This document shows, one piece after another, positions 1-64,000 of a stretch of DNA of 64,000 nt. The position numbers were made by a program, and so were the translations under genes. Numbering within the stretch: position 1 is the first letter of the stretch; every line of letters starts with the position of its first letter. The DNA is from Escherichia coli (GTDB lineage: Bacteria > Pseudomonadota > Gammaproteobacteria > Enterobacterales > Enterobacteriaceae): the NCBI RefSeq assembly GCF_046105845.1, contig NZ_CP151004.1. One strand, 5' to 3'. The notes below the pieces were generated by a model. It worked only from the letters and a program-made list of their open reading frames with translations, was not told where the DNA came from and ran no database searches.

Positions 1-273
1 GGCGACAAACGCTGTAATTACCAGCGCCGGAACAGGGCCAGGCATTTTTTTTGCTGTTTTCACCTGATTTCGTTCAATTGTTTTATGTAAGGATTTTCCC
101 ATCAACGGTAATTTTGTCACTGCACGACCGACATTTCCGGCCTGTTTTCCTAAATGAACTCTTTCGGCTGCACCATATTTTTCGACAACGGTAATGAGAT
201 GTTCACACACCGTTGACTTGCCTGAACCATCGCTACCAATAACGGCAATTAATGGAGGTGTTATTGACTGCAT
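1..273 (-). CDS. yghT: P-loop NTPase (nucleotide-kinase-like), N-terminal part; gene continues beyond window start
   Basis: Minus-strand ATG at 273..271 preceded by AAGGA SD; translation [22 protein letters not shown]... carries a Walker A motif paralogous to the two downstream ORFs; position matches K-12 gene order (recalled). Confidence 0.7.
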
Positions 274-446
274 GAATATATCCTTTAATTTAAATATCCA
301 TTAAAAATATTTATTTGGTTAATATGTTTTTATGAAAGCGTAATTCAGGTCAATGTCACAATTAACCATTGTCACAATAAGGTTGAACGGATATTCTGAG
401 CACGGACCACGTAATATTCAATACATTATTTGCTGCCGGGTTTTTC

Positions 447-1160
447 GTGAATCAACGTAATATGTCAATAATTAATTCCACGCCAGTGCGTGTTATTGCC
501 ATTGTAGGATGTGATGGTTCAGGTAAATCGACCCTCACGGCAAGCCTGGTAAATGAACTGGCAGCAAGAATGCCAACAGAACACATTTATCTCGGGCAAT
601 CGTCCGGGCGAATTGGCGAATGGATTTCACAGCTCCCTGTTATTGGCGCACCTTTTGGGCGTTATTTGCGAAGTAAAGCGGCACATGTGCACGAAAAGCC
701 CTCAACACCGCCTGGCAATATTACTGCTCTGGTTATCTATCTGCTTTCCTGCTGGCGGGCGTACAAGTTTCGCAAAATGTTGTGTAAAAGCCAGCAAGGC
801 TTTCTGCTCATCACCGACCGCTACCCGCAGGTTGAAGTGCCGGGTTTTCGCTTTGATGGCCCGCAATTGGCAAAAACCACGGGCGGTAACGGTTGGATAA
901 AAATGTTAAGGCAGCGCGAGCTGAAGCTGTACCAATGGATGGCATCTTATTTGCCCGTATTGTTGATTCGTCTTGGCATTGATGAACAAACGGCGTTTGC
1001 GCGTAAACCTGACCACCAACTGGCAGCGTTACAGGAAAAAATCGCCGTTACGCCGCAACTGACATTCAATGGTGCAAAGATCCTTGAACTGGATGGTCGG
1101 CAACCAGCCGATGAAATTCTGCAAGCGTCACTACGCGCAATTCACGCCGCGCTTTCCTGA
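447..1160 (+). CDS. yghS: P-loop NTPase, nucleotide-kinase-like (237 aa)
   Basis: ORF track; Walker A GCDGSGKST near N-terminus, DRYP motif; paralog of neighbours; GTG start at 447 (alternative ATG at 462). Confidence 0.75.
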   Translation: MNQRNMSIINSTPVRVIAIVGCDGSGKSTLTASLVNELAARMPTEHIYLGQSSGRIGEWISQLPVIGAPFGRYLRSKAAHVHEKPSTPPGNITALVIYLLSCWRAYKFRKMLCKSQQGFLLITDRYPQVEVPGFRFDGPQLAKTTGGNGWIKMLRQRELKLYQWMASYLPVLLIRLGIDEQTAFARKPDHQLAALQEKIAVTPQLTFNGAKILELDGRQPADEILQASLRAIHAALS

Positions 1161-1191
1161 TCACCAAAATGGATAGGGGATGATTTAACGA

Positions 1192-1950
1192 ATGGATGCA
1201 CTACAAACACAAACTGTTATTAGTACAACCGCGCCGCAGCCCAGCTACATTCCGGGGCTAATTGCGGTGGTCGGGTGTGATGGCACCGGTAAATCCACAC
1301 TGACCACCGACCTGGTGAAATCGCTGCAACAACACTGGCAAACCGAGCGGCGCTATCTGGGGCTGCTCTCCGGCGAAGACGGCGACAAAATCAAACGATT
1401 GCCGTTGGTTGGCGTCTGGCTGGAACGGCGACTGGCGGCCAAATCCTCGAAAACCCAAAGCATGAAAACCAAATCTCCTGCGCTATGGGCGGCGGTGATT
1501 ATGTACTGCTTCTCGCTGCGAAGAATGGCGAATCTACGCAAGGTTCAGCGACTGGCGCAAAGTGGCGTTCTGGTGGTCAGCGATCGCTTCCCGCAGGCTG
1601 AAATTTCGGGCTTTTATTATGACGGACCGGGGATTGGCGTCGAACGTGCGACCGGGAAAATCAGCATGTTTCTGGCGCAGCGCGAACGGCGTTTATACCA
1701 ACAAATGGCGCAATACCGTCCTGAATTAATCATTCGTTTGGGGATTGATATTGATACTGCCATCTCCCGCAAGCCTGACCATGACTATGCCGAGCTGCAG
1801 GACAAAATCGGTGTTATGTCGACGATTGGCTATAACGGCACAAAAATTCTTGAGATTGATTCCAGAGCGCCCTACAGCGAAGTGCTGGAACAGGCACAGA
1901 AGGCGGTTTCTCTGGTTGCCATCGTTTCTGACCGCCGAAGTTTAACTTAA
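1192..1950 (+). CDS. yghR: P-loop NTPase, nucleotide-kinase-like (252 aa)
   Basis: ORF track; Walker A GCDGTGKST, DRFP motif; paralog of yghS/yghT. Confidence 0.75.
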   Translation: MDALQTQTVISTTAPQPSYIPGLIAVVGCDGTGKSTLTTDLVKSLQQHWQTERRYLGLLSGEDGDKIKRLPLVGVWLERRLAAKSSKTQSMKTKSPALWAAVIMYCFSLRRMANLRKVQRLAQSGVLVVSDRFPQAEISGFYYDGPGIGVERATGKISMFLAQRERRLYQQMAQYRPELIIRLGIDIDTAISRKPDHDYAELQDKIGVMSTIGYNGTKILEIDSRAPYSEVLEQAQKAVSLVAIVSDRRSLT

Positions 1951-1995
1951 GGCTGGCGGGATACTTTTTACTATCAACGATAAGGTCAGGCTGAA

Positions 1996-3345
1996 TTGGC
2001 GGGTTTTAACATCAAACATTGGTTTGCAGATGGCGCGTTTCGCACCATTATTCGCAATAGCGCCTGGTTAGGCTCCAGTAATGTCGTGAGCGCCTTGCTG
2101 GGTCTGTTGGCGCTCTCGTGTGCCGGTAAAGGGATGACGCCCGCCATGTTTGGCGTACTGGTGATTGTGCAATCGTACGCCAAGTCGATCAGCGATTTTA
2201 TTAAGTTTCAGACATGGCAGCTGGTGGTTCAGTACGGAACACCAGCATTAACCAACAATAATCCGCAGCAATTCCGCAATGTCGTCTCATTTTCCTTCTC
2301 GCTGGATATCGTCAGCGGCGCGGTGGCGATTGTCGGCGGCATTGCCTTACTCCCTTTTCTTTCCCATTCATTAGGTCTGGATGACCAAAGCTTTTGGCTG
2401 GCGGCGCTGTATTGCACGCTCATTCCTTCAATGGCTTCCTCCACGCCGACCGGCATTCTGCGTGCGGTAGATCGCTTCGATTTAATTGCTGTACAGCAGG
2501 CGACGAAACCTTTTCTGCGCGCAGCGGGGAGCGTCGTAGCCTGGTATTTTGACTTTGGTTTTGCGGGCTTTGTTATTGCCTGGTACGTGTCGAATCTGGT
2601 TGGCGGCACCATGTACTGGTGGTTTGCCGTGCGCGAATTACGCTGCAGAAATATCCATAACGCCTTCAAATTGAATCTGTTTGAGTCTGCCCGACACATT
2701 AAAGGCGCGTGGAGTTTTGTCTGGTCAACCAACATTGCCCACTCCATCTGGTCGGCACGTAACTCGTGCAGCACAGTGTTGGTGGGGATCGTGTTAGGAC
2801 CCGCTGCCGCCGGGTTATTTAAAATCGCCATGACATTCTTCGACGCCGCCGGAACGCCAGCGGGTTTACTGGGTAAAAGTTTTTACCCAGAGGTGATGCG
2901 TTTAGATCCGCGCACCACCAGACCGTGGTTGTTAGGCGTGAAGTCAGGTTTACTGGCGGGCGGAATCGGTATTCTGGTGGCGCTCGCGGTGTTGATCGTC
3001 GGCAAGCCGCTCATTTCGCTGGTGTTTGGCGTTAAGTATCTCGAAGCGTATGACCTGATTCAGGTGATGCTGGGCGCAATTGTGATTTCGATGCTGGGCT
3101 TCCCACAGGAGTCATTGCTATTGATGGCGGGAAAACAGCGTGCTTTTCTCGTGGCGCAAACCATCGCCTCAATCGGCTACATCGTATTGCTGTTCATGTT
3201 CTGTCATCTGTTTGGCGTGCTGGGGGCTGCATTTGCTTACTTCGCTGGGCAATGTCTGGATGTGGTGCTCTCGCTAATTCCAACCTTAAAGGCATTTTTT
3301 CAGCGCCATTCCTTGCTTTATAACGCAGCCGGAGAGAAATCCTGA
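1996..3345 (+). CDS. yghQ: Polytopic membrane protein, Wzx/MOP-type polysaccharide or lipid flippase-like (start uncertain, TTG at 1996)
   Basis: 449-aa ORF, highly hydrophobic with multiple predicted TM segments; position after yghR as in K-12 (recalled). Confidence 0.65.
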   Translation: MAGFNIKHWFADGAFRTIIRNSAWLGSSNVVSALLGLLALSCAGKGMTPAMFGVLVIVQSYAKSISDFIKFQTWQLVVQYGTPALTNNNPQQFRNVVSFSFSLDIVSGAVAIVGGIALLPFLSHSLGLDDQSFWLAALYCTLIPSMASSTPTGILRAVDRFDLIAVQQATKPFLRAAGSVVAWYFDFGFAGFVIAWYVSNLVGGTMYWWFAVRELRCRNIHNAFKLNLFESARHIKGAWSFVWSTNIAHSIWSARNSCSTVLVGIVLGPAAAGLFKIAMTFFDAAGTPAGLLGKSFYPEVMRLDPRTTRPWLLGVKSGLLAGGIGILVALAVLIVGKPLISLVFGVKYLEAYDLIQVMLGAIVISMLGFPQESLLLMAGKQRAFLVAQTIASIGYIVLLFMFCHLFGVLGAAFAYFAGQCLDVVLSLIPTLKAFFQRHSLLYNAAGEKS

Positions 3346-4169
3346 TGATGAGAAAATATTTCCCGCTTGAGGCTAGCGAGCGTCTATTTGTTGCGATTGA
3401 AGAAGATGATGTCGTTGATGCACAGGTCAGTTTGCCGCCGACTATCGCACTAAGTTGTACCACCGAAATCATCCATGATAATTACGCGTTATGCCTGAAA
3501 TTCTGGCTGGATGGTGTTAATCGTCAGGAGCTACTGCGTTTAATCCGCAAACAGGCGAAAGGCGATGAGCTGACGACAGACGAGCGCAAAAAGTATAAAT
3601 ACATGCGAGCGCGCTACAAGCACCTGCGTTTTGCGCAACGGCTGTATTTAAAGAAGCATCAGGCCGGATTTTTATTCGGCAAAACGACCGTTTTTTTGGG
3701 GCGTTTTCAGGACGGCTTTCGTAACGGTAAGAAAAATATTGTGTCGTATTACGGCAACCTGTTACGGGTTTATTTAAGCTCTTCGGTCTGGTCGTTGGTG
3801 AACTATTCATTACGCCATAGCCAGTTAGAAAGCGTAAGCGGTTTTATTGCCTATCGGCAAAAGCAAATGCATACCCTGAAAGAGATAATTGCCAAACCGC
3901 GACTAACTGGCAGGGAATTTCATGATGTGCGAAAAATCATCAGCCAGCAGGTTTCTTATTACGACACCCTAAGATCGCTTGATCCTGAAAATAAAGAGGC
4001 GTTACAGATTTCCCGCTTCCTCGCCGCCATTAATGGCCTGATGGGGGATAAACACGACGACATGGTGGCGGATGATATGGAAAACCGCCAGTCGTATGAT
4101 GCACCGGTGGCGCTGGATAGCGATATTCGCCAGCGCTTAGAGCTGCTGATTTCGCGTTTTCCGCTATAA
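3345..4169 (+). CDS. Hypothetical soluble protein (274 aa), basic, no recognisable motif
   Basis: ORF track; ATG overlaps yghQ stop (TGATG) suggesting translational coupling. Confidence 0.6.
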   Translation: MMRKYFPLEASERLFVAIEEDDVVDAQVSLPPTIALSCTTEIIHDNYALCLKFWLDGVNRQELLRLIRKQAKGDELTTDERKKYKYMRARYKHLRFAQRLYLKKHQAGFLFGKTTVFLGRFQDGFRNGKKNIVSYYGNLLRVYLSSSVWSLVNYSLRHSQLESVSGFIAYRQKQMHTLKEIIAKPRLTGREFHDVRKIISQQVSYYDTLRSLDPENKEALQISRFLAAINGLMGDKHDDMVADDMENRQSYDAPVALDSDIRQRLELLISRFPL

Positions 4170-4177
4170 CCGGAGCA

Positions 4178-4741
4178 ATGATGTCATCTCGTTTGATTAT
4201 TGCGCTGATTATCATGCTCTTAGCCCCGGGTGTGCAGGCACACAATTTCGTCACTGGCAAAACGGTTACCCCCGTTTATATCCAGGAAGGCGGTGAGTTG
4301 CTTCTGAATAGCGACGACGAAATTCACTACCAAAAGTGGAACAGCACACAGCTGGCGGGAAAAGTCCGCATTATTCAGTATATCGCCGGGCGTAAGTCGG
4401 CGAAGAAAAAGAACTCACTGTTAATTAAAGCGGTTGAAGCGGCAAACTTTCCGCAGGATCGTTTTCAGCCCACCACCATTGTGAACACCGATGATGCCAT
4501 CTTTGGTACTGGCTATTTTGTCGTTGGCAAAATCGAAAAAAATAAACGCCGCTATCCGTGGGCGCAATTCGTTATTGACGGCAATGGACTGGGACGCGTT
4601 GCCTGGCGGTTGCCGGAGCAGAGTTCAACCATTCTGGTGCTGAATAAAGACGGGCAAATTCAGTGGGCAAAGGACGGCAGCCTGACGCCGGAAGAGGTAG
4701 ATCATGTCATTGCGCTGGCGCAGAAACTGATCAATGAATAA
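4178..4741 (+). CDS. Secreted/periplasmic protein, YtfJ-like (187 aa)
   Basis: N-terminal signal peptide MMSSRLIIALIIMLLAPGVQA; overall similarity to the YtfJ periplasmic family as I recall it. Confidence 0.6.
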   Translation: MMSSRLIIALIIMLLAPGVQAHNFVTGKTVTPVYIQEGGELLLNSDDEIHYQKWNSTQLAGKVRIIQYIAGRKSAKKKNSLLIKAVEAANFPQDRFQPTTIVNTDDAIFGTGYFVVGKIEKNKRRYPWAQFVIDGNGLGRVAWRLPEQSSTILVLNKDGQIQWAKDGSLTPEEVDHVIALAQKLINE

Positions 4742-4771
4742 AAAATTCAAAGGATTGAGGGCGTTAGTGAG

Positions 4772-5842
4772 ATGAAGCTGGTTGAACACTACATCATGCG
4801 TGGTACGCGCCGTCTGGTGTTGATTATCGTCGGTTTTCTGATCTTTATTTTCGCCAGCTACTCCGCACAGCGTTATCTGGCCGAAGCGGCAAATGGGACA
4901 TTAGCTCTTGATGTTGTGCTGGATATCGTTTTCTACAAAGTGCTGATTGCACTGGAGATGCTGTTACCTGTTGGACTATATGCTTCAGTTGGCGTGACGC
5001 TAGGGCAAATGTATACCGACTCGGAAATTACCGCTATCTCCGCGGCGGGGGGCAGTCCGGGACGCTTGTACAAAGCCGTTCTTTATCTGGCGATACCGCT
5101 AAGTATTTTTGTCACCCTTCTGTCGATGTATGGTCGTCCGTGGGCTTATGCGCAGATTTATCAATTGGAGCAACAGTCACAGTCGGAGCTGGATGTTCGC
5201 CAGTTGCGGGCAAAGAAATTTAACACTAACGATAACGGACGAATGATCCTTTCGCAGACGGTTGATCAGGATAATAATCGCCTGACTGACGCGCTGATTT
5301 ATACTTCTACTGCCAATCGAACCCGCATTTTCCGCGCCCGTTCGGTTGATGTGGTTGACCCATCACCTGAGAAACCGACTGTTATGTTGCACAACGGCAC
5401 TGCCTATCTTCTCGATCATCAGGGGCGTGACGACAACGAACAGATCTACCGTAATCTGCAATTACATCTGAATCCGCTGGATCAAAGCCCTAACGTCAAA
5501 CGCAAAGCGAAATCGGTCACGGAGCTGGCGCGCTCCGTCTTTCCAGCCGATCATGCCGAACTGCAATGGCGACAAAGCCGTGGCCTGACAGCATTGTTGA
5601 TGGCGCTGCTGGCCATTTCATTAAGTCGGGTAAAACCGCGGCAAGGGCGATTTTCAACATTATTGCCACTGACGTTGCTGTTTATTGCCATTTTTTATGG
5701 CGGCGACGTCTGCCGTACGCTGGTGGCTAACGGCGCGATTCCCCTCATTCCTGGTTTGTGGTTAGTACCCGGACTCATGCTAATGGGCCTGCTGATGCTG
5801 GTCGCACGCGACTTCTCTTTGCTGCAGAAATTTTCCCGATGA
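4772..5842 (+). CDS. LptF-like permease (YjgP/YjgQ family) paralog
   Basis: 356-aa membrane protein; N-terminal TM block, central periplasmic domain, C-terminal TM block; conserved SEITAI motif as in LptF/LptG. Confidence 0.7.
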   Translation: MKLVEHYIMRGTRRLVLIIVGFLIFIFASYSAQRYLAEAANGTLALDVVLDIVFYKVLIALEMLLPVGLYASVGVTLGQMYTDSEITAISAAGGSPGRLYKAVLYLAIPLSIFVTLLSMYGRPWAYAQIYQLEQQSQSELDVRQLRAKKFNTNDNGRMILSQTVDQDNNRLTDALIYTSTANRTRIFRARSVDVVDPSPEKPTVMLHNGTAYLLDHQGRDDNEQIYRNLQLHLNPLDQSPNVKRKAKSVTELARSVFPADHAELQWRQSRGLTALLMALLAISLSRVKPRQGRFSTLLPLTLLFIAIFYGGDVCRTLVANGAIPLIPGLWLVPGLMLMGLLMLVARDFSLLQKFSR

Positions 5843-6918
5843 ATGTTTTCAGTCGCTATTTAATCCGTCATCTCTTTCTCGGTTTTGCCGCCGCCGCAGG
5901 ATTATTGCTGCCGCTTTTTACCACCTTCAACCTGATTAACGAACTGGATGATGTCAGCCCGGGCGGTTATCGCTGGACTCAGGCGGTGCTGGTGGTGCTG
6001 ATGACCTTACCGCGCACACTGGTCGAACTTTCGCCGTTTATCGCATTATTGGGAGGGATTGTTGGCCTGGGGCAGTTATCGAAAAACAGTGAGCTTACCG
6101 CTATTCGCAGCACTGGGTTTTCTATCTTCCGTATTGCACTGGTGGCGCTGGTTGCCGGGATATTGTGGACTGTTTCGTTAGGCGCGATAGATGAGTGGGT
6201 GGCGTCGCCATTGCAGCAACAGGCGCTGCAAATCAAATCGACTGCCACCGCGTTGGGGGAGGACGATGACATTACCGGCAATATGCTTTGGGCCAGGCGC
6301 GGTAATGAATTTGTGACGGTGAAATCGCTGAACGAGCAGGGCCAGCCTGTGGGCGTGGAGATATTTCATTATCGCGACGATCTCTCGCTCGAATCCTACA
6401 TTTTTGCACGCAGTGCCACCATTGAAGACGACAAAACGTGGATCCTGCATGGTGTGAATCATAAAAAATGGTTGAATGGCAAAGAAACGCTGGAAACATC
6501 AGATAATCTTGCCTGGCAATCGGCCTTCACCAGTATGGATCTTGAAGAGTTATCGATGCCGGGGAATACTTTTTCTGTCCGTCAGCTTAATCATTACATC
6601 CATTATTTGCAGGAAACCGGGCAACCCAGCAGCGATTACCGCCTTGCACTGTGGGAAAAACTGGGGCAACCCATCTTAACTCTGGCGATGATTTTGCTGG
6701 CTGTGCCGTTTACCTTTAGTGCCCCGCGTTCGCCTGGGATGGGTAGCCGTCTCGCTGTAGGCGTCATCGTGGGCTTACTCACCTGGATCAGCTATCAAAT
6801 CATGGTCAATCTGGGATTGCTATTTGCGTTGAGCGCACCTGTTACCGCGCTCGGTTTACCGATAGCGTTTGTGCTGGTGGCGTTGAGCCTGGTGTATTGG
6901 TATGACAGTCAACATTAA
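5839..6918 (+). CDS. LptG-like permease (YjgP/YjgQ family) paralog
   Basis: ATG at 5839 overlaps upstream stop (ATGA); MNVFSRYLIRH... with SELTAI motif; same topology as LptG. Confidence 0.7.
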   Translation: MNVFSRYLIRHLFLGFAAAAGLLLPLFTTFNLINELDDVSPGGYRWTQAVLVVLMTLPRTLVELSPFIALLGGIVGLGQLSKNSELTAIRSTGFSIFRIALVALVAGILWTVSLGAIDEWVASPLQQQALQIKSTATALGEDDDITGNMLWARRGNEFVTVKSLNEQGQPVGVEIFHYRDDLSLESYIFARSATIEDDKTWILHGVNHKKWLNGKETLETSDNLAWQSAFTSMDLEELSMPGNTFSVRQLNHYIHYLQETGQPSSDYRLALWEKLGQPILTLAMILLAVPFTFSAPRSPGMGSRLAVGVIVGLLTWISYQIMVNLGLLFALSAPVTALGLPIAFVLVALSLVYWYDSQH

Positions 6919-6952
6919 ACCCGCCGTGGCGCAGCACCACAGCGGGCTCACA

Positions 6953-8125
6953 TTACTGCTTCAGAGTAGCAAATGCCTGAATGATGGCATCGATTTGCTC
7001 ACGACTGTGGGCAGCGTTTACGCTACAGCGCAGCAGCGTGATGCCTGCAGGCGCGGCAGGTGGCAGGATAAGATTCACATAAACGCCCAGCGAAATAAGC
7101 TCGCGCCAGATGCGTAAACCTTCCTCTTTCGAACCGATTATTACTGGCACTACCGGGCTAATATGTGAACTTAACTCGTAACCCAGTTTTTGCAGACCGT
7201 CATACAGATGGTTGGCGTTATCCATCAGCTTTTGCCGCAGCTCTGGTTGTGAGGCAATGGTTCTTAACGACGAGCGCACGGTCGCAATGCAGGACGGAGA
7301 AGGAGAGGCGGTAAAAATATACGGGCGGCTGCCGTAGCGCAGCACTTCCATCGCTTCCGAACCGACAGCAAAACCGCCAATCGAGGCCAGACTTTTACTG
7401 AAAGTACCAACGATAATATCCACATCATCTTCAACGCCAACGGCTTCAGCCAGTCCGCGCCCCATTGCGCCTAACACGCCAAACGAATGCGCTTCATCGA
7501 CAATCAAATAACCACCGAGACGACGTTTGATATCAACAATTTCCGCTAACGGCGCAACGTCACCGAGCATGCTGTAGATACCCTCAACGATGATAATCGC
7601 CTCTTTCGCCCGTTCACCGAGGCGAACCATGCGCCGTTCCAGATCTTTAGCATCGTTATGGCGGAAACGAATAATTTCCGCGCCACCGAGAGAACAGGCG
7701 TCATAAATACTGGCGTGGCTGTCGGCATCCAGTAACACCACGGCGTTATGGTCGGCAAGTGCGCTGATGACGCCTAAATTAGCGGTATAACCGGTTGAAA
7801 AAACGATAGCGGTAGGGCGATTAAAAAACTCGGCGATCTCTTTCTCTAACGCCAGATGCGGCGCATAACTGCCGTTTGCCATACGAGAACCGGTGGTGCC
7901 GGTGCCTTGGGCCGCTAACGCTGCCTGACCTTCGGCGATGGCATCATGATTGAAGGTTAATCCGAGATAATTATTGGTCCCGGCCAGAATCACTTTTTTA
8001 TTGCCGATCCGACCTTCGGTGGCGGAATACACTTCATCAATACAGGTACCAAACGGCGTTAACCCGTTGTCACTAAATTGCAGTCGCTCGCCAGCAAGGC
8101 GCGCATATTTATCGTATAGCCCCAT
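6953..8125 (-). CDS. PLP-dependent alpha-oxoamine synthase (serine palmitoyltransferase / BioF / Kbl family), 390 aa
   Basis: Motifs NNYLGL, GTFSKSL (PLP-lysine), DEAHSFG; start ATG overlaps upstream ACP stop (TAATG). Confidence 0.8.
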   Translation of the reverse strand: MGLYDKYARLAGERLQFSDNGLTPFGTCIDEVYSATEGRIGNKKVILAGTNNYLGLTFNHDAIAEGQAALAAQGTGTTGSRMANGSYAPHLALEKEIAEFFNRPTAIVFSTGYTANLGVISALADHNAVVLLDADSHASIYDACSLGGAEIIRFRHNDAKDLERRMVRLGERAKEAIIIVEGIYSMLGDVAPLAEIVDIKRRLGGYLIVDEAHSFGVLGAMGRGLAEAVGVEDDVDIIVGTFSKSLASIGGFAVGSEAMEVLRYGSRPYIFTASPSPSCIATVRSSLRTIASQPELRQKLMDNANHLYDGLQKLGYELSSHISPVVPVIIGSKEEGLRIWRELISLGVYVNLILPPAAPAGITLLRCSVNAAHSREQIDAIIQAFATLKQ

Positions 8126-8373
8126 TATTTATTCTCCAGCCATGGAAGTAGTGTTTCCATTAATTGCGCAGGGGTTTTGACATCCAGCAGAATATTAATA
8201 GGAATGGAAATATCGAATCTGTCTTCCAGCATCATTAAGAGATCCATCACTTTGATCGACTCCAGGCCAAGATCGTTGACGAGATCGCTGTCGGGCTTAA
8301 TTTCCACACCGTTTTCGACCAAATCCTGTAAACAGGAAAGGATGTAATCCATTACTATTTCACGATTTACCAT
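8125..8373 (-). CDS. Acyl carrier protein (82 aa)
   Basis: DLGLESIKVMDL phosphopantetheine-attachment motif; small acidic protein. Confidence 0.8.
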   Translation of the reverse strand: MVNREIVMDYILSCLQDLVENGVEIKPDSDLVNDLGLESIKVMDLLMMLEDRFDISIPINILLDVKTPAQLMETLLPWLENK

Positions 8374-8404
8374 AGAAACGTTAACACACCTTTAAACAAG
8401 ACAA

Positions 8405-9319
8405 TCAAAATAGCCCGTTGCGTAATGCGTGTTCCAGGCTAATCCCGGGAAACCAATTAATATCTTCAGAAATACGGTTATTACTTGCCGACCAGTCGGC
8501 ATGAGTTAATTCACGGATTTTCGAACGAGTCAGCATCGGTTCTTTACCCGCCAGACGGCTCAACGCGGTACTGATATCCGCAAGGCAGGTGAGTAGCGAC
8601 AGAGGAATACCGACCATCCGCACGGAACCACAACGGGCGTCGGCGGCAAGCTGTCTTACGCGTTGCCAGTCATAGCCGCCGGCGACGCCATCGCATAATT
8701 CATAGGTTTGCGTCTGTACAGTTTCGGCGCTTAACCACTGCCCCACGGCTTGCGCGAAATCGGTGACGTGCAGGAAAGAGAGCTGTGTCTCTGGCGCACC
8801 AAGTCGTGGCAGCAGGCCGCGCAGCATCCAGTCAAACAGCGGTTTTAACTCTTTATCGCCGGGACCATACACGGCTGTCGGGCGAAAAACGCCCAGCGTA
8901 ATTTCATCAGCCATTGCAGTCAGCCGTTGTTCGGCGACGTGTTTGGAATTTGCGTACCAGGAGAGTTCGGGATGGCGCGCCGCCAGCGAAGAGATAAACA
9001 GAAAACGTTGGCAAAAGCCGCTCTCTTTTGCCGCTTGCATCAGTCGCAGGCTGCCGTCAACGTTACAGCGGGTAAAAATCTCTTCTTTGTGCCCGCGCAC
9101 TTGCCCGGCGCAATGGACCACCGCGCTGGCTCCGGCAACCAGTTCGCTAAGTGAATGAGTATCTTCCAGAGAACCGCGCACCCAGATGAGATTGTCATTG
9201 ACGTGAGCGCGGGCAGTACGCGTCAATGTGCGAACGTGAAAGCCGCGGGCGAGCAGGTTATCGATAATATATTTACCGATAAACCCGGTAGCGCCCGTCA
9301 CCGCGACAGTTTGATTCAT
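8405..9319 (-). CDS. NAD(P)-dependent epimerase/dehydratase-family reductase (SDR fold), ~304 aa
   Basis: Rossmann motif VAVTGATGFIGKYII just after ATG at 9319; ATG overlaps upstream stop (ATGA); longer ORF-track start at 9529 rejected. Confidence 0.7.
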   Translation of the reverse strand: MNQTVAVTGATGFIGKYIIDNLLARGFHVRTLTRTARAHVNDNLIWVRGSLEDTHSLSELVAGASAVVHCAGQVRGHKEEIFTRCNVDGSLRLMQAAKESGFCQRFLFISSLAARHPELSWYANSKHVAEQRLTAMADEITLGVFRPTAVYGPGDKELKPLFDWMLRGLLPRLGAPETQLSFLHVTDFAQAVGQWLSAETVQTQTYELCDGVAGGYDWQRVRQLAADARCGSVRMVGIPLSLLTCLADISTALSRLAGKEPMLTRSKIRELTHADWSASNNRISEDINWFPGISLEHALRNGLF

Positions 9320-11037
9320 GCCAGGGATTCCTGCACATGAAGGCTTGCAGCATAAGCCTTCTGATAACGTTTTTTCGCTTCCGCACGGGCAGGCTTGCCG
9401 GAGGACGTTCGGGGAATACTGTGGGGCGGCAACAGATCGATAGCCGCTGTTACGCCAAATTCGCTTTGGATCCGTGCTACCAGCGCGTGGATAAGCTGCC
9501 CACGACGTTCTTCGTCGCTGATCCGACACTGGATCTGCAAAATGATTTTTTCCTGGGCGGTAACAAAAGCAATCGCATCGCCAGAATGAATTTCCGGTTC
9601 CTGTTCCGCAATATATTCAATATCCTGCGGCCAGATATTACGGCCACGAATAATAATCAGATCTTTAATGCGCCCGGTGACATACAGATAACCGTCCAGC
9701 AGATAACCGAGGTCGCCGGTGTCTAACCAGCCCGTCGCGGCAATCTCGTCTTGTGAAATCTGGTCGCCAAAGTAACCGCTCATCAGGCTAGGGCCGGAGA
9801 TGCAAATATGGCCTACCACACGTTCCGCGGCAGGTATACCTGCTTCATTGCGGATTTCAATGCCATGTTCTGGCAACGCTTTACCGCAGTTGACGAAAGT
9901 CGATACGGCGCGTGTTTCAGCACCCGGCGCGACGGCTTTGCCCTGATATTCAAGGATGTCGCGATCCACTTCGTTAACCACAACCCCGGAGGCTTCATCA
10001 GAGAAGCTGACAGCCAGCGCATTTTCTGCCAGTCCGTAGCACGGCATGAACGTTTTATCGTCAAAGTTAACCTGACGGAAACATTCAGCGAATTGATGGA
10101 GTTGTTCTGCGGAGATCGGCTCAGCACCAATACCAGCGACGCGCCAGCAGGATAGATCCAGTTCAGCGAGATCTTTTTCATTCACGCGGCGCTGGCACAA
10201 TTCATAGCCAAACGGCGGCGCAACGGAAACGGTGCCGCGATTTTTACTGATCAATTTAAGCCATTGCAGAGGACGCATGGCAAAATCCTGAGTGCGCAAA
10301 TAATCTACTGAGAGCTGCGTGGCGACGGGGGTCAGGAGAAAGCCGACCAGTCCCATATCATGGTAGAAAGGCAGCCAGGAGACGCAGCGGTCGCCAGGGC
10401 GTAATTTAATGCCATCGTGGCTTATAGCACGTAGATTAGCCATCACTTCGCGATGGGTGATAATGACGCCACGGGGAAAACGGGTGCTGCCGGAGGTGTA
10501 CTGGAGGTAGGCGATATCGTTCGGAACTGGATGCTGGAGTGCAACATCGGCTTCCGGTAATGCCTTAAACCAGGCGTGGCTTAAAACATGTAATTCGGGG
10601 TTGTTATGCGTAGCGGCATTGACCAGTGGCAACCACTCATCACCAGTGATAATGGCTGCGGGCTGGCAACTTGTCAGTAAACCCTGCAGTTTGGCGCTCC
10701 AGGAATCCCGCTGACCGACGCCCATTGGAATCGCCAACGGGACGGCGACTAAGCCGGCATACTGGCAGGAAAAAAAAGCCTCTACGAACCCGCTACTGGT
10801 TTCGGCAATCAGCGCCACGCGATCGCCTTTTTTCAGGTTCAGCGATAACAACCGCTTCGCACCAGCTTCGGCACGCGCTTTTAACGTCTGATATTCCAGT
10901 TGATCTTCAAGTTGGCAACGTCTGTCATAAAAATTCATTCCGGCGCTACTCAGAGCGGCGTAGTCCAAAGCATCAACCAGCGTTGGAAAATCGGCATAGC
11001 GCATAGGTAGGGAATGCGTAAAGATTTTATTAGACAT
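9316..11037 (-). CDS. Fatty acyl-AMP ligase / acyl-ACP synthetase (AMP-binding superfamily), ~573 aa
   Basis: AMP-binding signature YTSGSTRFPRGV; N-terminus MSNKIFTHSLPMRYADF typical of FAAL-type enzymes; ATG at 11037. Confidence 0.75.
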   Translation of the reverse strand: MSNKIFTHSLPMRYADFPTLVDALDYAALSSAGMNFYDRRCQLEDQLEYQTLKARAEAGAKRLLSLNLKKGDRVALIAETSSGFVEAFFSCQYAGLVAVPLAIPMGVGQRDSWSAKLQGLLTSCQPAAIITGDEWLPLVNAATHNNPELHVLSHAWFKALPEADVALQHPVPNDIAYLQYTSGSTRFPRGVIITHREVMANLRAISHDGIKLRPGDRCVSWLPFYHDMGLVGFLLTPVATQLSVDYLRTQDFAMRPLQWLKLISKNRGTVSVAPPFGYELCQRRVNEKDLAELDLSCWRVAGIGAEPISAEQLHQFAECFRQVNFDDKTFMPCYGLAENALAVSFSDEASGVVVNEVDRDILEYQGKAVAPGAETRAVSTFVNCGKALPEHGIEIRNEAGIPAAERVVGHICISGPSLMSGYFGDQISQDEIAATGWLDTGDLGYLLDGYLYVTGRIKDLIIIRGRNIWPQDIEYIAEQEPEIHSGDAIAFVTAQEKIILQIQCRISDEERRGQLIHALVARIQSEFGVTAAIDLLPPHSIPRTSSGKPARAEAKKRYQKAYAASLHVQESLA

Positions 11038-11408
11038 ATACACCACGAAAAAATTGGATATCAAAAATAAAATGACAATAATGCGGTGGATTATATAGGC
11101 ATAAAAGATAAATGAGATAGTATTTTCATCAGTGTGAAAATGAACATTGATTTAAATAATGAGTTTGAGTTTTTTTGTTTTTATTGTGAATGATATTTAA
11201 TTTATGAATATATTAAGAATAAGCCTTGTCCGGTCGCCTTAAATCGACAAAAGGCATTGTGGCGCTTCTGTGTAGTCTCTAACCTTATCGTAATCATTAA
11301 TAAATACTATTTATTCGTCGTTTGTATTCATTGGGTTGATTATTAAGGTGCCGTTCGTTGCTGTTGCAACCTGTTTGTCACCGTTAATTATTTGTTACCC
11401 ACAGAACT
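11038..11408. promoter_or_regulatory. AT-rich divergent intergenic region between the FAAL operon and yghO (promoters inferred, not mapped)
   Basis: 371 bp with long A/T runs between divergently oriented start codons. Confidence 0.4.
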
Positions 11409-12551
11409 ATGGAATGCGATCTGCTGATGATTAAAATTGAAAAAGTAATTAATAAAAATGACCTTAAGGCATTTATCGCTTTTCCGTCATCACTTTATCC
11501 CGACGATCCAAACTGGATACCCCCTTTATTCATTGAACGCAACGAGCATTTGTCTGCGAAAAATCCGGGGACGGACCATATCATCTGGCAGGCGTGGGTG
11601 GCAAAAAAAGCGGGGCAGATAGTTGGGCGTATTACCGTGCAAATAGATACCTTGCACCGCGAGCGTTACGGTGAAGATACCGGTCATTTCGGCATGATTG
11701 ACGCCATTGATGATCCGCAGGTTTTTGCCGCGTTGTTTGGCGCAGCGGAAGCGTGGTTGAAGTCACAAGGTGCAAGTAAGATCAGCGGTCCTTTCAGCCT
11801 GAATATCAATCAGGAAAGCGGATTACTGATTGAAGGTTTCGATACACCACCCTGTGCGATGATGCCGCACGGTAAACCGTGGTATGCCGCGCATATTGAA
11901 CAATTGGGTTATCACAAAGGCATTGATTTACTAGCGTGGTGGATGCAGCGAACCGATCTCACTTTCTCTCCGGCGCTAAAAAAACTGATGGATCAGGTGC
12001 GTAAGAAGGTGACCATTCGCTGCATCAATCGCCAGCGGTTTGCCGAAGAGATGCAGATCCTGCGTGAGATTTTCAACTCTGGCTGGCAGCACAACTGGGG
12101 ATTTGTGCCGTTTACCGAACATGAATTCGCGACTATGGGCGATCAACTTAAATATCTGGTGCCGGACGATATGATCTACATCGCTGAGATTGATTCTGCA
12201 CCCTGCGCGTTTATTGTTGGCTTGCCAAACATCAACGAGGCGATTGCCGATCTGAACGGATCGCTCTTTCCCTTCGGCTGGGCAAAATTGCTGTGGCGTT
12301 TAAAAGTCAGCGGTGTGCGTACTGCGCGAGTACCGCTGATGGGCGTGCGGGACGAGTATCAGTTTAGCCGCATCGGCCCGGTGATTGCGCTGTTATTGAT
12401 TGAAGCCTTACGCGATCCGTTTGCCCGCCGGAAGATCGATGCGCTGGAAATGTCATGGATCCTCGAAACCAATACAGGCATGAATAACATGCTGGAACGC
12501 ATTGGGGCAGAGCCGTACAAGCGTTACCGATTGTATGAAAAGCAGATTTGA
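11409..12551 (+). CDS. yghO: YghO-like protein (380 aa), candidate acyltransferase; function unverified
   Basis: ORF track; position between lipid operon and glcC as for K-12 yghO (recalled); no motif I can assign confidently. Confidence 0.6.
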   Translation: MECDLLMIKIEKVINKNDLKAFIAFPSSLYPDDPNWIPPLFIERNEHLSAKNPGTDHIIWQAWVAKKAGQIVGRITVQIDTLHRERYGEDTGHFGMIDAIDDPQVFAALFGAAEAWLKSQGASKISGPFSLNINQESGLLIEGFDTPPCAMMPHGKPWYAAHIEQLGYHKGIDLLAWWMQRTDLTFSPALKKLMDQVRKKVTIRCINRQRFAEEMQILREIFNSGWQHNWGFVPFTEHEFATMGDQLKYLVPDDMIYIAEIDSAPCAFIVGLPNINEAIADLNGSLFPFGWAKLLWRLKVSGVRTARVPLMGVRDEYQFSRIGPVIALLLIEALRDPFARRKIDALEMSWILETNTGMNNMLERIGAEPYKRYRLYEKQI

Positions 12552-12557
12552 TGGCAG

Positions 12558-13322
12558 TCACCCCTGCTTCATCTCCAGCGGCACCGCCGAGCGAATCAAA
12601 TGGTGGCCTTCCAGCTCGATATCGTGGAGATTCTTTTTCACGGTCCGCACATGATCGCGTGCTGCGCGCTGGGCGACGTGCGGCAGCCGCTGCAACACCG
12701 CGTTGTAGATCCGCGCATGCTGGCGATCGATCTGCTTTTTTTGCTGTGGTCGATGGTAGAGATTATTTACGCTGGCAAACACTGAATTAAACATCAGATC
12801 GGTCAATGATTGCAGCGTAAACACCAACACCTGATTGTGAGAAGCCTGACAAATGGCGAGATGGAAAGCGTGATCCAACTGCGCATGTTCGATCAGCGAA
12901 ATCTCTTTGTTGTTCTCACTGGCGGCGAGCATTTTTTCATAACAGCGGGTTATCACAACAAAATCAGCCTGGGTTCCCAGCGTTGCCGCAAGCCTTGCCG
13001 ATTCCCCCTCCAGCAATGCGCGAACGTCGAGCAGATCGTACAGCGTTCGCGGCTGCGTGCTGAACAGATGAATTAGCGGGCTGGTATCCTGCACCCGATT
13101 AAGCCGTGCGACACGAGAATCGCGACCCTGCGCTGTTTCAATAATCCCGCGCCCGCGCAGCACGGTCAGCCCTTCACGCAGTGCGGAGCGTGAGAAGCCG
13201 AGCTTTTCACACAGTCGACGTTCCGAGGGAAGCGGCTGACCGACCTTCAGTACGCCGTCGATAATTAACCGTTCGATACTCTCTGCAACCACTTCGCAAA
13301 TAGGGCGACGTTCATCTTTCAT
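12558..13322 (-). CDS. glcC: GntR-family transcriptional activator of the glc operon
   Basis: MKDERRPICEVVAESIERLIIDGVLKVGQPLPSERRL... matches GlcC; start at internal ATG 13322 (254 aa). Confidence 0.9.
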   Translation of the reverse strand: MKDERRPICEVVAESIERLIIDGVLKVGQPLPSERRLCEKLGFSRSALREGLTVLRGRGIIETAQGRDSRVARLNRVQDTSPLIHLFSTQPRTLYDLLDVRALLEGESARLAATLGTQADFVVITRCYEKMLAASENNKEISLIEHAQLDHAFHLAICQASHNQVLVFTLQSLTDLMFNSVFASVNNLYHRPQQKKQIDRQHARIYNAVLQRLPHVAQRAARDHVRTVKKNLHDIELEGHHLIRSAVPLEMKQG

Positions 13323-13572
13323 TCCCGGACCTCGTGCACAGGTAGGACCAATTTTTCTGTTCTTAACTCGCAAAACACGCACATCACGTAAGTGATTATG
13401 TTACATCAATTTAACATTAAGTTAACCAAGGCAAGGTCACAGAGCTGGAAAAAAAATGGTCTGACCGGTAGCTAAAGAGATAGACGAAAACGAAAAGCCC
13501 GCTTAATAACTGTTCACAGAAGCAGCGCGCAAAAATCAGCTGCCACACAACACAACAAAGCGAAGCCTACTC
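13323..13572. promoter_or_regulatory. glcC–glcD divergent control region
   Basis: Intergenic between divergent glcC and glcD; regulatory role known for this operon, sites not mapped here. Confidence 0.45.
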
Positions 13573-15072
13573 ATGAGCATCTTGTACGAAGAGCGTCTTG
13601 ATGGCGCTTTACCCGATGTCGACCGCACATCGGTACTGATGGCACTGCGTGAGCATGTCCCTGGACTTGAGATCCTGCATACCGATGAGGAGATCATTCC
13701 TTACGAGTGTGACGGGTTGAGCGCGTATCGCACGCGTCCATTACTGGTTGTTCTGCCTAAGCAAATGGAACAGGTGACAGCGATTCTGGCTGTTTGTCAC
13801 CGCCTGCGTGTATCGGTGGTGACCCGTGGTGCAGGCACCGGGCTTTCTGGTGGCGCGCTGCCGCTGGAAAAAGGTGTGTTGTTGGTGATGGCGCGCTTTA
13901 AAGAGATCCTCGACATTAACCCCGTTGGTCGCCGCGCGCGCGTGCAGCCGGGCGTGCGTAACCTGGCGATCTCCCAGGCCGTTGCGCCGCATAATCTCTA
14001 TTACGCGCCGGATCCTTCCTCACAAATCGCCTGTTCAATTGGCGGCAATGTGGCGGAAAATGCCGGTGGCGTCCACTGCCTGAAATATGGTCTGACCGTA
14101 CATAACTTGCTGAAAATTGAAGTGCAAACGCTGGACGGCGAGGCGCTGACGCTGGGATCGGACGCGCTGGATTCGCCTGGTTTTGACCTGCTGGCGCTGT
14201 TCACCGGATCGGAAGGTATGCTCGGCGTGACCACCGAAGTAACGGTGAAGCTGTTGCCGAAGCCGCCCGTGGCGCGGGTTCTGTTAGCCAGCTTTGACTC
14301 GGTAGAAAAAGCCGGACTTGCAGTTGGTGACATCATCGCCAATGGCATTATCCCCGGCGGGCTGGAGATGATGGATAACCTGTCGATCCGCGCAGCGGAA
14401 GATTTTATACATGCCGGTTATCCCGTCGACGCCGAAGCGATTTTGTTATGCGAGCTGGACGGCGTGGAGTCTGACGTACAGGAAGACTGCGAGCGGGTTA
14501 ACGACATCTTGTTGAAAGCGGGCGCGACTGACGTCCGTCTGGCACAGGACGAAGCAGAGCGCGTACGTTTCTGGGCCGGTCGCAAAAATGCGTTCCCTGC
14601 GGTAGGACGAATCTCCCCGGATTACTACTGCATGGATGGCACCATCCCGCGCCGCGCACTGCCTGGCGTACTGGAAGGCATTGCCCGTTTATCGCAGCAA
14701 TATGATTTACGCGTTGCCAACGTCTTTCATGCCGGAGACGGCAACATGCACCCGTTAATCCTTTTCGATGCCAACGAACCCGGTGAATTTGCCCGCGCGG
14801 AAGAGCTGGGCGGGAAGATCCTCGAACTCTGCGTTGAAGTTGGCGGCAGCATCAGTGGGGAACATGGCATCGGGCGCGAAAAAATCAATCAAATGTGCGC
14901 CCAGTTCAACAGCGATGAAATCACTACTTTTCATGCGGTCAAGGCGGCGTTTGATCCCGATGGTTTGTTGAACCCAGGAAAAAACATTCCCACGCTACAC
15001 CGCTGTGCTGAATTTGGTGCCATGCATGTGCATCACGGTCATTTACCTTTCCCTGAACTGGAGCGTTTCTGA
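13573..15072 (+). CDS. glcD: Glycolate oxidase subunit GlcD (FAD-binding)
   Basis: 499-aa ORF; FAD-binding oxidase family; operon context. Confidence 0.95.
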   Translation: MSILYEERLDGALPDVDRTSVLMALREHVPGLEILHTDEEIIPYECDGLSAYRTRPLLVVLPKQMEQVTAILAVCHRLRVSVVTRGAGTGLSGGALPLEKGVLLVMARFKEILDINPVGRRARVQPGVRNLAISQAVAPHNLYYAPDPSSQIACSIGGNVAENAGGVHCLKYGLTVHNLLKIEVQTLDGEALTLGSDALDSPGFDLLALFTGSEGMLGVTTEVTVKLLPKPPVARVLLASFDSVEKAGLAVGDIIANGIIPGGLEMMDNLSIRAAEDFIHAGYPVDAEAILLCELDGVESDVQEDCERVNDILLKAGATDVRLAQDEAERVRFWAGRKNAFPAVGRISPDYYCMDGTIPRRALPGVLEGIARLSQQYDLRVANVFHAGDGNMHPLILFDANEPGEFARAEELGGKILELCVEVGGSISGEHGIGREKINQMCAQFNSDEITTFHAVKAAFDPDGLLNPGKNIPTLHRCAEFGAMHVHHGHLPFPELERF

Positions 15073-16124
15073 TGCTACGCGAGTGTGATTACAGCCAGGC
15101 GCTGCTGGAGCAGGTGAATCAGGCGATTAGCGATAAAACGCCGCTGGTGATTCAGGGCAGCAATAGCAAAGCCTTTTTAGGTCGTCCTGTCACCGGGCAA
15201 ACGCTGGATGTGCGTTGTCATCGCGGCATTGTTAATTACGACCCGACCGAGCTGGTGATAACCGCGCGTGCCGGAACGCCGCTGGTGGCGATTGAAGCGG
15301 CGCTGGAGAGCGCCGGGCAAATGCTCCCCTGCGAGCCGCCACATTATGGTGAAGAAGCCACCTGGGGCGGGATGGTCGCCTGCGGGCTGGCGGGGCCGCG
15401 TCGCCCGTGGAGCGGTTCGGTCCGCGATTTTGTCCTCGGCACGCGCATCATTACCGGCACTGGAAAACATCTGCGTTTTGGTGGCGAAGTGATGAAAAAC
15501 GTTGCCGGATACGATCTCTCACGGTTAATGGCCGGAAGCTACGGTTGTCTGGGTGTGCTCACTGAAATCTCGATGAAAGTGTTACCGCGACCACGCGCCA
15601 CCCTGAGTCTGCGTCGGGAAATCAGCCTCCAAGAAGCCATGAATGAAATCGCCCAGTGGCAACTCCAGCCATTACCCATTAGTGGCTTATGTTACTTCGA
15701 CAATGCGTTGTGGATCCGCCTTGAGGGCGGCGAAGGATCGGTAAAAGCAGCGCGTGAACTGCTGGGGGGCGAAGAGGTTGCGGGTCAGTTCTGGCAGCAA
15801 TTGCGTGAACAACAACTGCCGTTCTTCTCGTTACCAGGTACCTTATGGCGCATTTCCTTACCCAGCGATGCGCCGATGATAGATTTACCCGGCGAGCAAC
15901 TGATCGACTGGGGCGGGGCGCTACGCTGGCTGAAATCGACAGCCGAGGACAATCAAATCCATCGCATCGCCCGCAACGCTGGCGGTCATGCGACCCGCTT
16001 TAGTGCCGGAGATGGTGGTTTTGCCCCGCTACCGGCTCCTTTATTCCGCTATCACCAGCAGCTTAAACAGCAGCTCGACCCTTGCGGCGTGTTTAACCCC
16101 GGTCGCATGTACGCGGAACTTTGA
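15072..16124 (+). CDS. glcE: Glycolate oxidase subunit GlcE
   Basis: 350-aa ORF, FAD-linked oxidase-like; start overlaps glcD stop. Confidence 0.93.
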   Translation: MLRECDYSQALLEQVNQAISDKTPLVIQGSNSKAFLGRPVTGQTLDVRCHRGIVNYDPTELVITARAGTPLVAIEAALESAGQMLPCEPPHYGEEATWGGMVACGLAGPRRPWSGSVRDFVLGTRIITGTGKHLRFGGEVMKNVAGYDLSRLMAGSYGCLGVLTEISMKVLPRPRATLSLRREISLQEAMNEIAQWQLQPLPISGLCYFDNALWIRLEGGEGSVKAARELLGGEEVAGQFWQQLREQQLPFFSLPGTLWRISLPSDAPMIDLPGEQLIDWGGALRWLKSTAEDNQIHRIARNAGGHATRFSAGDGGFAPLPAPLFRYHQQLKQQLDPCGVFNPGRMYAEL

Positions 16125-16134
16125 GGAGCAGGCT

Positions 16135-17358
16135 ATGCAAACCCAATTAACTGAAGAGATGCGGCAGAACGCGCGGGCGCTGGAAGCCGACAGCATCCTG
16201 CGCGCCTGTGTTCACTGCGGATTTTGTACCGCAACCTGCCCAACCTATCAGCTCCTGGGCGATGAACTGGACGGGCCGCGCGGGCGCATCTATCTGATTA
16301 AACAGGTGCTGGAAGGCAACGAAGTCACGCTTAAAACACAGGAGCATCTCGATCGCTGTCTCACTTGCCGCAATTGTGAAACCACCTGTCCTTCTGGTGT
16401 GCGCTATCACAATTTGCTGGATATCGGGCGTGATATTGTCGAGCAGAAAGTGAAACGCCCACTGCCGGAGCGAATACTGCGCGAAGGATTGCGCCAGGTA
16501 GTGCCGCGTCCGGCGGTGTTTCGTGCGCTGACGCAGGTAGGGCTGGTGCTGCGACCGTTTTTACCGGAGCAGGTCAGAGCAAAACTGCCTGCCGAAACGG
16601 TGAAAGCTAAACCGCGTCCGCCGCTGCGCCATAAGCGTCGGGTTTTAATGCTGGAAGGCTGCGCCCAGCCTACGCTTTCGCCCAACACCAACGCGGCAAC
16701 TGCGCGAGTGCTGGATCGTCTGGGGATCAGCGTCATGCCAGCTAACGAAGCAGGCTGTTGTGGCGCGGTGGACTATCATCTTAATGCGCAAGAGAAAGGG
16801 CTGGCACGGGCGCGCAATAATATTGATGCCTGGTGGCCCGCGATTGAAGCAGGTGTCGAGGCAATTTTGCAAACCGCCAGCGGTTGTGGCGCGTTCGTCA
16901 AAGAGTATGGGCAGATGCTGAAAAACGATGCGTTGTATGCCGATAAAGCGCGTCAGGTCAGTGAGCTGGCGGTCGATTTAGTCGAACTTCTGCGCGAGGA
17001 ACCGCTGGAAAAACTGGCAATTCGCGGCGATAAAAAACTGGCCTTCCACTGCCCGTGTACCCTGCAACATGCGCAAAAGCTGAACGGCGAAGTGGAAAAA
17101 GTGTTACTTCATCTTGGATTTACCTTAACGGACGTTCCCGACAGCCATCTGTGCTGCGGTTCAGCGGGAACATATGCGTTAACGCATCCCGATCTGGCAC
17201 GCCAGCTGCGGGATAACAAAATGAATGCGCTGGAAAGCGGCAAACCGGAAATGATCGTCACCGCCAACATTGGTTGCCAGACGCATCTGGCGAGCGCCGG
17301 TCGTACCTCTGTGCGTCACTGGATTGAAATTGTAGAACAAGCCCTTGAAAAGGAATAA
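16135..17358 (+). CDS. glcF: Glycolate oxidase iron-sulfur subunit GlcF
   Basis: MQTQLTEEMRQNARALEADSILRACVHCGFCTATCPTYQ; 4Fe-4S Cys clusters; start at 16135 (407 aa). Confidence 0.93.
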   Translation: MQTQLTEEMRQNARALEADSILRACVHCGFCTATCPTYQLLGDELDGPRGRIYLIKQVLEGNEVTLKTQEHLDRCLTCRNCETTCPSGVRYHNLLDIGRDIVEQKVKRPLPERILREGLRQVVPRPAVFRALTQVGLVLRPFLPEQVRAKLPAETVKAKPRPPLRHKRRVLMLEGCAQPTLSPNTNAATARVLDRLGISVMPANEAGCCGAVDYHLNAQEKGLARARNNIDAWWPAIEAGVEAILQTASGCGAFVKEYGQMLKNDALYADKARQVSELAVDLVELLREEPLEKLAIRGDKKLAFHCPCTLQHAQKLNGEVEKVLLHLGFTLTDVPDSHLCCGSAGTYALTHPDLARQLRDNKMNALESGKPEMIVTANIGCQTHLASAGRTSVRHWIEIVEQALEKE

Positions 17359-17362
17359 CAAA

Positions 17363-17767
17363 ATGAAAACTAAAGTCATTCTTAGCCAGCAAATGGCGAG
17401 TGCAATTATTGCCGCAGGTCAGGAAGAGGCGCAGAAAAATAACTGGTCTGTTTCCATTGCTGTTGCCGATGACGGCGGTCATCTGCTGGCGTTAAGTCGC
17501 ATGGACGATTGCGCGCCGATTGCGGCTTACATCTCCCAGGAGAAAGCGCGTACCGCCGCGCTGGGGCGTCGTGAAACTAAGGGCTATGAAGAGATGGTGA
17601 ACAACGGACGTACCGCGTTCGTGACTGCGCCGTTACTGACGTCGCTGGAAGGTGGCGTACCGGTTGTTGTTGATGGGCAAATTATTGGTGCCGTGGGCGT
17701 TTCTGGTTTAACCGGAGTACAGGATGCGCAGGTCGCGAAAGCGGCAGCAGCGGTGTTGGCGAAATAA
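17363..17767 (+). CDS. glcG: GlcG protein (haem-degrading-like domain)
   Basis: MKTKVILSQQMASAII...; 134 aa from ATG 17363. Confidence 0.9.
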   Translation: MKTKVILSQQMASAIIAAGQEEAQKNNWSVSIAVADDGGHLLALSRMDDCAPIAAYISQEKARTAALGRRETKGYEEMVNNGRTAFVTAPLLTSLEGGVPVVVDGQIIGAVGVSGLTGVQDAQVAKAAAAVLAK

Positions 17768-17788
17768 GCGAAAACGAGGAGAGAAACA

Positions 17789-19960
17789 ATGAGTCAAACC
17801 ATAACCCAGGGCCGTTTACGCATTAACGCCAATTTTAAACGTTTTGTGGATGAAGAAGTTTTACCGGGAACAGGGTTGGACGCTGCGGCGTTCTGGCGCA
17901 ATGTTGATGAGATAGTTCACGATCTGGCACCAGAAAATCGTCAGTTGCTGGCAGAACGCGATCGCATTCAGGCGGCGCTTGATGAGTGGCATCGCAGCAA
18001 TCCGGGGCCGGTTAAAGATAAAGCGGCCTATAAATCTTTCCTGCGTGAACTGGGCTACCTGGTGCCGCAACCGGAGCGCGTGACGGTGGAAACCACGGGC
18101 ATCGACAGCGAAATCACCAGCCAGGCGGGGCCACAGCTGGTGGTTCCGGCAATGAATGCCCGCTACGCGCTGAACGCGGCGAACGCTCGCTGGGGCTCAC
18201 TGTACGATGCGTTATACGGCAGCGACATCATCCCGCAGGAAGGGGCGATGGTCAGCGGCTACGATCCGCAGCGCGGTGAGCAGGTTATCGCCTGGGTTCG
18301 GCGTTTCCTAGATGAATCACTACCGCTGGAAAACGGCAGCTATCAGGATGTGGTGGCGTTTAAGGTGGTTGATAAACAATTACGCATCCAGTTGAAAAAT
18401 GGTAAAGAAACCACGTTACGCACCCCGGCGCAGTTTGTCGGTTACCGTGGCAATGCCGCTGCGCCGTCCTGCATTTTGCTGAAAAATAACGGCCTGCATA
18501 TTGAGCTGCAAATCGATGCCAACGGGCGGATTGGCAAAGACGATCCGGCGCATATCAACGATGTTATCGTCGAAGCGGCCATCAGTACCATTCTCGACTG
18601 CGAAGATTCGGTCGCGGCGGTTGATGCGGAAGATAAAATCCTGCTGTACCGCAACCTGCTGGGCCTGATGCAGGGGACTCTGCAAGAGAAAATGGAGAAA
18701 AACGGTCGGCAAATCGTACGTAAACTGAATGACGATCGGCAGTACACCGCCGCCGATGGATCTGAAATTTCTCTGCACGGACGCTCGCTGCTGTTTATCC
18801 GCAACGTGGGGCATTTGATGACCATTCCTGTGATTTGGGACAGCGAAGGCAATGAAATCCCGGAAGGCATTCTTGATGGCGTCATGACAGGCGCGATTGC
18901 CCTCTATGATTTAAAAGTGCAGAAAAACTCGCGCACTGGCAGCGTCTATATTGTGAAACCGAAAATGCACGGTCCGCAGGAAGTGGCGTTCGCCAACAAA
19001 CTGTTTACCCGCATTGAGACAATGCTCGGTATGGCACCGAATACCCTGAAAATGGGCATTATGGATGAAGAACGCCGAACCTCGCTGAACTTGCGTAGCT
19101 GTATTGCTCAGGCGCGCAACCGCGTGGCGTTCATCAATACCGGTTTCCTCGACCGTACCGGCGATGAGATGCATTCGGTGATGGAAGCTGGCCCGATGCT
19201 GCGTAAAAACCAGATGAAATCGACGCCGTGGATCAAAGCCTACGAGCGTAATAACGTGCTTTCCGGTCTGTTCTGTGGGCTGCGCGGTAAAGCGCAAATC
19301 GGTAAAGGCATGTGGGCAATGCCGGACCTGATGGCAGACATGTACAGCCAGAAGGGCGACCAACTGCGTGCCGGGGCAAACACAGCCTGGGTTCCGTCAC
19401 CAACCGCTGCTACGCTCCATGCGCTGCACTACCACCAAACCAACGTACAGAGCGTGCAGGCCAACATTGCCCAGAGCGAGTTCAATGCTGAATTTGAACC
19501 GCTGCTGGACGATCTGCTGACTATTCCGGTGGCTGAAAACGCTAACTGGTCGGTGGAAGAGATCCAACAAGAGCTGGATAACAACGTGCAGGGGATTCTG
19601 GGGTACGTGGTGCGTTGGGTGGAGCAGGGGATTGGTTGTTCAAAAGTGCCGGATATTCACAACGTGGCGCTGATGGAAGACCGCGCAACGCTGCGTATCT
19701 CCAGCCAGCATATCGCCAACTGGTTACGTCACGGTATTCTGACCAAAGAACAGGTGCAGGCGTCGCTGGAGAATATGGCGAAAGTGGTTGATCAGCAAAA
19801 CGCTGGCGATCCGGCTTATCGTCCGATGGCGGGGAATTTCGCTAACTCGTGTGCTTTTAAAGCTGCCAGCGATTTAATCTTCCTCGGCGTGAAACAGCCA
19901 AACGGCTATACCGAACCGTTATTACACGCCTGGCGTTTACGCGAAAAAGAAAGTCATTAA
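17789..19960 (+). CDS. glcB: Malate synthase G
   Basis: 723-aa ORF; malate synthase G length and sequence. Confidence 0.95.
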
Positions 19961-19972
19961 TAGCGTCAAAAA

Positions 19973-40373: not shown

Positions 40374-42509
40374 ATGAAATCAATGAATATTGCCGCCAGT
40401 AGTGAACTGGTATCCCGACTTTCTACTCATCGCCGCGTGGTGGCGTTGGGAGATACTGATTTTACGGACGTCGCGGCAGTCGTCATTACCGCTGCGGATA
40501 GTCGCAGTGGCATTCTTGCGTTGCTTAAGCGCACCGGTTTTCATCTACCGGTGTTTTTGTATTCCGAACATGTTGTTGAATTACCTGCGGGCGTTACGGC
40601 GGTAATCAACGGCAACGAGCAGCAGTGGCTGGAGCTGGAATCCGCAGCCTGTCAGTATGAAGAGAATTTGCTGCCACCGTTTTATGACACGCTGACGCAG
40701 TACGTTGAGATGGGCAACAGCACCTTTGCTTGCCCTGGACATCAACATGGTGCGTTTTTTAAAAAGCATCCTGCCGGACGCCATTTTTACGATTTCTTTG
40801 GTGAGAACGTCTTTCGCGCCGATATGTGTAACGCTGACGTAAAATTGGGCGATCTGCTTATTCATGAAGGATCGGCGAAAGATGCGCAGAAATTCGCAGC
40901 CAAAGTCTTTCATGCCGATAAAACCTATTTTGTACTGAACGGCACATCGGCAGCGAATAAAGTGGTGACGAATGCGCTGTTAACGCGTGGCGATCTGGTG
41001 CTCTTCGACCGTAACAACCATAAGTCGAATCATCACGGCGCGCTGATTCAGGCGGGGGCGACGCCGGTCTATCTGGAAGCTTCACGTAACCCGTTTGGTT
41101 TCATTGGCGGTATTGATGCGCACTGTTTTAATGAAGAGTATCTGCGCCAGCAAATTCGCGACGTTGCGCCAGAAAAAGCTGAGTTGCCGCGCCCGTTTCG
41201 CCTGGCGATTATTCAGTTGGGAACCTATGACGGCACTGTCTATAACGCCCGTCAGGTGGTCGATACCGTTGGGCATCTGTGTGATTACATTCTGTTTGAT
41301 TCCGCATGGGTCGGTTACGAACAGTTTATCCCGATGATGGCGGATAGCTCGCCGCTGCTGTTAGAACTTAACGAAAACGATCCGGGGATCTTTGTGACTC
41401 AGTCGGTGCACAAACAGCAGGCGGGATTCTCACAGACGTCGCAGATCCATAAAAAAGATAACCATATCTGCGGACAGGTGCGTTTTTGCCCGCATAAGCG
41501 GTTGAATAATGCCTTTATGCTCCATGCTTCTACCAGCCCGTTCTATCCGTTGTTTGCCGCGCTGGACGTTAACGCCAAAATTCATGAAGGGGAGAGTGGG
41601 CGTCGGCTGTGGGCTGAGTGTGTAGAGTTGGGGATTGAGTCGCGCAAGGCGATTCTTGCGCGCTGTAAGCTGTTCCGCCCGTTTATCCCGCCCGTTGTTG
41701 ATGGCAAATTGTGGCAGGATTATCCGACATCAGTGTTAGCCAGCGACCGCCGTTTTTTCAGTTTTGAGCCGGGGGCGAAGTGGCACGGCTTTGAAGGATA
41801 TGCCGCGGATCAGTATTTTGTTGATCCGTGCAAGCTGTTACTCACTACACCAGGTATTAATGCCGAAACTGGCGAATATAGCGACTTTGGCGTTCCGGCG
41901 ACGATTCTGGCGCACTATCTGCGTGAGAACGGCATTGTGCCGGAGAAGTGCGATCTCAATTCCATTCTGTTCTTATTAACGCCGGCGGAAAGCCACGAGA
42001 AGCTGGCACAACTGGTGGCGATGCTGGCGCAATTTGAACAGCATATTGAGGATGACTCGCCGCTGGTTGAGGTGTTGCCGAGCGTTTATAACAAATATCC
42101 GGTGCGCTATCGCGACTACACCCTGCGCCAGTTGTGTCAGGAGATGCACGATCTGTATGTCAGTTTCGACGTCAAAGACCTACAAAAAGCGATGTTCCGC
42201 CAGCAGAGTTTCCCGTCAGTGGTGATGAACCCCCAGGACGCGCATAGCGCTTATATTCGCGGTGAAGTGGAGTTGGTGCGGATTCGTGATGCCGAAGGGC
42301 GAATTGCGGCAGAAGGGGCGTTGCCTTATCCACCAGGCGTGCTTTGCGTGGTGCCCGGGGAAGTCTGGGGTGGGGCGGTTCAACGTTATTTCCTTGCGCT
42401 GGAAGAAGGGGTGAATTTGTTGCCGGGATTTTCGCCGGAGCTGCAAGGTGTCTATAGCGAAACCGATGCAGATGGCATGAAACGATTGTACGGTTATGTG
42501 TTGAAGTAA
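40374..42509 (+). CDS. speC: Ornithine decarboxylase, constitutive
   Basis: MKSMNIAASSELVSRLS... matches SpeC; 711 aa from ATG 40374. Confidence 0.95.
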   Translation: MKSMNIAASSELVSRLSTHRRVVALGDTDFTDVAAVVITAADSRSGILALLKRTGFHLPVFLYSEHVVELPAGVTAVINGNEQQWLELESAACQYEENLLPPFYDTLTQYVEMGNSTFACPGHQHGAFFKKHPAGRHFYDFFGENVFRADMCNADVKLGDLLIHEGSAKDAQKFAAKVFHADKTYFVLNGTSAANKVVTNALLTRGDLVLFDRNNHKSNHHGALIQAGATPVYLEASRNPFGFIGGIDAHCFNEEYLRQQIRDVAPEKAELPRPFRLAIIQLGTYDGTVYNARQVVDTVGHLCDYILFDSAWVGYEQFIPMMADSSPLLLELNENDPGIFVTQSVHKQQAGFSQTSQIHKKDNHICGQVRFCPHKRLNNAFMLHASTSPFYPLFAALDVNAKIHEGESGRRLWAECVELGIESRKAILARCKLFRPFIPPVVDGKLWQDYPTSVLASDRRFFSFEPGAKWHGFEGYAADQYFVDPCKLLLTTPGINAETGEYSDFGVPATILAHYLRENGIVPEKCDLNSILFLLTPAESHEKLAQLVAMLAQFEQHIEDDSPLVEVLPSVYNKYPVRYRDYTLRQLCQEMHDLYVSFDVKDLQKAMFRQQSFPSVVMNPQDAHSAYIRGEVELVRIRDAEGRIAAEGALPYPPGVLCVVPGEVWGGAVQRYFLALEEGVNLLPGFSPELQGVYSETDADGMKRLYGYVLK

Positions 42510-42510
42510 G

Positions 42511-42550
42511 AAAAAAAAGGGTCACCTTCTGGCGACCCGTTTTTCTTTGC
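42511..42550. terminator. Bidirectional intrinsic terminator between convergent speC and nupG
   Basis: aaaaaaaa gggtcacc ttct ggcgaccc gtttttcttt. Confidence 0.6.
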
Positions 42551-42554
42551 GTAA

Positions 42555-43811
42555 TTAGTGGCTCACCGTCTGTGTGCCTGTCGGGACACGAACGTGTTTA
42601 TATTTGAACATCGCCATGAACGCGAAGGCCAGAACCACGGAGTAACCAGCGAAAATCAACCATACGGTCTGCCAGTCGGTAATGCCGTTTTGGGTGTACA
42701 TCTCAACAACTTTACCGCTCACGATGCCGCCAAGGATACAGCCGAAGCCGTTAGTCATCATCAGGAACATCCCCTGCGCACTGGCGCGAATTGCCGGGCT
42801 AACTTCTTTTTCGACAAACACCGAACCAGAGATGTTGAAGAAGTCGAATGCGCAACCGTAAACGATCATCGACAGTACCAGCAGCACGGTACCGAACGGA
42901 GTCGGGTCGCCGTAAGCAAACAGCGCAAAACGCAGGATCCACGCCACAATACTGATCATCATTACGTTCTTAATACCGTAGCGGCTTAAGAAGAACGGGA
43001 TAGTCAGAATGAACAGGGTTTCAGAGATCTGCGAAATCGACATGATGATTGACGCATGCTGCACAATAAAGCTGCTGGCAAACATCGGATCTTTGTCGAA
43101 GCTGTGCAGGAAGGTGTTACCGAACATGTTGGTAATCTGCAGTTCCGCGCCCAGCAGCATTGAGAAGATGAAGAAGATTGCCATACGCTTGTTTTTAAAC
43201 AGCGCGAATGCATCGAGGCCCAGCAGGGTTGTCCAGCTCTGATTCGCTTGCTGTTTAGCAACCGGAATATGCGGCAGAGTCAAGGTAAACAGAACCAGAA
43301 TGGCGGAAAGTGCTGCGCCAATATACAGCTGCATGTGGCTTAATTCGAAGCCAGACAGGCTCACCACCCACATTGCCATGATAAAGCCGATGGTGCCCCA
43401 GATACGGATTGGCGGGAAGTCAGTAACGATATCCATCCCGGCATTTTGCAGGCGATAGTAAGAGATGGTGTTGATTAACCCAAGCGTTGGCATATAAGCA
43501 AACGAGTTAATCAATATCACAAGGAACATCGCCTCCGGCGTCGTGACCTGGGCCGCCATGAACAGCGTGATAGCGCCAATGGTGTGGCAAATGGCATAGA
43601 CCCATTTCGCACTTAACCATTTGTCGGCCACAATCCCCAGCAGCGCTGGCATAAAGACCGCGGCGATACCCAGTGAACTATAAACTGCGCCGATAGAAGC
43701 ACCGTCAAACTTCAGGGTAACAAACATATAGGAGCCGAGGGTCGTCAGCCAACTTCCCCACAGACAGAACTGCAGAAAAGAGAGGATTTTCAGCTGCAGC
43801 TTAAGATTCAT
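42555..43811 (-). CDS. nupG: Nucleoside:H+ symporter NupG (MFS)
   Basis: MNLKLQLKILSFLQF...; 418 aa from ATG 43811. Confidence 0.93.
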   Translation of the reverse strand: MNLKLQLKILSFLQFCLWGSWLTTLGSYMFVTLKFDGASIGAVYSSLGIAAVFMPALLGIVADKWLSAKWVYAICHTIGAITLFMAAQVTTPEAMFLVILINSFAYMPTLGLINTISYYRLQNAGMDIVTDFPPIRIWGTIGFIMAMWVVSLSGFELSHMQLYIGAALSAILVLFTLTLPHIPVAKQQANQSWTTLLGLDAFALFKNKRMAIFFIFSMLLGAELQITNMFGNTFLHSFDKDPMFASSFIVQHASIIMSISQISETLFILTIPFFLSRYGIKNVMMISIVAWILRFALFAYGDPTPFGTVLLVLSMIVYGCAFDFFNISGSVFVEKEVSPAIRASAQGMFLMMTNGFGCILGGIVSGKVVEMYTQNGITDWQTVWLIFAGYSVVLAFAFMAMFKYKHVRVPTGTQTVSH

Positions 43812-44012
43812 GTTAATTTCCTCACATCGTGATGCGGATGAGTGTTTGAAAAAGCACATTTGACCGTGCGAGATGATGGGATTCTATCAACTTCGCGGAC
43901 TGGTTTTTTGTTACCTGTGGCAAATAATTGCAAACATTCCCAATTTGCAAAACGAAATTGTGATGTGGATAACATTTTTACCCCTGAGCATCGTCAGGGG
44001 CGGTTAGTGGAA

Positions 44013-45119
<1,107 letters not shown>

Positions 45120-45156
45120 TTATGCAAGTTGCCGGAGGCGTGCTCCGGCACTGTTT

Positions 45157-45435
<279 letters not shown>

Positions 45436-45459
45436 TCATCCTCTTTATCGACTCACGCG

Positions 45460-46512
45460 CTAAACCGGCGCGCCAGTGCGTAACTGCTGTAACAAACGCT
45501 CCACGGGAGCCGCCAGGCCAACTGACGGCGGTTGCGCTAAGTTATACCAGAGCGCATTGCCTTCATCCATGCAGCCGGTGAATGACGACACGGGAAGCCA
45601 CATAGGCACAATATCTAAGTGGAAATGGCTGAAGGTATGCCGAAACGCGGTCAGCTGCGTCAGGTTATCGGCAGAAATCTGTCGTTGCGCCAGCCACTGC
45701 CGCAAACTTTCTTCATCGGCAAACTGCGGGAAACAGTATAAACCGCCCCACAATCCGCTCGGCGGACGCTGCGCCAGCAATACTTCATCTTCGTGCTGTA
45801 ACAGCAAAAAGTAGCCGGTGCGCTCTGGCAGCGTCTGTTTCGGTTTTTTGCCCGGATAAAGCGACCAGCTATTGTTGGCGGCGGCAATACATCCGTTTTG
45901 TAGCGGACAGAGCGAACATTTCGGCTTAGAGCGCGTACAAATCATCGCGCCCAAATCCATCATCGCCTGATTAAACCGTTCCACGCCAACCGCGGGCGTC
46001 ACCTGCTCGCTCAAACTCCATAGTTTATTCTCGACCTCTTTTTTCCCAGGCCAGCCGCTTACAGCATAGCAGCGCGCCAGCACCCGTTTGACGTTACCGT
46101 CGAGAATCGGAAAGTGCTTACCCAGAGAAAGCGAGAGAATCGCGCCTGCGGTGGAACGCCCGACGCCCGGTAACGCCGCGACTTCTTCAAAGGTTTCCGG
46201 GAATTTACCGCCGTGTAAGGTCGCCACTTGTTGTGCCGCTTTATGCAGATTGCGCGCGCGGGCGTAATAGCCAAGCCCGGTCCACAAGTGGAGAACTTCG
46301 TCCAGCGGCGCATTGGCGAGATCGGTCACCGTTGGGAAGCGCGCCATAAAGCGTTCAAAATAGGGGATAACGGTCGCAACCTGAGTTTGTTGCAACATCA
46401 CTTCTGAGAGCCATACTTTGTAGGGCGTCTTGTCAATTTGCCAGGGCAGCGTTTTCCGCCCGTATTTATCGTACCAGTCCAGAGCCTGGGCTGAAAATTG
46501 CGACGCTTGCAT
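45460..46512 (-). CDS. mutY: Adenine DNA glycosylase MutY
   Basis: MQASQFSAQ...; HhH-GPD and 4Fe-4S Cys motifs; 350 aa. Confidence 0.93.
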
Positions 46513-46672
46513 GGTCACCGAATTCACTGTTGTTGGGGGCAAGATTGCAGCACAGCGACGGCAGGGTGTAAACCGGAACTTTCCGCAGCCACGGCCTTAT
46601 CATGCTTGCATCCGGCAACTAACTTTGGATAATGCCCGTTTTCAGAACACTTTCACAAGCGACTAAATCTTT

Positions 46673-47392
46673 ATGAAAAACGACGTCATCTCACCGGAAT
46701 TTGATGAAAACGGCCGCCCGCTGCGCCGTATCCGTAGTTTTGTGCGCCGCCAGGGGCGACTGACCAAAGGCCAGGAACATGCGCTGGAAAACTACTGGCC
46801 GGTGATGGGCGTTGAGTTCAGCGAAGATATGCTGGATTTCCCTGCGCTTTTTGGCCGTGAAGCGCCGGTGACGCTTGAGATTGGTTTCGGCATGGGGGCG
46901 TCGCTGGTGGCAATGGCTAAAGATCGCCCCGAGCAGGACTTCCTCGGCATTGAAGTGCATTCACCGGGCGTTGGTGCGTGCCTGGCTTCTGCGCATGAAG
47001 AGGGCTTAAGCAACCTGCGCGTGATGTGTCACGATGCGGTTGAAGTGCTGCATAAAATGATTCCTGACAATTCATTGCGCATGGTGCAGCTCTTTTTCCC
47101 TGACCCGTGGCACAAAGCGCGCCATAATAAACGCCGTATCGTTCAGGTGCCGTTTGCCGAACTGGTAAAAAGCAAACTGCAACTGGGGGGCGTATTCCAT
47201 ATGGCGACCGACTGGGAACCTTATGCGGAACATATGCTTGAAGTGATGTCTTCTATTGACGGTTATAAAAACCTGTCAGAGAGCAATGATTACGTACCTC
47301 GTCCGGCATCACGTCCGGTGACGAAATTTGAACAACGTGGTCATCGTCTTGGTCACGGAGTATGGGACTTAATGTTCGAGAGGGTGAAATAA
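46673..47392 (+). CDS. trmB: tRNA (guanine46-N7)-methyltransferase
   Basis: 239 aa; sequence matches TrmB. Confidence 0.95.
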
Positions 47393-47718
47393 TGGCAAAG
47401 AACCGTAGCCGTCGTCTGCGTAAAAAAATGCACATCGACGAATTCCAGGAATTAGGATTTTCGGTGGCATGGCGATTCCCGGAAGGTACATCGGAAGAAC
47501 AGATTGATAAAACCGTTGATGACTTTATTAACGAGGTTATCGAACCGAACAAACTGGCCTTTGACGGCAGCGGTTATCTGGCCTGGGAAGGTCTGATCTG
47601 CATGCAGGAAATCGGCAAATGCACCGAAGAACATCAGGCGATTGTGCGTAAGTGGCTGGAAGAGCGCAAACTGGGCGAGGTACGCACCAGCGAACTTTTC
47701 GACGTTTGGTGGGACTAA
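47392..47718 (+). CDS. yggL: DUF469 protein YggL
   Basis: [18 protein letters not shown]...; ATG overlaps trmB stop. Confidence 0.9.
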   Translation: MAKNRSRRLRKKMHIDEFQELGFSVAWRFPEGTSEEQIDKTVDDFINEVIEPNKLAFDGSGYLAWEGLICMQEIGKCTEEHQAIVRKWLEERKLGEVRTSELFDVWWD

Positions 47719-47764
47719 GAAAGCATACGGGCGATGACAAAGTTAAAAAAAGCGCTCGGATAGT

Positions 47765-47867
47765 CCCCTCGCCCCTCCGGGGAGAGGGTTAGGGTGAGGG
47801 GAACAGACCAGCACTGGCGCGATTATTTACCCTCACCCCGACCCTCTCCCTAAAAGGGCGAGGGGGA
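47765..47867. repeat. GC-rich imperfect palindrome (~100 bp): two inverted ~37-nt units separated by ~28 nt
   Basis: cccctcgcccctccggggagagggttagggtgagggg ... ccctcaccccgaccctctccctaaaagggcgaggggg; arms are reverse complements. Confidence 0.5.
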
Positions 47868-47954
47868 AAACCGTGCCCCTTTTGACTTTTAAGCCAGTTT
47901 GTTATCAATCTGGGGCCAGCAAATGCTGGCCTGATTTGTTCTTGAGGGAAGACT

Positions 47955-48674
47955 ATGATGCGCAAAATGCTGCTGGCGGCAGCACTTTCAGTGACGGCAA
48001 TGACCGCTCACGCCGACTACCAGTGCAGCGTCACGCCGCGTGACGATGTGATTGTCAGCCCGCAAACCGTGCAGGTGAAGGGCGAAAACGGCAATCTGGT
48101 GATCACGCCAGACGGCAACGTGATGTATAACGGTAAGCAATATTCCCTGAATGCCGCCCAGCGCGAGCAGGCGAAGGATTATCAGGCTGAACTGCGTAGC
48201 ACGCTGCCGTGGATTGATGAAGGTGCGAAAAGCCGCGTCGAGAAAGCCCGTATTGCGCTGGATAAAATTATCGTTCAGGAGATGGGCGAAAGCAGCAAAA
48301 TGCGCAGCCGTCTGACCAAACTTGATGCGCAGCTGAAAGAGCAGATGAACCGCATTATCGAAACGCGCAGCGATGGCCTGACGTTTCACTATAAAGCCAT
48401 TGATCAGGTTCGCGCCGAAGGCCAGCAATTAGTGAATCAGGCAATGGGCGGAATTTTACAGGACAGCATTAATGAAATGGGCGCGAAAGCGGTGCTGAAA
48501 AGCGGCGGTAACCCATTACAGAATGTGCTGGGAAGCCTGGGCGGTCTGCAATCCTCAATCCAAACCGAATGGAAAAAGCAGGAAAAAGATTTCCAACAGT
48601 TTGGCAAAGATGTTTGTAGCCGCGTTGTGACTCTGGAAGATAGCCGCAAAGCCCTGGTCGGGAATTTAAAATAA
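47955..48674 (+). CDS. yggN: Periplasmic DUF2884 protein YggN
   Basis: 239 aa with signal peptide; K-12 context. Confidence 0.9.
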   Translation: MMRKMLLAAALSVTAMTAHADYQCSVTPRDDVIVSPQTVQVKGENGNLVITPDGNVMYNGKQYSLNAAQREQAKDYQAELRSTLPWIDEGAKSRVEKARIALDKIIVQEMGESSKMRSRLTKLDAQLKEQMNRIIETRSDGLTFHYKAIDQVRAEGQQLVNQAMGGILQDSINEMGAKAVLKSGGNPLQNVLGSLGGLQSSIQTEWKKQEKDFQQFGKDVCSRVVTLEDSRKALVGNLK

Positions 48675-48688
48675 TCCTCTATTTTAAG

Positions 48689-48725
48689 ACGGCATAATAC
48701 TTTTTTATGCCGTTTAATTCTTCGT
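48689..48725 (+). terminator. Probable intrinsic terminator after yggN
   Basis: ggcataa tactttttt atgcc then gtttaattctt. Confidence 0.5.
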
Positions 48726-48849
48726 TTTGTTACCTGCCTCTAACTTTGTAGATCTCCAAAATATATTCACGTTGTAAATTGTTTAACGTCAAATTTCCCA
48801 TACAAAGCTAAGGGATAATGCGTAGCGTTCACGTAACTGGAGGAATGAA

Positions 48850-49896
48850 ATGGAGTTTTTCAAAAAGACGGCACTTGCCGCACTGGTTATGGGTTTTAGT
48901 GGTGCAGCATTGGCATTACCCAATATCACCATTTTAGCAACCGGCGGGACCATTGCCGGTGGTGGTGACTCCGCAACCAAATCTAACTACACAGCGGGTA
49001 AAGTTGGCGTAGAAAATCTGGTTAATGCGGTGCCGCAACTGAAGGACATTGCGAACGTTAAAGGCGAGCAGGTAGTGAATATCGGCTCCCAGGACATGAA
49101 CGATAATGTCTGGCTGACACTGGCGAAAAAAATTAACACCGACTGCGATAAAACCGACGGCTTCGTCATTACCCACGGTACCGACACGATGGAAGAAACC
49201 GCTTACTTCCTCGACCTGACGGTGAAATGCGACAAACCGGTGGTGATGGTCGGCGCAATGCGCCCGTCCACGTCCATGAGCGCAGACGGTCCATTCAACC
49301 TGTATAACGCGGTAGTGACCGCAGCTGATAAAGCCTCCGCTAATCGTGGCGTGCTGGTGGTGATGAACGACACCGTACTGGACGGTCGCGATGTCACCAA
49401 AACCAACACCACCGACGTAGCGACCTTCAAGTCTGTTAACTACGGTCCTCTGGGATACATTCACAACGGTAAGATTGACTACCAACGTACCCCGGCACGT
49501 AAGCACACCAGCGATACGCCGTTCGATATCTCTAAGCTGAATGAGCTGCCGAAAGTCGGCATCGTTTATAACTACGCTAACGCATCCGATCTTCCGGCTA
49601 AAGCACTGGTAGATGCGGGCTATGATGGCATCGTTAGCGCTGGTGTGGGTAATGGTAACCTGTATAAATCCGTGTTCGACACCCTTGCAACCGCCGCGAA
49701 AAACGGCACTGCAGTCGTGCGTTCTTCCCGCGTACCGACGGGCGCTACCACTCAGGATGCCGAAGTGGATGATGCGAAATATGGCTTCGTGGCCTCTGGC
49801 ACGCTGAACCCGCAAAAAGCGCGCGTTCTGCTGCAACTGGCTCTGACGCAAACCAAAGATCCGCAGCAGATCCAGCAGATCTTCAATCAGTACTAA
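48850..49896 (+). CDS. ansB: L-asparaginase 2 (periplasmic)
   Basis: 348 aa; signal peptide; TGGTIAG and HGTDTMEET active-site motifs. Confidence 0.95.
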   Translation: MEFFKKTALAALVMGFSGAALALPNITILATGGTIAGGGDSATKSNYTAGKVGVENLVNAVPQLKDIANVKGEQVVNIGSQDMNDNVWLTLAKKINTDCDKTDGFVITHGTDTMEETAYFLDLTVKCDKPVVMVGAMRPSTSMSADGPFNLYNAVVTAADKASANRGVLVVMNDTVLDGRDVTKTNTTDVATFKSVNYGPLGYIHNGKIDYQRTPARKHTSDTPFDISKLNELPKVGIVYNYANASDLPAKALVDAGYDGIVSAGVGNGNLYKSVFDTLATAAKNGTAVVRSSRVPTGATTQDAEVDDAKYGFVASGTLNPQKARVLLQLALTQTKDPQQIQQIFNQY

Positions 49897-49903
49897 TCAC
49901 CTC

Positions 49904-49930
49904 GCCCCGGTAACGTGCCGGGGCTTTTTC
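49904..49930 (+). terminator. Rho-independent terminator after ansB
   Basis: gccccgg taacgtg ccggggc ttttt. Confidence 0.7.
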
Positions 49931-50012
49931 ACTTCAGACTTACGTCCATTGCCAATTTTCATTACCCTGATGATAATCACTGGAATAAATTATTCCGCGA
50001 GAGGGTTTTCGG

Positions 50013-51020
50013 GTGAAAAAGCAATGGATTGTTGGCACGGCGCTGCTTATGTTGATGACTGGTAATGTCTGGGCAGATGGCGAACCGCCAACTGAAAATA
50101 TCTTAAAAGATCAATTCAAAAAGCAGTATCACGGCATTCTCAAGCTTGATGCTATCACCTTAAAAAATCTTGATGCTAAGGGTAATCAGGCCACCTGGTC
50201 AGCGGAAGGCGATGTCTCTTCCAGTGACGATCTCTATACCTGGGTCGGTCAGTTGGCAGATTACGAACTGCTCGAACAGACCTGGACGAAAGATAAACCG
50301 GTAAAATTCTCGGCGATGTTAACCAGTAAAGGAACGCCCGCGTCTGGCTGGTCGGTGAACTTTTACTCTTTTCAGGCGGCAGCCAGCGATCGTGGACGGG
50401 TGGTCGACGATATCAAAACGAATAATAAATATCTGATCGTGAATAGCGAAGATTTCAATTATCGCTTTAGTCAGCTTGAGACTGCGTTGAATACCCAGAA
50501 GAACTCGATTCCTGCGCTGGAAAAGGAAGTGAAAGCGCTTGATAAGCAAATGGTGGCGGCGCAGAAAGCAGCGGATGCATATTGGGGAAAAGATGCAAAC
50601 GGTAAGCAAATGACCCGCGAAGACGCATTTAAAAAAATTCACCAACAGCGTGATGAGTTTAATAAACAGAACGATAGCGAGGCGTTCGCGATTAAATATG
50701 ACAAAGAGGTTTATCAACCGGCGATTGCGGCATGTCATAAACAGAGTGCAGAGTGTTATGAAGTGCCGATTCAGCAGAAGCGAGAATTCGATATCAACGA
50801 ACAACGGCGACAGACTTTTCTGCAATCACAAAAAATTAGCCGTAAATTGCAGGATGACTGGATAACGCTCGAAAAAGGGCAATATCCGTTAACGATGAAA
50901 GTTTCAGAAATAAACAGTAAAAAAGTCGCGATTTTGATGAAAATTGACGATATCAATCAGGCTAATGAACGCTGGAAAAAAGATACCGAACAATTGCGGC
51001 GCAATGGAGTGATTAAGTAA
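50013..51020 (+). CDS. yggM: Secreted DUF1202 protein YggM
   Basis: 335 aa; signal peptide; K-12 context. Confidence 0.85.
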   Translation: MKKQWIVGTALLMLMTGNVWADGEPPTENILKDQFKKQYHGILKLDAITLKNLDAKGNQATWSAEGDVSSSDDLYTWVGQLADYELLEQTWTKDKPVKFSAMLTSKGTPASGWSVNFYSFQAAASDRGRVVDDIKTNNKYLIVNSEDFNYRFSQLETALNTQKNSIPALEKEVKALDKQMVAAQKAADAYWGKDANGKQMTREDAFKKIHQQRDEFNKQNDSEAFAIKYDKEVYQPAIAACHKQSAECYEVPIQQKREFDINEQRRQTFLQSQKISRKLQDDWITLEKGQYPLTMKVSEINSKKVAILMKIDDINQANERWKKDTEQLRRNGVIK

Positions 51021-51038
51021 CTCATGTTAAGTGCCTTT

Positions 51039-51075
51039 GCCGGATAATATAAAAAGTTATCCGGCAAATTATTTT
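51039..51075. terminator. Bidirectional terminator between yggM and the TRAP permease gene
   Basis: gccggataa tataaaaag ttatccggc flanked by A/T runs. Confidence 0.6.
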
Positions 51076-52377
51076 TTACATTAGCCCTAGTAGCTGTGGA
51101 ATGAACAAGGATATTTGCGGGATGTAAGTGATCATCATCAACGCGATTAACAATGCGGCATAAAATGGCAGCAATGGTTTGATCAAATGTTGAATCTTCA
51201 CACCTGAAATAGAACAACCAACAAATAGCGCACTACCCACCGGCGGTGTTAACAGCCCAATACAAAGGTTGGCCACCATCATAATACCGAAATGTACCGG
51301 ATCCATTCCCAGCTCTTGTGCAATCGGCAAGAAGATTGGTGTGAAGATTAGTACAGCCGGTGTCATGTCCATAAAGATGCCGACAATTAATAAGACGATA
51401 TTAATCAGCAGCAATATGACCAGTGGGTTATCAGAAATCCCCATCAACGCGTCGCTGATCATATAAGGAATATCAGCATTGGTCATTGCCCAGGACATGC
51501 CCACGGAAAAACCGATCAACAGTAATACAATCGAAGTGGTAACAACCGATTCCAGAATCAGTTTGGGTAAATCGCGCCATTTTACTTCCCGGTAAATCAG
51601 CACCGAGAGGATAAATGTGTAGACAACGGCAATTGCTGACGCTTCAGTTGCGGTAAAAATGCCGCCCAGAATGCCGCCCATTACAATGAACACCAGAAGC
51701 AAACTTGGTAAGGCATCCAGAAACGCTTTACATGCCTGAGCAAAGGTTGCTCTTTCTGAAAGTGGGTAGCCACGGCGTTTAGCAATAATGCCGCAGACTA
51801 TCATTACCGCGAGACCCATTAAGATCCCTGGCAAATATCCCGCCATAAATAGCGATGCTACAGAAACGCCGCCAGCTGTCAGGGAAAACACAATTAACAC
51901 GTTTGAGGGCGGTATCAGTAATCCAGTAATACAAGATGAGACGTTTACAGCGGTAGAAAATGCCGGATCATAACCTTCTTTGGTCTGAATGGGATTCAGT
52001 GTGCCACCAACGGCAGCAGCTGCCGCAACAGCTGAACCAGAAATGGAACCAAACATCATATTCGCCAGGACGTTCACATGACCAAGCGAACCAGGAACGC
52101 GGCCAACCATTACCTGGGCGAGGTTAATCAAACGTATCGCAATACCGCCGCTGTTCATCAGCGTTCCGGCAAAGATGAAAAAGGGGATTGCTAATAGGGC
52201 AAAGTTATCCAGTCCATTAGCCAGTCGCTGCGAAACAGTGATTGCCGCGATATCCTAGGGAAACATCAACAGCATTGAAGCTACAGTGGCAATACCGATT
52301 GAGAACGAAATGGGCACACCAATAAAGACCAGCACAAAAAAACAGCCAAACAGTGTAAGCGCGATATAACTATCCAT
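51076..52377 (-). pseudogene. TRAP transporter large permease (DctM family) interrupted by in-frame TAG at codon 41
   Basis: ATG 52377..52375 overlaps dctQ stop (TAATG); MDSYIALTLFGCFFVLVFIGVPISFSIGIATVASMLLMFP-TAG(52257..52255)-DIAAITVSQRLANGLDNFALLAIPFFIFAGTLMNSGGI... continues in frame into ORF 51076..52158. Confidence 0.7.
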
Positions 52378-52889
52378 TAACTGGCCTCCTGCGCAGGTTG
52401 TTTCAGTTGTTGAATGCTTTGATTAATAAAACACAAGGCATAAAACATCATCACCAATCCACTTAATGGCAGAATGATATATACGTATCCCATCGGTATT
52501 TGCATCGCGGCAGATACCTGTGATGTTGCCAGTGTTTTATCAATTAATTTCAGGCCACCAGTCACAATGACCGAACCGGCAAAACCTAAAATAAGAACGT
52601 TAATGACTATACTAAGAAGTAATTGCTTGCGCTTATTCAGGGCGAGAGCAAATAAATCGATAGAGAGATGTCGCTGCGCGCCGACGGTATATGCAGCACC
52701 TAATAATCCTACCCAGATCATCAAAAAGCGTGCCAGCTCATCGGTTAATGTACTTGGCTGGTTAAGTACGTAGCGGCTAAATACTTGCCAGACTACGCAT
52801 ACAACCAGAGCAAGCATTACGGCGACAGAAAACGCGGCAATGACGCGGTCTACCGCAAGTTTCAGGCGGTTAAATATCATTGTAAGCAT
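52377..52889 (-). CDS. TRAP transporter small permease (DctQ family)
   Basis: 170 aa, four predicted TM segments; between DctP-like and DctM-like genes. Confidence 0.8.
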   Translation of the reverse strand: MLTMIFNRLKLAVDRVIAAFSVAVMLALVVCVVWQVFSRYVLNQPSTLTDELARFLMIWVGLLGAAYTVGAQRHLSIDLFALALNKRKQLLLSIVINVLILGFAGSVIVTGGLKLIDKTLATSQVSAAMQIPMGYVYIILPLSGLVMMFYALCFINQSIQQLKQPAQEAS

Positions 52890-52924
52890 CCTGGAAAATC
52901 AGGGCCAGAGACTGGCCCGAAATA

Positions 52925-64000: not shown

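Follow-up and report, generated by a model that had tools for sequence, protein, structure and literature searches.

The three proteins YghT, YghS and YghR of Escherichia coli are ancient paralogues that belong to a separate branch of the dTMP-kinase superfamily; they are probably not thymidylate kinases. Their genes are a component of a bacterial sphingolipid locus, shown by a conserved co-localisation with spt, acpR, cerR, aasR and yghO. Judging from their conserved residues, all three classes appear to be catalytically intact. The triad probably phosphorylates the head group of a bacterial sphingolipid, because its genes are linked to ceramide genes, a flippase and a CHAD-fold protein across Proteobacteria. 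By analogy with an archaeal enzyme, it may act as a hetero-oligomeric phosphotransfer module in which phosphoanhydride bonds would be formed. The window analyzed here is a 64,000-nucleotide stretch of one E. coli contig (NZ_CP151004.1), and the features of the locus are listed in Table 1.

Table 1. Features of the sphingolipid locus in the E. coli window
Feature	Position	Strand	Remarks
yghT, codons 1-90 only	1..272 (ATG 272-270)	-	T-class paralogue; remainder beyond window edge
yghT-yghS divergent intergenic region, 174 bp	273..446	.	AT-rich; GC 0.386 over positions 1-500
yghS, 237 aa	447..1160	+	complete; S-class TMPK-fold kinase paralogue
yghR, 252 aa	1192..1950	+	complete; 31 bp after yghS; R-class TMPK-fold paralogue
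yghQ, MOP (Wzx-like) flippase	1996..3345	+	NCBIfam MOP flippase E 8e-9; 45 bp after yghR
274-aa 'hypothetical', CHAD-like fold	3345..4169	+	start overlaps yghQ stop; basic pI
YtfJ-family periplasmic protein	4178..4741	+	TIGR01626, 215 bits vs cutoff 151
LptF paralogue (LptF2)	4772..5842	+	TIGR04407, 317 bits
LptG paralogue (LptG2)	5839..6918	+	TIGR04408, 306 bits
spt, serine palmitoyltransferase	6953..8125	-	RefSeq annotation
acpR, specialised acyl carrier protein	8125..8373	-	annotation and literature
cerR/epi, NAD(P)-dependent reductase, ceramide synthesis	8405..9319	-	annotation and literature
aasR, acyl-ACP synthetase (fatty acyl-AMP ligase)	9316..11037	-	mechanical ORF reaches 11064
yghO, acyl-CoA N-acyltransferase ('aca')	11409..12551	+	RefSeq annotation

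Three ancient paralogues of the thymidylate kinase fold

The full-length YghT sequence (230 aa) was taken from an E. coli genome with 99.1% identity (L001:13581-14273). In pairwise comparisons over ~220 residues, identity was 36.9% between YghT and YghS (E 4e-54), 33.6% between YghT and YghR (E 2e-47) and 44.5% between YghS and YghR (E 6e-63). The paralogy of the three proteins is thus well above chance level, and the trio of P-loop paralogues with a divergent yghT, which the initial annotation of this DNA had described, is present. Each protein has the Walker A motif reported there (GSDGSGKS in YghT, at residue 13; GCDGSGKS in YghS; GCDGTGKS in YghR). A second motif noted at that time, DR(Y/F)P, occurs in all three full proteins (DRYP at 113 in YghT, DRYP at 124 in YghS and DRFP at 131 in YghR), although the YghT copy is encoded outside the window and so could not have been read from it. 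The triplication is not a local one. Among 79 loci from other species, which contain the closest relatives of YghS and, with ~35 belonging to Enterobacterales, are not independent samples, 53 had a complete triad, with each class represented once and usually arranged as T(-) S(+) R(+), which indicates an ancient set of three orthologous classes instead. The divergent T(-)/S(+) arrangement was kept in most of these loci. The promoters of both yghT and yghS presumably lie in the intergenic region between them, where one sigma-70-like site was detected (369-397, + strand); site totals in promoter and terminator scans were not above those in shuffled sequences, and these scans are hence uninformative.

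Searches of Pfam, NCBIfam and PDB with single kinase sequences gave only P-loop-level or sub-threshold TMPK matches (for example, E 0.013 for Pfam Thymidylate_kin), and a family profile built from 55 sequences (A2) was needed for significance. [quoted passage not shown] The kinases had no fold or profile match to zeta toxins, ParA-type NTPases or defence systems, so the competing assignment to a zeta-toxin or plasmid-partition type of NTPase found no counterpart in the data. A PADLOC search for defence-system membership returned noise only. Matches to ABC-transporter ATPases spanned the P-loop only, and no LSGGQ-type signature ([LYF]SGG[QEMK]) was found in YghT, YghS or YghR, as had been stated before.

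At least 95% conservation within each class (65 T, 75 S and 69 R sequences) was observed for the Walker A Lys, the P-loop Asp, DRxPQ, D137, E158 and RKPDH, and the DRx Arg (R125) was invariant in all three (65/65, 75/75 and 69/69, respectively). R104 is 99% conserved across the three classes; its counterpart in the alignment with TMPK is the Arg of the 'SANR' motif that binds the acceptor phosphate. The position that aligns with the base-stacking Phe of TMPK, as judged from the alignment only, is Phe in all 65 T sequences, Leu in 71 of 75 S sequences and mixed in R sequences, and this difference suggests that the three paralogues differ in acceptor. A TM-like segment was seen in just 3 of the 21 kinase homologues with N-terminal extensions, a weak sign of membrane anchoring.

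The RefSeq label 'dTMP kinase' for yghS and yghT is probably wrong. It would fit NMP or NDP kinases providing an activated donor for the head group (e.g., CDP-X), or spare thymidylate kinases, as would the TMPK fold, the DRY motif, the acceptor Arg and the Phe of the T class at the stacking position. However, the three proteins scored 24.4, 30.9 and 25.4 bits against TIGR00041, far below the curated dTMPK cutoff of 83.25. In addition, the E. coli locus contains no nucleotidyltransferase, the essential tmk is located elsewhere in the genome, and a trio of dedicated NMP kinases would be unprecedented. We consider such a nucleotide-directed function highly improbable.

Linkage of the triad to sphingolipid genes

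The lipid operon that was said to adjoin the kinases is real, with spt, acpR, cerR, aasR and yghO representing ceramide synthesis. In E. coli B, the spt orthologue is ECD_02854, and yghO is ECD_02850 ('aca'), which is required for dihydroceramide synthesis (PMC9386255). Homologues of LptF2 are needed for sphingolipid transport in Caulobacter (bioRxiv 10.64898/2026.04.12.717747). Of 5426 complete E. coli genomes, 4043 (about 75%) had 80% or more of the 13.5-kb block at a single site, and 4068 carried the ceramide/Lpt part. The K-12 copy is a remnant in which an IS5-associated deletion took out the segment from the 3' end of yghQ through aasR; since only this remnant is retained, yghQ, yghR, yghS and yghT seem functionless in K-12. 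In the literature searched, no sphingolipid or head group of E. coli was described.

The link to the lipid genes that was suggested earlier for this stretch is strong and extends well outside E. coli. Spt was encoded within 10 kb of the triad in 45 of the 79 loci, in varied gene orders, and this linkage persists through several rearrangements and in Enterobacterales, Xanthomonadales, Halomonadaceae, Rhodocyclaceae, Gallionellaceae, Methylotenera and Aeromonadales. A yghQ-type flippase gene adjoined the triad in 54/79 loci and a YtfJ-family gene was present in 32/79. Other recurrent genes coded for an LpxO-like hydroxylase (18 loci), PAP2 phosphatases (17 and 8 loci), a PEMT/ICMT-type methyltransferase (15 loci) and, beside the triad, a Nudix hydrolase (3 loci). 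A DgkA-like lipid kinase gene was found beside the triad in 16 loci and a GGDG/YegS-like (CpgB-like) kinase gene in 4 (~20 loci in total). The presence of these separate lipid kinases speaks against the triad being simply the ceramide kinase.

Several natural fusions were also detected. Fusions of S with R (P0121) and of T with R or T with S/R (P0028, P0122 and P0123) suggest that the kinases work together, which we count in support of a common head-group module (see below). Flippase-kinase (P0214 and P0268) and GT4-kinase (P0250) fusions, if taken as Rosetta-stone evidence, would point in another direction, namely, that these proteins modify a Wzx-flipped, undecaprenyl-linked glycan by phosphorylating the polysaccharide or the carrier lipid, that YghQ is their true partner and that the ceramide adjacency is secondary. 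GT4 genes inside some triad loci would fit such a role, as would distant family members, which occur in Wzx/Wzy/GT4 polysaccharide loci without spt (in L081, with sulfation genes alongside) and also count against a dedicated sphingolipid module. However, the triads of close relatives are embedded among ceramide genes in many gene orders, the E. coli locus has neither a glycosyltransferase nor Wzy, and a candidate flippase is also encoded in Caulobacter sphingolipid loci (PMC11324152). A role in glycan modification is therefore very unlikely in our view.

Candidate head-group chemistry

The closest relatives of the 274-aa protein encoded downstream of yghQ are CHAD polyphosphate-binding domains. 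It has two four-helix bundles with pseudo-twofold symmetry, as expected for the CHAD fold, with weak support from Foldseek. With known CHAD domains (PF05235; RcCHAD 6qv5, CtCHAD 3e0s and PptA 6rn5; PMC6537752) it shares this all-helical architecture of ~280 aa, a basic pI, neighbouring phosphotransferases of the TMPK fold and many invariant Arg, Lys and His residues (R60, R88, K92, H93, R95, H105, H193, R196 and H237 in its family). Unlike them, it has no sequence-level similarity to the Pfam CHAD family: the protein had no Pfam match (including PF05235), and its family profile had no match in PDB. The predicted pI values are 9.4–9.9 across this protein (9.4) and the three kinases (near 9.8). 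The 274-aa protein corresponds neither to the N-terminal domain (~260 aa) of ~500-aa kinase fusions nor to the linker of flippase-kinase fusions (hhalign probability <1% in both cases). The former domain, which has no Pfam match, shows by eye an S-x12-DxD nucleotidyltransferase-like motif.

We tentatively favour, at somewhat less than even confidence, a model in which YghT, YghS and YghR, with the CHAD-fold protein and YghQ, constitute the cytoplasmic module for the head group in sphingolipid loci of the beta/gamma-proteobacterial type and carry out phosphoanhydride transfer to a phosphorylated acceptor. The fold, the paralogy, the conserved motifs, the gene linkage and the fusions are observed; the substrate, the order of steps and the formation of a complex are what we infer, as follows. 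Spt, AcpR, CerR, AasR and YghO would produce ceramide, which a DgkA- or CpgB-type kinase (in E. coli the housekeeping enzyme; other loci encode a dedicated paralogue) would convert to ceramide-1-phosphate. The three TMPK-fold kinases, as a hetero-oligomer or sequentially, would then use ATP on this already phosphorylated acceptor by phosphoanhydride chemistry of the NMP-kinase/PPK3 type, yielding a pyro- or oligophosphate head group that may be glycosylated in some taxa. The basic CHAD-like protein would bind the phosphate head group, YghQ would flip the lipid over the inner membrane, periplasmic PAP2 phosphatases might trim the head group in taxa that encode them, and LptB with LptF2/G2 would extract the lipid toward the outer membrane.

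A phosphorylated acceptor, rather than a hydroxyl, is suggested by the conserved acceptor-phosphate Arg, the separate lipid kinases, the company of CHAD-fold and flippase genes and the PPK3 precedent. The CHAD-fold partner, the basic pI values and the PAP2 and PEMT/ICMT genes likewise point to phosphate-rich chemistry, which we count in favour of this model. On the other hand, the invariant D137 and E158 could serve as a general base if the acceptor is a hydroxyl, and this counts against it. It is possible, though rather doubtful, that the paralogues are plain lipid kinases, in line with the initial annotation, each acting on a different hydroxyl (C1-OH, C3-OH, or the acyl 2-/3-OH) of ceramide or the sphingoid base; the predicted product would be a multiply phosphorylated, lipid-A-like anionic ceramide without phosphoanhydride bonds. 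The linkage to ceramide genes fits such activity. In addition, the compact beta/gamma clusters have no other obvious head-group enzyme besides the kinases and PAP2, the LpxO-like hydroxylase would add an acyl hydroxyl, and dNK, shikimate, gluconate and chloramphenicol kinases of the same fold act on hydroxyls. However, hydroxyl kinases would be at odds with the near-invariance of R104 in all three classes and with the dedicated DgkA- and CpgB-type kinases alongside the triad, and they leave the CHAD-fold partner unexplained.

If the favoured phosphoanhydride model is extended further, a lipid in which ceramide anchors a pyro-, oligo- or polyphosphate might exist in E. coli, many beta/gamma-proteobacteria, Sphingomonadales and Acetobacteraceae. 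This lipid would be built by a bacterial, three-subunit, all-active relative of PPK3 and a CHAD-type chain binder, flipped by the MOP protein and delivered to the surface by LptB-LptF2G2. We regard this extended proposal as unlikely; if true, it would define a new class of anionic outer-membrane lipids and a route to surface-exposed polyphosphate. Anionic lipids of the outer membrane bear on polymyxin sensitivity, detergent resistance and virulence.

Comparison with known kinases

By analogy, the closest precedent for the triad is archaeal PPK3, a heteromeric polyphosphate kinase whose two dTMPK-like paralogues share an operon with the gene for a CHAD protein (Saci_2019/Saci_2020 and Saci_2021 in Sulfolobus acidocaldarius; PMC12995831). 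Both systems have side-by-side dTMPK-fold paralogues, a CHAD or CHAD-like gene, basic proteins or clefts, and a canonical Tmk encoded elsewhere. The hetero-oligomer logic, demonstrated for PPK3, may apply to the triad given its natural fusions, and a structural match of the triad, 2plr, is a homologue of the PPK3 catalytic subunit. Nevertheless, the triad has three paralogues instead of two, each retains the DRx arginine that the PPK3 regulatory subunit has lost, and PPX and SixA are absent nearby; all of these differences also count against the favoured model. No PPX, SixA or Pst genes were found among the recurrent neighbours or the annotated ORFs of representative loci, and the triad is instead surrounded by genes for sphingolipid synthesis, the flippase, Lpt paralogues and PAP2. 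Nor does its family show greater sequence similarity to cPPK3 than to ordinary TMPKs, as the cPPK3 homologue 2plr scored 29 bits with the family profile and canonical TMPKs scored 33–48 bits (48 for PfTMPK).

These differences also bear on the idea that the triad is a PPK3-like polyphosphate kinase, or a polyphosphate-dependent nucleotide kinase, which together with its CHAD partner makes or consumes free polyphosphate and leaves the lipid itself untouched, perhaps so that ATP is supplied locally, or phosphate stored, for the export of envelope lipids. The resemblance to the PPK3 operon, the basic proteins and the Nudix hydrolase genes are compatible with it. However, the tight linkage to genes for lipid synthesis, the flippase and PAP2, the intact DRx Arg of every subunit and the lack of special affinity to cPPK3 are not what would be expected, and PPK1 and PPX are already present in E. 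coli. We judge this idea quite unlikely. PPK2 offers a looser parallel, as it too is a P-loop kinase built on a TMPK-like core, works on a polyanionic chain of phosphates and exists in two-domain fused forms.

With Tmk (TIGR00041/PF02223), the triad shares the GxDGxGKST P-loop, DR(Y/F), the 'S-x-x-R' acceptor-phosphate Arg and the adenine-side Arg, but its family differs in having ~40 extra residues between strands 2 and 3, long helices, the high pI, the family-specific invariants DGP, E158 and RKPDH and an envelope-lipid context. The Caulobacter ceramide kinase CpgB (CCNA_01218), which starts an anionic head group, is likewise a cytoplasmic kinase of a bacterial sphingolipid locus and fills the role that the initial annotation envisaged for the three proteins. 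It is not a homologue of the triad, as it has a DAGK/LCB5 catalytic domain with GGDG and no P-loop (PMC10331486), and the coexistence of CpgB-like genes with the triad in 4 loci suggests that the two are not simple substitutes. The kinase triad and its CHAD-fold partner are a concrete candidate for head-group chemistry distinct from the Caulobacter ceramide-phosphoglycerate pathway, one that would link bacterial sphingolipids to the recently found PPK3-type phosphotransferases derived from TMPK.

Kinase paralogues and their relation to thymidylate kinase

YghT, YghS and YghR are three P-loop paralogues, one of them divergent, as the initial annotation had it: YghS and YghR share 44.5% identity (E 6e-63), YghT and YghS 36.9% (E 4e-54), and YghT and YghR 33.6% (E 2e-47). 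Full-length YghT (230 aa) was taken from the best complete-genome match (L001); the window's best match among complete genomes was E. coli, 99.1% identical. A motif check found no ABC signature in any of the three, as had been said. The GxDGxGKS P-loop and the DR(Y/F)P motif are common to all. The earlier statement on DR(Y/F)P holds for the full proteins, but in YghT the DRYP (residue 113) falls outside the window and cannot be read there.

Coordinates of the features discussed
Feature	Locus	Coordinates	Strand	Remark
yghT, N-terminal part (residues 1-90)	window	ATG at 272, off window edge	-	ORF translation
yghS	window	447-1160	+	ORF
yghR	window	1192-1950	+	ORF, 31 bp after yghS
274-aa protein gene	window	3345-4169	+	"hypothetical"
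LptG paralogue, mechanical ORF	window	from GTG 5758		386 aa, 85-bp overlap with lptF2
LptG paralogue, favoured start	window	from 5839		359 aa, 4-bp overlap
Region between aasR and yghO	window	11038-11408		
IS5 replacement, E. coli CM13 (K-12-like)	L084	2296-4525		window ~3060-11400
DgkA-type paralogue (example)	L019	2004-2363		119 aa
GGDG/YegS-like lipid kinase	L044	2670-3809		
GGDG/YegS-like lipid kinase	L014	8816-9877		
GGDG/YegS-like lipid kinase	L061	13253-14239		
GGDG/YegS-like lipid kinase	L079	15128-16159		
Nudix hydrolase	L041	6789-7511		
Nudix hydrolase	L046	6843-7418		
Nudix hydrolase	L054	6985-7524		
Fused LptF-LptG paralogue	L058	10684-12966		760 aa, Myxococcales MAG
~500-aa subfamily region	L081	5721-9482		

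Searches with single kinase sequences stayed sub-threshold, both for NCBIfam TIGR00041 (24-31 bits; curated cutoff 83.25) and for Pfam Thymidylate_kin (E 0.013). The relationship to thymidylate kinases (TMPKs) is nevertheless significant, because a family profile of 55 kinase sequences (A2) matched the enzymes of P. falciparum (E 1e-11), A. aeolicus (6e-10), T. maritima (5.5e-9) and S. aureus (4e-7); fold recognition by profile thus bears out the description "thymidylate-kinase-like". At E <= 1e-3 the family counts 2149 representative clusters, of which 141 remain at E <= 1e-30. RefSeq names yghS and yghT "dTMP kinase", a label that these scores, set against NCBI's curated threshold, do not support. 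We are highly confident that none of the three is the canonical Tmk, and a function as nucleotide kinases appears very improbable.

A one-genome-per-species scan yielded 78 loci, and one Acetobacteraceae locus was added. Kinase ORFs were classed T, S or R by the best-matching E. coli paralogue (median margin over the second-best, 81-111 bits). Exactly one member of each class occurred in 53 of the 79 loci, which are the closest YghS relatives and phylogenetically non-independent (~35 Enterobacterales), mostly ordered as in E. coli, T(-) S(+) R(+). What had been viewed as a local triplication is instead an ancient triad. The Walker A Lys, P-loop Asp, D124-R125-x-P-Q, D137, E158 and R186-K-P-D-H are kept in at least 95% of each class (65 T, 75 S and 69 R sequences), and from these residues no class looks like a dead regulatory subunit. 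In TMPK structures, the Arg of the F-S-A-N-R motif binds the acceptor phosphate; the HMMER alignment places R104, 99% conserved, on this Arg. The site aligned to the TMPK base-stacking Phe is Phe in 65/65 T, Leu in 71/75 S and mixed in R, and class T has an additional arginine run on the same helix. Because these features vary by class, the acceptor pockets probably differ. Natural fusions of S-like with R-like domains (P0121) and of T-like with R- or S-like domains (P0028, P0122, P0123), a classic type of evidence, suggest that the three proteins act together.

Association with sphingolipid genes

In E. coli, yghR is followed 3' by seven further genes spaced -4 to 45 bp apart, including yghQ (MOP flippase), the 274-aa gene, a YtfJ-family gene and the LptF and LptG paralogues; RefSeq and the NCBIfam match favour the shorter form of the LptG paralogue. 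Beyond these lie the ceramide genes in divergent orientation, with spt, acpR, cerR and aasR on the minus strand and yghO on the plus strand. The long region between aasR and yghO is strongly AT-rich (GC 0.31 in 11001-11500) and likely holds regulated divergent promoters. The ceramide genes and Lpt paralogues are already published: the former were described in E. coli B (PMC9386255), and a 2026 preprint, in which an E. coli UTI89 operon is drawn, found the Caulobacter LptF2/G2 homologues to be needed for sphingolipid export, using LptB (bioRxiv 10.64898/2026.04.12.717747).

Among 5426 complete E. coli genomes, the whole 13.5-kb block was at least 80% present in one place in 4043, the ceramide/Lpt part was present in 4068, and the kinases (window 1-2100, at least 80%) in 4610; ~570 have the kinases and lack the full ceramide block. 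In K-12-type strains IS5 replaces the yghQ 3' end through aasR; yghQ (truncated), yghR, yghS and yghT of K-12 are therefore remnants of the sphingolipid locus, and this disruption accounts for the lack of phenotype of these y-genes in K-12 screens.

Within 10 kb of the kinases in the 79 loci we found YghQ (54), the 274-aa protein (51, adjoining the triad), Spt (45), AcpR (44), CerR (43), AasR (39), YtfJ (32), LptF2/G2 (29) and YghO (25). The linkage persists through many rearrangements and reaches Xanthomonadales, Carnimonas, Rhodocyclaceae, Gallionellaceae, Methylotenera and Aeromonadales, and the triad is very probably part of a sphingolipid module. A typical compact cluster in these taxa is PAP2 - PAP2 - T(-) - 274aa - S - R - LpxO-like hydroxylase - DUF2147 - YghQ(-) - Spt - AcpR - CerR - AasR - YghO. 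In Sphingomonadales and Acetobacteraceae the triad retains YghQ and the 274-aa gene with spt not nearby, which for Sphingomonadales fits a report that their sphingolipid genes are dispersed in the genome (PMC11324152).

Other recurrent neighbours were PAP2 phosphatases (17 and 8 loci), an LpxO-like Asp/Asn hydroxylase (18), a PEMT/ICMT-type methyltransferase (15) and DUF2147 (9); GT4 glycosyltransferases occur within some clusters. A Nudix hydrolase adjoins PAP2 and yghT-like genes in three gammaproteobacterial loci, which have YghQ and LptF2/G2 and no spt within 10 kb. In the Myxococcales MAG, the fused LptF-LptG paralogue is next to the kinase genes.

A DgkA-type (DAGK_prokar) diacylglycerol-kinase paralogue lies beside yghO in 16 enterobacterial loci (L012, L015, L018 and L019 among others; Serratia, Rosenbergiella, Pantoea and others) and is absent from the E. 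coli locus; this 119-aa protein is a candidate dedicated ceramide kinase. In four distant loci a GGDG/YegS-like lipid kinase, of the type of the Caulobacter ceramide kinase CpgB, is directly beside the YghS/YghR genes. Since a separate lipid kinase of either type adjoins the triad in ~20 loci, the task of the triad is probably a different one from placing the first phosphate on ceramide, and we consider it rather unlikely that its members are plain hydroxyl kinases.

A CHAD-like partner and a possible mechanism

The 274-aa protein had no sequence match in Pfam, NCBIfam or PDB, and its fold is CHAD-like; in the structure comparison, the hits that came next were generic four-helix bundles (~107 residues aligned). 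Foldseek gave weaker support, with CHAD in second place at probability 0.97, yet with E 0.15 and TM 0.47. CHAD domains bind polyphosphate specifically; they consist of two four-helix bundles and carry conserved basic patches (PMC6537752). The 274-aa protein has a pI of 9.4 and family-invariant R60, R88, K92, H93, R95, H105, H193, R196 and H237.

On the reading that we favour over the others, the triad may serve the sphingolipid locus as its cytoplasmic phosphotransfer module, acting as a hetero-oligomer or sequentially. It would move phosphate from ATP onto an already phosphorylated acceptor, most plausibly ceramide-1-phosphate from a DgkA/CpgB-type kinase, yielding a pyro- or oligophosphate head group. 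This could be bound by the CHAD-like protein, flipped by YghQ and trimmed by PAP2 enzymes, with LptB-LptF2G2 exporting the lipid. We propose the complete scheme tentatively, and the phosphoanhydride or oligophosphate chemistry itself is somewhat more doubtful.

Modification of a Wzx-flipped glycan seems quite improbable; in its favour, distant family members are fused to MOP flippases and to a GT4, and ~500-aa proteins with an unrecognised N-domain occur in Wzx/Wzy loci that have sulfation genes alongside. In L081, the N-domain of this subfamily, which has an S-x12-DxD motif, is joined to a YghS-like kinase, and the gene shows translational coupling to a Polysacc_synt flippase. ATP-sulfurylase and sulfotransferase genes are upstream. 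On the other side follows a 249-aa protein whose sole Pfam hit, to AAA_33 (P-loop), is faint and which tblastn did not detect as a relative of YghS; GT4 and Wzy come after it.

Comparison with the PPK3 polyphosphate kinase

Among papers outside subscription journals we found none that ties the 274-aa protein or any of yghR, yghS and yghT to sphingolipids, to CHAD or to PPK3, and we rate the triad and its CHAD-like partner as a TMPK-derived multi-paralogue phosphotransferase in a new lipid context. Archaeal PPK3 has two subunits, whereas the triad has three; unlike PPK3, all three keep the DRx Arg, their loci have no PPX or SixA among the neighbours, and their sequences have no special affinity to the catalytic subunit cPPK3. 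A PPK3-like enzyme acting on free polyphosphate is improbable. Because the triad departs from PPK3 in several respects, we read PPK3 as a functional likeness and not as its family: by analogy, it may be a working model, in which the pairing of dTMPK paralogues with a CHAD protein is repeated by YghT, YghS and YghR and their CHAD-fold neighbour.

What the first reader, a model, noticed from the sequence alone, without database searches (positions are those of the whole stretch)
1996..4741. Flippase, unknown protein and YtfJ-like periplasmic protein co-transcribed with the LptFG paralogs
yghQ (polytopic, Wzx-like), a 274-aa protein of unknown function (start overlaps the yghQ stop) and a signal-peptide-bearing YtfJ-like protein sit directly upstream of the permease pair on the same strand. 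Together they look like a membrane-translocation and periplasmic-handling module. The 274-aa protein has no motif I can recognise and is the least characterised component.
Basis: inference. Interest (0 to 1): 0.55.

Follow-up and report, generated by a model that had tools for sequence, protein, structure and literature searches.

The report
CHAD-like protein in E. coli sphingolipid locus
The three genes are real and sit in E. coli's little-known sphingolipid locus; the 'unknown' 274-aa protein is a diverged member of the CHAD polyphosphate-binding fold that always travels with a Wzx-like flippase and a pair of thymidylate-kinase-like kinases, which points to a so far undescribed phosphorylated head-group pathway for a bacterial sphingolipid.

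Summary
yghQ (1996-3345), a 274-aa ORF (3345-4169, start overlaps the yghQ stop in TGATG) and a YtfJ-family gene (4178-4741) are packed with lptF/lptG paralogs, with no convincing terminator.

The context is sphingolipid, not LPS. The convergent operon is spt-acpR-cerR-aasR plus yghO. These are E. coli genes already shown or proposed to make ceramide, and LptF2G2 are published sphingolipid exporters in Caulobacter.

What I add:
- In 80 genomes from four proteobacterial orders its conserved partners are yghQ (directly upstream in 64) and 2-3 dTMP-kinase-like paralogs (YghS/R/T; 70 loci; fused in Bombella). They are not YtfJ or LptFG, which occur only in Enterobacterales.
- The YtfJ-like protein is a periplasmic thioredoxin fold without cysteines.

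Best model (inferred): the kinases and the CHAD-like protein build or hold a phosphate-rich ceramide head group, YghQ flips it, and LptB-F2G2 export it.

The locus itself is known. The CHAD/kinase/flippase module is a new variant.

The parts
1..273 (-). 5' part of yghT (cut by the window edge), the third dTMP-kinase-like P-loop paralog, divergently transcribed from yghS
   Evidence: Mapping to RefSeq annotation of L001. The sequence shows the ATG at 273-271. A YghS-like hit on the opposite strand lies upstream of yghS in most Enterobacterales loci.
369..397 (+). Promoter-like site (TTGTCA-17-TATTCT) in the AT-rich yghT-yghS intergenic region; candidate operon promoter
   Evidence: consensus match only; the number of such matches equals chance. 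GC is 0.39 in this stretch.
447..1160 (+). yghS, dTMP-kinase-superfamily P-loop protein (not the housekeeping dTMP kinase)
   Evidence: Weak TIGR00041 hit below the cut-off. The ortholog profile hits thymidylate kinase structures at E 1e-5. GCDGSGKST, DRYPQ and RKPDH are invariant.
1192..1950 (+). yghR, second dTMP-kinase-superfamily paralog; likely forms a heteromer with YghS
   Evidence: The two domains are fused in one ORF in five Bombella/Parasaccharibacter loci.
1996..3345 (+). yghQ, full-length Wzx-like MOP-superfamily flippase
   Evidence: Pfam Polysacc_synt 7e-9 and Polysacc_synt_3 1.6e-7. NCBIfam MOP flippase hit below the cut-off. Hydrophobic segments. Directly upstream of the CHAD-like gene in 64 of 80 loci.
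3345..4169 (+). 274-aa ORF (UniProt name Ybl138): diverged CHAD-fold protein, predicted cytoplasmic
4178..4741 (+). YtfJ-family paralog: secreted thioredoxin-fold protein without cysteines; an Enterobacterales-specific addition
4772..5842 (+). LptF paralog (LptF2)
   Evidence: TIGR04407 317 bits, above the cut-off of 230. Function is by analogy with Caulobacter LptF2 (bioRxiv 10.64898/2026.04.12.717747).
5839..6918 (+). LptG paralog (LptG2), overlapping lptF2 by 4 nt
   Evidence: TIGR04408 306 bits, above the cut-off of 240.
6953..8125 (-). spt, serine palmitoyltransferase (convergent operon)
   Evidence: RefSeq annotation. The E. coli BL21 enzyme ECD_02854 was assayed in PMC9386255.
8125..8373 (-). 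acpR, specialised acyl carrier protein
   Evidence: PMC9386255.
8405..9319 (-). cerR/epi-like NAD-dependent reductase
   Evidence: PMC9386255 (ECD_02852).
9316..11040 (-). aasR, acyl-AcpR synthetase (fatty acyl-AMP ligase)
   Evidence: PMC9386255 (ECD_02851).
11409..12551 (+). yghO, N-acyltransferase assigned as the bacterial ceramide synthase homolog
   Evidence: PMC9386255 names yghO (ECD_02850) as aca/cerS.

Best explanation
The region is the export and head-group half of the E. coli sphingolipid locus.

Shown or published: the convergent operon (spt, acpR, cerR, aasR) with yghO encodes the ceramide pathway. LptF2/G2 paralogs export anionic sphingolipid in Caulobacter, using the housekeeping LptB.

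Shown here: the 274-aa protein is a diverged CHAD domain, predicted cytoplasmic. It keeps the phosphate-chain-contacting motif. It is evolutionarily locked to the Wzx-like flippase YghQ and to two or three dTMP-kinase-like P-loop paralogs (YghS, YghR, YghT).

Inferred mechanism:
1. At the cytoplasmic face, YghS/YghR (probably a heteromer, with YghT as a third paralog) phosphorylate ceramide or a ceramide-linked head group. Both keep their catalytic motifs, so they may act one after the other.
2. The CHAD-like protein binds the resulting phosphate-rich (di- or oligophosphate) group, or a phosphate-chain donor, and presents it to YghQ.
3. YghQ flips the lipid to the periplasmic leaflet. MOP flippases normally handle diphosphate-linked lipids.
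4. LptB-LptF2G2 extract it towards the outer membrane.
5. The cysteine-free, thioredoxin-fold YtfJ paralog is an Enterobacterales-specific periplasmic accessory whose role is undefined.

My sub-probabilities: sphingolipid context 0.85; CHAD fold and homology 0.9; binding of a phosphate chain or phosphorylated head group 0.45; kinases acting on the lipid 0.4.
For: Locus identity. RefSeq annotation and the literature (for PMC9386255; for the LptF2G2 preprint; for the Caulobacter flippase CC_1166 of the same Pfam/InterPro family).

CHAD assignment.
- The profile of 42 family members hits 6qv5 as the best PDB sequence match (E 4e-4). K85/R88/K92/R95 align with H-xx-R-xxx-R-xx-R of CHAD, and H193/R196 and G..HD align with the second signature.
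- In CtCHAD, residues of that H-xx-R-xxx-R motif (H253, R256, R260) contact polyP, and mutating them weakens binding (PMC6537752).
- R88, R95, D123, H193, R196 and D238 are invariant across 42 members down to 18% identity.
- Pfam CHAD is detected in diverged members.

Linkage.
- yghQ lies directly upstream on the same strand in 64 of 80 loci, from Enterobacterales, Rhodanobacteraceae, Sphingomonadales and Acetobacteraceae.
- Kinase paralogs lie within 10 kb in 70 of 80 loci.
- The two kinases are naturally fused in Bombella.
- An unrelated APH-type kinase is fused to two copies of the domain in P0233/P0236.

Taxonomic range. It matches the known spt-bearing Proteobacteria. spt is in the same locus in 36 of 43 Enterobacterales and 5 of 5 Rhodanobacteraceae.

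Where yghQ is absent, the kinase + CHAD-like pair sits among enzymes that modify phosphates of outer-membrane glycolipids: PmrG-, ArnT-, ArnC- and LmtA-like enzymes and a PmrAB-like system.

E. coli's locus lacks the Caulobacter head-group genes. CpgB is a DAGK-type kinase, not a P-loop kinase, so another head-group route is needed.

Both YghS and YghR keep the P-loop, DRY and RKPDH motifs.
Against: - No lipid product of this locus has been reported from wild-type E. coli in the papers I could search.
- No binding or kinase assay exists for any of these proteins.
- The E. coli protein itself does not reach any Pfam CHAD score, and only part of the second CHAD basic motif is retained.
- In Sphingomonadales and Acetobacteraceae the module is not next to spt, so the tie to sphingolipid there rests only on taxonomic co-occurrence.
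- More distant family members sit in unrelated contexts.
- The kinases could act on a nucleotide or another small molecule rather than on the lipid.
- Co-transcription is inferred only from gene packing.
Confidence: 0.5

Rival explanations
1. Polyphosphate-centred module. YghS/YghR(/YghT) are a PPK3-like heteromeric polyphosphate kinase and Ybl138 is its polyP-binding CHAD partner, as in the Sulfolobus ppx-sixA-dTMPK-dTMPK-CHAD operon. PolyP would be made or used as a phosphoryl donor, or even exported. The sphingolipid genes would then be neighbours rather than the substrate pathway.
For: - PPK3 is a heteromer of two dTMPK paralogs encoded with a CHAD protein and a SixA-type phosphatase (PMC12995831).
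- Here there are two adjacent dTMPK-superfamily paralogs with a CHAD-like gene. They are fused in Bombella, like two-domain PPK2.
- In Bombella a histidine-phosphatase (SixA/PhoE/CobC superfamily) gene overlaps the yghQ start.
- PolyP is the only demonstrated ligand of CHAD domains.
Against: - There is no ppx or ppk in any of the loci examined.
- Both kinase paralogs keep their catalytic motifs, whereas the PPK3 regulatory subunit is inactive and lacks Walker B.
- The PDB match to the cPPK3 homolog 2plr/5h70 is restricted to the P-loop, E 0.27-0.46.
- A MOP flippase has no known role with free polyP.
- The distribution follows sphingolipid producers, and E. coli already has PPK1.
Confidence: 0.15
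2. Ybl138 has kept the CHAD fold but not the ligand. It would be a helical adaptor, chaperone or regulator of the YghQ flippase (or of the kinases), with no phosphate-chain binding.
For: - Translational coupling and strict adjacency to yghQ.
- The E. coli sequence is below every Pfam CHAD threshold.
- Only part of the second basic motif is retained, and there are family-specific invariant Asp and His residues (D123, H105, H237).
Against: - The invariant residues are precisely the Arg/Lys/His positions that align with the polyP-contacting CHAD motif.
- Association with kinases persists where yghQ is absent.
- Fusions are to kinases, not to transporters.
Confidence: 0.15
3. YghQ is an ordinary Und-PP-glycan (O-antigen or exopolysaccharide type) flippase, as the RefSeq name 'lipopolysaccharide biosynthesis protein' implies. 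The three genes would serve a polysaccharide pathway.
For: Pfam Polysacc_synt and a weak MOP/WzxC-like match. A glycosyltransferase lies next to the CHAD-like gene in one betaproteobacterial MAG, and ArnC/ArnT-like genes in Carnimonas.
Against: - No glycosyltransferase, sugar-nucleotide or polymerase gene occurs in the E. coli locus or in the Sphingopyxis, Luteibacter or Bombella loci examined.
- The matches to characterised Wzx families are far below their cut-offs (35 bits against 273).
- yghQ sits immediately after spt in the same direction in Rhodanobacteraceae.
Confidence: 0.07
4. The operon is a silent or decaying remnant in E. coli with no present function.
For: - The K-12 lineage has lost the region from mid-yghQ to yghO.
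- About a quarter of complete genomes lack >=80% coverage, and one strain has an IS1 insertion.
- No phenotype is reported beyond a 2-fold chlorhexidine MIC shift for the truncated K-12 yghQ.
Against: Strong purifying selection on the 274-aa gene, dN/dS 0.06-0.09. All genes are intact in 4090 of 5426 genomes. Synteny is conserved across Enterobacterales. E. coli SPT, AcpR and AasR are enzymatically active.
Confidence: 0.05

Closest known systems
CHAD domain proteins (PF05235; structures 6qv5 RcCHAD, 3e0s CtCHAD, 6rn5 PptA)
   Different: It is too diverged for Pfam to detect in E. coli. It has extra invariant Asp and His residues. There is no ppk, ppx or CYTH neighbour. Its constant neighbour is a MOP flippase, and its phyletic range follows sphingolipid producers. 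The ligand is untested.
Caulobacter crescentus sphingolipid locus CC_1152-CC_1168 (spt, acpR, aasR, cerR, bcerS, cpgABC, flippase CC_1166, LptF2/G2/C2)
   Same: The same five ceramide-synthesis genes, a Polysacc_synt-family putative flippase, and LptF/LptG paralogs without their own LptB.
   Different: E. coli lacks cpgB (DAGK-type ceramide kinase), cpgC (Tam41-like), cpgA, the MobA-like and calcineurin-like genes, and LptC2. Instead it has three dTMPK-like kinases, the CHAD-like protein and a YtfJ paralog. None of these is described among the Caulobacter locus genes in the papers I read.
PPK3, the heteromeric dTMPK-like polyphosphate kinase of Sulfolobus (saci_2019/2020) with its CHAD and SixA neighbours
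   Same: Two adjacent dTMPK-superfamily paralogs plus a CHAD-type protein. A histidine-phosphatase neighbour occurs in Bombella. There is evidence for a heteromer (natural fusion).
   Different: No PPX. Both paralogs look catalytically competent. There is no specific sequence affinity to the solved cPPK3 homolog. A membrane flippase is present. The activity is untested.
Wzx/MurJ-type MOP flippases
   Same: Pfam Polysacc_synt membership and a polytopic membrane protein. The known substrates are diphosphate-linked lipids, which fits a phosphate-rich lipid head group.
   Different: Very distant from characterised Wzx, MurJ and SpoVB families, and there are no glycan-assembly genes in the locus. 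The proposed lipid carrier is ceramide rather than undecaprenyl.
YtfJ/HI0045 family (PF09695) and periplasmic thioredoxin-fold proteins (DsbE/CcmG/ResA/TlpA)
   Same: A full-length family match above the curated cut-off, a signal peptide and a thioredoxin-like fold.
   Different: There are no cysteines at all, so it cannot be a thiol-disulfide oxidoreductase. It is a locus-specific paralog found only in Enterobacterales versions of the module.

Membership tests
CHAD domain (PF05235) | Fold of two four-helix bundles related by pseudo-twofold symmetry | tested here: met
CHAD domain (PF05235) | Signature basic motifs (H-xx-R-xxx-R/K-xx-R in bundle 1; H-xx-R...K/R and LG...D in bundle 2) that contact polyP | tested here: met
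   In the profile alignment to 6qv5, K85/R88/K92/R95, H193/R196 and G234..D238 align with the CHAD motifs. R88, R95, H193, R196 and D238 are invariant in 42 members. The later K/R/Y positions of the second motif are not kept.
CHAD domain (PF05235) | Significant match to the Pfam model | tested here: inconclusive
   The E. coli protein shows no CHAD hit even at E<=10. Among 42 family members, 3 match at <=1e-3 and 13 at <=0.1, best 2.5e-5. UniProt names orthologs CHAD domain-containing.
CHAD domain (PF05235) | Binds inorganic polyphosphate | not testable with these tools
   This needs ITC, GCI or a gel-shift assay with purified protein.
MOP/Wzx-like flippase (Polysacc_synt, PF01943) | Profile match and a polytopic membrane topology | tested here: met
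   PF01943 7.2e-9 and PF13440 1.6e-7. Multiple hydrophobic segments. The NCBIfam MOP equivalog scores only 35 bits against a cut-off of 273, so the protein belongs to no characterised subfamily.
YtfJ family (TIGR01626 / PF09695) | Full-length match above the curated cut-off; a secreted protein | tested here: met
   215 bits against a cut-off of 151. PF09695 1.9e-59. An N-terminal hydrophobic segment and a VQA|H site.
Thiol-disulfide oxidoreductases of the thioredoxin fold (DsbE/ResA type) | CxxC (or at least one catalytic Cys) | tested here: not met
LptF / LptG permeases | Matches above the equivalog cut-offs, as a pair of adjacent genes | tested here: met
   TIGR04407 317 bits (cut-off 230) and TIGR04408 306 bits (cut-off 240). 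They are a second copy beside the housekeeping pair. The substrate (LPS or sphingolipid) was not tested here. By published analogy it is sphingolipid.
PPK3 (heteromeric dTMPK-like polyphosphate kinase) | Two adjacent dTMPK-superfamily paralogs encoded with a CHAD protein | tested here: met
   dTMPK superfamily; adjacency with the CHAD-like gene; fusion.
PPK3 (heteromeric dTMPK-like polyphosphate kinase) | One catalytic and one inactive regulatory subunit; PPX in the operon | tested here: not met
   Both paralogs keep the P-loop, DRY and RKPDH motifs. No ppx occurs in the loci examined.
PPK3 (heteromeric dTMPK-like polyphosphate kinase) | Membership of the PPK3 clade; polyP kinase activity | not testable with these tools
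   No Saci_2019/2020 sequences were available. The PDB homolog 2plr/5h70 matched only at the P-loop.
Proteobacterial sphingolipid locus (Caulobacter type) | spt + acpR + aasR + cerR + N-acyltransferase clustered, with LptF2/G2 and a Polysacc_synt flippase | tested here: met
   Annotation and synteny. The E. coli enzymes were assayed in PMC9386255. The UTI89 locus is shown in the preprint.
Proteobacterial sphingolipid locus (Caulobacter type) | cpgABC-type head-group genes (DAGK-like ceramide kinase and others) | tested here: not met
   None is annotated in the E. coli locus. CpgB is a GGDG/DAGK-type kinase unrelated to YghR/S.

The most novel reading that the evidence does not exclude
The dTMPK-like kinases extend a phosphate chain on ceramide (ceramide di-, tri- or oligophosphate). 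This would be a lipid-anchored short polyphosphate. The CHAD-like protein would measure or hold it, a MOP flippase would flip it, and LptB-F2G2 would export it. That would give many Enterobacterales, Sphingomonadales and acetic acid bacteria a previously unknown class of highly anionic outer-membrane lipid.
Probability: 0.12. Interest if true: 0.85.

Novelty: new variant of a known kind. Interest (0 to 1): 0.55.

Why it matters
Most E. coli strains other than K-12 carry a complete sphingolipid locus, yet the lipid it makes, its head group and how it crosses the inner membrane are not known.

Caulobacter, the model for bacterial sphingolipids, builds its anionic head group with cpgABC genes that E. 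coli lacks. This work identifies a four-to-five-gene module: two or three dTMP-kinase-like proteins, a MOP flippase and a CHAD-like phosphate-chain binder. It is conserved from Enterobacterales to Sphingomonadales and acetic acid bacteria. That gives a concrete candidate for an alternative head-group and flipping pathway.

It also extends the CHAD fold beyond polyphosphate granules. And it places a second 'dTMPK pair + CHAD' association beside the recently described PPK3.

All of this can be tested directly in a genetically easy organism.

Tried and rejected
- Direct family searches with the 274-aa protein found nothing: Pfam, NCBIfam and a PDB sequence search with the Enterobacterales-only profile. 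Only the wider 42-member profile and the structure comparison revealed CHAD.
- The 42-member alignment was too diverse for the genome scan, so a narrower one was used.
- I considered that YghR/S might be homologs of the Caulobacter ceramide kinase CpgB. I rejected this because CpgB is a DAGK-type GGDG kinase.
- I looked for specific similarity of YghS/YghR to the PPK3 catalytic-subunit structure. Only P-loop-level matches appeared (E 0.27-0.46), while ordinary thymidylate kinases scored better. The PPK3 link therefore stays an analogy.
- The PPK3 paper's supplements were not available.
- A Pho-box search in the window gave chance-level matches and none in the yghT-yghS intergenic region.
- The promoter and terminator scans were at the shuffle expectation, and Rfam found nothing in 1-13000. 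I therefore have no direct support for the transcript boundaries.
- Distant family members (P0140, P0184, P0200) sit in unrelated contexts without kinases or flippase, so the linkage holds only for the orthologous subfamily.
- The literature on K-12 yghQ (chlorhexidine, silkworm screen) concerns the truncated pseudogene and adds no mechanism.
- No paper in the searchable library combines 'CHAD domain' with 'sphingolipid'.


Full report
**What is there.** The window is an E. coli chromosome segment running yghT / yghS-yghR-yghQ ... yghO-glcC. The + strand carries these genes:

| Gene | Coordinates |
|---|---|
| yghS | 447-1160 |
| yghR | 1192-1950 |
| yghQ | 1996-3345 |
| 274-aa ORF | 3345-4169 |
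| YtfJ-family ORF | 4178-4741 (RefSeq start 4181) |
| LptF paralog | 4772-5842 |
| LptG paralog | 5839-6918 |

The junctions are tight:
- The yghQ stop and the next ATG share a base (TGATG), with a GGAG 9 nt upstream.
- 8 nt and a GGAG precede the YtfJ-like gene.
- 30 nt precede lptF.
- lptF and lptG overlap by 4 nt.

No terminator-like site stands out, but the promoter and terminator scans do not exceed chance. A single operon from yghS to lptG is therefore an inference from packing, not a demonstration. The block is present at >=80% coverage in 4090 of 5426 complete E. coli genomes. K-12-type genomes have an IS5 at a deletion that removes everything from mid-yghQ to yghO. This is why the locus is unfamiliar.

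**Context.** Convergent with this operon are spt, an acyl carrier protein, an NAD-dependent reductase and a fatty acyl-AMP ligase, followed by yghO.
- These E. coli B genes (ECD_02850-02854) have been treated as a sphingolipid gene set. The E. coli SPT, AcpR and AasR have been assayed (PMC9386255).
- In Caulobacter, LptF and LptG paralogs in the sphingolipid locus form a complex and bind the housekeeping LptB. They become essential only when the anionic sphingolipid is made. That preprint draws the E. coli UTI89 locus alongside.
- A Polysacc_synt-family 'potential flippase' (CC_1166) is also part of the Caulobacter locus.

So the general reading 'lipid translocation machinery next to LptFG paralogs' is right. 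The lipid is a sphingolipid, and that much is already in the literature.

**The 274-aa protein.** It has no Pfam or NCBIfam hit and no hydrophobic segment. It is under strong purifying selection, with dN/dS 0.06-0.09.

Sequence evidence agrees.
- A profile of 42 family members finds the CHAD structure 6qv5 as its best PDB match (E 4e-4).
- In that alignment K85-xx-R88-xxx-K92-xx-R95 lies on CHAD's H-xx-R-xxx-R-xx-R. H193-xx-R196 lies on the second H-xx-R. G234..H237-D238 lies on LG..ND.
- In the CtCHAD-polyP crystal structure, the H253/R256/R260 triad of that motif contacts the phosphate chain, and mutating it weakens binding (PMC6537752).
- R88, R95, D123, H193, R196 and D238 are invariant over 42 members down to 18% identity.
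- Pfam CHAD becomes detectable in diverged members: 3 of 42 at <=1e-3 and 13 of 42 at <=0.1, plus faint hits.
- UniProt already names many orthologs 'CHAD domain-containing protein', whereas the E. coli entries are 'Ybl138' or uncharacterised.

I conclude that the protein is a diverged, stand-alone CHAD domain, predicted cytoplasmic. Whether it binds polyphosphate is untested.

**Who it travels with.** A scan of one genome per species gave 140 confirmed loci, and the best 80 were analysed. They break down as follows:

| Group | Loci |
|---|---|
| Enterobacterales | 43 |
| Rhodanobacteraceae | 5 |
| Sphingomonadales | 20 |
| Acetobacteraceae | 9 |
| Others | 3 |

Mapping the window's twelve proteins onto them gave these results:
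- A yghQ homolog lies directly upstream on the same strand, within 150 nt, in 64 of 80. Most exceptions have truncated flanks.
- YghS/YghR-type kinases lie within 10 kb in 70 of 80, and two or more of them in 66.
- The ceramide genes lie within 10 kb only in Enterobacterales (about 36 of 43) and Rhodanobacteraceae (5 of 5).
- The YtfJ-like gene (41 of 43) and LptF2/G2 (37-39 of 43) occur only in Enterobacterales.

In Sphingopyxis the module is a self-contained run of three kinases, yghQ and the CHAD-like gene, behind an ECF sigma/anti-sigma pair.

In five Bombella/Parasaccharibacter genomes the two kinase domains are fused into one ORF of about 490-527 codons. Both halves keep GCDGSGKS, DRYPQ and RKPDH. 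A histidine-phosphatase gene overlaps the yghQ start there.

In two roughly 980-aa metagenomic proteins an unrelated APH-type kinase is fused to two copies of the domain.

Where yghQ is missing, the kinase + CHAD-like pair sits among enzymes that modify phosphates of outer-membrane glycolipids. In Carnimonas these are PmrG-like, ArnT-like and ArnC-like enzymes and a PmrAB-like system. In a betaproteobacterial MAG they are a GT4 glycosyltransferase and an LmtA-like lipid A 1-phosphate methyltransferase. More distant family members have unrelated neighbours.

The evolutionary unit is therefore kinases + flippase + CHAD-like protein, not flippase + unknown + YtfJ + LptFG.

**The kinases.** YghS and YghR (and YghT, cut by the window edge) are RefSeq-labelled 'dTMP kinase' or 'ATP-binding protein'. 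They score far below the dTMP kinase cut-off. Ortholog profiles place them in the thymidylate-kinase superfamily, with PDB hits at 1e-5 to 3e-6. They are not related to the Caulobacter ceramide kinase CpgB, which is a DAGK-type enzyme.

A recent paper shows that a pair of dTMPK paralogs encoded with a CHAD protein and a SixA phosphatase forms the heteromeric polyphosphate kinase PPK3 of Sulfolobus (PMC12995831). The parallel is striking: a dTMPK pair, a CHAD protein, a histidine phosphatase in Bombella, and fusion evidence for a heteromer. It is incomplete, though:
- No ppx is present.
- Both paralogs look catalytically competent.
- There is no specific similarity to the solved cPPK3 homolog.

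**Most likely mechanism.** This is inferred, with overall confidence about 0.5.
1. Ceramide is made at the cytoplasmic face by the convergent operon and YghO.
2. YghS/YghR (with YghT) add phosphate(s) to it or to its head group.
3. The CHAD-like protein binds the phosphate-rich group, or a phosphate-chain donor, and hands the lipid to YghQ.
4. YghQ, a member of a superfamily whose known substrates are diphosphate-linked lipids, flips it.
5. LptB-LptF2G2 extract it for transport to the outer membrane.
6. The YtfJ paralog is a lineage-specific periplasmic accessory.

The model also accounts for what is missing. The E. coli-type locus lacks the cpgABC head-group genes of Caulobacter, yet Caulobacter needs LptF2G2 only when its sphingolipid is anionic.

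Rival readings, scored separately, are a polyphosphate-centred PPK3-like module, a ligand-less adaptor for YghQ, an ordinary polysaccharide flippase, and a decaying locus.

**Novelty.** The locus as a sphingolipid locus, its LptFG paralogs and the presence of a putative flippase are published. Some orthologs of the 274-aa protein are auto-labelled CHAD in UniProt. I could not find the following in the searchable literature:
- the identification of the E. coli protein as CHAD-like;
- its strict linkage to a MOP flippase and a dTMPK-like kinase pair across sphingolipid-producing Proteobacteria;
- the resulting head-group hypothesis.

I rate it a new variant of a known kind, of moderate interest. 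It turns an open question, what E. coli's sphingolipid is and how it is flipped, into a set of simple experiments.

Noticed in passing
window 1996-3345 versus L002 (NZ_CP157088.1) 6097-8291: In K-12-type genomes yghQ is truncated and an IS5 sits where the CHAD-like gene, ytfJ paralog, lptF2G2, spt, acpR, cerR and aasR would be. The laboratory strain therefore lacks the whole sphingolipid locus while keeping yghT/S/R and yghO.
   Followed up: partly
window 354-378: Direct repeat TGTCACAAT twice, 16 bp apart, in the AT-rich yghT-yghS divergent intergenic region and overlapping the best promoter-like site. It may be an operator. It is not a Pho box.
   Followed up: partly
L075, L077, L078, L082, L083 (about 10820-12400, minus strand): In Bombella/Parasaccharibacter the YghS-like and YghR-like kinases are fused in one open reading frame of about 490-527 codons with both P-loops intact. 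In L075 a histidine-phosphatase-family gene (7868-8563) overlaps the yghQ start.
   Followed up: yes
L041 10007-11766; L047 9152-10816; L074 5525-8669: Luteibacter and a gammaproteobacterial MAG carry two copies of the CHAD-like gene. They are tandem in Luteibacter, and in the MAG a kinase gene lies between them. P0122 is a 564-aa tandem-domain fusion of it.
   Followed up: partly
L041 3455-4213; L020 5946-6725: An OlsC/LpxO-like lipid acyl 2-hydroxylase lies between the kinases and aasR in Luteibacter. One also lies 4 kb from an orphan CHAD-like gene in Pluralibacter. This may be the 2-hydroxylase of the ceramide acyl chain.
   Followed up: no
L020, L026 (Pluralibacter) around 10001-10804: An orphan copy of the CHAD-like gene, with an N-terminal extension of about 25 aa. 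It is not accompanied by yghQ, the kinases or spt within 10 kb, and it lies next to a BCCT transporter.
   Followed up: partly
L051 5008-13136; L073 9938-13700: The kinase + CHAD-like pair occurs without a flippase but alongside other envelope genes. In Carnimonas these are PmrG-like phosphatase, ArnT-like and ArnC-like enzymes and a PmrAB-like two-component system. In a betaproteobacterial MAG they are a GT4 glycosyltransferase and an LmtA-like lipid A phosphate methyltransferase.
   Followed up: partly
L049 4705-5974: In Sphingopyxis an ECF sigma factor and anti-sigma factor pair lies immediately upstream of the kinase-kinase-kinase-yghQ-CHAD-like operon. This hints at control by envelope stress.
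   Followed up: no
protein P0033: A 280-aa E. coli database protein is 81% identical to the 274-aa protein over its whole length, yet it is named GspM and carries Pfam T2SSM. This is probably a chimeric or mis-called gene model.
   Followed up: no
window 447-1160 and 1-273; RefSeq names in L001: YghS and YghT are named 'dTMP kinase' in RefSeq although they score 24-31 bits against the dTMP kinase model (cut-off 83). This is likely over-annotation of a paralogous family.
   Followed up: partly
window 8405-9529 (minus strand): The mechanical ORF for the cerR-like reductase extends to a GTG at 9529 (374 aa). RefSeq starts it at 9319 (304 aa), which abuts aasR. The long form would overlap aasR by about 210 nt and is probably not used.
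   Followed up: no
hit H5, NZ_CP119402.1: Strain MRE162 carries an IS1 insertion inside the yghQ-lptG block. This is another independent disruption of the locus.
   Followed up: no

What the first reader, a model, noticed from the sequence alone, without database searches (positions are those of the whole stretch)
4772..6918. Second LptF/LptG-like permease pair without a cognate ABC ATPase
Two adjacent, translationally coupled genes (ATGA overlap at 5839–5842) encode YjgP/YjgQ-family permeases. The canonical LptFG pair extracts LPS from the inner membrane using the LptB ATPase. A paralogous pair next to a lipid-biosynthesis operon and a flippase suggests a dedicated extractor or transporter for a non-LPS lipid. 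No ABC ATPase gene is in the locus, so it may borrow LptB or use the adjacent P-loop proteins.
Basis: partly seen in the sequence, partly recalled or inferred. Interest (0 to 1): 0.75.

Follow-up and report, generated by a model that had tools for sequence, protein, structure and literature searches.

The report
Second LptFG pair for sphingolipid export
About three quarters of E. coli strains carry a second copy of the two membrane proteins that pull lipopolysaccharide out of the inner membrane; it sits in a sphingolipid-synthesis gene cluster and most likely exports that lipid using the borrowed LptB motor, an arrangement already described for Caulobacter in 2024-2026.

Summary
Window 4772-5842 and 5839-6918 are two intact genes that overlap by ATGA. 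One is LptF-type and one LptG-type, both above NCBIfam's curated cut-offs. They are a true second pair: canonical lptFG is in 5425 of 5426 complete E. coli genomes, this pair in 4130. K-12 lost it through an IS5-associated deletion.

The neighbouring "AOS operon" is the E. coli dihydroceramide cluster (spt, acpR, reductase, aasR, yghO), parts of which have been tested biochemically. Across 55 fully flanked loci from Enterobacterales, Pseudomonas, Azotobacter and betaproteobacteria, the pair lies within 10 kb of acpR and the reductase in 55 and of spt in 54. F2 and G2 each form a clade separate from canonical LptF and LptG, keep the LptB-docking coupling-helix glutamate, and are under strong purifying selection.

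There is no ABC ATPase in the 64-kb window. YghR/S are P-loop kinase-like proteins, not ABC domains.

Olea-Ozuna et al. proposed it in 2024. A 2026 preprint shows that Caulobacter LptF2/G2 bind LptB, and its figure draws the E. coli UTI89 locus. The finding is therefore real, well interpreted and already known, but untested in E. coli.

The parts
4772..5842 (+). lptF2: LptF-type permease, 356 aa
   Evidence: TIGR04407 at 317 bits against a cut-off of 230. PF03739 matches full length. The AF2 model (pLDDT 81.6) has three TM helices, a coupling helix at 85-91, a beta-jellyroll at 150-232 and three more TM helices. Its best PDB match is LptF chain 9dok_F, TM 0.82, and the top 33 matches are all LptF or LptG chains. 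It is 26-30% identical to canonical LptF. E85 aligns with LptF E84 and R34 with R33.
5839..6918 (+). lptG2: LptG-type permease, 359 aa; its start overlaps the lptF2 stop (ATGA)
   Evidence: TIGR04408 at 306 bits against a cut-off of 240. PF03739 matches full length. E about 1e-41 to solved LptG chains. 28-29% identical to canonical LptG. E85 aligns with LptG E88 and G93 with G96.
1996..3345 (+). yghQ: MOP/Wzx-type flippase-like membrane protein, 449 aa, same operon direction
   Evidence: PF01943 Polysacc_synt, E 7e-9. NCBIfam MOP flippase match is weak. This is the same family (IPR002797) as Caulobacter CC_1166, the proposed sphingolipid flippase (PMC11324152 S1 text). A 29%-identical homologue directly follows LptG2 in locus L085.
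3345..4169 (+). 274-aa protein with no family match and a CHAD-like all-helical fold
4178..4741 (+). YtfJ-family protein with an N-terminal signal-peptide-like segment
   Evidence: TIGR01626 at 215 bits against a cut-off of 151. PF09695, E 1.9e-59. N-terminus reads MMSSRLIIALIIMLLAPGVQA.
447..1160 (+). yghS: P-loop kinase-like protein
   Evidence: Weak dTMP-kinase match, E 1.9e-5, well below cut-off. Annotated yghS.
1192..1950 (+). yghR: P-loop kinase-like protein, not an ABC domain
   Evidence: Weak dTMP-kinase match. Shares only the Walker A motif with LptB, E 0.14.
6953..8125 (-). spt: serine palmitoyltransferase, convergent with lptG2
   Evidence: NF047599 at 598.7 bits against a cut-off of 500. 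The E. coli BL21 orthologue ECD_02854 forms 3-oxo-sphinganine (PMC9386255).
8125..8373 (-). acpR: specialised acyl carrier protein
   Evidence: ACP family matches. ECD_02853 was characterised in PMC9386255.
8405..9319 (-). NAD-dependent epimerase/dehydratase-family reductase (CerR/epi type)
   Evidence: Extended-SDR matches. ECD_02852 is a proposed reductase (PMC9386255).
9316..11040 (-). aasR: fatty acyl-AMP ligase / acyl-AcpR synthetase
   Evidence: NF006624 at 869 bits against a cut-off of 600. ECD_02851 was tested in PMC9386255.
11409..12551 (+). yghO: predicted N-acyltransferase (aca / bCerS type)
   Evidence: No Pfam or NCBIfam hit. Named aca = yghO = ECD_02850 in PMC9386255. Homologues of 49-57% identity lie in distant LptF2G2 loci.

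Best explanation
lptF2-lptG2 encode the two transmembrane halves of a second Lpt-type lipid extractor that belongs to the E. coli sphingolipid (dihydroceramide) locus. The proposed sequence is as follows. Spt, AcpR, AasR, YghO and the reductase make a ceramide-type lipid at the cytoplasmic face of the inner membrane. Unknown head-group chemistry follows; YghR/S/T, the CHAD-like protein and the YtfJ-like protein are candidates. YghQ, a Wzx/MOP-type protein, flips the lipid. [quoted passage not shown] The locus encodes no nucleotide-binding domain, so the energy most likely comes from the cell's single LPS ATPase LptB, which docks on the conserved coupling helices to form LptB2F2G2. Shown here: family, fold, paralogy, linkage to the sphingolipid genes, conserved coupling helix, absence of an ATPase gene, and purifying selection. 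Inferred: the substrate, the use of LptB, heterodimer formation, and the onward route (LptC/LptA/LptDE or something else).
For: - Family and fold.
- True second pair: canonical lptFG is in 5425/5426 genomes, this pair in 4130/5426.
- Sphingolipid context: the pair lies in a co-directional array yghS-yghR-yghQ-274aa-ytfJ-like-lptF2-lptG2 with gaps of 45 nt or less, convergent with spt-acpR-reductase-aasR.
- Linkage across genomes: of 55 loci with full 10-kb flanks, LptF2 is present in 55, AcpR in 55, the reductase in 55 and SPT in 54. Metagenome relatives at 33-44% identity sit in the same kind of locus.
- Separate clades: G2 proteins are 44-100% identical to each other but 25-33% to canonical LptG, and the same holds for F2.
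- LptB docking: the coupling-helix Glu and Gly are invariant in every F2 and G2 examined. These residues mediate LptB binding in E. coli LptFG (PMC5082905).
- No ABC domain anywhere in the window.
- Selection: dN/dS is 0.04-0.07 within Escherichia.
- Literature: Caulobacter lptF2/lptG2 can be deleted only when spt or cpgB is absent. LptF2 and LptG2 co-purify with each other and with LptB. E. coli UTI89 is drawn as having the same arrangement (bioRxiv 10.64898/2026.04.12.717747).
Against: - Nothing has been tested in E. coli. BL21(DE3), which carries the cluster, showed no 3-oxo-sphinganine-like lipid with empty vectors in PMC9386255, so the locus may be silent under laboratory conditions.
- The cluster is missing from about a quarter of strains, including K-12, so it is dispensable.
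- The LptB interaction in Caulobacter rests on pull-downs in an unreviewed preprint.
- E. coli has no LptC2, and the onward route is unknown.
- NCBIfam equivalog models and RefSeq call both proteins LPS exporters.
Confidence: 0.68

Rival explanations
1. The pair works with an ABC ATPase other than LptB, encoded elsewhere in the genome. E. coli has dozens of nucleotide-binding domains.
For: No ATPase is linked to the pair in any Enterobacterales locus, so the partner cannot be read from context. The LptB partnership is shown only for Caulobacter, and only by pull-down.
Against: The coupling helices closely resemble those of canonical LptF/LptG, including the Glu and Gly needed for LptB binding (PMC5082905). 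The Caulobacter authors found no second lptB anywhere in that genome. LptF/G-type permeases are known to pair only with LptB (established knowledge).
Confidence: 0.1
2. The pair is a spare or specialised LPS (or other glycolipid) exporter, as the RefSeq names imply, and its position next to the sphingolipid genes is incidental.
For: Both proteins pass NCBIfam's LptF and LptG equivalog cut-offs. RefSeq annotates them as LPS export permeases.
Against: Linkage to acpR, the reductase and spt holds in 54-55 of 55 loci across several orders. F2 and G2 fall in clades separate from canonical LptF and LptG. Canonical lptFG is present in essentially every genome regardless. In Caulobacter the paralogues become dispensable exactly when sphingolipid synthesis is removed.
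Confidence: 0.07
3. In E. coli the locus is a cryptic leftover. The genes are intact but not used, and no lipid is exported.
For: No native sphingolipid was seen in BL21(DE3) carrying empty vectors (PMC9386255). K-12 and about 24% of strains lack the pair. Other deletion variants exist, such as an LptG2-GspC fusion protein.
Against: dN/dS of 0.04-0.07 for both genes. The full 13-kb cluster is intact in 4051 of 5426 genomes. Gene order and the 4-base overlap are conserved across genera.
Confidence: 0.1
4. The adjacent P-loop proteins YghR/S/T energise the permeases in place of an ABC domain.
For: They are ATP-binding proteins in the same operon. YghR/S-like genes accompany the pair in 33 of 55 loci.
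Against: They share only the Walker A motif with LptB and resemble dTMP/nucleoside kinases. They have no ABC signature and no detectable similarity to the helical region that receives coupling helices. Azotobacter, Stutzerimonas, Nitrococcus and betaproteobacterial loci keep F2G2 without them.
Confidence: 0.03

Closest known systems
Caulobacter crescentus LptF2/LptG2 (CCNA_01214/CCNA_01213 = CC_1156/CC_1155). Proposed in PMC11324152 (2024); tested in bioRxiv 10.64898/2026.04.12.717747 (2026).
   Same: A second F-type plus G-type pair inside the spt/acpR/reductase/bCerS locus. No ATPase gene in the locus. A Polysacc_synt (IPR002797) flippase-like gene in the same locus (CC_1166 there, YghQ here). 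The preprint's Figure 2B draws the E. coli UTI89 locus as homologous.
   Different: E. coli has no LptC2. Its head-group genes differ: there are no DAGK_cat (CpgB), Metallophos or NTP-transferase genes, and instead it has YghR/S/T, a CHAD-like protein and a YtfJ-like protein. Nothing has been tested in E. coli. Orthology (one clade with the Caulobacter pair) was not tested here.
Canonical E. coli LptB2FG(C) lipopolysaccharide extractor
   Same: Same Pfam and NCBIfam families and the same fold of 3 TM helices, beta-jellyroll, 3 TM helices. Same coupling-helix Glu and Gly. Adjacent F and G genes.
   Different: Only 26-29% identical and in separate clades. Accessory (4130 of 5426 genomes) rather than universal. 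Lies in a sphingolipid locus rather than the canonical lptFG locus elsewhere on the chromosome. The substrate is presumably a two-chain ceramide lipid, not hexa-acylated LPS.
LptF2/LptG2 loci of Pseudomonas, Azotobacter, Stutzerimonas, Nitrococcus and betaproteobacteria
   Same: 44-58% identical proteins. Same F2-G2 overlap. Same spt-acpR-reductase-aasR-yghO neighbours.
   Different: These loci carry an MsbA/HepA-like fused ABC exporter, NTP-transferases, a metallophosphoesterase, a CDP-alcohol phosphatidyltransferase and a DAGK_cat kinase in place of YghQ/R/S/T, the CHAD-like protein and the YtfJ-like protein. They resemble the Caulobacter head-group set.
Sphingomonas wittichii LptFG next to spt (cited in the 2026 preprint)
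   Same: LptFG-type genes sit beside sphingolipid synthesis genes.
   Different: According to the preprint, this is the organism's only LptFG pair, in a bacterium without LPS. It was not examined here.

Membership tests
LptF/LptG permease family (PF03739; TIGR04407 LptF, TIGR04408 LptG) | Full-length profile match above the curated cut-off, one protein F-type and one G-type | tested here: met
   LptF 317 bits against 230, LptG 306 bits against 240. Each protein scores far lower on the other model, 61 and 87 bits. Pfam matches cover 2-352 and 1-352 of 353 model positions.
LptF/LptG permease family (PF03739; TIGR04407 LptF, TIGR04408 LptG) | Six transmembrane helices with a periplasmic beta-jellyroll between TM3 and TM4 | tested here: met
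   LptF2 AF2 model: helices 3-40, 46-82, 97-136; strands 150-232; helices 258-284, 297-319, 331-347. Foldseek TM 0.82 to LptF chain 9dok_F, and the top 33 hits are all LptF or LptG chains. LptG2 was not modelled; the evidence for it is the end-to-end profile and PDB sequence alignment.
LptF/LptG permease family (PF03739; TIGR04407 LptF, TIGR04408 LptG) | Cytoplasmic coupling helix with the conserved glutamate (LptF E84, LptG E88) that docks in the LptB groove | tested here: met
   LptF2 E85 and LptG2 E85 align with E84 and E88. Glu and the downstream Gly are invariant in all 27 F2 and 25 G2 sequences in the alignment. The role of these residues is described in PMC5082905.
LptF/LptG permease family (PF03739; TIGR04407 LptF, TIGR04408 LptG) | Forms an LptB2FG complex with the LptB ATPase | not testable with these tools
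   No complex prediction or experiment was available. Shown by pull-down for Caulobacter LptF2/G2 only.
LptF/LptG permease family (PF03739; TIGR04407 LptF, TIGR04408 LptG) | Substrate is lipopolysaccharide (the function implied by the equivalog name) | not testable with these tools
   Context argues against it: linkage to sphingolipid genes in 54-55 of 55 loci. The LPS-phosphate-binding residues LptG K34, K40 and K41 are N, D and D here, but P. aeruginosa canonical LptG also lacks them, so this is not diagnostic.
Sphingolipid-locus LptF2/LptG2 (Olea-Ozuna 2024; Uchendu, Isom and Klein 2026) | Present in addition to a canonical lptFG pair | tested here: met
   Canonical pair in 5425 of 5426 genomes; this pair in 4130.
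Sphingolipid-locus LptF2/LptG2 (Olea-Ozuna 2024; Uchendu, Isom and Klein 2026) | Encoded within the spt/acpR/reductase/N-acyltransferase locus | tested here: met
   spt ends 34 bases from lptG2. The linkage is conserved across genera.
Sphingolipid-locus LptF2/LptG2 (Olea-Ozuna 2024; Uchendu, Isom and Klein 2026) | No dedicated nucleotide-binding domain in the locus | tested here: met
   tblastn with LptB against the window gives a best E of 0.021, P-loop only. Annotations list none.
Sphingolipid-locus LptF2/LptG2 (Olea-Ozuna 2024; Uchendu, Isom and Klein 2026) | Same clade as the tested Caulobacter proteins CCNA_01213 and CCNA_01214 | not tested
   No Caulobacter sequence was obtained. The genome scan returned only gamma- and betaproteobacteria. 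The preprint colours the E. coli genes as homologues.
Sphingolipid-locus LptF2/LptG2 (Olea-Ozuna 2024; Uchendu, Isom and Klein 2026) | Deletion is lethal only while the anionic sphingolipid is made | not testable with these tools
   Requires a genetic experiment.
ABC-transporter nucleotide-binding domain (considered as a role for YghR/S/T) | Walker A plus ABC signature, Q-loop and helical subdomain; similarity to LptB | tested here: not met
   Only 14 residues around Walker A align with LptB, E 0.14. The best family matches are weak dTMP-kinase hits.

The most novel reading that the evidence does not exclude
Most E. coli strains, but not K-12, can make a so far unseen sphingolipid whose head group differs from Caulobacter's ceramide phosphoglycerate. 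The head group would be built by the Enterobacterales-specific set YghR/S/T, a CHAD-like protein and a periplasmic YtfJ-like protein. YghQ would flip the lipid and LptB2F2G2 would extract it. Two different lipid extractors would then compete for one essential ATPase, and perhaps for the same LptC-LptA-LptDE bridge, in a major pathogen.
Probability: 0.3. Interest if true: 0.6.

Novelty: already known. Interest (0 to 1): 0.3.

Why it matters
How bacterial sphingolipids reach the outer membrane was an open question until 2024-2026. The answer now emerging is a second LptFG pair that shares LptB with the LPS pathway.

The E. coli copy matters for three reasons.
- It puts that system into the best genetic and structural model for Lpt, so sharing of LptB, LptC, LptA and LptDE can be tested directly.
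- It is carried by about 76% of sequenced strains, including pathogens, but is absent from K-12. This explains why decades of Lpt work never met it.
- RefSeq names both proteins 'LPS export permease LptF/LptG', which is probably wrong for this pair and can mislead gene-content and essentiality analyses.

The Enterobacterales-specific accessory genes point to an unknown head group.

Tried and rejected
1. I tried the LPS-phosphate-binding residues as a marker of substrate. LptG K34, K40, K41 and R133 are N, D, D and L in LptG2, and the acidic pair is nearly invariant in the G2 clade. However, canonical P. aeruginosa LptG also lacks K34, K40 and K41 (A, N, D), so this was rejected as diagnostic.
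2. The promoter and terminator scan of 1-13000 found no more sites than in shuffled sequence. It gives no operon boundaries.
3. PADLOC defence models returned nothing meaningful, so a defence-island reading is dropped.
4. YghR compared with LptB shares the P-loop only.
5. The YtfJ-like protein has no solved relative by sequence.
6. I wanted Caulobacter and Sphingomonas sequences for the tree. The single genome scan returned only gamma- and betaproteobacteria, and the protein libraries carry no organism names for the distant hits. Orthology with the tested proteins stays untested.
7. I first assumed the window carried the integrating conjugative element annotated in NZ_CP062824.1. A direct comparison showed the window diverges from that genome after 39141 and continues with core genes.
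8. GC content of the cluster (0.47-0.54) gives no sign of recent foreign origin.
Full report
**What is there**

The window is E. coli chromosome. Bases 4772-6918 are 100% identical to NZ_CP062824.1, and RefSeq annotates the same two CDS there. Gene 1 runs from ATG 4772 to TGA 5840-5842. Gene 2 starts at ATG 5839, so the four bases 5839-5842 read ATGA, and it ends at 6918. The mechanical ORF list offers an upstream GTG at 5758 for gene 2, but the Met at 5839 is invariant among homologues.

Both proteins match Pfam PF03739 from end to end. NCBIfam separates them cleanly. Gene 1 scores 317 bits on the LptF model (cut-off 230) and 61 on LptG. Gene 2 scores 306 bits on LptG (cut-off 240) and 87 on LptF.

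Against solved structures they match LptF chains (E 1e-20 to 1e-32) and LptG chains (E about 1e-41) from E. coli, Shigella, Enterobacter, Klebsiella, Vibrio, Pseudomonas and Acinetobacter about equally. This is therefore not a recent copy of E. coli's own genes.

An AlphaFold2 model of gene 1, built on 44 homologues (pLDDT 81.6), has three TM helices, a short coupling helix, a beta-jellyroll and three more TM helices. Its best PDB matches are all LptF or LptG chains, with TM 0.82 to 9dok_F.

**Is it a second pair?**

I rebuilt canonical LptF (Shigella) and LptG (E. coli) from the PDB alignments, back-translated them, and searched the complete E. coli genomes.
- 5425 of 5426 genomes carry that locus, annotated lptF and lptG.
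- The pair in the window is in 4130 of 5426.
- The whole 13-kb cluster around it is at least 80% present in 4051.
- K-12-like genomes have a truncated yghQ, then IS5, then yghO. Everything from the 274-aa gene to aasR is deleted.
- Canonical LptF and LptG match nothing else in the window, and they match these genes at only 28-29% identity.

**Surroundings**

Upstream, on the same strand with gaps of 45 nt or less, lie:
- yghS and yghR, P-loop proteins with weak dTMP-kinase similarity;
- yghQ, a Polysacc_synt/MOP flippase-like protein;
- a 274-aa protein with no family match;
- a YtfJ-family protein with a signal-peptide-like N-terminus.

Convergent with lptG2 are four genes:
- a serine palmitoyltransferase (NF047599, 598.7 bits, cut-off 500);
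- an acyl carrier protein;
- an extended-SDR reductase;
- a fatty acyl-AMP ligase.

These are followed by yghO. The 'AOS operon' is therefore the E. coli dihydroceramide cluster. Its BL21(DE3) orthologues are SPT ECD_02854, AcpR ECD_02853 and AasR ECD_02851. Expressed together they formed 3-oxo-sphinganine. ECD_02852 and yghO (ECD_02850) were assigned as reductase and N-acyltransferase (PMC9386255).

**No ATPase**

My recalled E. coli LptB sequence proved identical to PDB 6mgf_A. Used as a tblastn probe against all 64 kb, it finds only a 35-residue P-loop match in the gsp region (E 0.021). YghR aligns with LptB over 14 residues at Walker A only (E 0.14).

**Co-occurrence**

A scan of one genome per species with an LptG2 alignment gave 71 loci. 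They come from Escherichia, Hafnia, Shimwellia, Citrobacter, Serratia, Erwinia, Pantoea, Sodalis, Klebsiella indica, Pseudomonas, Azotobacter, Stutzerimonas, Nitrococcus and betaproteobacteria.

tblastn with the window's proteins gave these counts for the 55 loci with full 10-kb flanks:

| Protein | Loci with a match (of 55) |
|---|---|
| LptF2 | 55 |
| AcpR | 55 |
| Reductase | 55 |
| SPT | 54 |

The one exception has the operon cut by the locus edge.

More distant relatives show the same context.
- Metagenome relatives at 37-44% identity sit in the same kind of locus.
- Relatives at 33-35% identity sit beside YghO-type and AasR-type genes. In one case a YghQ-type flippase directly follows LptG2.

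The 4-base F2/G2 overlap is kept in 64 of 70 loci.

**Phylogeny and selection**

In a neighbour-joining tree, F2 proteins form one clade beside canonical LptF, and G2 proteins form one clade beside canonical LptG. G2 proteins are 44-100% identical to each other but 25-33% to canonical LptG, while the three canonical LptG sequences are 39-51% identical to one another. F2 behaves the same way. Among 132 full-length database representatives, the proteins nearest the G2 clade are again from sphingolipid-type loci. Within Escherichia, dN/dS is 0.04-0.07 for both genes.

**Mechanism**

The coupling helices read YTDSEITAISAAGGS in LptF2 against YTESEITVMHACGLS in LptF, and SKNSELTAIRSTGFS in LptG2 against AQRSELVVMQASGFT in LptG. 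The Glu (E84/E88 equivalents) and the following Gly are invariant in all F2 and G2 sequences examined. In E. coli these glutamates are required for LptB binding and function (PMC5082905).

With no ATPase gene in the locus, the most economical model is LptB2F2G2.

This is also the published model. Olea-Ozuna et al. named CC_1156 and CC_1155 as LptF2 and LptG2, and CC_1166 (IPR002797, the YghQ family) as a probable flippase (PMC11324152). Uchendu, Isom and Klein reported four relevant results (bioRxiv 10.64898/2026.04.12.717747):
- Caulobacter lptF2, lptG2 and lptC2 can be deleted only in spt or cpgB mutants.
- LptF2 and LptG2 co-purify with each other and with LptB.
- Caulobacter has no second lptB.
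- Figure 2B draws the E. coli UTI89 locus alongside Caulobacter and Sphingomonas.

**What remains open for E. coli**

- There is no LptC2.
- The Caulobacter-type head-group genes (DAGK_cat/CpgB, metallophosphoesterase, NTP-transferases, CDP-alcohol phosphatidyltransferase) are present in the Pseudomonas, betaproteobacterial and metagenome loci. In Enterobacterales they are replaced by YghQ/R/S/T, the 274-aa protein and the YtfJ-like protein.
- No native sphingolipid has been reported for E. coli in the papers I read. BL21 with empty vectors showed none.

**Verdict**

The kind of system, and this very locus, are already in the literature, so novelty is low. The residual interest lies in testing LptB sharing and the unknown head group in E. 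coli.

Noticed in passing
[not shown]
   Followed up: partly
window 4178-4741 (+): A second, operon-embedded member of the uncharacterised YtfJ_HI0045 family (PF09695, E 1.9e-59) with a signal-peptide-like N-terminus. It is the only apparently periplasmic soluble protein in the E. coli locus, which has no LptC2.
   Followed up: partly
L083 (NZ_CP114891.1, K-12-like) 3496-6861; corresponds to window about 3060-11400: K-12-type strains have yghQ truncated, then an IS5, then yghO. The 274-aa gene, ytfJ-like, lptF2, lptG2, spt, acpR, the reductase and aasR are all deleted, so laboratory K-12 lacks the system.
   Followed up: yes
protein P0020, E. coli: A 456-aa E. coli protein combines the first 72% or so of LptG2 (99% identical) with a GspC domain (PF11356). 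This implies another strain-specific deletion that joins lptG2 to the downstream type II secretion operon.
   Followed up: no
L052 323-2104 (-), and L005/L006 15010-16722 (-): Pseudomonas and metagenome versions of the locus carry a fused MsbA/HepA-like ABC exporter where E. coli has the Wzx-like YghQ: beside spt in Pseudomonas mandelii (L052), about 4 kb downstream of lptG2 in the metagenome contigs L005/L006. The flipping step seems to be filled by two unrelated transporter types.
   Followed up: partly
L085 9078-15124: An Arhodomonas-like locus has, directly after LptF2G2, a YghQ-like flippase, three glycosyltransferases and a sulfotransferase-like gene. This suggests a glycosylated, possibly sulfated, sphingolipid.
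   Followed up: no
L002 18745-43541 (NZ_CP062824.1), not in the window: The genome that matches the finding best carries an SPI-7/PFL_4669-type integrating conjugative element after yghD. The window lacks it and continues from 39141 with core genes (speC, nupG, hemW, galP).
   Followed up: yes
window 1-13000: The window is 100% identical to NZ_CP062824.1 over 4772-6918 but only 98.8% over 1-13000 and 96.4% over 20457-39141. The region is therefore a mosaic relative to that strain.
   Followed up: no
window 20457-39141: Downstream of the glc operon, the window carries sslE, pppA and the complete gspS2/gspC-M (T2SS-beta) cluster. This is another region that is partly deleted in K-12.
   Followed up: no

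Follow-up and report, generated by a model that had tools for sequence, protein, structure and literature searches.

A probable (dihydro)ceramide pathway locus in Escherichia coli, present in about three quarters of complete genomes and disrupted in K-12

The closest described system is found in E. coli itself, in strain BL21(DE3), whose acyl carrier protein AcpR, acyl-AcpR synthetase AasR and serine palmitoyltransferase Spt have been tested experimentally (Padilla-Gomez et al. 2022, Front Microbiol 13:961041; PMC9386255). In that study, AcpR_Ec incorporated label from beta-[3H]alanine in vivo, and co-expression of AasR_Ec, AcpR_Ec and SPT_Ec yielded a lipid migrating like 3-oxosphinganine, an assignment made by TLC co-migration only (PMC9386255). 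An extract containing SPT_Ec incorporated L-[14C]serine into a 3-oxosphinganine-like product, again identified by TLC co-migration only, and preferred acyl-AcpR to acyl-CoA (PMC9386255). Acylation of AcpR that spared both CoA and the housekeeping AcpP was an in vitro result for the Caulobacter AasR only, and AasR_Ec did not acylate Caulobacter AcpR (PMC9386255). In the same study, the Caulobacter ceramide reductase was matched with ECD_02852 and the ceramide synthase with yghO as orthologs, and the corresponding roles were suggested for them (PMC9386255). The Spt enzymes of Bacteroidetes and delta-proteobacteria are described in the literature as using acyl-CoA, without an AcpR/AasR pair. Additionally, the LptF2/G2 proteins of the Caulobacter sphingolipid locus interact with LptB and are dispensable in the absence of spt but essential in its presence, and the sphingolipid locus of E. 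coli UTI89, including its LptF/LptG paralogs, is drawn in Fig. 2B of the same work (bioRxiv 10.64898/2026.04.12.717747).

We analysed a stretch of 64,000 nucleotides from E. coli (GCF_046105845.1, NZ_CP151004.1), referred to here as the window, with positions counted from its first letter; the DNA of this strain is ~97–99% identical to that of sequenced E. coli. A four-gene operon encoding a ligase, an SDR, an ACP and an alpha-oxoamine synthase occupies positions 6953–11040 on the minus strand, with yghO divergent from it. The operon consists of aasR (9316–11040), encoding a fatty acyl-AMP ligase that serves as dedicated acyl-AcpR synthetase; cerR/epi (8405–9319), encoding an extended-SDR (NDUFA9-like) protein of 304 aa, predicted to reduce the 3-keto group in ceramide synthesis; acpR (8125–8373), encoding a dedicated acyl carrier protein of 82 aa; and spt (6953–8125), encoding a PLP-dependent serine palmitoyltransferase of 390 aa. 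On the plus strand, yghO (11409–12551) encodes a predicted tandem-GNAT N-acyltransferase of 380 aa, orthologous to bCerS (Caulobacter CC_1154). The coordinates and motifs in the initial annotation of this DNA were recovered in the sequence and its translations (YTSGSTRFPRGV, GATGFIGK, DLGLESI and GTFSKSL). Its description of four minus-strand genes coupled by overlapping stop and start codons held only in part: the aasR stop overlaps the cerR start in an ATGA at 9319–9316, and acpR and spt share 1 nt in a TAATG at 8127–8123 that joins the stop of the former to the start of the latter, but the SDR/ACP junction is a 31-nt spacer with no overlap. The start of aasR is uncertain, lying at 11040, at 11004 (the BL21 annotation) or at a TTG at 11064.

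The 368-bp divergent intergenic region between the aasR operon and yghO (11041–11408) has a GC content of 31%, compared to ~52% in its flanks, and presumably carries the promoters of both; a promoter consensus scan of this region gave no excess over shuffled controls. At the other end of the operon, spt is separated from the convergent lptG2 by a spacer of 34 nt (6919–6952) that contains a GC-rich inverted repeat with complementary arms, AACCCGCCGTGGCGCAGCACCACAGCGGGCT, which by its sequence is likely to be a two-way terminator; a terminator scan gives a weaker version at 6936–6922. The five genes are no chance ORFs, given that curated families are matched far above threshold, that dN/dS is low and that the genes recur in other genera.

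Taken together, these genes very probably encode, in E. coli, the (dihydro)ceramide pathway known from other Proteobacteria. The reading of the locus as a sphingoid-base or ceramide module, put forward in the initial annotation, is supported by family models, by the proximity of the synthase to known SPT and by the neighbours of the orthologs. In the proposed pathway, AasR would adenylate a free long-chain fatty acid and load it onto the phosphopantetheine arm of AcpR, after which Spt would convert L-serine and acyl-AcpR to 3-oxosphinganine, CO2 and holo-AcpR. YghO would N-acylate the long-chain base and the SDR (CerR/Epi) would reduce the 3-keto group, giving dihydroceramide, the order of these two reactions being disputed in the literature. 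The convergent seven-gene operon would then probably tailor the lipid, flip it and extract it from the inner membrane, with LptF2G2 expected, by analogy, to borrow the LPS ATPase LptB. The AasR and Spt steps have been shown, by TLC and radiolabelling, for proteins 97.5–100% identical to those of the window. Orthology to tested Caulobacter enzymes, fold and synteny point to the YghO and SDR steps, and work in Caulobacter together with the conserved gene neighbourhood suggests that tailoring and export fall to the adjacent operon.

The locus is carried by 4059 of 5426 complete E. coli genomes (~75%), with carriers as diverse as W, a Nissle derivative and STEC. In comparisons with two other E. 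coli strains, dN/dS was 0.02–0.13 for spt, the SDR gene, the ligase gene and yghO, and 0.02–0.15 for nearly all of the 11 scorable genes of the locus, the exception being yghS, with 0.38 in one of the two comparisons; by this measure of sequence change, the genes are under purifying selection. In Serratia, all 13 genes are kept together despite rearrangement, and the same holds for other Enterobacterales genera. The K-12 chromosome has an IS5 in place of window positions 3065–11448, a loss of 8.4 kb that removes the final 281 nt of yghQ, the whole 368-bp intergenic region, and the promoter and first 40 nt (13 codons) of yghO. The initial annotation placed an IS element and a yghO pseudogene here in K-12, which this deletion shows to be essentially right. 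In an O121 strain, copies of IS3 lie within the locus.

These losses bear on an alternative that we consider improbable, in which the enzymes are competent but the pathway is cryptic, being silenced for good or rarely used, with no envelope sphingolipid made and the locus on its way out. BL21(DE3) carrying empty vectors or over-expressing Spt alone contained no 3-oxosphinganine-like lipid (PMC9386255), suggesting that under standard culture the chromosomal copy of the operon is silent; detection of this lipid called for acpR, aasR and spt all on plasmids. The divergent promoter region, at 31% GC, is of a kind that may often be silenced, the locus is missing or incomplete in about a quarter of complete genomes, as in the K-12 and O121 cases, and in the literature we searched there was no report of a native sphingolipid from unmodified E. 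coli. However, silence in rich medium does not imply silence in a host or in the environment, and the low dN/dS values indicate that purifying selection is continuing. Retention of an intact locus in 75% of genomes from very different lineages, and of the 13-gene set in other genera despite their rearrangements, further argues against a pathway in decay.

Sequence comparison identifies the synthase as a serine palmitoyltransferase of the Rhodobacteria subgroup. Spt passes the NCBIfam serine palmitoyltransferase equivalog NF047599 at 598.7 bits (cut-off 500), and all other models of the alpha-oxoamine synthase family remain below their cut-offs (CqsA-type, 220.8 versus 428; BioF, 334 versus 426; Kbl, 297 versus 460). 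Similarly, in a search of the PDB the solved SPT structures of Sphingomonas wittichii and S. paucimobilis scored best, at 375 bits, compared to at most 205 for Kbl and BioF, 205 for cysteate acyltransferase, 171 for ALAS and 125 for CqsA. Curated models and PDB scores thus place the synthase nearest the Sphingomonas SPT and not within BioF, Kbl, ALAS or CqsA, in line with the earlier proposal. In the alignment with S. wittichii SPT, the segments DSHAS, DEAHS, TFSKS and LLRCS are identical, so the PLP lysine and the His/Asp/His residues are kept. In the ARPPATPAG loop, E. coli Spt has a Leu where S. wittichii SPT has an Arg, a residue that contacts the serine carboxylate, so the two enzymes may differ slightly in how they handle substrate. 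The protein is 99.0% identical to ECD_02854 of BL21(DE3), its gene is directly preceded by the dedicated ACP gene, with aasR further upstream in the same operon, and RefSeq already names it spt.

It is very unlikely that this enzyme is something other than a true SPT in vivo, making a CAI-1-like signal, a 1-deoxy base from alanine or glycine, a precursor of a cysteate-derived sulfonolipid or another, non-sphingoid aminolipid. Its family does include CqsA, cysteate acyltransferase, Kbl and BioF, and the change from Arg to Leu falls in an active-site loop, but all of these relatives are weaker matches, the Spt equivalog alone is passed, and cysteate acyltransferase falls far below SPT in bit score. 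The incorporation of L-[14C]serine by SPT_Ec extract into a 3-oxosphinganine-like product (PMC9386255) and the presence of ceramide-pathway orthologs as neighbours likewise argue for the serine palmitoyltransferase assignment.

The partners encoded in the operon fit this assignment. AcpR is matched by ACP models at E ~1e-8, with its predicted phosphopantetheine serine within DLGLESI, and is 100% identical to ECD_02853 of BL21. AasR passes NCBIfam NF006624 at 869 bits (cut-off 600) and is 97.5% identical to ECD_02851; from the co-expression result we infer that the E. coli enzyme has the same specificity for AcpR as its Caulobacter counterpart. The SDR matches Pfam Epimerase PF01370 (1.1e-22) as well as NmrA and 3Beta_HSD, carries the NAD(P) motif GATGFIGK and a YxxxK motif (YANSK), and has epimerase and NDUFA9 proteins as its closest solved structures. 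It is 96.1% identical to ECD_02852, which in turn has 34% identity to Caulobacter CC_1164 (E 7e-38, 94% coverage; Table S2, PMC9386255), and its gene sits between aasR and acpR. We predict from these sequence features that it is a CerR-type reductase of the ceramide pathway.

YghO had been put forward as the candidate acyltransferase, and the predicted fold and the occurrence of its homologs in sphingolipid loci bear this out. A tandem-GNAT fold is predicted with high confidence for the whole protein, which leaves no DNA-binding domain, and YghO is 44% identical to Caulobacter bCerS/CC_1154 over 98% of its length (E 1e-107; Table S2, PMC9386255). Homologs occur in sphingolipid loci across Proteobacteria, lying at most 10 kb from spt, aasR, cerR or lptF2G2 in 44 of 48 species-representative genomes, and we found a natural YghO–FAAL fusion protein. 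From orthology, fold and synteny, we infer that YghO is the N-acyltransferase of the pathway and a bCerS ortholog. A place outside the pathway, as a protein or small-molecule acetyltransferase or a DNA-binding regulator merely adjoining the operon, would agree with the K-12 annotation of YghO as a putative DNA-binding transcriptional regulator, its listing among the candidates of a lysine-acetyltransferase screen, the survival of most of its coding sequence in K-12 after loss of the operon and an isolated second yghO paralog in Shimwellia (L021), but it is hardly credible given a predicted fold that is GNAT throughout, the extent of the match to bCerS, the sphingolipid genes adjoining its homologs, the FAAL fusion and a K-12 copy deprived of its promoter and first 13 codons.

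The seven-gene operon that converges on spt lies on the plus strand and co-occurs with the sphingolipid module across genera. Its first two genes, yghS (447–1160) and yghR (1192–1950), encode paralogs that are 44% identical and share their motifs. YghR is a thymidylate-kinase-like P-loop protein, with weak dTMP kinase matches and the family motifs GCDGxGKST, DR(Y/F)PQ and RKPDH, and the profile of its family matches thymidylate kinases in the PDB. We found yghR with spt or yghO in 10 of 80 genomes (9 of the 48 loci of at least 20 kb), including a Pseudomonas and a betaproteobacterium. The following gene, yghQ (1996–3345), encodes a membrane protein of 449 aa resembling MOP/Wzx-type flippases; its similarity to the MOP flippase family NF007773 is weak (7.7e-9), and its Serratia ortholog carries Pfam Polysacc_synt. 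A hypothetical protein of 274 aa with a CHAD-like all-helical fold (3345–4169) is followed by ytfJ2 (4178–4741), which encodes a secreted YtfJ-family protein (TIGR01626, 215 bits) with a signal-like N-terminus, MMSSRLIIALIIMLLAPGVQA, and stays with the island in Enterobacterales only. The last two genes overlap by 4 nt and encode the paired LptF and LptG paralogs LptF2 (4772–5842; TIGR04407, 317.1 bits) and LptG2 (5839–6918; TIGR04408, 306.5 bits), the latter predicted to form one permease half of an exporter for sphingolipids. In 33 of 48 genomes, lptF2 adjoins the YghO homolog, and in this DNA no ABC ATPase is encoded in window positions 1–13400.

It is possible, if somewhat doubtful, that the Enterobacterales unit is an island of ~13 genes that makes a structurally new, probably phosphorylated (anionic) outer-membrane sphingolipid under conditions outside laboratory culture, with K-12 unable to do so through the IS5 loss. 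YghR, YghS, YghT, the CHAD-like protein, whose fold is one of polyphosphate binding, YghQ, the YtfJ paralog and LptF2G2 would then supply a tailoring and export set absent from the Caulobacter cpg pathway.

The initial annotation implied that such a pathway was uncharacterised in E. coli, which is not the case: the enzymes of E. coli B were tested in 2022 (PMC9386255) and RefSeq uses the name spt. The locus is already known, being published, partly tested in the laboratory and named in RefSeq, and what we add is its carriage by ~75% of genomes, the 8.4-kb IS5-linked deletion in K-12, the purifying selection and the co-travelling seven-gene operon. Because sphingolipids have long been considered absent from Enterobacteriaceae, it is notable that three quarters of E. 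coli genomes should encode a ceramide pathway. Probiotic and uropathogenic strains are among the carriers, as are Shiga-toxin strains, but K-12 is not, and the pathway could alter outer-membrane properties, sensitivity to antibiotics including polymyxin, and host signalling, as has already been argued in print.

Among known systems, CqsA/LqsA, BioF, Kbl and ALAS belong to the same PLP-dependent superfamily, but none comes with the set of ACP, FAAL, SDR and GNAT. The Bacteroidetes/delta-proteobacterial Spt, as in Sphingobacterium multivorum (PDB 3a2b/8guh), shares reaction and fold at 265 bits but forms a separate Spt subgroup, E. coli Spt scoring 340 against the CFB model (cut-off 640). The SPT of S. 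wittichii and S. paucimobilis (PDB 2x8u, 2jg2) is the closest solved relative, matching over its full length; in S. wittichii an ACP gene precedes spt too, whereas in Sphingomonadaceae aasR lies elsewhere in the genome (PMC9386255), and E. coli Spt corresponds to the beta-proteobacterial NCBI model, having failed the alpha model (428.9 versus a cut-off of 670). Caulobacter crescentus holds the same five families in CC_1165–CC_1162 and CC_1154 and shares the order aasR-cerR-acpR-spt, and its wider region, CC_1168–CC_1152, also holds LptF/LptG paralogs and a predicted Wzx-type flippase, CC_1166, the analogue of yghQ. The E. coli locus lacks counterparts of the Caulobacter ceramide kinase CC_1160, of CC_1159, CC_1161, CC_1158, CC_1153 and CC_1152, and of LptC2, and has instead the thymidylate-kinase-like YghR/S(/T), the CHAD-like protein and the YtfJ paralog; since homologs of the ceramide kinase and cpg genes are absent, the final lipid is not deducible from the locus. 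The nearest match of all is ECD_02850–ECD_02854 of BL21(DE3) (yghO/aca, aasR, epi, acpR and spt), which occupies the same chromosomal site, between glcC and the lptG paralog, shares gene order and overlaps, and encodes proteins 96.1–100% identical to those of the window, the differences being allelic only.

The four genes of the minus-strand operon are spt (6953–8125, 390 aa), the carrier-protein gene acpR (8125–8373, 82 aa), an SDR/epimerase-family gene (8405–9319, 304 aa) and an AMP-ligase gene, aasR (9316–11040), with yghO divergent from them on the plus strand (11409–12551). The initial annotation had described the four minus-strand genes and quoted four peptide motifs; the open reading frame list and a reverse-strand read-out matched the description, and all four motifs were found in the translations. 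RefSeq places the ligase start at 11040 or 11004, and the mechanical reading frame extends to a TTG at 11064. Tight coupling, as had been described, was seen at two junctions, with ATGA (9319–9316) common to the ligase stop and SDR start and TAATG (8127–8123) common to the carrier-protein stop and spt start, but the SDR and carrier-protein genes are separated by a 31-nt spacer without overlap. The divergent aasR/yghO intergenic region (11041–11408, 368 bp) has a GC content of 31% against about 52% in its context, which may bear on why the chromosomal operon seems silent in BL21(DE3) grown in the laboratory. We make no regulatory claim, because consensus scans for promoters and terminators gave no signal above shuffled controls; a search for structured RNAs and riboswitches gave no Rfam match in window 1–14000.

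This locus is already known: it carries an annotation, has been published and has in part been tested in the laboratory. In RefSeq the gene is labelled 'spt: serine palmitoyltransferase' across all E. coli genomes examined, and E. coli spt has been recognised in reviews since 2010, as noted by Padilla-Gomez et al. (Front Microbiol 2022, PMC9386255), who studied the BL21 genes ECD_02851 to ECD_02854. The encoded proteins are near-identical to those of BL21(DE3) (Spt 99.0%, ACP 100%, SDR 96.1% and ligase 97.5% identity). In that study, AcpR_Ec incorporated beta-[3H]alanine, an SPT_Ec extract converted L-[14C]serine with a strong preference for palmitoyl-AcpR over palmitoyl-CoA, and co-expression of AasR_Ec, AcpR_Ec and SPT_Ec yielded a lipid migrating like 3-oxosphinganine, which did not appear in BL21(DE3) carrying empty vectors or Spt alone (PMC9386255). 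The same authors assigned ECD_02852 as the ortholog of the Caulobacter CC_1164 reductase (34% identity, E 7e-38) and yghO (ECD_02850) as that of the CC_1154 N-acyltransferase (44%, E 1e-107; Figure 9/Table S2), and reported the five genes as clustered in Caulobacter and E. coli BL21 only (PMC9386255). A 2026 preprint by Uchendu, Isom and Klein shows the sphingolipid operons of E. coli UTI89 drawn alongside the Caulobacter and S. wittichii ones (bioRxiv 10.64898/2026.04.12.717747). Our analysis confirms the initial observation and supports its ceramide-pathway interpretation; what novelty is left falls outside that claim and concerns the native E. coli lipid and the conserved accessory genes.

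Assignment of the synthase to the serine palmitoyltransferases (SPTs) was decided by comparison with its alpha-oxoamine synthase relatives. Among NCBI curated models, NF047599 (the serine palmitoyltransferase equivalog, cut-off 500) gave it 598.7 bits, and it fell below the cut-off on each rival model (BioF 334/426, Kbl 297/460, CqsA-type 221/428, ALAS 219/339). Its nearest sequences in a search of all PDB were the S. wittichii and S. paucimobilis SPTs at 375 bits, followed by Sphingobacterium SPT (265 bits), cysteate acyltransferase, Kbl and BioF (177–205 bits), ALAS (171 bits) and CqsA (125 bits). We therefore rejected BioF, Kbl, CqsA and ALAS identities, each being under its NCBIfam cut-off and scoring about half of the SPT value in PDB, and the initial reading, against which a BioF or Kbl type would have counted, holds, only the Spt equivalog having been passed. 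S. wittichii SPT is matched exactly at the PLP lysine (TFSKS) and at the motifs DSHAS, DEAHS and LLRCS. The alignment also revealed a difference, in that E. coli Spt has Leu at the position of an Arg of S. wittichii SPT in the ...NTARPPATPAG loop (Spt residues YVNLILPPAAPAG, window about 7045–7075); this Arg (R378 in S. paucimobilis numbering) contacts the serine carboxylate, and substrate handling may differ in detail.

The remaining operon proteins were assigned in the same way. The ligase reached 869 bits with NF006624, the model for fatty acyl-AMP ligases (FAALs; cut-off 600), and the small carrier protein matched NCBI curated ACP models. The SDR carries GATGFIGK and YANSK motifs and matches the Pfam families Epimerase, NmrA and 3Beta_HSD, its nearest solved relatives being epimerase-type proteins and the complex-I subunit NDUFA9.

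YghO as a single sequence gave no match in Pfam, NCBIfam or PDB sequences, so that its assignment had to draw on an alignment of its relatives and on structure prediction. With 1118 representatives at E ≤ 1e-30, the family is a large one; GNAT PF00583 was matched by 14 of 115 aligned members at E ≤ 0.001 and by 50 at E ≤ 0.1, the family profile retrieved GNATs from PDB, and an AlphaFold model built from the 115-member alignment (pLDDT 96.7, pTM 0.93) likewise indicated a GNAT, in keeping with the acyltransferase fold that the role initially proposed for yghO calls for. Scanning 100,044 species-representative genomes with a 12-sequence YghO alignment returned 80 loci, which were searched with the window proteins. 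Of these, 48 loci offered 20 kb or more of sequence, and in 44 of the 48 spt, aasR, cerR or the lptF2-lptG2 pair lay no further than 10 kb from the YghO homolog; spt was found in 26, all four operon genes in 23 and the lptF2-lptG2 pair in 33. Metagenomic contexts of YghO homologs agree with this association. In one family member, P0191 (940 aa), a YghO-like tandem-GNAT region (3–374) is naturally fused to a fatty acyl-AMP ligase (about 386–933), which suggests that some enzymes of the bacterial ceramide synthase (bCerS) type take the acyl group straight from a FAAL. Because the GNAT fold evidence, the sphingolipid-gene neighbourhood and the FAAL fusion point the same way, YghO is a credible, if predicted, bCerS ortholog; on grounds of fold and synteny we rejected the reading of YghO as a regulator or orphan. 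The complete island of Shimwellia pseudoproteus lies on one contig (L012); on another (scan locus L021, NZ_WBXP01000025.1) is an additional yghO paralog (73% identity) that has no other island genes within 10 kb.

Convergent with spt is a plus-strand operon of seven genes (window 447–6918; internal gaps −4 to 45 nt). It comprises yghS (447–1160) and yghR (1192–1950), both with thymidylate-kinase-like motifs, yghQ for an MOP/Wzx-type flippase-like protein (1996–3345), genes for a CHAD-like hypothetical protein of 274 aa (3345–4169) and a YtfJ-family secreted protein (4178–4741), and paralogs of lptF (4772–5842) and lptG (5839–6918). YghS and YghR are paralogs (44% identical) sharing GCDGxGKST, DR(Y/F)PQ and RKPDH motifs, and their family profile retrieved only thymidylate kinases from PDB, apart from bare P-loop matches; a lipid head-group kinase role for them is only a guess. 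We also rejected the idea that the flanking genes serve in anti-phage defence, PADLOC having returned P-loop noise only. In RefSeq the paralogs at 4772–6918 are simply 'LPS export ABC transporter permease LptF/LptG', as they exceed the equivalog cut-offs of TIGR04407 and TIGR04408. Two lptF/lptG pairs thus seem to be present in these E. coli genomes, and the naming hides the probable role of the paralogs in sphingolipid export.

All 13 genes, including yghT, are present in Serratia liquefaciens, where the spt operon is found at the opposite side of the yghT-lptG2 block, and the same set occurs, further rearranged, in Erwinia and Rosenbergiella. YghR/S-like genes adjoin spt and yghO in Pseudomonas marginalis and a betaproteobacterial MAG (L023:3039-3737; L048:8205-9644). 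In Luteibacter and Dyella, yghO has the CHAD-like gene and yghQ nearby. Since the genes stay together across genera despite rearrangements, about 13 genes, not five, would seem to make up the functional unit. LptF/LptG paralogs in gamma-proteobacterial sphingolipid loci were noted in the 2026 preprint (bioRxiv 10.64898/2026.04.12.717747); for the kinase-like, CHAD-like and YtfJ-like genes, we found no discussion within sphingolipid loci in the accessible literature. In Serratia liquefaciens, a 120-aa DAGK_prokar (prokaryotic diacylglycerol-kinase-family) gene lies directly downstream of yghO (L004/L005, 11354–11716).

An 8.5-kb query (window 4100–12600) was at least 80% covered, at 95–99% identity, in 4059 of 5426 complete E. 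coli genomes, carriers including strain W, a Nissle-derived strain and STEC. In MG1655, IS5 stands in place of window 3065–11448 (8,384 bp), and the loss takes in the final 281 nt of yghQ, the four genes that follow it in its operon, the entire spt operon, the divergent promoter region and the first 40 nt of yghO, so that the initial statement of an IS element and a yghO pseudogene in K-12 was essentially correct. The match in E. coli O121 RM8352 (H22, NZ_CP028110.1; STEC) is in two pieces covering 83% of the query, with two IS3-family transposase genes inside the locus, a disruption independent of, and unlike, the K-12 deletion. Nei-Gojobori dN/dS was computed against BL21 and an O169:H41 strain, discarding ytfJ2 against both and aasR against O169 as frame artefacts of ungapped comparison. 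Values were low (spt 0.04–0.08, SDR 0.11–0.13, ligase 0.11, yghO 0.018, and 0.05–0.15 for yghQ, yghR, the CHAD-like gene, lptF2 and lptG2; yghS gave 0.04 and 0.38 in the two comparisons), and the genes are therefore being maintained, not decaying.

In the pathway that we consider most likely, AasR would adenylate a long-chain fatty acid and load AcpR, and Spt would condense acyl-AcpR with L-serine to 3-oxosphinganine; YghO would then N-acylate the long-chain base and the SDR would reduce the 3-keto group, in an order that is debated between two Caulobacter groups. Products of the neighbouring operon would probably tailor, flip and extract the lipid, with LptF2G2 borrowing LptB. The AasR and Spt steps rest on experiments with near-identical proteins, and those after Spt are inferred from orthology, from fold and from gene neighbourhoods kept across genomes. 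What is least certain about the locus is its physiology: BL21(DE3) with empty vectors or Spt alone gave no lipid resembling 3-oxosphinganine (PMC9386255), and we found no native E. coli sphingolipid in the literature, an absence that is weak evidence because most subscription journals lie outside our coverage. We put forward tentatively, as a possibility on the doubtful side, that the Enterobacterales island of about 13 genes, with tailoring and export genes of its own, makes a structurally new, probably phosphorylated outer-membrane sphingolipid.

The Caulobacter ceramide kinase and cpg genes have no homolog in the E. coli island. A Wzx-type flippase, CC_1166, is predicted in Caulobacter too. 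The analogous LptF2/G2 proteins of Caulobacter complex with LptB and can be deleted only if spt is absent (bioRxiv 10.64898/2026.04.12.717747).

Follow-up and report, generated by a model that had tools for sequence, protein, structure and literature searches.

The divergent A/T-rich control region of the dihydroceramide gene module in Escherichia coli and its plausible silencing by H-NS

Escherichia coli is usually described as sphingolipid-free. The 64-kb stretch of E. coli DNA analyzed here (hereafter, the window) contains the five genes of a dihydroceramide module, arranged around a strongly A/T-rich spacer. The question raised by this locus is whether the spacer is the control region of the module and whether its composition is connected with the silence of these genes in the laboratory.

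The module itself, with aasR-epi-acpR-spt on one strand and yghO divergent from them, was already described in E. coli B/BL21, and the AcpR, AasR and SPT proteins of BL21(DE3) were assayed biochemically (PMC9386255). The orthologues in that strain are ECD_02850 (yghO), ECD_02851 (aasR), ECD_02852 (epi), ECD_02853 (acpR) and ECD_02854 (spt) (PMC9386255). All five genes of the ceramide cluster (spt, acpR, aasR, epi and aca) were found to be annotated and syntenic at the locus under study. The BL21(DE3) locus is co-linear with the window and its spacer is 99% identical, differing in three SNPs and one 5-bp duplication. The 371-bp spacer (11,038–11,408) is bounded by the start codons of aasR (fatty acyl-AMP ligase, minus strand, ATG at 11,037) and yghO (plus strand, ATG at 11,409), both of which are annotated by RefSeq in genomes with up to 100% identity to the window. 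The preliminary description had placed this segment between a FAAL operon and yghO, and had read it as a divergent control region of a lipid locus. The limits agree with the annotation, the word operon is reasonable for four minus-strand genes that overlap or lie at most 31 nt apart, and aasR-epi-acpR-spt and yghO indeed stand back to back. There is little doubt that the sphingolipid module has its divergent control region in this spacer. The features of the locus are listed in Table 1.

Table 1. Features in and around the aasR–yghO spacer, in positions of the window (a dot: no strand assigned)
Feature	Position	Strand	Description
spt	6953–8125	-	serine palmitoyltransferase; last gene of the operon
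acpR	8125–8373	-	specialised acyl carrier protein, 249 nt, 82 aa
epi	8405–9319	-	NAD-dependent epimerase/dehydratase family; presumptive keto-sphinganine reductase
aasR	9316–11037	-	fatty acyl-AMP ligase-type, AcpR-specific acyl-ACP synthetase; gene 1 of the operon
Divergent intergenic control region	11038–11408	.	371 bp, 31% GC; gap between aasR and yghO
Conserved aasR-proximal block	11038–11135	-	read as core promoter, leader of about 46 nt and ribosome-binding site
Predicted sigma-70 promoter of aasR	11090–11118	-	-35 ATCTCA 11118–11113, 17-bp spacer, -10 TATAAT 11095–11090
Extreme A/T core	11136–11220	.	16.5% GC; includes a T7/T5 run of varying length
Candidate distal promoter of yghO	11186–11214	+	-35 GTGAAT 11186–11191, 17-bp spacer, -10 TATATT 11209–11214
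Variable GC-richer islet	11221–11290	.	48.6% GC; highest diversity of the spacer, 0.30
yghO-proximal elements	11364–11397	+	weak promoter-like pair, TTGCAA 11364–11369, 16-bp spacer, AATTAT 11386–11391
yghO	11409–12551	+	GNAT-type N-acyltransferase, 'aca', candidate bacterial ceramide synthase

Some observations concern the genes themselves. The start of aasR differs between RefSeq records, being either the ATG at 11,037 (574 aa) or an in-frame ATG at 11,004 (562 aa), and the ORF in other genera has five further upstream codons (MAALYMSETS...). Near the five ceramide genes, many genera carry yghT/S/R (P-loop kinases), yghQ (MOP flippase), a gene for a 274-aa protein, YtfJ and a second LptF/LptG pair; in the E. 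coli window these accessory genes occupy positions 1–6918. It is plausible that these accessory genes provide head-group modification and export steps for the lipid.

The strong A/T richness noted in the preliminary description was reproduced: the GC content of the spacer is 31.0%, versus 51.8% for the whole window, and the A/T run cited there was located at 11,147–11,218. Only 0.54% of the 371-bp segments of the window are as A/T-rich. The composition is uneven, with 22.4% GC at 11,038–11,220, 48.6% at 11,221–11,290 and 33.9% at 11,291–11,408, and the lowest GC of the whole 64 kb at both the 100-bp scale (18%, from position 11,117) and the 183-bp scale lies in the spacer. Another very A/T-rich stretch of the window, at 53,900–54,270, has 25% GC over 183 bp. 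For comparison, 35 annotated intergenic spacers of at least 60 bp were taken from two 40-kb E. coli stretches (about 81 kb). Their median GC is 43%, and the spacer ranks eighth lowest; its low GC content is shared by others. The spacer is more A/T-rich than its flanking genes in each of 44 loci that were measured, by 6–27 percentage points in Enterobacterales and by 6–13 points in the three loci of the Pseudomonas group.

The main rival to a reading in terms of H-NS is a pair of ordinary activator-dependent divergent promoters that lack their inducing signal in the laboratory. The A/T richness would then reflect promoter architecture (-10 and UP-like elements, easy melting, and sites for Fis, IHF or a local regulator) together with relaxed constraint, and H-NS would play little or no part. 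This is a real possibility, although a doubtful one on balance. It is favored by the comparison set of about 81 kb, in which seven of the 35 intergenic regions are equally or more A/T-rich; against it, 18–22% GC over 100–183 bp is the extreme of the window and lies below that of a proven H-NS target, the left part of the spacer being lower in GC at this scale than the sslE promoter region.

Sequence variation was assessed in an alignment of nine Escherichia alleles. Nucleotide diversity over 11,038–11,135 is 0.030, as against 0.12–0.16 at third codon positions of the flanking genes; this 98-bp block is about five times more conserved than synonymous sites and hardly varies even in the allele with only 88% overall identity. 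A weight-matrix scan placed its highest-scoring minus-strand promoter here (score 10.3), with a predicted start near 11,083 and a leader of about 46 nt. The candidate combines a perfect -10 element, TATAAT, with a weak -35 element that matches at only three of six positions, which is why a stricter promoter scan missed it. The alignment points to purifying selection on the putative aasR promoter segment. On the opposite strand, the distal yghO candidate (score 10.0) has a predicted start near 11,221, giving a 188-nt leader, and it coincides with a conserved islet at 11,180–11,219, where diversity is 0.08–0.10 compared with 0.22–0.26 in its flanks. The yghO-proximal pair scored 7.5, with a predicted start near 11,398. 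The matrix values are approximate; with them, the whole window has 0.41 sites per kb per strand at a score of 9 or more. In this way, -35/-10 pairs of the sigma-70 type were predicted on either strand, at plausible distances from the two start codons. The joint claim that the spacer serves the module as its divergent promoter region, with the leftward promoter inside the conserved block, can be made with high confidence. The form of the aasR candidate, with its perfect -10 and its -35 matching at half of the positions, is typical of activator-dependent promoters and counts in favor of the activator alternative.

The start codon of yghO common to all genera is the ATG at 11,427 (MIKIE...), which elsewhere is preceded by TAAGG-N7. 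In Escherichia this Shine-Dalgarno sequence is replaced or lost, and the upstream ATG at 11,409 annotated by RefSeq also stands without a good one; translation of yghO may be poor in Escherichia. Immediately 5' of the annotated start, at 11,400–11,404, there is a 5-bp tandem-duplication polymorphism (ACAGA), present in one copy in the window and in two copies in BL21(DE3), CFT073 and strain G1/2.

A scan of the spacer with 19 consensus sequences (CRP, Fur, FNR, IHF, PhoP, PhoB, RcsAB, CpxR, ArcA, Lrp, LexA, FadR, OmpR, Fis, sigma-54, sigma-E, NagC, SlyA and LeuO) gave matches above simulations only for ArcA and, marginally, for FadR and RcsAB. One natural allele has a 7-bp deletion that removes the FadR-like site. 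The ArcA-like site, GTTAATTATTTGTTA at 11,383–11,397, matches the direct-repeat consensus at 13 of 15 positions and is better than 99% of composition-matched simulations; 19 motifs were tried, so that the nominal value of 0.01 becomes about 0.2 after correction. The site overlaps the box TTAATTATTTGTTA (11,385–11,398), which also overlaps the proximal yghO candidate and is invariant in five alleles, one of them the 88%-identical one. A specific repressor acting at this position 5' of yghO, for example phosphorylated ArcA, would tie the N-acylation of ceramide to oxygen or redox state. Such a repressor would fit the quality of the match, the invariance of the box and its overlap with the proximal -10-like hexamer of yghO. 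However, the match is subject to the correction just given, the invariance could simply reflect the -10 region, and the box is conserved in Escherichia only; we consider this explanation quite improbable. The scan also counts against the activator alternative, as it gave no convincing site for a known regulator in the spacer.

The central part of the spacer is highly variable. From 11,136 to about 11,340, diversity among the nine alleles is 0.15–0.37, exceeding the synonymous level, and identity to the window over 11,136–11,340 drops to 65–71% in three alleles. Between some strains (TUM18530, SCPM-O-B-8794) this part is 29–35% different, with about 5% for the flanking genes; the pattern points to allelic replacement by recombination or to unusually fast divergence. 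It resembles the faster diversification reported for H-NS-bound DNA (PMC4720273). The GC content of 11,136–11,220 is held at 16.5–22.4% in nine of nine alleles. In the adjacent islet, at 11,221–11,290, GC varies between 36 and 54% across the same alleles, and this islet is single-copy in E. coli genomes. Conservation of the core in composition and not in sequence argues for a structural reader, one that reads composition, rather than a sequence-specific one, and this weighs against the activator alternative. The conserved 98-bp aasR block with its TATAAT and the core of 16–22% GC, conserved in composition while its sequence diverges, are the new observations of this work.

High-confidence H-NS regions identified by ChIP-chip have a mean of 61.4% A/T versus 49.2% for random regions (Lang et al. 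2007). The spacer itself is 69% A/T and the 500 bp centred on it are 68% A/T, which is above that mean; the enrichment in A/T holds for the spacer only, the flanking genes having 50–55% GC. The same window contains, 11 kb from the spacer, the promoter of sslE (yghJ) and its T2SS, which is bound and repressed by H-NS and StpA in a temperature-dependent manner (PMC5012682). The two regions are alike in that the sslE promoter also has an A/T-rich upstream region (about 480 bp, about 26–30% GC) and nearly the same frequency of TpA steps (0.102, and 0.100 in the spacer; 2.3 times the window mean), and in that it serves an accessory envelope function lost or silenced in K-12. They differ in that H-NS/StpA binding and derepression are experimental for sslE and putative for the spacer. 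They differ also in the H-NS nucleation motif (tCGATAAATT-like), which was searched for with a matrix built from Lang's 11 footprinted sites: sslE, used as a control, has five matches of at least 8 bits and the spacer has none. The 13 sites of at least 6 bits in the spacer are not above the expectation from composition (8.7 ± 3.1 in composition-matched simulations), and A-tract helical phasing, taken as a proxy for curvature, gave no signal there. A high-affinity motif is not obligatory for H-NS binding; its absence from the spacer is one of the points in favor of activator-dependent promoters.

H-NS and StpA ChIP-seq data were published for strain CFT073 (PMC9765446), the spacer of which is 99% identical to that of the window and lies at 3,544,845–3,545,254 of NC_004431.1, with acpR at 3,547,885–3,548,133. 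In the gene-level values, c3714 (0.216), yghS (0.141) and yghT (0.207) exceed the cut-off of 0.07 for H-NS and were scored as H-NS/StpA-bound; for c3714, the StpA value is 0.187 against the same cut-off, and deletion of hns lowers the H-NS value to 0.04 (PMC9765446). The gene c3714 was identified as acpR, which is the sole annotated 249-nt gene in the interval of the table; the count of locus tags from kpsM (c3698) fits. An assignment of c3714 to an ORF within the spacer was rejected, since no 249-nt ORF fits there. Neither aasR nor yghO is on the list of H-NS-bound genes of CFT073 (PMC9765446). As to the enrichment in related strains that the preliminary description had proposed to look for, the tabulated values are per gene: at this level, acpR, yghS and yghT are bound, and the two genes flanking the spacer are not listed. 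For the activator alternative, these data cut both ways, as aasR and yghO were not scored as bound but H-NS/StpA are demonstrably present on other parts of the cluster.

Two side observations concern the bound genes. acpR is only moderately A/T-rich (41% GC in CFT073), yet its H-NS/StpA signal is comparable to that of leuO, which is unexpected for its composition. The yghT-yghS spacer (about 246–445 of the window) is a second A/T-rich divergent spacer of the cluster, with about 30% GC over 173 bp, and both genes flanking it are H-NS- and StpA-bound in CFT073.

For calibration, the part of the per-gene ChIP values that covers the first 133 kb of CFT073 (PMC9765446) was combined with the sequence. 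Within this part, the leuL-leuO spacer (32.4% GC) has H-NS-bound flanking genes. The caiT-fixA spacer (472 bp, 31.4% GC) has flanking-gene H-NS IP/Input values of 5.6 and 6.6 against a background of about 0.6, that is, 8–10 times background and still below the cut-off for bound genes. The dapB-carA spacer (455 bp, 31.9% GC) gave 0.72 and 0.73, which means no signal. The caiT-fixA case, within the portion covered, indicates that an unbound call for flanking genes is compatible with an occupied spacer, and because its flanking genes also fall below the cut-off, the absence of aasR and yghO from the list is weak counter-evidence. The likeness of caiT-fixA to the spacer studied here extends to its divergent layout, its lowest 100 bp (23% GC) and its flanking genes of native GC; it differs in its other regulators and pathway and in being present in K-12. 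The dapB-carA case indicates, for the same portion of the data, that composition alone is no guarantee of H-NS occupancy; it favors the activator alternative by showing that such a spacer can be free of H-NS. In the literature searched, neither expression values of the locus in hns mutants nor mapped transcription starts (5' RACE included) were found, and PMC9765446 was the only source of usable H-NS ChIP data. In our judgment, H-NS/StpA probably occupy the A/T core of the spacer in vivo, and silencing of the spacer by H-NS is plausible. That H-NS would be the main reason for the silence of the module is a more tentative claim, leaning slightly to the doubtful side.

The silence itself is best documented in BL21(DE3). 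No 3-oxo-sphinganine was formed from its chromosomal genes, and SPT, AcpR and AasR all had to be over-expressed from plasmids; plasmid-borne SPT alone, or AcpR/AasR alone, did not rescue (PMC9386255). The suggestion in the preliminary description that the locus may be cryptic under laboratory conditions fits this strain, which has a 99%-identical spacer and no sphingoid product without plasmids (PMC9386255). Once 3-oxo-sphinganine was supplied, sphinganine- and ceramide-like spots appeared, which the authors attributed 'possibly' to chromosomal epi and yghO (PMC9386255). If this attribution is right, the silence is incomplete. Low constitutive transcription of a module that is not cryptic at all would also be compatible with these spots, the missing lipid in BL21(DE3) then being due to, for example, poor translation or substrate supply, and Escherichia yghO indeed stands without the TAAGG Shine-Dalgarno sequence conserved in other genera. 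However, the failures of SPT alone and of AcpR/AasR alone indicate that chromosomal acpR/aasR and spt are each functionally absent in the culture conditions used, and epi shares an operon with these genes. A non-cryptic module is in our opinion very improbable.

The explanation that we put forward for the silence combines weak promoters with H-NS. Both promoters of the dihydroceramide module would be intrinsically weak, with poor -35 elements and, for yghO in Escherichia, no good Shine-Dalgarno sequence; both would be embedded in DNA coated by H-NS/StpA on account of its composition, and the module would stay off in ordinary culture until some activator or anti-silencer acts. We regard this overall explanation, with weak divergent promoters silenced by H-NS/StpA on the A/T-rich spacer, as evenly balanced between right and wrong.

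A more elaborate form can be drawn by analogy with bgl and proU, where H-NS acts through upstream and downstream elements. The A/T core and the patch in acpR, 2.7 kb downstream, might together form a bridged silencer of this type, opened by a signal from the host or the envelope, perhaps a redox signal acting on the ArcA-like box; this is unlikely. The likeness lies in an A/T-rich promoter region, in a second H-NS-occupied patch that in CFT073 falls within the operon, on acpR, in the phenotypic silence of the operon in the laboratory, and in IS elements inserted nearby. The module differs from proU in that the defined high-affinity H-NS sites of the latter (TCGATATATT) are absent from the spacer. 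As a further difference, we know of no activating IS or mutant alleles of the sphingolipid module. Bridging between the spacer and acpR patches is speculation.

Other functions of the spacer were looked for as well. Rfam gave no match in or around it at E-values up to 1, nor in the spacers of eight other genera; the predicted leaders fold no better than shuffled sequences (z = -0.16 and 0.01), and the islet at 11,221–11,290 shows no significant RNA structure (z = 0.0). A cis-regulatory RNA (riboswitch or leader) was rejected on these grounds. A hidden small gene was rejected too, since the largest ORFs of the spacer encode 29–32 aa and no ORF is common to the 600–1100-bp spacers of other genera. 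The repeats and palindromes found in the spacer are merely short A/T-driven chance matches. Cross-genus footprinting revealed conservation only in the ribosome-binding and translation-start regions of aasR and yghO.

To evaluate the inheritance of the module, its distribution was considered. A 651-bp segment around the spacer was found in 4544 of 5426 complete E. coli genomes and is essentially full-length in 4132 (about 76–84%). The divergent five-gene arrangement next to glcC is also present in the Escherichia cryptic clades and E. whittamii, and with different outer neighbors it occurs in about 40 other species (45 loci, Enterobacterales and Pseudomonas). These carriers include Shimwellia, Citrobacter, Pseudocitrobacter, Pluralibacter, Serratia, Erwinia, Pantoea, Tatumella, Rosenbergiella, Hafnia, Cedecea, Sodalis, Klebsiella indica, Pseudomonas and Stutzerimonas. 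Homologues of yghQ/R/S, ytfJ, the 274-aa protein and the LptF/G-like permease lie in varying order within the 8-kb flanks of many loci. The GC content of the module genes tracks each host, being 44–62% across loci and 50–55% in E. coli; with this host-like GC the module is no classic A/T-rich foreign island. The locus had been called horizontally acquired. This is borne out by the patchy occurrence across Enterobacterales and Pseudomonas, but not by the state in Escherichia, with a fixed site, about 76–84% of genomes and host-like GC. The module appears to be patchily inherited, in a way that would fit old transfers, and looks ancestral in Escherichia. In the assembly of the Gram-positive Macrococcus sp. 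DPC7161, a 430-bp contig with 0.8x coverage encodes a fragment 99% identical to E. coli YghO; this contig is almost certainly contaminating E. coli DNA. A fluoride riboswitch lies a few kb from the module copy of Pluralibacter gergoviae, unrelated to the spacer.

K-12 lacks the spacer: IS5 stands at the TTAA at 11,449–11,452, and all DNA between that point and the middle of yghQ is missing. The element abuts yghO 41 bp inside the gene, at a TTAA that fits the YTAR target, and on its other side lies in the truncated yghQ; the annotated N-terminus of K-12 YghO is consequently encoded by junction sequence. K-12 has lost the whole module through an IS5-linked deletion. In isolate AF40, the best genome match over the spacer, IS4 is inserted in yghO (at about 11,625 of the window), and in CFT073 an IS4 stands in place of sslE and most of the T2SS. 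Insertion sequences are frequently active around these A/T-rich spacers. According to a report cited in PMC11677980, IS5 prefers H-NS-bound A/T-rich DNA, and the IS5 and IS4 insertions beside the spacer fit this.

The same five enzyme families are found in Caulobacter crescentus (spt CC_1162, acpR CC_1163, epi CC_1164, aasR CC_1165 and aca CC_1154), and among the Rhodobacteria compared, all five are clustered only in E. coli B and Caulobacter (PMC9386255). The two systems differ in gene order, in the divergent placement of yghO, and in output, its lipids being constitutive and those of BL21(DE3) absent (PMC9386255). The regulation of the Caulobacter genes is not transferable to the E. coli module. 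The locus and its enzymes are already published, their regulation is not, and an A/T-rich divergent promoter that possibly binds H-NS is in itself a routine sequence feature.

About three quarters of complete E. coli genomes hold all five dihydroceramide genes, and the products work when over-expressed (PMC9386255). The spacer, which is small and has a clearly conserved promoter block, offers a handle on why the sphingolipid genes of E. coli are silent. If the spacer and acpR did form a bridged silencer, the trait would be invisible in K-12 because IS5 deleted the module there, and most natural E. coli would be conditional sphingolipid producers.

Follow-up and report, generated by a model that had tools for sequence, protein, structure and literature searches.

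Gene arrangement at the yghO/glcC junction

The yghO gene occupies positions 11409 to 12551 on the plus strand of the window (the whole 64,000-nucleotide stretch of Escherichia coli DNA that was analysed) and converges on glcC, which occupies positions 12558 to 13322 on the minus strand. The yghO reading frame, identified also from the RefSeq annotation of homologous loci, encodes 380 amino acids ending in RYRLYEKQI, with a TGA stop codon at 12549-12551. The glcC reading frame, which carries the same name in the RefSeq annotation, encodes a GlcC protein of 254 amino acids ending in PLEMKQG, and its TGA stop codon (TCA on the plus strand) lies at 12558-12560. The list of open reading frames and the sequence itself place only six base pairs, TGGCAG (12552-12557), between the two stop codons. 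Within 12540-12575, the plus strand reads AAG CAG ATT TGA on the yghO side of this spacer and TCA CCC CTG CTT CAT on the glcC side. The coding regions thus do not form a pair of tail-to-tail overlapping genes, because their stops are 6 bp apart. A domain search found GntR and FCD domains in GlcC, as expected; the protein is the regulator of the glc operon.

A megablast search with a junction segment of about 2.7 kb matched 4552 of the 5426 complete E. coli genomes, and the matched genomes are annotated with a fatty acyl-AMP ligase, yghO, glcC and glcD. The same 6-bp gap separates the RefSeq coding-sequence ends in strain EC-1639 (7552 and 7559) and in a K-12-like genome (5103 and 5110). The coordinates, gene names and 6-bp spacing given in the initial annotation therefore agree with the reading frames, with the annotation of the megablast matches and with RefSeq.

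Each gene is preceded by a divergent control region. The region shared by aasR, the minus-strand gene for the fatty acyl-AMP ligase, and yghO (11005 to 11408) is AT-rich, and the GC content over 11001-12000 is 0.41. The region shared by glcC and glcD extends from 13323 to 13572. The window holds seven convergent pairs of reading frames, with gaps of 34, 6, 328, 45, -24, 55 and 114 bp, so that the yghO/glcC gap is the smallest positive one. Short gaps between convergent genes are common, and 6 bp is unremarkable by itself. The abutting ends of yghO and glcC are an ordinary arrangement that has been catalogued before.

The dihydroceramide cluster and its edge gene

The yghO gene lies at the edge of a dihydroceramide cluster, aasR-epi-acpR-spt. 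It is monocistronic and divergent from the aasR-epi-acpR-spt operon, and it is the only gene of the cluster that faces glcC. The names aasR, epi, acpR and spt are those used by Padilla-Gomez et al. 2022 (PMC9386255), and the legend to Fig. 9 of that paper gives yghO (ECD_02850) as "aca", a homolog of the Caulobacter N-acyltransferase CC_1154. We adopt the aca assignment because it is so named there; a search of YghO against Pfam and NCBIfam HMMs returned no match. Other members of the cluster are recognized by NCBIfam models, with an spt equivalog at 596 bits (cutoff, 500), a fatty acyl-AMP ligase (FAAL) subfamily at 869 bits (cutoff, 600) and weak matches to the ACP and epimerase families, the epimerase-family protein being the reductase. 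All five genes expected of a dihydroceramide cluster (spt, acpR, aasR, epi and aca) are thus co-located. Their order is that of ECD_02850-02854 in BL21. Compared with the rhodobacterial-type cluster of E. coli B/BL21, which has the same genes in the same order, the one in the window is extended upstream by LptF/LptG paralogs, a YtfJ-family protein and a MOP-flippase-like, full-length YghQ. The junction with glcC is not discussed in PMC9386255.

Distribution across genera

Relatives of YghO were found at 45 loci in Shimwellia, Citrobacter, Serratia, Erwinia, Pantoea, Pseudomonas and other genera, in a scan that took one genome per species and inspected neighbours within 6 kb. Nearly all of these loci retain FAAL and yghO as a divergent pair, and glcC adjoins yghO only in Escherichia. 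In approximately 40 non-Escherichia loci from Enterobacterales and Pseudomonas, glcC is absent from the 6 kb around the FAAL-yghO pair. Conservation of the gene-pair arrangement across related species, which would be expected if it were functional, was thus not found.

The homology between genera ends at the yghO stop codon. Outside Escherichia, glcC relatives have different neighbours. The nearest non-Escherichia GlcC (87% identity) is followed by a 118-bp spacer with a 9-bp GC hairpin (z -2.4), and a Pseudomonas-type GlcC (74% identity) is followed by a spacer of 516 bp. Because the adjacency is restricted to Escherichia and homology stops at the yghO stop codon, the abutment appears to be the point at which the cluster's edge directly meets the end of glcC. 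This contact most likely arose by chance as the genomes of the Escherichia lineage were put together.

Signals that might end yghO transcripts in other genera are heterogeneous, and a hairpin with a T tract within 30 nucleotides of the stop codon (<=30 nt) occurs in few loci. With so few such loci, no ancestral terminator can be inferred.

Junction alleles and the origin of the short spacer

The junction itself is hypervariable. A 20-bp segment (12549 to 12568), defined by alignment, takes in the spacer with the stop codon on either side of it and the final three codons of glcC. The two main alleles are mismatched at 9 of these 20 positions, against 1-2% of positions in the flanks (22 of 1049 in yghO and 10 of 732 in glcC). 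The allele found in the window, TGA-TGGCAG-TCA with the GlcC tail EMKQG, is present in 1356 genomes. The K-12-type allele, TAA-TACCAG-CTA with the tail EMNLS or EMNQS, is present in 2947. The two are equal in length, and the 6-bp gap is present in about 4355 of 4542 genomes, which could reflect selection rather than simple inheritance. In one strain whose flanks are 5-8% divergent, the window-type junction is unchanged.

A GC-rich repeat of about 70 bp is inserted precisely where the spacer borders the glcC stop codon in Escherichia sp. E1V33, in E. whittamii and in 10 E. coli genomes, among them CX12. With the insertion, the gap measures 76-77 bp and the GlcC tail is EMNKEGM, EMNKVGM or EMK; these, with EMKQG, EMNLS and EMNQS, complete the set of tail variants. 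The core of the insert is a dispersed repeat, which may be boxC-like; other copies follow adk and occupy about 47764-47810 of the window. An Rfam search with the insert gave only a sub-threshold chance match. The insert folds at the level of shuffled sequences and has no U tract. The variability of the junction, together with the tolerated insertion, argues against a finely tuned regulatory junction.

It is possible, although we are doubtful, that the ancestral Escherichia spacer was longer and that imprecise deletions produced the two 6-bp alleles. On this view, the ancestral spacer would have resembled either that of E1V33, E. whittamii and CX12, with the GC-rich repeat, or that of the 87%-identical relative, with a terminator for glcC. 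The insertion alleles do join a K-12-like left flank (TAA TACCAG) to a window-like right flank (TCAC...), and the 45% divergence of the 20-bp segment is incongruent with the divergence of the flanks. The occurrence of the inserted element elsewhere, as a dispersed repeat, also suits this origin. However, independent imprecise deletions would not be expected to yield alleles of identical length. Only 10 of about 4540 genomes bear the insert, E. whittamii has a degenerate copy of it, and there is no outgroup with yghO beside glcC by which the change could be polarised.

Searches for terminators and RNA structures

The initial annotation reported no terminator between the genes, and every search of the junction supports this. 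A terminator consensus scan of 11000-14000 returned two terminator-like sites (2.9 expected), neither of them downstream of either stop codon, and no such site for several hundred bases beyond the yghO or glcC stop. An inverted-repeat search of 12450-12660 found none, and an Rfam search of the junction (E<=1) gave no match. Predicted folds of the junction, computed for both strands, are at the level of shuffled sequences, both for RNAs of 261 and 271 nucleotides (z -1.06 and -0.30) and for RNAs of 56 nucleotides (z +0.35 and -1.02). The combination expected of an intrinsic or bidirectional terminator, namely an intergenic GC-rich stem with a loop of 3-8 nucleotides, a U tract and an upstream A tract, is not found here. 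The spacer lacks a terminator because 6 bp is too short to hold one.

Other convergent gaps in the window are different. Three of them contain a strong hairpin followed by a T-tract (42519-42538, 51036-51068 and 39056-39084), whereas the yghO/glcC gap has no space for such an element. Bidirectional intrinsic terminators between convergent genes were reportedly described by Ju, Li and Liu in Nature Microbiology in 2019. The window pairs at 42519-42538 and 51036-51068 resemble this type. The yghO/glcC junction shares with it the short convergent spacer, but has neither a hairpin nor A/U tracts in the gap.

Two weaker motifs lie in the opposing coding regions. On the plus strand, a fold predicts a hairpin at 12705 to 12742, with a 7-bp stem (12705-12711 and 12729-12735), a 17-nucleotide loop and a run of seven T residues (12736-12742). 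This element lies about 190 nucleotides beyond the yghO stop codon; its predicted energy is -12.8 kcal/mol (z +0.33). It is the sole intrinsic-terminator-like signal for yghO read-through, and it was not among the sites returned by the consensus scan. On the minus strand, a hairpin that spans the junction, AUGAAGCAG...CUGCUUUUCAU (12535 to 12572; -14.5 kcal/mol, z -1.0), was considered as a terminator for glcC and rejected. It is gone in the K-12-type allele (-7.2 kcal/mol, z +1.0), and because about two thirds of genomes carry that allele, the hairpin is not a conserved signal.

These two motifs could in principle act as cryptic intrinsic terminators, each within the coding sequence of the facing gene, with 12705-12742 serving yghO and the hairpin ending in CUGCUUUUCAU serving glcC. 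Both are present in the window sequence, and TransTermHP "overlapping terminators" are listed for 146 of the 165 convergent excludons of E. coli MG1655, with no pair-by-pair result for glcC-yghO (PMC12288877). We nevertheless regard this explanation as unlikely. Both motifs fail the consensus scan, neither folds better than shuffled sequence, and both have loops of 17-18 nucleotides. The T run is accounted for as the antisense of glcC codons for Q-K-K, and the allele that destroys the glcC-side hairpin is carried by about 65% of genomes.

Two further candidates at the junction were dismissed. A promoter-like match on the minus strand (12557 to 12530) agrees at 9 of 12 positions, and four such matches occur where 3.4 are expected. 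Read-through of the yghO TGA codon would enter an open frame of 78 codons; the K-12-type allele has TAA at this position, and open antisense frames are common.

Composition of the RNA beyond the stop codons

Rho-dependent termination is said to have been described by Peters et al. in 2009 and 2012, with Rho and NusG suppressing antisense transcription. The RNA that would follow the glcC stop codon has features in common with Rho-dependent sites in that it is untranslated, antisense to a gene, C-rich and G-poor. In the 78 nucleotides right after the stop (12480 to 12557, minus strand), a candidate Rho loading (rut) region by composition, there are 23 C and 13 G residues, a C/G ratio of 1.77 that falls in the top 4-6% of 78-nucleotide windows across the whole window. 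A second C-rich stretch of glcC-sense RNA lies inside yghO (12272 to 12414, minus strand; C/G 1.5-1.93). An untranslated, C-rich and G-poor stretch of approximately 70-80 nucleotides or more past the stop, as expected of a rut-type site, is therefore found on the glcC-sense strand. For glcC transcripts that enter yghO, this composition clearly favours Rho, on which their termination probably depends.

The RNA after the yghO stop codon, which is antisense to the 3' end of glcC, is only mildly C-rich. Over 12552 to 12655 (plus strand), the C/G ratio is 1.05-1.24, in the top 25-35% of windows, and it drops below 1 further on. Termination by Rho is correspondingly less assured for yghO transcripts that enter glcC, and their read-through may extend further.

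Overlap of the transcripts

A translatable mRNA must extend more than 6 nucleotides past its stop codon to accommodate the ribosome footprint. With a gap of 6 bp, each transcript therefore enters the opposing gene as antisense. The initial annotation had claimed that transcription of each gene must read into the other, and both this geometry and published RNA-seq data from MG1655 bear the claim out. The glcC-yghO pair is among the 165 convergent excludons reported for that strain with ExcludonFinder (Sanmartin et al., NAR 2025, PMC12288877), where it is named once, in Table 1 only, and at least 50% of the 58 RNA-seq samples show its two transcription units overlapping. Antisense read-through between yghO and glcC is thus real and was published earlier.

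The junction resembles other convergent excludons in that neighbouring convergent genes have transcripts that overlap at their 3' ends. It differs in that a 6-bp gap makes the listing nearly automatic, and in that the K-12 yghO gene is not intact. In K-12, IS5 stands in place of the yghO 5' end and promoter, so the MG1655 overlap call may not carry over to strains in which the cluster is intact. In addition, ExcludonFinder scores a gene as extended when 3' coverage beyond the coding sequence exceeds 50% of the gene mean (PMC12288877). Any expressed convergent pair 6 bp apart would meet this threshold almost automatically, and the listing is silent on function.

The other RNA data sets searched have no entry for either gene, and they gave no sign of reciprocal expression or of dsRNA from the pair. 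Neither gene appears in the p19 dsRNA supplementary tables, a method that is poor at convergent 3' UTR duplexes and, according to the ExcludonFinder authors, recovers very few of them (PMC12288877). Both are also absent from the Adams 2021 and SMRT-Cappable-seq tables. Data sets of these kinds perform poorly at the 3' ends of convergent genes with low expression. A literature search on glcC antisense RNA or Rho returned only eukaryotic papers on GlcCer and GLCCI1.

One explanation would assign the overlap a function as a convergent excludon. RNA polymerase collision, RNase III cleavage of the 3' duplex, or both would then cause reciprocal interference, and ceramide N-acylation and glycolate regulation would be expressed in a mutually exclusive manner. 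The overlap is unavoidable, the pair belongs to the MG1655 "excludome" (PMC12288877), and the great majority of E. coli genomes keep the 6-bp gap. However, passing the ExcludonFinder threshold is expected of any two expressed convergent genes at this spacing, and the adjacency occurs in one genus, whereas the cluster occurs in many. The junction also varies and accommodates an insertion, the searchable dsRNA and 3'-end data sets, weak as they are for such ends, do not contain the pair, and glycolate sensing and ceramide synthesis have no obvious physiological link. We therefore consider a functional excludon quite improbable.

The coupling proposed in the initial annotation, between the lipid locus and glycolate metabolism, has no support, since yghO alone faces glcC, the adjacency is peculiar to Escherichia and the junction is hypervariable. 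Ceramide synthesis is unlikely to be coupled in its regulation to glycolate metabolism, and it would be more surprising still if, upon a rise in GlcC synthesis, read-through from glcC lowered expression of the N-acyltransferase gene yghO, or the reverse, in an Escherichia-specific link between glycolate/glyoxylate metabolism and the production of outer-membrane sphingolipids. If such a link existed, natural variation in the 20-bp junction, and the repeat insertion with it, would adjust its strength or remove it.

A probable passive boundary between two loci

The explanation that we favour, and consider probable, is that the junction is a passive island boundary at which Rho-type termination takes place inside the opposing gene, and that the overlap is a by-product rather than an evolved link. 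A horizontally distributed dihydroceramide cluster would, in Escherichia, meet the 3' end of glcC through its edge gene yghO. The 3' tail of each yghO mRNA is antisense to the end of glcC, and that of each glcC mRNA to the end of yghO. As the ribosome leaves each message at its stop codon, the RNA beyond would be naked and could become a substrate for Rho, which would probably stop the polymerase no more than a few hundred nucleotides into the opposing gene. Transcripts of yghO may run on, or may stop at the weak hairpin and U7 tract within glcC. An overlap of this kind fits the definition of a convergent excludon that is used operationally for RNA-seq data.

Under the passive-boundary explanation, the predicted length of the overlap and the predicted dependence on Rho both derive from RNA composition only. 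The overlap is most likely a tolerated by-product of the joining of two loci, with both genes weakly expressed.

Implications

The comparison between genera places the right-hand boundary of the ceramide cluster no more than 6 bp from the yghO stop codon. The junction also illustrates a general and documented fact, namely that many convergent bacterial genes have no terminator between them and overlap as RNA. Deletion or over-expression of glcC or yghO may consequently have polar antisense effects on the neighbouring gene, a caveat that applies to work on glycolate utilisation and on the sphingolipid genes of E. coli B. Strains in which the repeat insertion has widened the gap to 76 bp provide a natural control.

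Variation at the yghO/glcC junction

The convergent genes yghO (plus strand, 11409-12551) and glcC (minus strand, 12558-13322) are separated by 6 bp, and their junction is a localized hot spot of divergence. When the window allele is compared with the K-12 allele, which is of equal length, 9 of the 20 positions within 12549-12568 differ, against 1-2% in the flanking genes. The window type occurs in 1356 genomes and the K-12 type in 2947, and the window-type junction is also found unchanged in a strain whose flanks diverge by 5-8%. The hot spot may reflect scars of repeat insertion and excision, recombination, or relaxed constraint on the tail of GlcC.

A GC-rich dispersed repeat of ~70 bp, whose core is GCGCACGGACAGTCCCCTCGCCCCTCGGGGAGAGGGTTAGGGTGAGGGG, is inserted precisely within the spacer between the two genes in 10 E. 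coli genomes as well as in E. whittamii and Escherichia sp. E1V33. Copies lie at 7144-7219, 7144-7220 and 1526-1595 in the comparison loci L003, L005 and L049, respectively (each in its own coordinates). Further copies are found at ~47.8 kb in the window (about 47764-47810) and, in K-12-like genomes, 3' of adk. The repeat corresponds to no family in Rfam; it may resemble 'boxC' repeats.

The adjoining dihydroceramide cluster

yghO is the edge gene of a complete dihydroceramide cluster of the E. coli B type (window 1996-12551), most of which is missing from K-12, where the remainder lies beside an IS5. The cluster comprises full-length yghQ (MOP-flippase-like), a 274-aa ORF without family matches, a YtfJ-family gene, LptF and LptG paralogs, spt, acpR, epi, aasR, and yghO. 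The position of the LptF/G paralogs beside sphingolipid genes suggests a dedicated lipid exporter. The YghO protein (11409-12548), assigned in the literature as a homologue of acyl-CoA N-acyltransferase/ceramide synthase, matched no Pfam-A or NCBIfam model at thresholds of E<=0.01 and E<=1e-5.

Within the cluster, the lptG paralog and spt form the other convergent junction; the sole hairpin in their 34-bp gap (6919-6952), on the minus strand at 6922-6936, is weak, with 5 bp. Elsewhere in the window, greedy ORF calling yields convergent ORFs at 45031-45483 (plus strand, the shorter of the two and a putative gene) and 45460-46542 (minus strand) that overlap by 24 bp (45460-45483).

Distribution and origin

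The yghO-glcC-glcD' segment (window 11000-13700) has no megablast match whatever in 874 of 5426 complete E. coli genomes, from which it seems that a sizeable minority of the species lacks both yghO and glcC. Beyond Escherichia and Shigella, the nearest homologues of GlcC (12561-13322) are one metagenomic sequence (87%), followed by Pseudomonas and Stutzerimonas proteins (69-76%). No intermediate enterobacterial orthologues rank within the top 120 hits, a hint of horizontal acquisition of the glc locus itself.

Follow-up and report, generated by a model that had tools for sequence, protein, structure and literature searches.

Between yggL and yggN, the 64,000-nucleotide stretch of Escherichia coli DNA analysed here (the window) carries a large GC-rich imperfect palindrome at positions 47765-47867, and the question that it raises is what this element is, whether it serves the two genes beside it and how it came to lie there. 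An earlier note, made from the letters alone, had described two inverted units unlike REP, had assigned them to a dispersed intergenic repeat family and had suggested a role as terminator, mRNA stabiliser or protein-binding site. The sequence is as that note described it, and its position between the two genes agrees with the list of open reading frames and with the annotation of the identical locus in strains VR50 and K-12. The palindrome is a known E. coli repeat, formed by two BoxC units facing each other. This paired copy is most likely a structural passenger rather than a dedicated regulator, a reading to which we give a probability of slightly less than four in five.

Identity of the palindrome

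The family to which the palindrome belongs has been described four times, as BoxC, as PIT elements, as the intrastrand-triplex motifs TMECO and as the G-quadruplex motifs HPG1 and HPG2. BoxC was first noticed in the 1990s; it was later rediscovered as PIT, standing for 'potential intrastrand triplex', and then named TMECO (Holder et al. 2015, PMC4666352), and a second group arrived independently at its units as putative G-quadruplex motifs (Kaplan et al. 2016, PMC5100583). What the earlier note presented as an unfamiliar family had already been described and studied biophysically. The TMECO consensus reads CCCTCNCCC-N3-6-GGGNGAGGG-N3-GGGNGAGGG (Holder et al. 2015, PMC4666352), and the two inverted units proposed from the letters match it exactly, one on each strand (Table 1), with 0.00 matches expected from shuffled sequences. 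In the whole window, the published family pattern and the 21-mer GGAGAGGGTTAGGGTGAGGGG each occur twice, once per strand and both times within the palindrome, where shuffles again lead one to expect 0.00.

The unit on the plus strand is letter for letter K-12 TMECO no. 23, of the class 'A mm' (type A with one mismatched triplet), and it is laid out as a C-stem CCCTCGCCC, a CTCCG loop, a G-stem GGGAGAGGG, a TTA loop and a second G-stem GGGTGAGGG. Its partner on the minus strand, which is type B-like, reads CCCTCGCCC TTTTA GGGAGAGGG TCG GGGTGAGGG and resembles K-12 TMECO nos. 10 and 12 in the table of Holder et al. (2015), with TCG in loop 2 as in nos. 12 and 20. The type labels follow this loop, which is TTA in type A and CCG or TCG in type B. 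Five of the 18 K-12 sites hold two inverted units, always one of type A and one of type B (Holder et al. 2015, PMC4666352). The window pair obeys this rule, with TTA in loop 2 of one unit and TCG in that of the other, on opposite strands. As for the G-quadruplex motifs, the HPG1 21-mer GGGAGAGGGTTAGGGTGAGGG is found without change at 47780-47800 in the A unit, and the B unit equals HPG2 (GGGAGAGGGCCGGGGTGAGGG) except for one loop base, the middle loop being TC instead of CC; the arrangement typical of the motif, an HPG1 or HPG2 21-mer behind a C-rich block, is present. On all the sequence-level comparisons made, the copy counts as a member of the family under each of its four names, triplex folding being in vitro data from others.

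The element is neither a REP nor an ERIC, it is not a canonical terminator and it corresponds to no Rfam family. Its dissimilarity to REP is borne out by alignment with the K-12 allele, which is unrelated sequence across the core, and the REP consensus palindrome is not found in the core of the window copy. A search of Rfam 15 with this copy returned only sub-threshold models of eukaryotic microRNA hairpins (20-29 bits vs thresholds of 58-105), and no Rfam family lies on BoxC at ten K-12 BoxC loci. The sub-threshold Rfam matches (microRNA hairpins, an antizyme frameshift element) were rejected as generic matches to a long hairpin. In the K-12 tldD-yhdP spacer (locus L096, 2130-2381), three tandem Rfam matches to naRNA4 (REP325) lie about 1.6 kb from a BoxC unit; naRNA4 is a known REP-derived nucleoid-associated RNA, unrelated to BoxC.

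From paired units to a 180-nt composite

Five BoxC pairs were retrieved from K-12, and the spacers of all but the lldD-trmL pair were aligned with that of the window. Those of fepB-entC, gcvP-ygfF and alx-sstT, of 28-29 nt and of the form GAACAGRCCAGCACTGGYGCGAA.ATTTA, share both length and sequence with the 29-nt spacer of the window. The spacer of the hrpB-mrcB pair, of 18 nt, can be aligned with it only in part, and lldD-trmL has the opposite arrangement of units. The spacer shared among K-12 pairs argues that most pairs are copies of one composite and not two chance neighbours.

Comparison of 17 K-12 units and their flanks reveals a nested design, in which a core of 34-37 nt stands behind a conserved box that reads GYGCNCGGNCAGTC in type A units and GCACSGTTTTCY in those of type B. 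In the window, the type A box together with the core and a GAACAG tail makes up the classical BoxC of about 56 bp, a size given in a published table, and both box and tail are common to K-12 type A units; likewise, the type B box of the window is common to K-12 type B units. Further out, a long left arm (GATGACAAAGT..AAAAA) precedes the A unit in the window and at gcvP-ygfF, fimH-gntP, alx-sstT and fepB-entC, and a right terminus (TTTGTTAKCAATCT) follows the B unit in the window and at gcvP-ygfF, with a related remnant at adk-hemH. The true element is longer than the span first reported, being a palindromic insertion of 180 nt whose two halves can be aligned in inverted orientation as far as the termini (Table 1). 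Its closest paralogue is the BoxC pair of gcvP-ygfF, with 94% identity in the core and 85% from end to end (157/185). The element stands in the 3' untranslated region of yggL, 47 nt past the stop codon of this gene and 90 nt ahead of the start codon of yggN, whose ribosome-binding site (GAGGGA) is at 47944.

Table 1. Features of the yggL-yggN region, with positions in the window
Feature	Position	Strand	Basis or remark
yggL CDS, upstream gene	47392..47718	+	ORF list; identical locus as annotated in VR50 and K-12
Ancestral 5' part of the spacer, GAAAGCATACGGG	47719..47731	+	Also in Citrobacter, Salmonella, Klebsiella, Kosakonia and Enterobacter spacers without insertion
Whole 180-nt palindromic composite insertion, CGATGACAAA...TTTGTTATCAATCT	47732..47911	.	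None in non-Escherichia genera
Left arm, GATGACAAAGTT AAAAAAA	47732..47751	+	Same arm before type A units at four K-12 loci
Conserved type A 5' box, GCGCTCGGATAGTC	47752..47765	+	Found upstream of 11/11 type A units compared
BoxC/TMECO unit, type A with one mismatched triplet	47766..47800	+	Pattern match; Holder 2015 Table 1; HPG1 sequence
29-nt spacer between units, GAACAGACCAGCACTGGCGCGATTATTTA, loop of the long hairpin	47801..47829	.	Conserved in three K-12 pairs
BoxC/TMECO unit, type B-like, inverted	47830..47864	-	Pattern match; Holder 2015 Table 1
Right arm: type B 5' box (minus strand, GGCACGGTTTTCC) and terminus TTTGTTATCAATCT	47865..47911	+	Locus comparison
Terminator-like hairpin and T-tail, GGGGCCAGCAAATGCTGGCC TGATTTGTTCTT	47912..47943	+	Outside the repeat; position conserved across genera without insertion
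yggN CDS, downstream gene	47955..48674	+	ORF list; annotation

Copies, alleles and history of the site

That the palindrome belongs to a dispersed intergenic family, as had been proposed, is clear from a similarity search with its 113-nt core, which recovered copies in 5418 of 5426 complete E. coli genomes, at a median of 17 and a maximum of 30 places per genome. A single-copy sequence, the outcome named in the earlier note as speaking against a family, is not what these genomes hold. Almost all the places are chromosomal (83552 vs 37 on plasmids). From one locus to another the units vary little in sequence (Holder et al. 2015, PMC4666352), a degree of conservation that is not obviously expected of junk and implies recent spread or constraint.

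At yggL-yggN itself the picture is different, BoxC being present in only 64 of the 5425 E. coli genomes that have the locus (about 1%). The remaining E. coli sampled have a K-12-like spacer, 53 bp shorter, with a REP doublet; in K-12 (locus L002, 1625-1807) this spacer carries two REP units, of the GCCGGATGCGGCG...CGCCTTATCCGGCCTAC consensus type. The yggL region was compared among loci from 80 species, which do not include E. fergusonii or the cryptic clades. In Citrobacter, Salmonella, Klebsiella, Kosakonia, Enterobacter and most other non-Escherichia genera the spacer is 45-56 nt long and free of insertion, and in it a short leader is followed by a T-tailed GC hairpin and by the ribosome-binding site of yggN. 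Every Escherichia sampled (E. coli, E. albertii, E. whittamii and two further species) has an insertion between CATACGGG and GGGGCCAGC, and its core is a REP doublet in K-12, E. albertii, E. whittamii and Escherichia sp. E1V33. The presence of REP in all other Escherichia sampled argues that REP is old at this site.

The two alleles have their ends in common. On the left they share CGATGACAAA plus about 10 partly matching bases, and on the right TTTGTTATCAATCT. Compared with the BoxC arms of gcvP-ygfF, where the right terminus reads TTTGTTAGCAATCT, the first 20 nt or so of the left arm and the right terminus are kept in the K-12 REP allele to a degree that 2 and 20 of 20000 shuffles, respectively, score as well. 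Given these shared ends, the REP allele looks like a BoxC composite in which the hairpin core has been replaced. The flanks tell of no foreign origin: those of the window locus are equally similar to strains with either allele, some REP-allele strains being 100% identical in the flanks, and import of foreign DNA with divergent flanks is not supported. Recent gene conversion from another E. coli copy was discarded as the source of the BoxC allele, the best match of the right arm elsewhere in the 5426 genomes being 82% and the gcvP-ygfF paralogue being no closer than the 94% and 85% given above. In a metagenome scan for a donor of the BoxC arms none was found, all five contigs being the same E. 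coli locus. The BoxC allele lies on at least three flanking haplotypes (window, VR50 and Z1323HEC0462) and could have spread by recombination, an observation with which selection is also compatible.

Two other loci bear on the exchange of cores. At gcvP-ygfF, the BoxC composite is missing together with the whole of ygfF from about 2400 of 5425 E. coli genomes, among them O157:H7 and ATCC 25922. The breakpoint of homology lies exactly at the left end of the composite (loci L001 and L005 against L102 and L103), and the missing block is replaced by a 120-nt segment with a REP. The K-12 fimH-gntP spacer (locus L095, 312-553) holds a single type A unit with the long left arm, followed by AAAGTGCGCTTTGTTTA and then by a REP, with no B unit, and is a second junction between BoxC and REP. 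A string very like the one at fimH-gntP, AAAGTGCGCTTTGT, follows the gcvP terminator in the strains without the BoxC composite (L102 and L103).

Since both BoxC-type termini survive in the REP allele, no donor of the BoxC arms turned up at other E. coli loci or among the metagenome contigs, and a REP also abuts a BoxC unit at fimH-gntP, these comparisons allow a reading that we hold tentatively and at somewhat less than even odds: the 180-nt composite would have been inserted once, just upstream of the yggL terminator, in the ancestor of Escherichia, and the REP doublet would be a secondary replacement of its core. If this were the case, BoxC and REP hairpins would be exchangeable cassettes within one set of insertion ends, and the rare BoxC allele would be either a surviving ancestral form or a re-introduction. 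The rare allele would also point to replacement directed by the hairpin, for example through template switching at stalled forks or through REP-mobilising enzymes acting on BoxC stems.

The empty site of the other genera invites a further account, in which the 180-nt composite would be a non-autonomous, MITE-like mobile element moved by a transposase in trans, the palindrome being its two inverted halves. The insertion is sharply delimited, its ends form imperfect inverted repeats (GATGACAAA vs GATAACAAA), the same arms recur at several loci, and the flanking G-run (GGG) could be a 3-bp target-site duplication. However, this putative duplication is indistinguishable from the native G-run, the arms resemble each other weakly, with 156 of 5000 shuffles reaching their score, and neither other E. 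coli loci nor the metagenome scan yielded a donor for them. Moreover, no transposase partner is known, and the family has been reported not to be tied to phages, plasmids or transposons (Holder et al. 2015, PMC4666352). We consider this origin rather unlikely.

Whatever the history of the composite, intergenic repeats have landed at the yggL-yggN site more than once. In Escherichia sp. MOD1-EC7003 (locus L010, from about 1527 onward) the REP doublet has grown into a REP array of more than 330 nt, making the spacer much longer. Between the yggL stop codon and the hairpin, Kluyvera sichuanensis carries one copy and a metagenome-assembled Pluralibacter genome two tandem copies of ERIC/IRU-like elements, and Entomohabitans has a different insert of 190 nt after yggL.

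Some observations on individual records may be added. In VR50, a strain with the BoxC allele, an IS1 truncates yggM (DUF1202), two genes downstream of yggN (locus L088, 10274-11396). Positions 38000-58000 of the window reach at most 98.6% identity to any of the 5426 complete RefSeq E. coli genomes, and the window strain thus has no close representative among them; some E. coli strains nevertheless match the 541 bp around the element at 100% identity. A record labelled Chryseobacterium sp. 18061 contains a YggL 93% identical to that of E. coli, with an Enterobacteriaceae-type yggN adjoining, and is probably mislabelled or contaminated.

Folding, termination and possible function

Inside 47765-47867 the two units pair as an interrupted stem. 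The outer helix joins CCCCTCGCCC (47765-47774) to GGGCGAGGGG (47855-47864), the middle one joins GGGGAGAGGGTT (47779-47790) to GACCCTCTCCCT (47840-47851) with one G-U wobble included, and the inner one joins GGGTGAGGG (47792-47800) to CCCTCACCC (47830-47838). This amounts to 11+12+9 = 32 pairs, so the stem of about 40 bp announced by the earlier note is reached only when the pairs of the flanks are counted, AAAAGCGCTCGG / CCGTGCCCCTTTT providing about 10 more. Folding of the RNA, which that note had recommended, gives a very stable long hairpin on both strands, at -81.7 kcal/mol for the plus strand (z -6.64) and -89.3 kcal/mol for the minus strand (z -7.58), with 0 of 200 shuffles as stable in either case. 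For the 103-nt core as single-stranded DNA the folding energy is -35.2 kcal/mol (z -6.25), again with no shuffle as stable. The whole yggL-yggN spacer folds as RNA into one long hairpin followed by a separate small one. Since inverted copies of a single repeat are bound to pair with each other, covariation in the long stem is uninformative on function.

The suggestion that the palindrome works as a terminator is not supported. The element offers no GC-rich stem directly before a T-run, and a scan for the terminator consensus calls only the hairpin further downstream (47913-47932) and not the BoxC element. PIT elements were without promoter or terminator activity in published tests (Holder et al. 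2015, PMC4666352), and 99% of E. coli have no BoxC at this place. The separate hairpin with a T-tail that lies behind the insertion, directly before the ribosome-binding site of yggN, keeps its place and sequence in many genera of Enterobacteriaceae and accounts there for most of a spacer of about 50 nt; leaky termination or attenuation between the two genes is a possible role for it.

A broader proposal would make the paired hairpin a functional RNA element of the trmB-yggL transcript, either as a terminator or as a barrier to 3' exonucleases. It is consistent with the great stability of the RNA stem, with its place on the coding strand 47 nt behind the yggL stop codon and with the AAAAAAA on its 5' side and CCCCTTTTGACTTTT on its 3' side. 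The REP allele too supplies stable hairpins at this position and, as such a role has been proposed for REP, the REP doublet could stand in for BoxC elsewhere. However, the T-run does not come directly behind the core stem, and the conserved terminator-like hairpin starts 1 nt past the end of the insertion; in the other genera, which function with their short spacer, no structure but this one is present. The published PIT tests likewise weigh against termination; they may have used single units, and the paired 32-bp hairpin flanked by an A-run and a T-run may behave differently. On balance this role is improbable. An effect of the long RNA hairpin on the stability of yggL mRNA is possible.

At the DNA level, isolated units form very stable intrastrand structures that melt at 70-82 C, and NMR favours the triplex over the G-quadruplex; oligonucleotides of the class 'A mm' melt at 74 C, with CD and NMR evidence, and a polymerase stop was seen in primer extension at a TMECO (Holder et al. 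2015, PMC4666352). For HPG1 and HPG2, ion-dependent structural changes have been published, and their authors favour a putative switch between G-quadruplex and hairpin that they suggest to be regulatory (Kaplan et al. 2016, PMC5100583). The G-quadruplex is not adopted here as the main structure, since the published NMR favours the triplex for the isolated oligonucleotide. From such data one could derive a switch between duplex, hairpin/triplex and G-quadruplex that would be read by a protein and would affect supercoiling or the expression of neighbours. Each unit does have four G-tracts with 3-nt loops, triplex formation in vitro and ion-dependent structural changes are on record, and the units are strongly conserved across loci. 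On the other hand, in vivo DMS footprinting detected no triplex protection, and the genes next to TMECOs show no functional bias and lie at no set distance from the units (Holder et al. 2015, PMC4666352). A protein that binds the element is not known, and the element is absent from this site in 99% of strains, all of which makes a switch highly improbable here. A chance GC-rich palindrome without relatives can be dismissed, as shuffled sequences never reach the fold energy or the motif and tens of thousands of copies exist in E. coli.

The preferred reading, a paired BoxC copy carried as a structural passenger, starts from the observation that the composite lies in the only expendable part of the spacer, between the stop codon of yggL and the conserved hairpin, leaving both genes and their signals intact. 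It is supported by the ERIC-like elements that occupy this stretch in other genera, by the exchange of the core for REP and by the genera whose 45-56-nt spacer has the hairpin and the ribosome-binding site alone. As single-stranded DNA, each unit would fold back into a hairpin plus triplex, or into the alternative G-quadruplex, and the two units together would form a long hairpin or cruciform. Such a structure would be expected to stall polymerases, making the site prone to deletion and replacement. This instability would fit the distribution of alleles, with about 1% BoxC and the rest having a REP doublet inside the same insertion ends. It is also suggested by gcvP-ygfF, where the deletion boundary of some 2400 genomes falls exactly at the end of the paralogous element. 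Excess variation between strains has been reported around TMECO loci (Holder et al. 2015, PMC4666352). As RNA, the composite would add a very stable stem-loop to the 3' untranslated region of yggL, much as the REP doublet would. The present analysis shows the family identity, the architecture, the copy number and the distribution of alleles, and the in vitro structures and the negative promoter and terminator tests come from published work; that the copy is neutral, that instability led to the swap of alleles and that RNA is affected in any way are inferences.

Comparison with known systems

BoxC is listed at about 56 bp with 22-32 copies in K-12 (Bergler 1992; Bachellier, both as quoted in citing papers). 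The window copy shares with it the core sequence, the conserved 5' box, the intergenic position, the GC-rich composition and the imperfect dyad, and its units align with the founding copy next to fabI (envM), which is K-12 unit no. 9. It differs in being a paired form with long arms, of about 180 nt rather than 56, and in lying at a locus where K-12 has REP. With the PIT and TMECO elements (Hoyne and Maher 2000-2002; Holder 2015) it has in common the consensus on both strands, the inverted pair of types A-mm and B and, as published for the family, a locus that varies between strains; the long arms and the swap of a BoxC core for REP are not described in the accessible text of Holder et al. (2015). 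HPG1 and HPG2 (Kaplan et al. 2016, PMC5100583) are represented by the exact HPG1 of the A unit and by the pairing of units on opposite strands, but Kaplan et al. read these motifs as a regulatory switch, whereas nothing at yggL-yggN supports regulation.

ERIC/IRU and MITE-like repeats are also imperfect palindromes of about 130-180 nt found between a stop codon and a terminator, but they are unrelated in sequence, the BoxC composite being built of two triplex-type units. REP and BIME resemble BoxC as short GC-rich intergenic palindromes in 3' untranslated regions, and a REP doublet occupies the very same insertion. Their sequence is nevertheless unrelated to the three-block C/G/G layout of BoxC, which has no known RAYT-type transposase or association with gyrase or IHF.

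The element itself is already known, no dedicated function has been shown for its family, and there is no need to invoke a new family or regulator. The 180-nt composite, the ends that it shares with the REP allele and its distribution as a rare allele may be previously undescribed, as far as the accessible parts of the cited papers go. The yggL-yggN site offers a clear natural case of the instability between strains that has been reported near BoxC/TMECO elements, and its three states, the empty site of other genera, the BoxC allele and the REP allele, are convenient for tests of 3'-UTR stability. The shared ends suggest that BoxC pairs are the cores of a longer composite in which REP and BoxC are interchangeable, an exchange that bears on how BoxC-type repeats spread.
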